A stretch of DNA of 26,151 nt, from contig MU053873.1 in the NCBI GenBank assembly GCA_013239625.1, positions 3,610,524 through 3,636,674 on the forward strand. The letters run 5' to 3'. Of the stretch, positions 1-26,151 are shown one piece after another. The stretch comes from Lama guanicoe (taxonomy: Eukaryota). The stretch's first letter is position 1; each line of letters begins with the position of its first letter. A program made the translations under genes and the position numbers. Below the pieces are notes generated by a model, which saw only the letters and a list, made by a program, of their open reading frames with translations, had not been told where the DNA came from and searched no databases.

Positions 1-715
1 CAGCATCCCCAGAATTCCCAGCTGAGAAGAGAAGAATGCAAATGTTCAGGAGACCCCTTAAGACTGTGCCTAGACCCCAGATTAATCCTTCCTCCACTGC
101 TTCTCAGCTCGGGGCTGGTGGGGGGATGGCGTGTAACTGGCTGGGGCTTCTTTCTGCTTAAGCACTGAAGCTGTCTGTCCCTTTCCCTCAAAGTGAAGAA
201 CGGGCAGGGGTGGAACTCCCAAGCCCCCAGAGAAAGGCCATCTCCCTGAGCTCCCTGGAACCCTCCTGGGGCAGCCTGTAACCAGAGACCGCTCTGATCC
301 AGGCATGGAGGCGTCTGGTGCACAGCAGGCACTCGGTAAATGCTGCCCTCATGGAGGAACCCAGAACTTAAAGTCCGCTTGGCAATACTTCTGTGGGCTG
401 GAGGGACACAGGCCAGGATAAAGGATTCTGCATTCCCTTGAAGGACTATGGTATTTGAAGGTTATTTTCCACTACTGCCAGTTGGCAGTCCACCTCTGGG
501 GTGAATCAAACAGATGAATAAATAAACGGAAATGTCGGAATCAGAAATTGTGCGGTACCAGAGAATGGGTATGTGTTCGACTCGGGGCTCCTTGATAAAT
601 CCAAGAAACAAGGACAGAGTTAATCCAAAAGGGTGGCTTAGGCTATAGGGATGGAAAAAATTGAGCCTGTGTAAACCCATTTCTACACATGAACCCATGA
701 AGAGCATGCTGAATG

Positions 716-1273
716 TTTACAATAGCCAAGACATGGAAACAACCCAAATGTCCATCAGTAGATGACTGGATAAATAAGATGTGGTATGTACAATGCAATA
801 TTGCTCAGTCATAAAAAAAGAATGAAATAATTCCATTTGCAGCAACATGGATGGACCTAGAGATTATCTTACTAAGTGAAGTCAGACAGAGAAAGACAAA
901 TATATAATATCGCTTACATGTGGAATCTAAAACAGTGAGACAAATGAACTTACTTACAAAACAGAAACAGACTCACAGACACAGAAAAGAAACTTACAGT
1001 TACCAAACGGGAAAGGTGGGTGGAGGGAGGGAGGGATGAATTACGAGTTTGGGGTTGGTAGATAAAACTATTATATATGAAACAGATAAACAACGAGATC
1101 CTACTGTATAGCATAGGGAACAATATTCAATAACTTGTAATAATCTATAATGAAAAATAATATAAAAAGAATACATATATACATAACTGAATCACTATGC
1201 TGTACACTGGAAACGAACACATTGTAAATCAATAAAAAATAAAAATAAAGTGTAAGTTAAAAAAAGAAAGAAA
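716..1273 (+). mobile_element. 5'-truncated LINE-1 (ORF2 end + 3' UTR + A-rich tail), cetartiodactyl-type
   Basis: ORF2-end motifs TTTACAATAGCCAAGACATGGAAACAACCCAAATGTCCATC and CCATTTGCAGCAACATGGATGGACCTAGAG; artiodactyl/cetacean-type 3' UTR (CCTACTGTATAGCATAGGGAAC...ACTGAATCACTATGCTGTACAC); AATAAA at 1231 and A tail. Confidence 0.93.
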
Positions 1274-1354
1274 CCTATTTTCCTGTTTTGGGCCACCAAA
1301 GTGTTGGGGGTTATTTATCGCTGCAGCATAACCTAGCCTATCCTGACAGATACA
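1270..1354 (+). mobile_element. MLT1 (ERVL-MaLR) LTR 3' end fragment
   Basis: Ends in GCAGCATAACCTAGCCTATCCTGACAGATACA, the typical terminus of old MLT1 LTRs. Confidence 0.75.
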
Positions 1355-1444
1355 GAGGCAAATCCCTTTTGAGAAGAGGACAGGAAAAATGACCCACTGT
1401 GTACTGAACAGCCACTGCAGGACTGCCATTCATCTGACATATGT

Positions 1445-1560
1445 AAAAGCAGGAGTTCTTGAGGCAGACAGGCCCGGCCCTGCTGCTTTTTTGGCTGTGT
1501 GGCTTTAGTCATAAGTGGCTTAACCTCTCTGGGTCTCCATCTTCTCCACTGTAAATTGTT
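1445..1560 (+). mobile_element. MIR SINE fragment
   Basis: Core GGCTGTGTGGCTTTAG...CTTAACCTCTCTGGGTCTCCATCTTCTCCACTGTAAA. Confidence 0.75.
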
Positions 1561-1659
1561 TACTGGCAGGAAACCTCCCCAACTCTCCGCAGATCCTGGC
1601 AGGAGGACAAACTCTCCCAGGAAGGGATGAGGAACTTTCATTTTGCTTTGGAAGGAAAT

Positions 1660-1910
1660 CGCTTGTTGAGGACACAATGGCTAATAACAGTAATTGAGCA
1701 GAAAGAGAAGAGACTAAACAGGGAAAGAGACTATGGCCATCTTGATCCCCCAGCACCTGTCCAATTCACTGATTAATCGGTAATAAGCTTTGAAAATTAG
1801 GCAGGTACACAATGGTGCCCTCTCAAGTACCGAAAGAGACTAATCTCAAATGTTCTTCTTTAGCATCTGCTTCTATTAACCTTAATTACTGGCTATTGCC
1901 AAATTCCCCA
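1660..1910. promoter_or_regulatory. Candidate SOX/homeodomain/bHLH enhancer
   Basis: Non-repeat, AT-richer stretch with ACAATGG at 1674 and 1809, TAATTG 1691, GATTAATC 1771, TAATTA 1883, E-boxes CACCTG 1754 and CATCTG 1864. Confidence 0.4.
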
Positions 1911-2959
1911 AGACTGAGGGAAGCCAAGATGAACAGTGACCATTCCAGGATTCCACGACACTTTCCTAAAGCCTCTGACCCTTCCAGACAGACCCCACAG
2001 GCCTGCCAATGTAGGACACAGAACTCTGGATGCAGGGTGGACTGCTAACGACCATGCCCCCTGCCCCTAGATTAAAAAAAAAAACCAGTAATAATTTCAA
2101 GTTGGAAACGCAAAGCATGACTCTAGAAAGGGGCAGAGAGGAGAAAGTCCGTAACAACACTCCCTTGCTTGCCCATGGCAGACATCAATAATCAATTACA
2201 GAACTGAGCCCCGTCGAGCCCTGAGAATCTCCAACACAGCACTCAGGCAACCACTGGCAATTGTTTAGAATTGGCAGGTAGGCAGAGACCTATTCGGTAC
2301 CCTGCTCTAGGCTCACCAGCTGGTTATCTTTTATCAGAGTTATGGGATTACAGAGCTGAAAGTTGTCTGAGAGATCATGCTAGCTCTGCCTCACGTCTAG
2401 GGCACCCAGCCTCTGCTTGCTTTCCTCCAGAGACAGGAGGCTCACTATTTCACATGCCCTAATGTCTGCAGTGGCTGCGTAACCTCGAATATCTATAGCT
2501 TCAGAAGTGCATCCCAGTGATGGGATCCGTCTACTCCAGTGCTGGGGGAATGTTTCCCTTTTGTTGTTAAGTAAAAACCTTGAGGCCCGAGCAGAACAGA
2601 GGGCTTCCTCCATTCTCCCACCGCAGGGCACTCTTTCAAAGGTCTGCCCCAGGCTTTGTCTTCTCCAGGATACACATCCAGGTACCTTTTGCTATAACAT
2701 GAAATGCTGGCACGTGAAGGAGGCCCAGAAACCAGGGGGACCAACCCCTGGCGATATAAGCGGGATAACGGGGGCAACAAGCAGAGGCAGGGGCCGGGCC
2801 ACGGCAGGGTCCTGCCAGAACCAGGATTCAGCTCCCGGCTTCCTGACTCCTGGTCTTGGGCTGTTTGTACGATGCCAGGCTCCAGATTAACATTATCCCT
2901 GCTCTGCTTTGGGGACAGGATCAGAAACGTCATAGTCTGACTCAGTGCGGACAAAGGTA

Positions 2960-3230
2960 TGGGCTCAGAATCACCCAGACCTGGGTTTGAAGTTTGGTGT
3001 TTACTGGCTGTGAGATCTGGGTAAGTCCCATGAGGTCTCTGAGGCTTGACTTCTTCATGGAAAAAGCAGGGACCATAATGCTAATTGTGTGTGTGTGTGT
3101 GTGTGTGTGTTTAAGAGAGAGAGAGAGAGACAGACAGACAGGGAAAAGAGAGAAGAGGGAGTATATTAAAAAATAATGAAATGGCAGATCTATGTGCAAG
3201 GCTTGTACCATCTGACACACGAAGTCCAGA
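2960..3230 (+). mobile_element. MIR SINE interrupted by a microsatellite
   Basis: AGACCTGGGTTTGAA...GGCTGTGAGATCTGGGTAAGT core upstream of the TG/GA repeat; MIR tail resumes at about 3175. Confidence 0.65.
3086..3141. repeat. Compound microsatellite (TG)12 + (AG)n + (CAGA)n
   Basis: Directly visible. Confidence 0.95.
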
Positions 3231-3324
3231 GCAGCTACATATGGAATGTCAGCTCCCTCCGCCCCATCCTCTAAACAGGGCCAGGGCAGTTTTTAACTCA
3301 GAGTTCAAGTTGAACTGCAGACTT

Positions 3325-3566
3325 CATAGCTCTGGGCCAGCAGCGTGGTTATGCTCGAGGGCTCAAGTCCGGTGTTGATTCTGTATCCTCCCTGCCATGT
3401 GATCCTGAGCAGGCCTTTTCACCTCCCTGGGCCTCAGTTCCCCAAACTGTAAAGTGGGACACGGCCGCCCTCCTCGAGGATGTCTGTGAGGATTAAGAGC
3501 ATCAATTACGTGAAGCGCCTGGACCAGTGCCCGGCGCACGGTCGGCACTTGGGGCATGTCAACTGC
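3325..3566 (+). mobile_element. MIR SINE, near full length
   Basis: TGTGATCCTGAGCAGG...GGGCCTCAGTTCCCCAAACTGTAAAGTGGG...GTGAGGATTAAG...CAGTGCCCGGCGCACGGT. Confidence 0.85.
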
Positions 3567-4054
3567 CCTCAGTGTGGCCGCCGTGCAGCCCTCCCAGTGA
3601 GCTGAGAGGCCAGTGCAGGGCCCACAGCGATGGCTGAGAAGCACTGTCACTGCCCGCTGCCGGACCTGCCACCCACCAGACGGCCACGCGACGGCAGAAT
3701 CACCTTCTCTGGATGGCTGCCATTTTAATGACATCTGAAAGGTCACACTTCCCCACTAAGAGGCGTTCATCAGTCACACGTCTGGCTCGGAGTCTCTAGG
3801 CTTCAAGAGTGGGAAGGAAATTTCAAAAGTGTGAAGGCGGAGGGAGAAACAGCACGCAGAGTCCACGCAACGCAAAACCAGCCCCAAGTGCCCAGGATCC
3901 CTCAAATCTTTGAGTCTAAGGGGCAGGGCGGGGCGGGGCCCGCGGGGACTGTCACAAGCACATCTAATCCTGAGGTGAGGCAACCCTTTGGCAAGGCGAT
4001 GGACCTCTCCAGGCCTGGGCAGTCACGCTCTGAAATGGGATGGCTACGACGATG

Positions 4055-4316
4055 ATACAACAATTGCTCACACTTACAGCGTTTGCCGTGAGACATTCCG
4101 CTAAGCGCTCTGCCTGCATTAGCTCATTTAATCTTCACATTAAATCTGTGTCTCTCTCTGCGTGTGATAATAATAATTATTATTATCCCCATCTTACCTA
4201 GGAAGATACTGGGATTCAGAGACATTGAAGAGTTTGCCCCAGGACACAGCTGGCAAGGGGCAGACCTGGGATGTGAACTCAGGGCTGTGGGACTCCGAGC
4301 GCTGTAACCGCTCTGC
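4055..4316 (-). mobile_element. MIR SINE
   Basis: Reverse-strand MIR: CTCATTTAATCTTCAC...ATTATCCCCATCTTAC...TTGCCCCAGGACACAGCT...GGGATGTGAACTCAGG. Confidence 0.85.
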
Positions 4317-5374
4317 AGGAGGTCCTGGCTGGCAGGGCTGCGAAGCACTAGGTGTGGCTCTGCCGGGACCCCCAGCCCCATCCCTGTCTGCGCTCAGGAC
4401 CCCAGGGTCACCCCGGCTTTATCGGTCACCACGGGACCCCGTCTGGTTTAACGTGCTGGACGGCAGAACCGACAGCATGGCTTCCACTTAGGTCGCTTCC
4501 TTCCATTCCCAGGGTCTCTGAGGGACGGTTTCGTTTCAATAGACTGATAAAGAGCACTGGAAACAAAATGCCAGTGCTTCTGGAAACAACAGAGAAAAGC
4601 TCCGGCTGTCAGAGGGCTGTAAAAGGGATCAGATTTCAGGTTCTCTCTCTCCCTCTCCATCTCCATCAGGAGGGCAGGGGTGGGAGGGGAGACGGGTCCC
4701 ACCCTCCTCCTTGCAGTAGGAGCTGTGTGCCGGCCAAGCCCGTGGTAAACACAAGAATCCAGCTGCCAAGCCCTCTGGCACATTCATTAATTAAACTCTA
4801 TGGATTTGCTCTGTTCCCGGAAACCTCCACTCAATTCAATAATAACTGGAGGCCAACCAGGCTCAGGCTGCAAAAACAGCATAGCAGGCAGAGTACTCAG
4901 CTTCGGGGCAGAGCGGGGCACAGCAAGAAACCCAGGTCTGGGCGGCGGTGCCAGATTGACCTTGGCCGAGTCATTTCTGCCTCTGGGCCTCAGCCCCCTT
5001 CTCGGAACAAAGGGCCCTGAGCAGACGGAGCTCCTCTTCTGGAATCTCGGGGCCGCCTAGGCCTGCCCACGGATGCCCAGGCGGGAGTGAGCGACGCATC
5101 CGTGCACGTACCTTCCTCTCTGCCCAATAAAAACAGGGGAGGGAATGGATCCATGCTGACTTTACAAAGGTAGTTTGGAGAGCAGAGTCTTTTCATGGAA
5201 GCCAATGTATGTAATTCTAGAGGGGAAGAAGAAGAAGAAAAAAAGACTGGGCGCGTTTCCCTAAGTGTGTTATGCAAGATACCAACCTAACGAAACGCTC
5301 TGTGTGTTCTGTTCTCAAGGCGTGCTATCGATTTCCTCCATTTGGAGGCACGTTTTCCCACCCCCAGATGTAGC

Positions 5375-5475
5375 ATTTCTGAGAGCGGATGTTGTATATT
5401 TGCATAATCAAAGGCTCTGAAAAGTCCTGCATCGGAAACATTCCTTAACCAAGTGATTCTTAAATGAATTGTCTC
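5375..5475. mobile_element. Probable hAT-Charlie-type DNA transposon relic
   Basis: TTTGCATAATCAAAGGCTCTGAAAAGTCCTGCA resembles a recalled Charlie-family consensus; subfamily uncertain. Confidence 0.45.
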
Positions 5476-5739
5476 TAGCAATCTTTATGCATGGAACACG
5501 TATCAACAAGTCAAGCATAGCAAAAAAGAATTTTGGAAAACTCCCAGACCAGAAAAGTGAAGGAGGGAAACCAGCAACAGGGGTCCCCAGGGTTGACGAG
5601 GTAGGGATGGCTAGCTGGAAGAGGGTCCCTGCCCCGCCCTGACACAGGGAACGCAGCTGTGAAATGTCCGTCCTTTGACTTAACCTCATAAGAGGTATCA
5701 TTCGCATCCACTCCTTTTCTTCCCAGCAACCTCTAGAAA

Positions 5740-5838
5740 CATTTTACAAATAAGGAAACTCAGGCTCCAAGAGGTGCAGGAAGCCGCCCACGGTTCTAGC
5801 TAAGGGGCAGGTCTGGGGTTTGATCCTGGGCCTTTCTT
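5740..5838 (-). mobile_element. MIR SINE fragment
   Basis: CATTTTACAAATAAGGAAACTCAGGCTC core. Confidence 0.75.
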
Positions 5839-5868
5839 ACTGTGCCCCTTCTGTTACACTGCCGGACC

Positions 5869-6067
5869 CAGTGGTTCTCAGCCCTGGCGGCACCTTGGAA
5901 TCACCTGGGGCGCTTTGAAAACTCCAGCGTCCTGGCCGGTGTCCCAGACCAATTATGTCAGACTCTTGAGAAGCGGGGCCCAGGCCTCTGCATTTGTTCC
6001 CTAACAATGGTTTGCAAATTGGGAGGCTGAGAGCTTTGTCGGGGTGAAGGAAGGTTTTGGAAACAGC
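5869..6067. mobile_element. MER5-family (hAT-Charlie) MITE
   Basis: Begins CAGTGGTTCTCAGCCCTGGC...TTGGAATCACCTGGGG; internal GGGGCCCAGGCCTCTGCATTT. Confidence 0.85.
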
Positions 6068-6274
6068 CCAAGTCCTGCTTACAGACTGTTTGTGTCTTGT
6101 TAAATTGCATTGATTTAAAACAAGTGAGGGTTCAAGAGGGAGCAAGTGTATCTGGTCCTGTTTTGTTTTAGTTTTGTATTTTTTTTAAAGCTTGACTCAA
6201 ATCATTTCTGGGAATAATGCAAACAACGTTGGTGACTGTGTCCCACACAATGGGAAGAGCAGCCATCACCAGCG

Positions 6275-6482
6275 CCACCGTAACAGTGGCTCACAGGCGG
6301 TCCTGGGGACAGGCACCACGCTGAGCAGACACACACACATCACCTGGCCACCCTCAGAACAACCCCGGGAGGCGAGGCCCCATCACCCCCTTTCAGGGAG
6401 GAAGAAGAGGGCAAAGCAACCTGCCCGTGGCCACTCAGCCAAGAAGCGGCAGAGTTGAGACTGGAACCCGAAACCAGTCCTT
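6275..6482 (-). mobile_element. Diverged MIR SINE
   Basis: CAGGCACCACGCTGAGC...CCTCAGAACAACCCCGGGAGG...GGCAGAGTTGAGACTGGAACCC. Confidence 0.6.
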
Positions 6483-7740
6483 CCCACAACCTGGGGTGCC
6501 TCTAGGAGAAAAGGGATGGTGTGCGTCATGGGCCCTCCCTGAGCCGGGCCACATAACAAACAAAACAGGACACAGGCGACAGGCGGGCGGGCGGCCAGGG
6601 CTGGAGGCGGCCCCCGGCGCTGAATGGCCTCCCAGGATGACGTCAGCTTGAGCAGGTGCCAATGGCCCCTTCACCTGACCAGCCACGTGGCCCAGGGCCC
6701 TGGAGGTGACTTCATCGCCACCTCTCCCTGGAGGGAATGGCCAGCCCTGCGCCGCCTGCCCGGCCCTGGAGGGAGAAAAGCTGAACCAAAGGCCCGAACC
6801 ACAACAGACCCCTGCAGGAGCAGGCCTGGAGACCCGTCACCACGTGCGGGCTGACCAGGGACCAGGCACGTGCTGGCATCAGTGCATCCAGGATCCCAAA
6901 AATGGGTGTCAAGGGGGCTGCAGGCAGGCCCCCTGGACCCGGCTCTCCAGGGCTGGACGACACCCGGCCGGGGCCACGGGAAAGACTCAGCACTCGGAGT
7001 CAGGAGCCAGACTCGGGACGGCTGGTGCCACTGCGTCGCTGTGTGTCACTGGCTGGGCCCTAGTCCTGATCAAACGTCCCCTCCCCTCTGATCGAGGGCA
7101 GTGGGTGGCACCACAGCTCCCGTTTTCCACTTTCCTTTGTTAGCTTGAGAAAAATCTCTTTCAGCAAAATCACAGAAGCCCAGTATATTACAAAGATCGA
7201 GGCGCAACCACGTTTGGGGTGTGGTGGGTAGCGGGTGGGGGCTGGGGCCCTGGAATCCACCTCTCTCCTTCTGGTCCCCCATCCCCATGGAAACCTCCAG
7301 CAGCATGTAATCCGGGAGCTCCTCCACCTCCCCTCGTCACAGGTCTGGGATGCTAAGCTTGTTTCCTCCGGAGGGGCAGGTTGGGAGAGCACTGGAGAGT
7401 AGGGGGCTCTTAGCCGGAGGGATGGGTCCCGGGTGCTGCAGGTGCCTGAGCTCGGAATGGAGACCCCGACCCTGGGGCATCCTGGGACGGAGAACCCACC
7501 TCGATGTCTGGATTTCTATCCCCAATCTATCACAGGCTCCCCCGCCCCTGTGGGGCAGTCATTCTTTTTAGCAGTTTGCCGTTATGCAATGTTTTCAATG
7601 TATCTAAGTTTTCATAGTATGACAACTCTCTTTCCTTCTGCACGCCTATTTCTACGTTTACGTAAGCGCTAACCAAGTTACACAGCAATGGCTGCAAGCA
7701 CCACCGGGAAAAAGGTTTGGGATCAAACCCAATGGATCTC

Positions 7741-7810
7741 CATTCATTCGTTCGTTCGTTCGTTCGTTCATTCATTCATTCATTCAAGAAGTGTCTACTA
7801 AGTCCCGGGT
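7741..7810 (-). repeat. (TTCA/TTCG)n microsatellite, L2 3' tail
   Basis: CATTCATTCGTTCGTTCG...TTCATTCAAGAAGTGTCTACTAAG is the reverse of an L2 tail. Confidence 0.75.
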
Positions 7811-7814
7811 AAGG

Positions 7815-7978
7815 AGGACAGATTGGAAGGGGCACGAGGGAATTTTCGGAAAGGATGGAAATGCTCTAGATCTTGACGGAGTTGTGAGTTACGTGGGTGT
7901 GGGTATTTGTCAGAACTCATCAAGCTGTATGCTTAAGATACATGCATTTTGCTATATGTAAATAATACCTGAAAAATA
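7815..7978 (+). mobile_element. Old L1M (L1MB/MC/ME-type) 3' UTR fragment
   Basis: GGAAGGGGCACGAGGGAATTTT...GATGGAAATGCTCTAGATCTTGA...TATTTGTCAGAACTCATCAAGCTGTATGCTTAAGAT. Confidence 0.85.
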
Positions 7979-8009
7979 TTTATTTATGATATTCTTATAG
8001 CAGGGAATG

Positions 8010-8240
8010 TAACAATGTTAACACCCACACTAAGAATTTTATAGAGCCAACTACGTGCCAGGCACTGTCCCAGGTGCTTTATGTATGTCATCTGATGCAT
8101 TCTTCACAATAACCCTATGAAGTACTGTTATTAACCCATTTTAGAGATGATGAAACTGAGACCTGCACAAGTTAGTAGGTTGCAAGGCTGGGACCCCAAC
8201 AGACCTGTCTGGCTCCAGGGTCTGATTTTCGTCACCAACT
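8010..8240 (-). mobile_element. MIR SINE
   Basis: CTACGTGCCAGGCACTGT...CTTCACAATAACCCTATGAAGTA...CCCATTTTAGAGATGATGAAACTGAG. Confidence 0.88.
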
Positions 8241-9029
8241 AGCTTTTTTGACTCTGGACAAAACTGAGAGAGGTCCCTGTCCTCACGGCACTGCTGTTCT
8301 TGAGGAAAGGACATTATAAAGCACCTTTGCAACTCGGCTCTCAGGAGTAAAAGTGCATGAAGGAGCAGGGGGAAGAAGCCCCAGCCTCGGCGTGCAAGAG
8401 CCCAGGCCACTCAGCGGGAGCCTCCCTTCTGGTGCAAACTCTTGGGTGATCACCAGGGTGCGGTCAAGTCAGGCACGTGAATGCACCCAGCACCCAGCCT
8501 GGCGCACCGTGGGTCCTTAGTACAGGCGGCCTGAATGCATGAGCAGAGGATGGAATCCCAGTTAGCTAATGAGAAGGCTCCTGGAGCCTCCCTCCGGACA
8601 CATCGTACCAGTTCAGAAAGGGTTCCAGACTAGCCCTCCAGAAGGCTGCCTGCCTCCAACAACGACCTGAGAGCAGAGCGCAGCTCTGAGAATGTGGGGT
8701 CCAGAGAGGCAGTGTGGAGATGGAGCAGGGACAGGGCACCCCCCAGGAAACCCAAGTGGCCTGGACGGTACCAAGTAGGAGAGGGAGAACAAAGCTGGAC
8801 TTTCTCCGGCCGGTCAAGACAAGGACTGACCCTCAGGTTCTTGAGACTTGACCGAAACAGCCTCTGGGTCTTCTGGGTCTTCCATGGCCCTCGGGGACAC
8901 TTTAAACACGGAACTCCGATTTACAATCTAGAGCCTTGCCAGACCATGTTCCGAACAAGAAAGCACAGTTCACTGAGCCCTGGTCATCCACTTGACTAAT
9001 CTGGCTGTGGCCACCCAGGAGCTTAGAGT

Positions 9030-9135
9030 CCATTCACGCATGAGTCTATGCATTCATTCATTCATTCATCCATCACACATTTATTGAGTGTCACAGATGT
9101 GCCAGGTACATTGCTGACCTCTGAGGATGGGAAAG
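9030..9135 (-). mobile_element. L2 3' end fragment with (TTCA)n tail
   Basis: CATTCATTCATTCATTCATCCATCACACATTTATTGAGTG...TGTGCCAGG. Confidence 0.75.
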
Positions 9136-9364
9136 GGCAGAGGCTTTTCAGTGTCGCTTTGTGGTCTAGCAAGGATGGCTAGAAAGAATTTGGAAGAAGC
9201 TGCAGAGACACATCTAGGATCAGAACAACATTAACAAGTCAGGCAGCCTTTCATTTGTTCATTCATTCATTCACTGTTCAGCCATTCATTCATTCATTCA
9301 ACCAACCACAAGCTGTTCTTTGTGCAAATTCTCAGCATGCCCTTTGGGAAGGACGTACTGTCCT

Positions 9365-9470
9365 GGAGGGCTGGGACCATCTCTGTCTTGTTCCCTGATA
9401 GATTTCTAGGGCCTCTGACCAGGTCTGGCACACACTAGGTGCTCGATAAATATTTGCAGACAGAAGGGAC
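9365..9470 (+). mobile_element. L2 3' end fragment
   Basis: TCTGTCTTGTTCCCTG...TCTGGCACACACTAGGTGCTCGATAAATATTTG. Confidence 0.75.
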
Positions 9471-9482
9471 TGTTTTAAAGAA

Positions 9483-9760
9483 CTGTTTCTCCAAGGGTGG
9501 TGCCCACGTGACCGTCCACACCTGGGGCTCTTGAAACACAGGCAGATTCTGGGGCCCACCTCTGACCAAGAAGATCTCCACCCGAGACTCTACTTACTGA
9601 ACCAGTATCCAAGGCGCTCGCCAAAGTCCGAGCTCAGTCCTCACGGTTGCAGCCCCCTTTTGCACTCAAGGACACCACAGCTCGAAGAAGTCAAGACCTG
9701 TGGTCAAGGTCCCACATACAGGAAGTGGCCGCACCAGGATTCGAACCCAGACCCGCCTGG
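9483..9760. mobile_element. MER5-like fragment followed by a minus-strand MIR fragment
   Basis: CACCTGGGGCTCTTGAAACACAGGCAGATTCTGGGGCCCACC, then CAAGGTCCCACA...AAGTGGC...CAGGATTCGAACCCAGAC. Confidence 0.6.
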
Positions 9761-10889
9761 GGTGACCACCTGTGTTGCTTCTTCCCCCACTCCCCTGCCG
9801 TGGGAGACAGAAGTCACCTAGGCAAAGCAGAAACCTGGAAGGATGACGCTTCCACCGAGACGGCACTGAGTTGTTGAATATTCACGGGGCTCCACATCAC
9901 CTGACAAGACTAGGAAACTTGTGAAGCAGACCTCTGATGGGCTCTGTCCATTTTTTCATCCCTGCAAAGGGCTTGTATTTATGCATCAGAAAAGGAAAAA
10001 AAATATCCAGCATGAGATATAAGATGGTCCAACTGTCCTGCCCCTAGCCATGTCACAGAGCGGCCCTTGTCTAACTCCGGGTGGTGGCTGCCTTCCTGGT
10101 TACTGTTAATGACCCCCCGACACGCCGTCACCACCAAGTAGCAACTCAGGCGCCGAGGTGGGGAGGGCTCCGAGGGGTGTGTCCTGGGACAGGGGTGGGG
10201 ACGCCAAGTGGAAGGAAAGGCGTCTGGGAGGGTGATGGGGGAGCCGCTGGTTCAGTCGCTGCAGGCCGGACCCGAGTGCTCTAGTTCGTCCCTCTCCTGA
10301 CGACCAAGACACCTACATGGGGATGATCTTTCTGGAGAGGAAATAGCACAGTTTTAAGGAAGGGCTTAACTTTCTCCAGCCTCCAACAGAAAGCAGGGCC
10401 CTGTTCCGCCCCTGCAGGCAGAGGGAGTGGCTGGTGCACCGGCAGGCTGGAGGGTAGTTCCTCCCAGAGCTGGGAGCAGCCCCACGTGGTTGGAAAGGGA
10501 GGCCAGGCAGAGCAAAGCCACCACGATGGGGAAACGGAGGCCTCCTCAAAGTCTGGCTGAAAGTCACACTCTGGCAGACAGAGGAGCAGGGATTTGAATC
10601 CAGGCTGATTCTATGGAGAGGCCTGAGAAGGTCACACCAGAGACCTTTTCCACAGACAGAGAGGGAAACTGAGGCCCACCACCAGGGCTGTAGAGGAGGG
10701 GCTGGTTCGAGGCTGGGTACCTGCGATCTGAATCTTCATCACTTTTCTGAAAACTTCACCGAGGTGGGAACTGCATCTCATAATCTTCAGGGCCTCCCAC
10801 AGCTAGCTGCAGAGTTTTGCAAACAGTAGGAGCTCAATACATGTCTGCTGCTCCACTCTGAAGGAGAGCAGGGTTGAGAACTGCACGAC

Positions 10890-11060
10890 CTCTGAATGCC
10901 CCAACTTTGAATTCAGAAACCCAAGCTCCGGTCCTGGGTCTGTCCCTGACTTGCTGTGTGACCTTGTGATGGTCTCTTTCCGTCTCTGGGCCTTGGCTTC
11001 CCCAGCTGTAACATGAAAGGGGTGGACTGGAATAACCTAGACTCAAGAGGTCCTCTGAGG
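10890..11060 (+). mobile_element. MIR/MIR3 SINE
   Basis: CTGACTTGCTGTGTGACCTTG...CTCTGGGCCTTGGCTTCCCCAGCTGTAACATGAAAGGGGTGGACTGG. Confidence 0.8.
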
Positions 11061-11599
11061 AGAGGAACTCCACATTCACGCCCTGCCCCTCAGTGGCCGG
11101 TTTACACTTGTTCCCAGGGCCTGTACAAAAACTTTTCTGGATAAGGAACCTGTTTCCTATCATTCACCAGGGTGGCTACCGTGGTATATTCTTCAAATCC
11201 AGCGCCAGAGGTTCCAGAACCTTCCTGCCAAGAAGTCTGCAGTGGATGCGGGTGGCAGCTGCCTCAACACAACCTCTGCATCCACCCCTCACCCTTCCCA
11301 CCGCAAAAGGCAACTGCTGAGGAAAAAGGAACGGACTTTTAACTACTAATTGAGGGATTACGGATGTTAAATTATAGGTGTGCCCAGGGAAGGGCTGTTT
11401 CTAGAAATCGTGCCGGTGAGTGACAGGAGTGTGGGCTGTTGGATAATTCCTGGCTTTGGCAGAAGGCAAATATTTGGATGTAGAGCCGGAAGACACAGGG
11501 CTGGGAATTCAACAGACTGTGAAAGGCATCCTGGATTGCTACAGAATATGCACCTGCCCCCTTCCCACCCCCCCCCACCCCACCCCACCCATGTGACAG

Positions 11600-11780
11600 G
11601 TCATACTAGGAGCATAAAGCGCTGACTACGTGCTGAGTGCCCGGCAGGGGCACCTGATGAGCATCTCCTGTCACTCTATTGACAACTCTATTCGCGGACG
11701 ACATCATCTGCTTCATTTGGTGGCTGAAGAAAAATGCTTTATAGGTGTGGAAAGATTTGCCCAGAATGACCCCAGGAATC
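11600..11780 (-). mobile_element. Diverged MIR SINE
   Basis: GTGCCCGGCA...GACAACTCTAT...TTCATTTGGTGGCTGAAGAAAA...GATTTGCCCAGAATGACCCAG. Confidence 0.55.
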
Positions 11781-11926
11781 AAAGGTTACTTCGCCCGAAA
11801 GTGAGGAAATTCTGAAACCCTACTACTAATGTTTTCCCTTCGCTCAGAGTCTGTTGGTTGAGGCCACGTGGTTACCCAGGGCCTGGCAGGGACCTCAACT
11901 CACATCTCATGACTCTTACCATCCAC

Positions 11927-11987
11927 GCCAGTGGTTCTCAATCACGGACGACTTTGCCAGTGGTTCTCAATCGCGGACGACTTTGCC
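11927..11987. repeat. 29-bp tandem duplication (2.1 copies, 1 mismatch)
   Basis: GCCAGTGGTTCTCAATCACGGACGACTTT (11927-11955) and GCCAGTGGTTCTCAATCGCGGACGACTTT (11956-11984). Confidence 0.97.
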
Positions 11988-12141
11988 CCCAAGGGACAAA
12001 TGGCAAATTTGGAAATACTAGGTAGAGGCCAGGATGCTGCCTGACAACCTAAGAGGCACAGGACAGCCCCCTGCCCCACCCCCCCCAGCACAGAACAGCC
12101 CACCCCCAAATTGTCAGGGTCACTGTGGTGTGAAGCCCTGG
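11929..12141 (+). mobile_element. MER20 (hAT-Charlie) with duplicated left end and internal deletion
   Basis: CAGTGGTTCTCAA...TTTGCCCCCAAGGGACAAATGGCAA...GGTAGAGGCCAGGATGCTGC...GCACAGGACAGCCCC...GAAGCCCTG. Confidence 0.85.
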
Positions 12142-12199
12142 TCTTCACCATGGGGCCTCTCAGCAAAGCACACCGGCCCCAGGTCCACTGATGGACAAG

Positions 12200-12410
12200 A
12201 AGTGAGGTGTCGGCAGACCTGGGCTGGAATCCAGGCTGCGAGAGAGGTGACTAGGAGCAAGTCACGTCCTCCCTGGGACCTTGGTTTTCTCCTTTGTGAA
12301 TCAGGGATACCAAAAATAATATCGACCCCTTGGGGTTTCTGCAAGGATGTGATCCAACGGTCTGCTTTGCTCAGAGGCCGGCCCGTGGTGAGTACTGGTC
12401 ACGTGTCACC
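12200..12410 (+). mobile_element. MIR SINE
   Basis: GGCAGACCTGGGCTGGAATCCAGGCT...GAGCAAGTCAC...TTTTCTCCTTTGTGAATCAGGGAT. Confidence 0.75.
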
Positions 12411-12619
12411 CTTAACGCCTTCATCCTGCCCCCACCACCCCCACCCACTGAAATAGGACAACGTAGCCTCTGCCTTGGTGTGACTCTCAAGCTTTTTCCC
12501 TCTGACGCCGTTACGCAGAAGTCGCGTTTTCCCAGATTCAAACAGCCTGGAGAGACAGCAGTTGTACAGAGTCGTTGGGCCCGCAGCTGACTTTTGTGTG
12601 AAGCAAGAAATAAACATTT

Positions 12620-12962
12620 TGGGGGTGGAAGTTGGGGGTCTGGGATGGATGGAGGGGGTGAAAAAGGTACCAACGTCCAGTTATAAGATAAATAAGTCCT
12701 GGGGCGGGGTGCAAGGTTCAGCACGGTGACTATGGTTAATGACACTGTGTTGTGTATTTGAAAGCTGCTCAGAGAGTAGATCTTAAAAGTTCTCATCACA
12801 AGGGAAAAAAAAAATGGGCAACTCTGCGGTGACGGATGTAAACTAAACTGATTGTGGTGATCATTTTGCAGTTTATATGGGTGTCAAATCACTACGTTGT
12901 ACACTTGAAACTATTACAAATGTGATATATAATTACTTATCAGTAAAACTGGGGAAAAATAC
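12620..12962 (+). mobile_element. L1MA9-like LINE-1 3' UTR
   Basis: CCAGTTATAAGATAAATAAGTCCTGGGG...GGTGACTATGGTTAAT...GAGAGTAGATCTTAAAAGTTCTCATCACAAG...TTGTGGTGATCATTTTGCA...GTTGTACAC. Confidence 0.9.
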
Positions 12963-12999
12963 TTCCAAAAAGTCCAGATTGAAAAAAAAAGAACACTTA

Positions 13000-13145
13000 T
13001 AATGATGCATTTTCTGGGTTCTGGGCACTGTGCTAAGTAAGTACTTCAGAGGGAAACTGACTCTAATGGGACGAAAATCTCCTGTCCAAGGTCCCATAGC
13101 TAGTTAGTGGCAAGGCTGGGATTCAAACTCAAATCTGCCTAAAGG
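13000..13145 (-). mobile_element. MIR SINE fragment
   Basis: GGGCACTGTGCTAAGT...CCAAGGTCCCATAGCTAGTTAGTGGCAAGGCTGGGATTCAAACTC. Confidence 0.75.
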
Positions 13146-13799
13146 GAGAAGCAAGCTCTTCACTGGTGTGACCTAACATACCTGCAGCCTTCCCAACCCC
13201 ATTTTTTCCCCCTCAATCAAGAAAGGACAGCCAAGGATGACACCAAGCCTATGTCGAAAAAAACAAAAGTGAAATTGCTCACAAACGTCGCAGTTTTTTA
13301 ACTCTTGGTGATCATTCCTGTTTAGGATCTGCCTTTCAATGGAGCAGGGCAATTGGGGAGGGATCCTCTGGCCTTGAACTTGATGTAGGAGAAAGGCCGC
13401 TCTTGGATGCTGGGCTCTCAGATCCACGTGGAGAGTTCGCTGCTGTTAATGGCCCAACATTTACAATGAATGTTTGATGAGGTAAACGGAGTGATGAGCA
13501 TTTAGGATCCAGGAATTGGATTCCCTCCCATGGTGGGGGCTTCATGCCAACTCCTGAAAAGGGTGCATGGCTCAAAAGCTCCCAGGACCCTGAACCCAGG
13601 CTGGCCGAGCAGCCTCCCTTACAAGCAAGAACCCCCAAGATGAGAAAAGCATTTGTGAGGAACACCAAGGGCTACCACATCACGGATCTCAAGAGGGTCC
13701 CTTGAGTTCTTCCCACCTTGATTTACCCCCCTGTGAGATGAGGGATGAAGTAATACTCCCTGGCCACCCTCGGACTGTCTGTTTGAATGAGAAGAAATG

Positions 13800-14295
13800 T
13801 GTATTGGTTATCAGGGCTGTGTAACGAATAGGCCCAAACCCTAGTGTCCTGAAACAAAAAGCATCTGTCGTCACTCCTGGTTTCTGGGAGTCATGGAACC
13901 AGCAGGGACTTTGCTGAGTGGTTCAGGCTCATTGTGTCTTGTGGGGCGGAAATCAAGCTCTCAGCTGGAGGTGACATCTCCTCTGCAGGTTGGAGGGCAC
14001 ACTGCCAAGCTCACTCTCATGATTGGTGGTGGGTTTCAGTTCCTTGCCATGTGGGCCTCTCTACAGGGCTGCTCGAGTGTCCTCAAGACCCTGTGGTGGC
14101 TTCCCCCACAGTGAATGCCGGAGAGAGAGCGAATGGGTAACCAGGAGGGCAGCCAGGGTATCTTCTGATCTCAGCTGTGACACCATCACTCCGGCTGCAT
14201 CCTACTGGTCACAAAGCCCAGCCTGGTATGGGGTGGGAGGGGGCTGTGTGTGAACACGAAGGGGGAGACTCACTGGGGGCCAAACTGGCTGTCTG
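13800..14295 (-). mobile_element. MLT1 (F/G/H-type) solo LTR
   Basis: Starts with the reverse of the LTR 3' end (TGTATTGGTTATC...GCTGTGTAACGAAT...CCCAAACCCTAGTG); internal CCATGTGGGCCTCTCTACAGGGCTGCTCGAGTGTCCTCA. Confidence 0.85.
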
Positions 14296-14349
14296 AATGT
14301 GCCTTGCCAACTATTTAAACACTAAACAAATAACCATGATGATGATGAG

Positions 14350-14590
14350 GAGGAGGACGGAAAACACTCACTGAGACCCCACCATGGACACATGCTGTGC
14401 TAGGTGTTCCCTGTGCGTGACCTCCAAATACTATCCTCCGGAGCTGGGGACTGAGCTAGCATTATGGGCCCCGCTTTACACGGGGGAAACAGAGGCACAA
14501 AGAGACCAAGCAGCCTACCCAGAGTCCCACGGCAAGGGAGAGGCAGAACCGGGATTCCAACCCACAGCTCTGGGGCTCCACAACTCACTC
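14350..14590 (-). mobile_element. MIR SINE
   Basis: CCCGCTTTACACGGGGGAAACAGAGGCACAAAGAG...GGCAGAACCGGGATTCCAACCCA. Confidence 0.78.
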
Positions 14591-14600
14591 CCTTCAACAA

Positions 14601-15392
14601 CAGTGGCGTAGACACAACTGTAAAACTTTCAGGAGTCAGTTCTGAGCCAGTTGCTAAACACAGCCATTACTAAAAATTAAATGATACACACTTACGATGA
14701 AATGGATCCTATTAAAAGCAAAAGTAGGGAAGGGCCGAACCTTACCACTTCCTAATGACTACATTTGACTAGTACCTATGGTCTTGAGGTCATTGATGTC
14801 TACTGAATCTCGTAGTGAAAACACTAAGCCCCAGTCTGCCCCCCTTATCTGCAGGTTCACTTTCCCTGGTTTCAGTTACCCGCGGTCAACCTCAGTCCAA
14901 AAATATTACATGGAAAGTTCCAGAAATAAACAGTCCGCCTTTCTGAGTGGCGTGATGAAATCTCACACCGTCCCTCTCGGATTCCCAACCGTTGACATCA
15001 TCTGCCCTCGACATCCAACCATCGACACGGTCACGGCTCCAGGGTCCGGGACCACCCAGAGCTCAAGTGGTCCTCCCCCTGACCTGTCATCATCAGAAGG
15101 TCCCTGATAGCCTAACGCTGCGTCACCACGCCTACGCCACCCTCCTCGCTTCATCTCATCACGCGGGCATTTTGTCACCTTGCGTCATCCGACGATGAGG
15201 AGGGGGGAGTGCTGTGTGACAATGACGTGCTGCGCATCTTTCCCCGGCTCTGTGTGCACCAGCAGCTAGTTAGTAGCTTGCAGTCGGCCCTGGTGGGCGT
15301 ATTTACTCCACGGGAATAGACAAATCTACATAAAATAGGGGTTTCTCTCCCAAAGCCTCGGTTAATGTTAAACATTTACCAGCGGGCCACTG
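14601..15392 (+). mobile_element. MER63 (hAT-Blackjack, MER63B-like), split by a nested insertion; halves about 14601-14826 and 15221-15392
   Basis: Termini CAGTGG...CCACTG; left half GAGCCAGTTGCTAAACACAGCCATTACTAAAAATTAAAT; right half GGTGGGCGTATTTACTCCACGGGAAT...TGTTAAACATTTACCAGC. Confidence 0.85.
14832..15222 (+). mobile_element. MER44/Tigger7 (TcMar-Tigger) element lacking its right end
   Basis: CAGTCTGCCCCCTTATCTGCAGG...TTTCAGTTACCCGCGGTCAACC...GGAAAGTTCCAGAAATAAACA; later TCAGAAGGTC...TAGCCTAACGCTGCGTCAC. Confidence 0.85.
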
Positions 15393-16609
15393 TAACTAAC
15401 CCAACACCAACACAGTGTTCCCTCTGGTAAGGAATGACCTCGGTGACTTGTTGCCAGGGACCCCATTCTTTGCGAAATCCAAAAATACAACGTTCCCTGT
15501 GATATGCACCGATCCAGATTTCCTTCCTGAAATTTCTGACTTCCTGACGAGGAAAGCAAGAGGCATTTTGTCAGAGCGAAATAGCTGAGATTTGAAAACG
15601 ATGAAAAGAGGGAGGGAAAGTGAGAGTCATTGGGGGGTCCTCGGGTCACAGAGACGAAAAGGAGCTTGTTTAAACCCCAGGGACCACTCAGGAATCCAGA
15701 CAAGGAAGTGCACGCCCAGCGCCGCCCGGGCAGTGTCCTTCCCGATCACCCCAAATGGGGAGCACCCCGAAAGGCCAGGCAGAGGCGAGTAACGAGGGAG
15801 CACATGTGTGCACGACCGATGGTCACGTGGGCATTAACATTGGTCTTTACTAACGACAGACAAAACCCGCACGTCTTTTAAAGAACAGAAAGAGACGGAA
15901 GCTGGGAGATTTTGCTTTTGATGGAGGGAAAAAGACAGGAAGGAAATGTACTCAAATGCTAAGAGTGGTTTTCTTGGATGTTAGAATCACAGGTGGATTT
16001 TTTTGTTGCTGTTCAGGTTCTCTGCACTCCCCACACATGAAGCGAGTGCACCCCACTGTTTTAGTTGGAGGGCAGGGAGGGGTGGGGAGCTCAACATAAT
16101 TTCACACGAGCGGAGCCCTGTGGAGCAGCCAAGCCTTTGTTCCGCCCTGCACGCCACTCCAGGTCCCTCCCAGAGGCACCGACTCTGGGCCCAGCCTTTG
16201 GTCCCGGCTGGACCCATGAATGGGCCATTGTTCTGTGCGTGACATCATTCTGCTGCCTGCAGGATGAAGGGGAGACCTGGAATGGGGTGCGGCCAGCCCA
16301 AAATAAGGTGGCCCATTCTGCCTGCCTGTCCCCACCGTAGCAGAGGTGCAGTCACTGCACACTGGACTCTGGGGCTGCAATGAAGAACAGCGCCCCAGCT
16401 CCACACCCAAGGGGCGGCCTGAGGCCAGGGTACCTGGCAGGGCTCTGGACGAGCAGTGGCGGGCAGCATCGGCACAGATGGCTGGGGTCACTGCAGCTGG
16501 ACCCATTCCCCTGAAGCCCCTAGGTCTCCAGGGGAAACATGACAACCTGTGCCTGGCACATAGTAGGTGCTCAAGAACTGGTAGTGGTGGTTGTTATTCT
16601 GCTCTTGAT

Positions 16610-17100
16610 ATCCCTCCCCTGCTCAAAACCCTATGGTACTAAAATCTGACATCCTTACCAGAGCTCCCAGGCTCTACACAAGCTGGCCCCTACCCACTCA
16701 TCTTCTGTCCTCTCCCATCTACTAGCTTTGCAACAGCCACCCTGGTCTCCCTGCTGTTCCTCAAACACACCAGGCACAGTCCTGCCTCAGGGCCTTTGCA
16801 CGTGCTTTCTCCCACTGCCAAGATGGTCTTCCCCCAAACCTTCTTAAGGCCCATCCCTTTCATTCAGGTCTCTCCTAAAATGTCACCTCCTAAGACTTCC
16901 CAGACCTCCCTTCCCACCAAGTCCCCAGACCCTGTGACATATGTCTTCAGAGCCCTTACAAATATCTGTTCATTCATTAGTTGACTTATCTGTTTACTGT
17001 GTCTCCCTGTTCCTGTGAGCCCTGGGAGGGCGGAGACCCCGTCTGTCTCATCCTCCACCTGGCACAGAAAAGGTATTAGATAAAAAAATTCCTAACAAAT
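16610..17100 (+). mobile_element. L2 (L2a-like) 3' region
   Basis: CTGCTCAAAACCCT...CTGTTCCTCAAACACACCAGGCAC...CCTGCCTCAGGGCCTTTGCAC...AATGTCACCTCCT...CCTGGCACAG. Confidence 0.85.
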
Positions 17101-17169
17101 CAATCTATAGTTTTTATCACCATTATATCTCAGAGTTTTCCATCAGACCCACTATAAGGAAAGAATTCC

Positions 17170-17335
17170 CCAACTGCCCTGGGCTGGAATCTTGGTGTCA
17201 AGTCCTAGAAGGTGTGTACCAGGACCAAATCACTGATGCTCTCTGGGCCTTGGTGGACCCGTCTGTGATATGGAGATGGTGCCACAAGGTGGACACAGAG
17301 GAGAGTGGGTTTCAGGAAGGCGCACAGGATGGCAC
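17170..17335 (+). mobile_element. Diverged MIR fragment
   Basis: TGTGTACCAGGACCAAATCACTGATGCTCTCTGGGCCTTGG...CGTCTGTGATATGGAGAT. Confidence 0.55.
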
Positions 17336-17344
17336 GAGCTGGCA

Positions 17345-17885
17345 GGTGTGGTGGACGCTCCTCTAGGTCCTGGCGATACTGAGGTGACCAGTTGACCAGA
17401 ACCGCGGCCCTTGCAGACCTTACATTCTAGCAGAGGAGACAGAATAAACAAGTGAAATGAAGCCAAGTGCAGACTGGGATAAGTACCAGGAGGACATTAA
17501 CAGGGAACAGGGTGGAGAGAAACATGGCACGGCAGGGATTCGTCCCAGCCCTGGCTGTCAAGAACCCTCTCTGCGGACGTGAAGGGAGAGGGAACAGCAT
17601 TCCAGGCAGAGGGAACTGTGAGGGCAAAGTCTCTGGGTCTGGAAGGAGCGTGTGGTGACTGAAGAAGAGCAGGAGGTCAAAGTGGCAGGAGTGAGATGAG
17701 CATGGAGGACGGCAGTAAGAGTCAAGGCAAGAGGGAGGCAGGGCGAGGTCCCACAGGGCCTTGCAGGCCACAGGAAGAAGCTCGGGCTTCCTAGGTCTGA
17801 GTGAGGCAGGGGGACAACTTCCCCCTAGGGGGCTGGGGGAAAGATGCCCTGGAGGGGAAGAGGCCAGAGTAGAAGCAGTGAGGAG
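17345..17885 (-). mobile_element. L2 (L2a-like) fragment
   Basis: CTTACATTCTAGCAGAGGAGACAG...AACAGCATTCCAGGCAGAGGGAACTG...CAGGGCCTTGCAGGCCA. Confidence 0.82.
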
Positions 17886-18309
17886 GGCAGTGTGCTGAAT
17901 GGTGGCCTCCAAAGAGTTACGTCCACATCCTAACCGCTGGCACCTGTGAATGTGACTTTACTTGGGAAGAAGGTCTTTGCAGATGTTAACTAATTCAGTT
18001 AAGGTTCTCCAGATGAGACCATGCTGGATGATCCGGAGGGCCCTAAATCCAATGACAAGTGTCCTCATAAGAGACAGAGGAGACAGCCGTGTGAGGCCAG
18101 TGGCAGGGACTGCACGTATGAGACCACGAGCCCAGGAACACAGGAGCCCTCGGCGGCGGGAAGAGGCAGGAAGGACCCGCCCTGAGAACCCCAGAAGGGC
18201 ACATGGCCTGACAACACCTCCATTGGGGACGTCTGGTCTCCACATTTCGGTTGTCCTCAGCCACCATGCGTGTGGTCGTTTATTATGGCAGTCTAAAGAA
18301 ATGGACACG
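17885..18309 (+). mobile_element. MLT1B/C-type solo LTR, essentially full length, candidate TSD GAGGA
   Basis: ACCTGTGAATGTGACTTTACTTGG...GTCTTTGCAGATGT...GGGCCCTAAATCCAATGACAAGTGTCCTCATAAGAG...GCCACCATGCGTGTGGTCGTTTATTATGGCAG; GAGGA at 17880-17884 and 18310-18314. Confidence 0.9.
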
Positions 18310-18564
18310 GAGGAGGCATTGACTGAAATGGGGGCTTCTGAAGATGAGAGTCACAAACATCTCTTTCCCTTCAAATTCTCTCCCACTTGCTAAAAAAGGA
18401 GGGAGGGAGAGTGTGTACGCTTGCGGAGGGGGGAGATGTTGAGCCCTGCTGAATATTTTAAGCATCCATTTCACTCCATAATTGACACAGAACCAAACAC
18501 TCCCACTGAGGATCGAAGAAGCATGGACTCCGATGCTTCGACAATGAGTCCCCAGCACCGGGTG

Positions 18565-18770
18565 CCGCCGTGGGCCCAGCGGGGCCGACACACTAGAGTG
18601 TTGGAGTCTCAGCCTCACCAATCCCAGCTGTGTGGCCCCAGGCCTGTGACTTGATCTCTCTGTGCTTCTGATTTCTCATCCGTGAAATATGGGGCTCCAC
18701 CCCACGTCTCTCAGGGGCAGGCAAATGTGTGGATTCGATGAGACAAACTCCTGGTAAGCTTGAGGGATGT
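18565..18770 (+). mobile_element. MIR SINE
   Basis: CCAGCTGTGTGGCCCCAGGC...GACTTGATCTCTCTGTGCTTCTGATTTCTCATCCGTGAAAT. Confidence 0.72.
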
Positions 18771-18859
18771 CGGGTCCCTGCCTGCCTCTCTTCCCCAACT
18801 CAGGTCCTTGGAAGAGTACCCCGGTTATGATTATAGACCCCAAACTGATTTACCTACAG

Positions 18860-19072
18860 CAGGGGTTCTCAGCTGGGGAGGGGGTGGATGTTCTGCCCTC
18901 TTCTCCCAGAGACACTTGGCAAATGTCTGGAGACATTTTTGGTTGTCATGACTTGAGGGTGCTACTGGCATCTAGTGAGGAGAGGCCAGGGATGGTCCTA
19001 CGCAGGACTGCCCCCCGGCCCCCAAAGAACGATCAGGCCCAAGATTGTCATGGGGGTGTCCGATAAACTCTG
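18860..19072 (+). mobile_element. MER20 (hAT-Charlie), near full length
   Basis: CAGGGGTTCTCAG...TTGGCAAATGTCTGGAGACATTTTTGGTTGTCATGACT...TGCTACTGGCATCTAGTG...AGAGGCCAGGGATG. Confidence 0.92.
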
Positions 19073-19149
19073 ACATATGGCACGAGTTTGGTGTTACAGA
19101 CAAGCCCTTGATCTTTTAAGACAGCTCCCTCGTTTTCAGAACATACATG

Positions 19150-19315
19150 ACATACTTATGTGCTGACGTGGGGTTTTATTATTTACTCTCTTGAAGGCAA
19201 CTCTATAGAGGCCAGAGTTGTGTCTGGTTTACTCACAGCTCTTTCCCCAGCGCCAGCCCCTGGTGGGTGCTTGATAAATACTGGTGGAATGAAAATGTGG
19301 GCGGATGAATGAAGA
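19150..19315 (+). mobile_element. L2 3' end fragment
   Basis: TGTGTCTGGTTTACTCACAGCT...CCCCAGCGCC...GGGTGCTTGATAAATACTGGTGGAATGAA. Confidence 0.7.
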
Positions 19316-19489
19316 CACACAAAGAAGGGACACCTCACACCTAACGTTTAGGGCCTGGCACACAGTAAATGCCCACGAAAGGTCAGGTAGCTTCTTATCT
19401 CCTTTGCGAGTGGCACCAGTGTGGCCACCTGCAGGTGGGACTCATATCTACAGCACCTGCATCCGGTCCCCCCTTGAAAGTGGTAAGAA

Positions 19490-19740
19490 ACGCACACTTT
19501 CTGAGCCCTTCCTGGATGCCGGGTGCTTAACAGGTGCCAGGGCCGGGCTGGTTTCTTACTCATTCTGTCCCACTGGACCCCCCACCAGACAAGTCCCAGA
19601 AGAACCCCCACTTCACAGATGAGGACATTGAGGCTGAAAGAGGTGATTTAACTTGCCCAAGGTCACCGGGCCAGCATACGGGGGAGCTGAGACTTGACCC
19701 CAAGTCTGTCCAGTTCCAAAGCCCTCTTTGTGGAACAGAA
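19490..19740 (-). mobile_element. MIR SINE
   Basis: CCCCACTTCACAGATGAGGACATTGAGGCTGAAAGAGGTGATTTAACTTGCCCAAGGTCAC. Confidence 0.85.
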
Positions 19741-20379
19741 CACCGTTGGCCCTGGAGGACCCCCTCCCTTCCCACTTTTACTCCAGCCCTCGGCCTCTGT
19801 GGCACTGCCACCGTGCCTGGCTTCTGGAATTTTCTGCCTGGCCTCTGCTTGCAGCCCACCTCATCTGCTGGCCTCGTTCTCAGGCTCGCGCTGGGCTGCG
19901 GCACAGACATGCTTCTTCCTGCCTTTGTCCTCAGAGACAATGTGATTGTTTCCCCTCTCCCCACCTCTACCCCGCAGACGCCGCCAAGGCAGGCCATTAG
20001 CAAATTAGTTCAAGGCTGGCTTTAGAAAAACGTTTCGGGGCACGCCTCTGAGGGTGACTTTCTGCCTGCCATAGATTCTTCCACTCTGCTCGGAGTAAAT
20101 AGGAGCCTGAGGCAGGATTTGGAACAGAAGGCTTATTTAGATAAATCACGTACAAGTTTAAGTCCTAAAGACTGAAATCCTGGCCCCCTCCCAGCCCCAC
20201 CCAGAGATCTCGCAGGTGTCCTGAACTCTTGTCTGTGGCTTTAAAAAACTTTCTCCCGTAAAACAAATATTTAAGCAAAGTTCCCAAGTAAAAGGGGCGT
20301 GTGTGGATTTCCCAGTTCACTGGGAATCTTTGAAGGACTTGTTTGAAAGAAAAGGTTTGGTTGTCACAACAGCTAACTT

Positions 20380-20610
20380 TTAAGGCACACATACCATGGG
20401 CTAAGCACGGCCCCAGGCATCACATGTCTAAGGGCATGTCACTGCCCTTAAGTGAGACGGTACATGTAACTAGGACATGAGGATAATCCCCATTTTGCAG
20501 ATGAGGAAACTGAGGCACAGAGAGGGCAAACAGTCCACCCAAGGTCACACAGCTGAGAAGTGGCAGAACCAGGAGTCAAACCCAGGTCCTCTGCAACAGA
20601 GCAGGTGTCC
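20380..20610 (-). mobile_element. MIR SINE
   Basis: ATCCCCATTTTGCAGATGAGGAAACTGAGGCACAGAGAGG...CCCAAGGTCACACAGCT. Confidence 0.9.
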
Positions 20611-20679
20611 CCATCCCAACTCTGCCCCCATTCTGCTCAGTCAAAACATCGTGGTACCCAACAGACAGAAAGCATCTGT

Positions 20680-20840
20680 GAGCACACACCTACATTGTGC
20701 CAGGCATCGGGGTGGGTGCCCGTTTCAATCACCTGATAAGTTCTCCCCATTTGACAGAAGAGGAAACTGAGGCTTGAGAATGGGTCAAGGTCCCTCTGCC
20801 AAGACATGGCCAAGTCTGATTCAAGCCTTCAACTCCAATG
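20680..20840 (-). mobile_element. MIR SINE fragment
   Basis: TGTGCCAGGCA...CCCCATTTGACAGAAGAGGAAACTGAGGCTT. Confidence 0.75.
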
Positions 20841-21349
20841 CCAACTGGTAGGGGCCAAATACTAAATGGGAAGGGACCAGATTTATTTAGCCCAGATTTA
20901 TCTAGCAAGTATTAACATTGTTGGAGGCACTGCATGGCAACAGTGAACACAGGAGACAAAGGCCCTGCGCCACCTAACTTCCTCCATTCATTCATTCATT
21001 CATTCAGCAAGCTGGAGAGCAGGGCAATGAGGCCTGGGGACTCAGGCTAATGCCCAGGGTCACACGGCGGGAGAACTGAACATTACCAACCTCACACCCT
21101 TAACTGAACTGCCAGGGAGGGAACAAGAGTGAAGGAGGAAAGAGACAGAGGGACACACCCATAGAGACAGAGACAGAGGGACAGAAAGAATGAACGAGAG
21201 GCTTTCCCCACCCTGGGCTAAGTCACTCCTCCCAGAGGTTGGGCTGGGGAACTGTCTCATATATTCAGGCCCCGATGATTTGTCCAGAGCCACAAAGCAG
21301 CACAGACCCAGAAGGGAAAGAGATGTCACATTAATGAGACGTGCGTGCA

Positions 21350-21510
21350 CCTGAGTGCTCTGGTTGCTGTGTGACCCTGGGACCATCACTGCACCTCTCA
21401 GCTAGCCGGTGGGGGGGGGCGGGTCTCTGCACCCTGAGGGCCGGTGTGCGCTTTCAGGGACCACGTGGGTGCAGGAGGCTGTCTCAGAGCCTGGTGCACC
21501 CCACAGCTCC
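21350..21510 (+). mobile_element. Diverged MIR fragment
   Basis: TTGCTGTGTGACCCTGGGACCATCACTGCACCTCTC. Confidence 0.55.
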
Positions 21511-21694
21511 ATCCCTAATGACCATCGGGACTCATCACAAGGCTGAATCCAGGGAAGGAGCTGGCTGAGCTCTTTACCCATCACCCACTGTCCTACGAAC
21601 TGGGTCACATAGTCAGGTGGCAGACGTCTCTTTCGTGATAATACCAGGCCCTCTCTGAGTTCATCTTGGTCAGTGGTGTGGGCTTCCCTGAAGT

Positions 21695-21850
21695 TATCAG
21701 GAAGGTCTGGAGCTTGGTTGGAAATAACCCTGAGTGGGGATCAGAGCTGCGGGTTCTGGCCCTGGCTTTGCCGCTTATTTGCTGTGCTACCCTAGGCAGG
21801 TGTCTTTCCCTCTCTGGGCTCAGCGCCACCTCTCTAAATCATCAGTAAGG
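21695..21850 (+). mobile_element. MIR SINE fragment
   Basis: CTGCGGGTTCTGGCCCTGGCTTTGCCGCTTATTTGCTGTGCTACCCTAGGCAGG...CTCTCTGGGCTCAG. Confidence 0.75.
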
Positions 21851-22181
21851 TCCTTGAGGAAAAAAACCTTTTTGCAGATTGGGTTTTTAATTATTAGATG
21901 TCTTTCCACCCTGGCCTCCCAAGCCCCATCAAGCTTGCCAGAGTGAGAGATGGTGGAGTCCCAGGACCCAGACTGAGCACCCCCATCCTGGCCCACTCAC
22001 ACCAAGCCCCAGGCTCATGGGTCAGCGGGCAAACCTGCCCACCACCTCGGGTGATCAGATGAGACCTCGCGATTTGGCTCAACGACAGGCCACGAGAGCC
22101 ACAGCCACACGTGCACATGACGTGGACCCTGGGTCATCCCAGAGGGTTGTGAGGGATGAAGCAGGTGCCAGCTAAGCCTCC

Positions 22182-22191
22182 CTAAAAATAG
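22182..22191. promoter_or_regulatory. Perfect MEF2 consensus site CTAAAAATAG in an intronic motif cluster
   Basis: Exact CTA(A/T)4TAG match, flanked by CAGGTG (22162-22167) and GGGCGG (22191-22196), about 350 bp downstream of the exon donor. Confidence 0.55.
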
Positions 22192-22539
22192 GGCGGACAA
22201 GCATTTGTGTCGGGGCTGAAGTGCCGGCACTTACAGATAAATCCACCGGCAGAGCCAGCCCCGCTCGTGTGCCGGCCCCGTCTGGATAGACACTGAATCC
22301 GGTATAAATCTCCCGACCGCTTCGGGGGAGCGAGCCAGTCCACCGTCGGGGGAATCACCACCACACGCCTCTCCCAGGCACAGGAGCAGGAAGCGGCTGG
22401 GCTCGACTGACAATGATTCTGGAAGAGGACACTTCCCCGGCTGGATCTATGGGACCCCCTCCTCCTCCTCCTCCTCCCTGGGGCGGGGAGGAGTTTTCAC
22501 ACTTGTTTTAATATCTTTAAAAAAACATAATAAGCTTAC

Positions 22540-22824
22540 AAGATCCGGTGGCTCCGAGTCCGGCTGCCTCTTCCTCAGGGAAGAAAATCTCTGCTGGCTG
22601 CGGGCCGAGAAGCGGCGGAAAGATTCCCGGCTCCGGGAAGCAAGGTGTCGGAAGGATGAGGTGCGCTTGAAGGAGGTCCGGCTGGCGGGCTCTCCGCTCG
22701 CCCGCTCGTGGCCCACCGTGGTGGTCACTAAGTTGAGGGCCTCCTGGAAGGACCGCCGGACGGTCCCCATCCACTGGGTCATGTGGCTTTGGGCCACCGT
22801 GAGTTTGTCTCCCAGGTAATCCAT
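22540..22824 (-). CDS. KIAA1671: Coding portion of a first (probably alternative, internal) exon, 95 aa; tentatively the N-terminus of a short KIAA1671 isoform
   Basis: ATG at 22824 (CCCATGG, G at +4); in-frame upstream TGA at 23004-23002; repeat-free, CpG-rich, protein-like sequence; ends CTT|GTAAGC, a phase-0 donor, after which the DNA turns A/T-rich. Gene identity is from recall of vertebrate KIAA1671 short isoforms and is less certain (about 0.55) than the exon itself. Confidence 0.75.
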
Positions 22825-23100
22825 GGGGCCGGGGGGAGAGGGAGGAAGGAGGTGAGATGTCAGGGCCCTCTCCCCTCTTCCTACTGTCCGCTCATGGAAG
22901 TTCTGGGCTCTCTTGAGAGAAAAGCCAGCAGCCCTCTTCAGCCGGACTGAGAGTAAATAGACATTGCTGAGCCAGCAGCTGGCGGCATCCTCGGGTCTCG
23001 CTCAGAACCGGAGGCGGTTCAGGGTCAGGCTGCGAGTCCACCCCCCGGAGTTGTGAGTAAACACGCCAGGAGCTCCAAGATCCAGTTCCCAGCACCCGCA

Positions 23101-23124
23101 GGCTGGCTGGCTGGCTGGCTGGCT
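23101..23124. repeat. (GGCT)6 tetranucleotide repeat
   Basis: Directly visible. Confidence 0.92.
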
Positions 23125-24051
23125 CGGGTGACGAGGAGCTTTGAGGAACTGGGTTGCCTCGCTGGCTCCAGGGCTTGACGGTCCCCAGAGGTGGGGGAAG
23201 GAAGAGGCAGTGGCCCCCAGGCACCCTCAGCCTCACTTTCTCCCAGGTAGGCGGCCCCCCGCAGGCACCCGCTGGAAGGACTGGGTGTCCCTCACTGTCT
23301 CTGCCCCGTGCCTGGTTGCCCGTGGCGGCGGGGACCCCGCTCACCTGACCTGTGCAGGTTTCCAGTCCTCCGGCCGGGGGTTCCAAACCTGTGGGCTGGC
23401 AGGCAGCTAGCTCATTTCCAGAGGCAGCCACCGGGGCCCCAGGTCCCCTGGCTCGGCAGCCCAGGATGACATCAGCCCCCGTTCTCAGCGAGGGGCTTCG
23501 CTGCCCAGGAATGCAGGAGGGGCCTCGGGGAGGTGGCCGCCCAGGGAGCTGACGTCCGCCTCTATTTGTTCTTCCCCCCAAGTCCCAACTCGCTCACCAT
23601 CCCGCGGGGCTGATGGTGGCTGCACGTGCCCGACAGCCTACTCGCCCTGTGCCCTGACCGCGGGCGCACGGGGAGATGCGGCGGCACGTGTGTGCGTGTG
23701 GGCGCATGTGTGCATGTATGTCGGAGATCTGGCAGCCCGGGGAAGGCTGGAACAGTTGGGAAACTGCCTCTAGGGTGACAGGCAGCAAGCGTCTTGGGAC
23801 CTCTGGCCGGTTGTCAGTCTGTCTCCCTCTGGCGGTCCGTTTCTCTGTCAGGTTCCCAGCCTCTCCTTCCTTCCCCTGTCTCCATTTCCACTTGTTCCTC
23901 CCTAAGCGTGCCTCCCTCTCTCTCTCCCTCCCTCTCTCCCTCTGTTCCAGCCTTCTCTCCCTCCCTCCCTGAAAGGCAACACCCAGCCAGGTGAAACAGC
24001 CCTCGAGGCCCCCCAAGGAAGGAACGGGGCCGGGCTGCATTTCAGTACAGG

Positions 24052-24073
24052 CGGGGTTGCCATGGCAACCCCG
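24052..24073. promoter_or_regulatory. RFX X-box GTTGCCATGGCAAC inside a perfect 22-bp palindrome
   Basis: CGGGGTTGCCATGGCAACCCCG is its own reverse complement; core 24056-24069 is the canonical RFX consensus. Confidence 0.8.
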
Positions 24074-24329
24074 GGGCACAGCACCTGCCCCATCCTGGGC
24101 GCGCAGGCTCGGCACAGGGAGCAAGGGGAATGATTCATGGTTTACACTGGGTCACATGAGCGCCTGGGTTTTTAACTCTTGTGGAGCTGGAGTGGTTGGA
24201 ATTTCCCGGGGCGGGGGCGACACAAGACAGCAGCATCTGAGACTGGAGGGGGTGCCTGTGGGGAGGGGTCAGCAGAGGCTGAATCCTGAAGGGAGGCACA
24301 CTTGTTGAAGCAGCATTCTCCTTCTGGCA

Positions 24330-24435
24330 GGGATCCACCCTCTGCGTTACAGATGAGGAAATGCAGACTCAGAGACACAGATTCACTTGCCCAAGGTCAC
24401 ACAGCAAGGGTACCACCAGAGCATGGACGGAGGCT
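24330..24435 (-). mobile_element. MIR SINE fragment
   Basis: TTACAGATGAGGAAATGCAGACTCAGAGA...ACTTGCCCAAGGTCACACAGC. Confidence 0.85.
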
Positions 24436-24727
24436 GTTTCCTCCCTCCCTCCCTGCCCCACTCTGGGTCTGACATGGCAAATGGTCCAGAGCTGTGGCTC
24501 AGTAAATATTCATTGCTCAAACGCCGTGTCCGAGAGTGAAACTTTGATCAGTCTGATTGCATCCTGGGCACTTTTCCCCACCCACATCGCCCCAGTTTTG
24601 AACAAATATTTGCTCCCTAGACACCGATCAGAGGGCCTCACTTGAGAAAGTTTTTCATGGAGACGTCTCACAATGCAGCCGACGTGGGTCTCTTTCTCTG
24701 GATGCCTGGTCCTTGGGCTGTAATGGT

Positions 24728-24985
24728 CATTCATTCATTCTCCCGCTCATTCACGTAAACATTCAGAGAGTGCGCACTCCGGGATGGGCCCCAGAGACAG
24801 AGACTGAGAACCATCCCTGTCTTCAAGGCTCACAGTCCGGCGGGACACTATCCTGGTGACTAACATTTACTGAGAGTGTAACTGAGACTCTGGTGCCATT
24901 CTAAGCGTTCATAGGCATTAACTCATGAATCCTCACACAAACCCATTTGACAGAGGAGGAGACTGAGGCCCAGAGAGGTGACGTC
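24728..24985 (-). mobile_element. L2 tail fragment followed by a MIR fragment
   Basis: CATTCATTCATTC...ATCCCTGTCTTCAAGGCTCACAGTC; then CTAACATTTACTGAG...CCCATTTGACAGAGGAGGAGACTGAGGCCCAGAGAGG. Confidence 0.75.
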
Positions 24986-25004
24986 ATCTGCGAAGGTCTT
25001 CCAA

Positions 25005-25425
25005 GGGGGTAGGCAACCCCCTCAAACGGATCCCTGCCCCCTGTGGTTCACACCCTGGTGTGGTCCCCTCCCACAATGAGTCAGTGGTTTGTGTGCCCAA
25101 GAGATAAGGCAGAAGTGACTTCCAAAACGCGACCATAAAAGGCATCGCAGCTTCCACCTTGTGCTGGAGGAAGCCGACTGACCGCCAGGTTGTGAGGGCG
25201 CTCAGGCAGCCCTGCGGAGAGACCCACATGGCGAAGTCTGAGGCCCCCAGCCCACAGCCAGCACTGACTCCCAGCCACGGGAGCGAGCCACTCTGGAAGC
25301 AGATCCCATGTCACCCATCAAAACCTTGGAGGACCGCTGCCCTGGGTGGCAACCCCACGAGAGGCCCCGAGCCAGAGGCACCCCGCTCCTCCCAACTTCC
25401 TGACCCAGAGAAATCACAGGAGATT
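25005..25425 (+). mobile_element. MLT1 (F/G/H-type) LTR, 3' end not recognisable
   Basis: TTCACACCCTGGTGTGGTCCCCTCCCAC...GGCAGAAGTGAC...CAGCCCTGCGGAGAGACCCACATGG...TTCCTGACCCAGAGAAA. Confidence 0.82.
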
Positions 25426-25894
25426 CAAACGCCCAGCGGCAGGATGGCACCTGATGCACCAGGAAACCAGGGCCAGCAGAGTGAGGGGAGAGAGAAGGGG
25501 GACGAGGGGCTCTTACAGGACCTGTAGGAAGCATCACCCCATTATACAGGTGAGGGAAAGGGCACAGGGGCCCAGATCCTACCTCCACACATGTGTCTGG
25601 CCCAACCCACCACCCTGTACAGCCTCCAGGCTCCCAGAGCTTCTGGCCTCCGGGGTTTGTACACTTTCCTCCCACGGAGCGTCTACAGCCAGCAGCCCTG
25701 CTCCCTCGCCCAGTGGACCGGGACTTCCAGTGGGCAGCTGCGATAAGAAAGAGCTGGGTCCTCCCCATCTAACCCCAGAAGAGTGTCACCAGAAATGCCT
25801 AAGGAGCTGGAAAGGGACGCAACTTTTTCACAGGCCACCTGGGCACAGACGTGAGGAAGATTTACTGAGAACCTTCAGGAGGAAAAAAGGTCAA

Positions 25895-26122
25895 CCAAAG
25901 CAGCACCTAGGACACCTTTAAAATGATAACACCCAGTGTTGGCCAGACTGCGGCAAGAGAGAGACCATTTATCCACAGATGGAAGTGGAAATTGGTATGT
26001 ATTTCCTGAAGGGAATTTAGCATTCAAGGTCCAAAGTCTTAAAAATGATGGTTTGCCAGTTAAGGACACACATGCTGAAGTGGACTGATGTCTATAACTT
26101 ACTTTGAAATGCAGCAAAAATA
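25895..26122 (+). mobile_element. Old L1M (L1MC/ME-type) fragments
   Basis: AAAATGATAACACCCAGTGTTGGC...GGAAGTGGAAATTGGTA...GGGAATTTAGCA; CTGATGTCTATAACTTACTTTGAAATGCAGCAAAAA. Confidence 0.65.
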
Positions 26123-26133
26123 GTTACGTGTGT

Positions 26134-26151
26134 ACACACACACACACACAC
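26134..26151. repeat. (AC)n microsatellite running off the window end
   Basis: Directly visible. Confidence 0.95.

Follow-up and report, generated by a model that had tools for sequence, protein, structure and literature searches.

The stretch of guanaco (Lama guanicoe) DNA analysed here, hereafter the window, comprises 26,151 nt (C1858:3610524-3636674) and lies within the gene KIAA1671, whose product is actin-associated and all exons of which are on the same strand as a short coding exon flagged by an initial annotation. Through this exon KIAA1671 gains an alternative start, which joins a 95-residue module to the shared 296-residue C-terminal part of the protein. The features of the window are the following:

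22540 to 22824, minus strand: coding portion of the KIAA1671 alternative start exon (95 codons; 99 homologues with 54-100% local identity; the start of human isoform 3)
22534 to 22539, minus strand: phase-0 donor GTAAGC; the intron that starts here measures 42,629 nt and ends at the DQLKQCFS exon (C1858:3590433)
1 to 22539, minus strand: first 22.5 kb of the intron toward the shared C-terminal exons, with no detected exon
22825 to 23004, minus strand: 5' leader with an in-frame stop, three upstream ATG frames and an acceptor-like site
23339 to 23472, minus strand: candidate for an upstream exon, corresponding to the first one in the human model XP_047297513.1, with a CAG/GTGAGC donor at 23344
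23473 to 24300, minus strand: putative internal promoter or regulatory region, GC-rich and repeat-free, with GC boxes and E-boxes (motif matches only)

The reading frame begins with the ATG at 22824 (context ccccggccccATGG) and its last codon ends at 22540. The nearest in-frame upstream stop is the TGA at 23004-23002, 180 nt before the ATG; frame, start codon, stop and phase-0 donor all agree exactly with the initial annotation. The frame is present as one copy in the guanaco genome (2.05 Gb). No interspersed repeats were matched within 20784-24368 in a comparison with 226 kb of the locus, and a genome search with 21900-24300, which skips very common words, returned the region itself and three short matches at a GA-rich simple repeat near 23.9 kb. 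The surroundings had been described as a transposon-free, CpG-rich island of roughly 2.4 kb. The freedom from repeats is borne out, the CpG richness only in part, as the enrichment around the start exon is modest: the observed/expected ratio is 0.51 over 22540-24170 (GC 0.65) and 0.37 over 1-21500, and the usual island cut-off is passed only in patches, at 22040-22863 (0.67) and 23445-23872 (0.63). In the same intron, the stretch 14821-15948 has a CpG ratio of 0.72-0.74 and neither a local repeat match nor an exon; it is possibly an enhancer or an old repeat. Rfam gave no match in the 26,151-nt window.

The exons that identify the gene lie on both sides of the flagged exon. The PF15327 exons are found at C1858:3584244-3580190, 26-30 kb past the window start. 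By tblastn, the exon beginning DQLKQCFS is located at C1858:3590433-3590317, where a phase-0 acceptor follows a pyrimidine tract and ttgcag, as the proposed phase-0 junction had implied; five more exons come after it, and the stop codon is at C1858:3578335. Upstream, the private exons of the long isoform occupy C1858:3687950-3671390, its big exons lying 45-55 kb from the flagged exon, and the last of the private exons likewise joins the DQLK exon. The flagged exon therefore sits within an intron of about 81 kb, between the private exons of the long isoform and those for the shared 296-298 residues. These flanking exons on one strand, together with 92% identity to the start of human isoform 3, confirm the assignment to KIAA1671. 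Identity of the long exons is 96-98% with the Camelus ferus protein; with those of pig and whales it is 71-72%. N-termini of homologues and exons of the long isoform map nowhere in 1-22539, in agreement with the claim that no further exon follows there. Just past the window end, at about C1858:3636675-3640340, the intron contains a run of N of about 3.7 kb, which would hide a small exon.

A search for longer proteins gave 99 matches among 215 candidates. In 88 of the 99 homologues (86 by pattern, 2 by eye, and including one pig model with the module end only) the module continues into the DQLK exon with the predicted junction EPPDL-DQLK. Splicing to a different gene had been named as the outcome that would speak against the gene name; the homologous proteins join the DQLK exon of KIAA1671 instead. 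The remaining 11 are intron read-throughs, and all show V at the donor point (10 VS, 1 VR); the phase-0 GT is therefore conserved. Among 26 homologues found only in Logan, 16 are spliced; their contigs measure 1,372-6,271 nt, a fraction of the 42,629-nt intron in guanaco, suggesting that in many species they derive from spliced RNA. The exon is almost certainly real.

The module was found in none of the 120 long isoforms among the matches listed, consistent with the proposed exchange of the long N-terminus for a short one. Three teleost models (P0154, P0178, P0183) and one pig model (P0100) place the module, or part of it, after long-isoform sequence. P0178 retains intron-like residues ahead of the Met, suggesting that these joined models are probably prediction merges, although genuine internal use in fish is possible.

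The product corresponds to human NP_001373863.1, KIAA1671 isoform 3 (391 aa; UniProt A0A1B0GVJ7; found on 73 contigs including Logan), which has the same 95-residue start, DQLKQCFS junction and PF15327 tail and differs only in species. NP_ accessions are the curated class of RefSeq, and other vertebrate annotations name the form with this start 'isoform X2/X3'. The isoform had been put forward as a candidate and as poorly characterised. It is not a hidden candidate, since the human form is already a RefSeq gene model, and its existence is no discovery; the second part of the description fits the literature covered, which largely excludes subscription journals and in which we found no published study of the 391-aa isoform and no localisation, lipid-binding or phosphorylation data for it. 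The N-terminal module belongs to no family and appears undescribed and uncharacterised.

The module is the best-conserved large part of KIAA1671. It is 84-96% identical in nine mammals, where the two big exons of the long isoform reach 42-68% and 32-64%. For echidna, birds, reptiles and amphibians the identity is 74-87%, and for skate and two teleosts it is 55-64%. The frame is thus kept from mammals to skate and teleosts, as the initial annotation would lead one to expect. In all nine non-therian rows the module is more conserved than exons 2, 3, 4 and 6; the 25-residue last exon alone is comparable.

Searches for relatives outside KIAA1671 gave little. A profile search of 1.84 billion representatives returned 61 matches, of which 60, as far as they were listed, read as KIAA1671-type, including two teleost groups. 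P0180, considered as a further carrier of the module, was rejected as a false match to a repeat protein. Pfam assigned no family to the module, and the PDB sequences contained no solved relative by profile; one PDB match with E 0.68, to a basic Reelin peptide, was set aside as compositional. A link to PIMREG/RCS1 (PF07326) arose as a weak lead from an Atlas feature score of 0.78 and was rejected: hhalign gave a probability of 0.4% against the guanaco PIMREG exon, the module had no Pfam match, and PIMREG was absent from the best 17 frames in the module comparison. An Atlas search excluding PF15327 and PF07326 yielded no usable match, and no orthologous DNA of the start-exon region was found in metagenome contigs.

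The module can be divided into three parts:

22714 to 22824, minus strand: helix 1, residues 1-37; amphipathic stretch of neutral net charge, its hydrophobic residues in an 11-residue register
22672 to 22713, minus strand: variable linker, residues 38-51; low pLDDT, with most insertions at residues 40-54
22567 to 22671, minus strand: helix 2, residues 52-86; Arg/Ser/Phe-rich amphipathic segment

In helix 1 the register is formed by L4/M15/F26/V37, L8/M19/L30 and A11/V22/V33. Its hydrophobic moment over residues 1-37 is 0.39-0.41, a value attained by 5 of 10001 shuffles. The linker shows no amphipathicity (8664 of 10001 shuffles are as high), and no insertions occur before residue 40 in 122 homologue modules. 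Helix 2 takes 11-residue steps through F58/L61, F69/F72 and F80/L83; residues 56-86 have a net charge of +9, and their moment, which peaks at 98 degrees, is 0.395, a level reached by 38 of 10001 shuffles. When hydrophobicity is averaged over the 122 distinct modules, the strongest period is 98-99 degrees in both helices. AlphaFold2, run with a 13-row alignment, predicts helices at residues 2-42 (pLDDT about 70-80) and 51-85, with a mean pLDDT of 64.8 and a pTM of 0.31. Two long helices joined by a loose linker at this pTM argue against a packed fold.

Several residues of the module are almost fixed. R23 and S25 are present in 122 of 122 modules, and Ser, Arg and Gln positions are near-invariant. 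We take S57, S68, S73 and S82 of helix 2 to match PKC, PKA or Aurora patterns; S68 and S73 are kept in 120 of 122 modules, and S57 is Pro in 19. The basic-hydrophobic score (19-residue window and cut-off of 0.6 as in PMC6960411) reaches 0.84 in the guanaco module and exceeds 0.6 in 120 of 122 modules.

KIAA1671 has a further short start within the same intron. A 17-codon exon at C1858:3667220-3667170, on the minus strand and 34 kb upstream of the flagged exon, has a GTGAGT donor and lies in a GC- and CpG-rich patch (observed/expected 0.72 over 500 nt). It starts the human 313-aa form (NP_001373864.1; 'isoform 2' in UniProt) and the mouse 308-aa form (Q8BRV5/NP_766472.1), which are spliced in phase 0 to the same DQLK exon. 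The 17-residue start bears a cysteine and has no sequence likeness to the 95-residue module. It is present in 27 of 32 matches, from mammals, birds and a turtle, and the cysteine is kept in all 27 homologues carrying the exon; guanaco has a second one. Together with the next seven residues this start is amphipathic (65 of 10001 shuffles as high), and it is a candidate palmitoylated anchor.

Both short forms carry the last 296-298 residues of the long, 1806-aa protein. This shared tail includes KIAA1671 1617-1711, whose first residue falls at position 203 of the short form when the 1806-aa gorilla protein serves as reference. Gaeta and Tyska likened 1617-1711 to the CAPZA2-binding region of TNKS1BP1 (2023, PMC10092648), and they cite a report that TNKS1BP1 binds CAPZA2. 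Capping-protein binding by KIAA1671 itself is putative, resting on similarity and one AP-MS match, and the canonical CPI motif, searched as a pattern, has no match in the 391-aa or the 1806-aa form. TNKS1BP1 (TAB182) is a paralogue with the same C-terminal family, PF15327; neither the module nor the 17-codon exon left a trace in 60 kb of the guanaco TNKS1BP1 locus, which contains an N gap. Unlike the short form, the long protein has about 1500 disordered, fast-evolving N-terminal residues in place of the module. It alone contains a weak CPI-like stretch (1013-1137) and the MDM2-binding peptide (600-615, PMC8769072).

Taken with known proteins of similar composition, these properties suggest that the module may well be a phosphorylation-switchable membrane anchor for the shared tail, the likeliest single reading, although we see the arguments for it as evenly balanced. 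The short form would be transcribed from an internal promoter within the island. Helix 1 would lie in the membrane surface with its hydrophobic face inward, and the arginines of helix 2 would bind anionic lipids, with Phe and Leu inserted. PKC- or PKA-type phosphorylation of S57, S68, S73 and S82 could then release helix 2. Such an anchor would place the tail, a putative capping-protein binder, at anionic membranes. Most likely, we infer, the 95-residue and the 17-codon starts are swappable membrane anchors for that tail.

Parallels exist for both functions. Lgl, Numb, Miranda and MARCKS are brought to the plasma membrane by polybasic domains that contain Leu and Phe together with internal kinase sites (PMC4621827, PMC6020718). 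These domains likewise combine an Arg-rich segment containing Phe and Leu with kinase-consensus serines inside it, an analogy of function only. The nearest functional parallel is CARMIL, in which capping-protein motifs are coupled to a membrane-binding domain (PMC13208823). The short form of KIAA1671 differs from all of these in that its basic segment comes from an alternative exon and is preceded by a second, neutral amphipathic helix.

Some observations count against the membrane anchor. The basic-hydrophobic score discriminates poorly: a peak, of 0.87, is also seen in the shared tail in all three human/ape isoforms, and when the four helix 2 serines are scored as acidic, the value for the module falls only to 0.62, still above the cut-off. 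The Pro substitutions at S57 are unfavorable to it, as is the lack of residue 81, which by alignment is missing in one third of the 122 rows (fish sequences), so that the third 11-mer is broken in those rows. In addition, polar residues are nearly invariant across jawed vertebrates, a constraint stronger than lipid binding usually requires and more in keeping with a protein partner.

The main rival to the membrane anchor is accordingly that the module serves to bind proteins or to self-associate, either as a hendecad coiled coil or as a basic helix that binds calmodulin, 14-3-3, F-actin or microtubules, its affinity for lipids being incidental. We regard this as a real possibility, if not the favored one. 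An 11-residue hydrophobic register is compatible with right-handed coiled coils as well as with lipid-surface helices, and basic helices of the MARCKS type bind calmodulin and actin too. The module also has RxxS motifs at 54, 70 and 79, and a warning that basic-hydrophobic sites may bind proteins instead of lipids is given in PMC6960411. However, helix 1 has W, M, F, V, A and G20 together on its hydrophobic face and few charged flanks, which is less typical of a coiled coil; the absence of a solved structure among the profile matches and the resemblance of the sister 17-codon exon to an acylated anchor also speak against this alternative.

Where transcription of the short form begins bears on a further alternative, which is compatible with any mechanism of the module. 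A separate internal promoter somewhere in the island appears the simplest reading, because the long isoforms among the matches listed lack the module. The putative promoter region contains a perfect 14-nt palindrome, GTTGCCATGGCAAC, at 24069-24056, presumably an X-box of the RFX type. The first exon of XP_047297513.1 (339 aa) maps by tblastn to guanaco in two frames, 23472-23437 and 23446-23345. In this copy the donor is intact, the frame is shifted and the ATG at 23472 runs into a stop after 21 codons, so that the exon is probably non-coding in guanaco. In the human model, the equivalent of the 23344 donor joins DQLK directly, omitting the 95-codon exon. As this model has a separate upstream exon, the island probably holds at least two transcription starts, and the 95-codon exon may sometimes be a second exon.

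In that alternative, a non-coding first exon would be spliced from the donor at 23344 to the acceptor-like site in the leader, where a pyrimidine tract and AAG precede an exon that would begin at 22911. The strong CAG/GTGAGC donor, its use in the human model and the broken frame of the upstream exon in guanaco favor such an arrangement. The human donor, however, bypasses the 95-codon exon and AAG is a weaker acceptor, and we consider the arrangement possible but somewhat unlikely; read-through products of several species in Logan have unrelated in-frame leaders and are neutral on the acceptor at 22911. The leader also contains three short out-of-frame ATG frames (22988-22883, minus strand), which start at 22988, 22964 and 22895, all close before the main ATG and, if transcribed, could dampen translation of the main frame.

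Less likely than protein binding is that the Arg/Ser-rich segment or the N-terminal helix acts as an organelle signal, for the nucleus or nucleolus or for mitochondria, taking the tail away from the cortex. The net +9, Arg-rich stretch does end in RKR and the N-terminal helix is amphipathic. Unlike a presequence, though, helix 1 is net neutral with D2, D6 and E28, and targeting signals are seldom so conserved. Leu and Phe in polybasic domains reportedly favor the plasma membrane over nuclear import (PMC4621827). We therefore consider organelle targeting improbable.

That guanaco retains the frame only as an unused, conserved relic is hardly conceivable. Aligning reads from four of four runs gave no records, possibly a filter effect, and 0.45 of the words of 22400-23400 occurred in eight guanaco RNA rows; neither result is taken as evidence on splicing. 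The ATG, frame, donor and acceptor are intact, identity to pig and carnivore proteins is 96%, and spliced products occur across vertebrates.

The best-conserved large exon of KIAA1671 is missing from the 1806-aa form that has been studied so far; this is the form in the only functional paper that we found on KIAA1671 (PMC10092648), whose main text does not contain the word 'isoform'. Should the module prove to be a switchable anchor, the protein would, like CARMIL, connect membrane lipids and kinases with the actin capping protein, and promoter choice would set its site of action. Results obtained for 'KIAA1671' by antibody, knockdown or proteomics would then need to be read isoform by isoform; the mouse Swiss-Prot entry Q8BRV5, for instance, is the 308-aa form. 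More tentatively, residues 1-87 could constitute an undescribed membrane-targeting domain of jawed-vertebrate age, made of two amphipathic helices in an 11-residue register and a kinase switch. KIAA1671 would then be an adaptor for capping protein whose head can be exchanged among three kinds (long disordered, basic-helical and acylated 17-mer), and the short form, rather than the 200-kDa form under study, would carry the most constrained function.

Teleosts have a second copy (P0161, P0165, P0179 and relatives) whose module has diverged: its linker is acidic, and S57 is replaced by Pro. On a tree of the C-terminal part (23 rows; of 25 rows chosen, 3 were left out because a motif was missed, and the single TNKS1BP1 row has a long branch), this divergent group falls within a teleost clade (95/99), a placement that leads us to read it as a teleost duplicate of KIAA1671. 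Its herring member is named tankyrase-1-binding protein and groups with teleost KIAA1671.

What the first reader, a model, noticed from the sequence alone, without database searches (positions are those of the whole stretch)
22567..22680. MARCKS-effector-like polybasic/Phe/Ser segment: candidate phospho-switchable membrane or calmodulin anchor
Seen: residues 49-86 (RTSFKRTSSFRHLASRSRESFRRFSARSQQRFSSLRKR) contain 13 Arg/Lys, 5 Phe, 10 Ser and only one acidic residue, arranged as quasi-repeats SFKR / SSFR / SFRRFS / RFSSLR. Established: the MARCKS effector domain uses clustered basic residues plus Phe to bind PIP2 membranes, calmodulin and actin, and is released by PKC phosphorylation. RRFS is a PKA consensus, S-F-K/R is a PKC consensus, and RxxS is a CaMK/AGC motif. 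Inference: the alternative N-terminus is a kinase-regulated localisation module.
Basis: partly seen in the sequence, partly recalled or inferred. Interest (0 to 1): 0.7.

Follow-up and report, generated by a model that had tools for sequence, protein, structure and literature searches.

The report
Conserved basic helix of short KIAA1671
This stretch belongs to a starting exon, kept from sharks to mammals, that gives the actin-associated protein KIAA1671 a database-annotated but apparently unstudied short form; it is predicted to fold into a positively charged helix that likely holds this form on membranes until kinases would release it.

Summary
The counts are exact. The segment is residues 49-86 of a 95-codon exon (minus strand, 22824-22540, phase-0 GT donor) that starts the ~390-aa short KIAA1671 isoform. 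That isoform is annotated from shark to mammals; 0 of 120 long isoforms carry the exon. Residues 52-86 are the most conserved 35-residue window of the isoform. The MARCKS likeness is compositional only: no homology, no Gly2, Arg instead of Lys, lower charge density. A second, neutral amphipathic helix precedes it (2-37), and S57 sits in an aPKC-type F-5/R-3/R+2 context. A diverged teleost duplicate keeps the pattern at 11-17 of 24 identity. Best reading (0.5): a kinase-releasable membrane anchor of the Lgl/basic-hydrophobic kind on a C-terminus that may bind capping protein. Main rival (0.27): a protein-docking helix. No binding, localisation or phosphorylation is shown. I found no paper on the isoform, and the scan had no look-alike on other DNA.

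The parts
22540..22824 (-). Coding part (95 codons) of the first coding exon specific to the short (~390-aa) KIAA1671 isoform
   Evidence: translation; 99 homologues, 98 of them aligned over 80-100% of the exon; 0 of 120 long isoforms match, best E 0.58; short and long share sequence only from residue 96 on, 5 of 5 pairs
22534..22539 (-). Phase-0 splice donor (GT) after codon 95
   Evidence: sequence; junction position agrees with 5 of 5 short/long pairs
22567..22656 (-). Residues 57-86: Arg-rich 11-residue-period segment, predicted amphipathic helix (F58/F69/F80 and L61/F72/L83 flank S65/S76 on one face), net charge +9
   Evidence: hydrophobic moment 0.41 at 98 degrees, p=0.0045 against shuffles, 0.024 after scanning angles; lag-11 self-similarity p=0.003, best of 17 lags; AlphaFold helix 51-85 at low confidence
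22648..22671 (-). Residues 52-59: S57 with Phe at -5, Arg at -3, Phe at +1 and Arg at +2, an aPKC/PKC-type site context
   Evidence: S57, R54, R59 in 99 of 99; F/L at 52 in 98 of 99; F/L at 58 in 99 of 99; motif described in PMC4998004 passages
22672..22713 (-). Residues 38-51: variable linker
   Evidence: mean column conservation 0.69, no column at 98%; length varies and it turns acidic in teleost paralog B
22714..22821 (-). Residues 2-37: net-neutral predicted amphipathic helix with invariant W18, G20, R23, S25, A29
   Evidence: moment 0.40 at 99 degrees, p=0.004 after angle scan; p about 0.001 or less in 5 of 5 rows tested, three teleost and one shark-like included; AlphaFold helix 2-42; conservation 0.90
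22825..23004 (-). Sequence upstream of the ATG (likely 5' leader): in-frame stop at 23002-23004 and three short out-of-frame ATG frames (22988, 22964, 22895)
   Evidence: transcription start not mapped

Best explanation
The segment is the Arg-rich half of a two-part N-terminal head unique to the short KIAA1671 isoform; it is predicted to fold as an amphipathic helix that likely binds acidic membrane, and phosphorylation of its invariant serines would likely release it. Shown: the exon, its isoform specificity, its conservation, the 11-residue spacing and the kinase-type contexts. Inferred: on a bilayer, residues 57-86 form a 3-11 helix with Phe/Leu and small Ser facing lipid and Arg meeting the phosphates. 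Helix 2-37 supplies the hydrophobic anchor that myristate supplies in MARCKS. PKC-family kinases (S57, S68, S82) or PKA (S73) add phosphate at or near the edge of the buried face; several sites are probably needed. Inferred purpose: the isoform drops about 1,500 residues of the long form but keeps the region likened to the capping-protein-binding part of TNKS1BP1 (short residues about 202-296). It would place that region at a membrane, as CARMIL's basic-hydrophobic motif does for its CPI motif.
For: Residues 52-86 score 0.954 mean column conservation against 0.879 for the best 35-mer after the exon (85 full-length rows). Both helices peak at 97-99 degrees, the 3-11 geometry of lipid-folded 11-mer repeats (PMC5889406 passages). 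A BH-type score exceeds 0.6 in this core in 85 of 85 full-length rows (scale values recalled; window and threshold from PMC6960411). Scoring four serines as acidic cuts residues above threshold from 12 to 2. Teleost paralog B (tree) is only 11-17 of 24 identical, yet keeps net charge +5 to +11 and a significant moment in 15 of 22 rows. It also keeps S68 and S73 in 30 of 30 and hydrophobic residues at 58, 61, 69 and 72 in 30 of 30. Precedent for the mechanism: Lgl, Numb, Miranda, Rad. Phe/Leu in a polybasic domain favour plasma membrane over nucleus (PMC4621827 citing Heo 2006).
Against: No experiment. Ten Arg positions never exchange for Lys in 99 rows, and A62, S63 and Q78 are invariant, which is stricter than lipid binding needs. 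The hydrophobic face is thin: mean hydrophobicity of 18-mers is -0.17 to +0.11. BH peaks are modest (0.67-0.84), and the C-terminal basic stretch scores as high; the exon holds the top peak in only 40 of 85 rows. The BH authors warn that such sites can bind proteins instead. The moment is weaker with other boundaries: 52-86 gives p=0.15 after the angle scan. In 3 of 3 teleost A rows tested the 30-mer gives p=0.16-0.22 because the third repeat has a one-residue deletion; their 24-mers give p about 0.04. 7 of 22 paralog B rows miss p<0.05. Rows are related, not independent. AlphaFold confidence is low (pLDDT 64.9, pTM 0.32). The stretch that Gaeta and Tyska aligned to the CARMIL1 CPI (long 1013-1137) is absent from the short form.
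Confidence: 0.5

Rival explanations
1. The segment is a docking helix for a specific protein. The same spacing reads as a hendecad coiled-coil core (a = F58/F69/F80, d = L61/F72/L83, e = A62/S73, h = S65/S76; scheme recalled). It would pack on an acidic partner, actin or microtubules, a kinase, or helix 2-37, and phosphorylation would switch that interaction.
For: Invariant polar-face and small residues (A62, S63, Q78 in 99 of 99; Q77 in 98 of 99) and no R-to-K exchange at ten Arg positions. Low hydrophobicity with Ser at the centre of the face.
Against: Paralog B changes many of these residues (S63 to R in 16 of 30, R79 to T in 15 of 30) while keeping charge, face and S68/S73. Net +9 disfavours self-pairing. 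AlphaFold gives pTM 0.32 for the two-helix model.
Confidence: 0.27
2. The segment is mainly a Ca2+/calmodulin-binding basic amphipathic helix; this can coexist with membrane binding.
For: Basic amphipathic helix with PKC-type serines. Bulky residues 11 apart (58/69, 61/72, 69/80, 72/83) fit a 1-12 anchor spacing (motif class recalled, very common).
Against: No IQ motif and no 1-5-10 or 1-8-14 spacing from F58, L61, F69 or F72 (read from the sequence; motif definitions recalled). No match to any solved calmodulin-target peptide at E<=10, which is a weak test.
Confidence: 0.1
3. The Arg/Ser-rich segment is a nuclear or nucleolar import or RNA-binding signal, so the short isoform is nuclear.
For: 11 Arg with an RKR end. 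Weak language-model likeness to nuclear PIMREG clusters, 0.76-0.78, below the tool's 0.9 mark.
Against: PIMREG is not among the 61 profile hits, and the segment alone gives no atlas hit. Conserved periodic Phe/Leu are not needed for an NLS. The shared C-terminus belongs to an actin-associated protein.
Confidence: 0.07
4. The exon is a mitochondrial targeting sequence (Arg/Ser-rich amphipathic helices, few acids).
For: Composition of residues 15-37 and 49-86.
Against: D6 in 98 of 98 and an acid at 2 in 97 of 98 rows; net charge 0 over 2-37. Presequences usually diverge fast (own knowledge), whereas this is the best-conserved part of the protein. No dedicated predictor was run.
Confidence: 0.05

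Closest known systems
Annotated short KIAA1671 isoforms (e.g. 'KIAA1671 homolog isoform X2' of Hyaena, Pan paniscus, Mus caroli, Danio rerio; Pfam PF15327 at the C-terminus)
   Same: Same exon, 54-96% identical over the 95 residues, joined to the same ~295 C-terminal residues.
   Different: Nothing: this is that exon. It has database names but no Pfam family. The one dedicated paper studies the 1806-aa form and never uses the word isoform.
Lgl polybasic (basic-hydrophobic) domain; also Numb, Miranda, Rad C-terminus
   Same: Arg/Lys plus Leu/Phe with embedded PKC-type serines. The S68 context (Arg -2, Phe +1, Arg +2) equals that described for Llgl2 S653; S57 fits the F-5/R-3 aPKC mode.
   Different: No detectable homology. 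Lgl's sites are 4 apart in a propeller loop; here the PKC-type sites are at 57, 68 and 82 in an N-terminal head with an 11-residue period. Function is shown for Lgl and only predicted here.
MARCKS effector domain
   Same: 13 basic residues, 5 Phe and PKC-type Ser-Phe-basic motifs.
   Different: MARCKS packs them into 25 residues, almost all Lys, with Phe at 158/160/164/169/171, binds without secondary structure and is myristoylated. Here they span 38 residues, are mostly Arg and helically spaced, and there is no Gly2.
11-mer-repeat lipid-binding helices (alpha-synuclein, perilipins, CCTalpha, apolipoproteins)
   Same: 11-residue period and best moment at 97-99 degrees.
   Different: Only about three repeats, Arg-rich with Ser in the buried face, and no homology found.
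CARMIL capping-protein-binding region (CPI + CSI + basic-hydrophobic membrane motif)
   Same: A basic-hydrophobic motif in the same disordered chain as a putative capping-protein-binding region.
   Different: Here the motif lies about 120 residues N-terminal to that region, comes from an alternative exon and is full of kinase sites. Direct capping-protein binding of KIAA1671 is not shown.

Membership tests
KIAA1671 short isoform | Exon joined to the PF15327-bearing C-terminus and absent from the long form | tested here: met
   0 of 120 long isoforms; junction at residue 96 in 5 of 5 pairs
MARCKS family | Sequence homology to MARCKS | tested here: not met
   0 Pfam families at E<=10 for the exon; no such hit in PDB sequences or among 61 profile hits from 1.84 billion proteins
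MARCKS family | N-terminal Gly2 myristoylation site | tested here: not met
   Residue 2 is Asp, Glu or Gln in 168 of 179 rows; the start pattern did not match in 11
MARCKS effector domain | 13 basic residues and 5 Phe within 25 residues, Lys-dominated | tested here: not met
   Same counts but over 38 residues, 11 Arg and 2 Lys; at most 9 basic in 25 (counted from the sequence); MARCKS figures
MARCKS effector domain | Binds membrane without secondary structure | tested here: inconclusive
   Helical periodicity and an AlphaFold helix argue for a different mode; prediction only
MARCKS effector domain | Binds calmodulin, PIP2 and actin; released by PKC | not testable with these tools
   needs biochemistry
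Phospho-regulated basic-hydrophobic motif (Lgl/Numb/Miranda kind) | BH score above 0.6 | tested here: met
   0.67-0.84 in the window protein; above 0.6 in 85 of 85 full-length rows; residue scale recalled, window and threshold
Phospho-regulated basic-hydrophobic motif (Lgl/Numb/Miranda kind) | Conserved PKC/aPKC-type sites inside the motif | tested here: met
   S57, S68, S73, S82 in 99 of 99 rows; contexts compared with passages; motif match only
Phospho-regulated basic-hydrophobic motif (Lgl/Numb/Miranda kind) | Direct membrane binding lost on phosphorylation | not testable with these tools
   only a score simulation
11-mer-repeat amphipathic helix | 11-residue period with a 3-11 hydrophobic face | tested here: met
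   lag 11 p=0.003 (about 0.05 over 17 lags); moment p=0.0045 to 0.024; third repeat out of register in the teleost A rows tested
11-mer-repeat amphipathic helix | Folds only on contact with lipid | not testable with these tools
   needs CD or NMR
CPI-motif capping-protein regulators | CPI motif that binds capping protein | tested here: inconclusive
   The region aligned to TNKS1BP1's CAPZA2-binding part maps to short residues about 202-296; the region aligned to CARMIL1's CPI is absent; the consensus was not available as text
Mitochondrial presequence | Net-positive, acid-free, fast-evolving N-terminus | tested here: not met
   conserved acids at 2 and 6, net 0 over 2-37, conservation 0.90; criteria recalled

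The most novel reading that the evidence does not exclude
Jawed vertebrates keep a second KIAA1671 protein that works as a polarity-controlled capping-protein adaptor: twin 3-11 helices hold it on acidic membrane, and aPKC phosphorylation starting at S57 strips it from the apical surface, Lgl-style. That would tie Par polarity directly to where actin barbed ends are capped, and endogenous KIAA1671 signals assigned to the 1806-aa form could partly come from this form.
Probability: 0.12. Interest if true: 0.75.

Novelty: new member of a known kind. Interest (0 to 1): 0.43.

Why it matters
KIAA1671 marks sites of microvillus growth and appears in junction proximity screens, but only the long form has been examined. 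A short form with a head more conserved than its named Pfam domain, kept across jawed vertebrates and in both teleost duplicates, is a ready experimental target. If the head is a kinase-switched membrane anchor, it gives a direct way to test how a putative capping-protein binder is placed and removed at membranes. The class of mechanism is well known, so the surprise is moderate. A practical point: every tryptic peptide from residue 50 to 86 is 5 residues or shorter, so standard phosphoproteomics would miss these sites.

Tried and rejected
No whole genome is held, so the downstream exons and the intron length were not seen; no other short- or long-isoform exon lies in the window. RNA runs: 5 rows on record as RNA, in 2 studies, hold 0.41-0.46 of the words of window 22300-23600, and 6 unlabelled runs hold 0.86-0.93. 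No reads were laid, so this is not counted as evidence, and the transcription start and junction in this species stay open. A homodimer prediction for residues 1-88 was not available: no verdict. PDB sequence searches gave only chance hits (CnrY E 0.57; a reelin peptide E 0.66). The PIMREG lead was dropped: the score is below the tool's mark, the segment alone has no hit, and PIMREG is not among the profile hits. One search found 170 proteins at E<=10 but listed only the best 120, so 50 weaker ones were not seen. P0292 is an unrelated tandem-repeat protein matched by chance. The label '182 kDa tankyrase-1-binding protein' on herring and sardine rows was not accepted as showing that TNKS1BP1 has this exon: the tree groups them with teleost KIAA1671 at 100/100, though no true TNKS1BP1 row and no root were included. 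CpG content near the exon is marginal (o/e 0.47-0.61; 0.70 elsewhere in the window) and was not used. The original BH paper is not held. No fold search was run on the low-confidence two-helix model. Artefact reading rejected on conservation and on transcript-sized contigs.

Full report
What is there. The flagged 114 bases read on the minus strand as residues 49-86 of an ORF that starts at 22824. The counts are exactly as stated: 11 Arg, 2 Lys, 5 Phe, 10 Ser, 1 Glu. A GT donor follows codon 95 at 22539, and an in-frame stop lies 60 codons upstream of the ATG. A search with these 95 residues returned 99 proteins among 215 candidates, none longer than 492 aa; the named ones are almost all KIAA1671 homologues of about 390 aa carrying PF15327. 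The profile of the exon finds nothing in 120 long isoforms (best E 0.58). In 5 of 5 short/long pairs the shared sequence begins right after the exon. So this is the first coding exon of a short isoform. No other exon of the gene lies in the window. 15 of the 99 rows are complete PF15327-bearing proteins known only from Logan contigs of 1.4-6.3 kb. Since no further exon follows within 22 kb here, I infer these are spliced transcripts. An earlier scan note calls this genome camelid; I did not test that.

Conservation. Over 85 full-length rows, residues 52-86 have mean column conservation 0.954; the best 35-residue window after the exon reaches 0.879 and PF15327 averages 0.76. Seventeen positions in the segment are identical in 99 of 99 rows (P0100, a frameshifted model, was left out). 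With teleosts added, 144 of 149 rows could be anchored (six rows dropped beforehand as spurious, frameshifted or partial); S57, S68, S73 and S76 are Ser in 144 of 144, and positions 58, 61, 69, 72 and 80 are always Phe, Leu or Ile. One detail does not hold: S51 is Ser in 2 of 99 rows and Pro in 92. A profile search of 1.84 billion representatives gave 61 hits. The ten looked up were named fish proteins of this family, 12 of 16 scanned carry PF15327, and one is an unrelated repeat protein. I saw no MARCKS, Lgl or PIMREG among them and no named invertebrate; one unnamed row (P0096) branches beside the sharks.

Anatomy. The exon has two conserved blocks and a variable linker. In residues 57-86, F58, F69, F80 and L61, F72, L83 fall 11 apart. 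Self-similarity peaks at lag 11 (p=0.003, about 0.05 over 17 lags). The hydrophobic moment peaks at 98 degrees (0.41; p=0.0045, or 0.024 after scanning 90-110 degrees) (scale recalled). On that wheel S65 and S76 sit mid-face, S57, S68 and S73 at its edges and Arg beyond. Boundaries were chosen after inspection, and 52-86 gives p=0.15. Residues 2-37 form a neutral, more hydrophobic helix (0.40 at 99 degrees, p=0.004). AlphaFold draws helices 2-42 and 51-85 at low confidence (pLDDT 64.9, pTM 0.32). A diverged teleost group, placed with teleost KIAA1671 in an unrooted tree, is 11-17 of 24 identical over the first two repeats. It stays basic, keeps a significant moment in 15 of 22 rows and keeps S68 and S73 in 30 of 30. 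In three teleost A rows the third repeat is one residue short and only the 24-mer is significant.

Kinase contexts. S57, S68 and S82 have a hydrophobic residue at +1 and a basic one at +2; S73 has Arg at -3 and -2; S25 has an Aurora-type context (labels recalled; conservation 99 of 99 each). S57 has Phe -5, Arg -3 and Arg +2, the anchor described for aPKC substrates (PMC4998004, passages). S68 matches the Arg -2, Phe +1, Arg +2 contacts described for Llgl2 S653 (PMC11996676, passages). These are motif matches, not evidence of phosphorylation.

Mechanism. I favour a kinase-releasable membrane anchor (0.5). A BH-type score passes 0.6 in 85 of 85 rows and falls from 12 residues above threshold to 2 when four serines are scored as acidic (scale recalled; window and threshold from PMC6960411 passages). 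The same logic is established for Lgl, Numb, Miranda and Rad (PMC4621827, PMC6020718, PMC10904049; passages). Against it: the peaks are modest, the C-terminal basic stretch scores as high, the face is thin, and ten Arg positions never become Lys, which suggests a protein partner or kinase recognition. A docking-helix reading gets 0.27, calmodulin 0.10, nuclear 0.07 and mitochondrial 0.05. As for purpose, Gaeta and Tyska (PMC10092648; abstract, introduction, two result sections and term passages read) report that long residues 1617-1711 resemble the CAPZA2-binding part of TNKS1BP1 and cite an affinity-purification hit with CAPZA2; I saw those primary papers only as citations. Counting from the C-terminus, that region is short residues about 202-296, while their CARMIL1-like stretch (1013-1137) is absent from the short form. 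CARMIL pairs its capping-protein motif with a basic-hydrophobic membrane motif (bioRxiv 10.64898/2026.01.05.697744, passages), which is the analogy I draw.

Comparison with MARCKS. The effector domain has 13 basic residues and 5 Phe in 25 residues and is cited as binding without secondary structure (bioRxiv 10.1101/2023.08.16.553551, passage; PMC13516693, abstract and passages). MARCKS is myristoylated (PMC5424795, passage). Here the same counts spread over 38 residues, Arg dominates, the spacing is helical and residue 2 is Asp, Glu or Gln. It may work like MARCKS in switch logic, but it is not a member. The 11-mer geometry recalls alpha-synuclein and perilipins (PMC5889406, passages), again without homology.

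Novelty. The isoform is in RefSeq and UniRef, so its existence is known. I found no paper on it: 133 papers hold the gene name (40 listed), 19 hold the mouse name, 31 hold the name plus 'isoform' and none of 25 listed for alternative-promoter terms holds the name. For these I saw only titles and abstract openings, apart from passages of PMC11581034 and PMC8769072. The library lacks most subscription journals, and supplements were not searched; proteomic tables could list these peptides. The scan's own index had no look-alike. Verdict: a real, strongly conserved, apparently unstudied module, best filed as a predicted new member of the phospho-regulated basic-hydrophobic anchors. Interest 0.43.

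Noticed in passing
window 22672-22674 (codon 51, minus strand): Ser51 is lineage-specific (2 of 99 rows; Pro in 92), giving this species and pig an extra PKC-type site.
   Followed up: yes
P0271-P0293, P0295 (teleost paralog B): A Pro follows the S57-equivalent position in 20 of 22 rows, with Ser/Thr before it in 17 of those 20. This swaps a PKC-type context for a proline-directed one and could cap the helix start. The linker also turns acidic.
   Followed up: partly
P0274, P0276: Herring and sardine rows are labelled TNKS1BP1 but group with teleost KIAA1671; probably a mislabelled duplicate.
   Followed up: partly
P0267, P0290, P0296: Three fish gene models carry the exon internally in a longer protein; either prediction errors or real inclusion.
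   Followed up: no
P0095, P0109: The coelacanth row is named crystallin beta B3 and a sturgeon model joins the exon to a crystallin domain, probably from the neighbouring gene.
   Followed up: no
shared exon, about residue 100 of the short isoform (outside the window): A Cys just after the junction is kept from sharks to mammals but missing in the teleost rows aligned; a possible palmitoylation site next to the basic helix.
   Followed up: no
window 22883-22988 (minus strand): Three short out-of-frame ATG frames (16, 8 and 4 codons) end just upstream of the start codon; possible uORFs if the leader reaches that far.
   Followed up: no
window 22567-22677: All tryptic peptides from residue 50 to 86 are 5 residues or shorter, so standard mass spectrometry would not see these sites.
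   Followed up: yes
window 14501-16000: An intronic stretch has the window's highest CpG ratio (o/e 0.62-0.70); not examined.
   Followed up: no
window 11927-11987: A 29-base unit in 2.1 near-perfect tandem copies.
   Followed up: no
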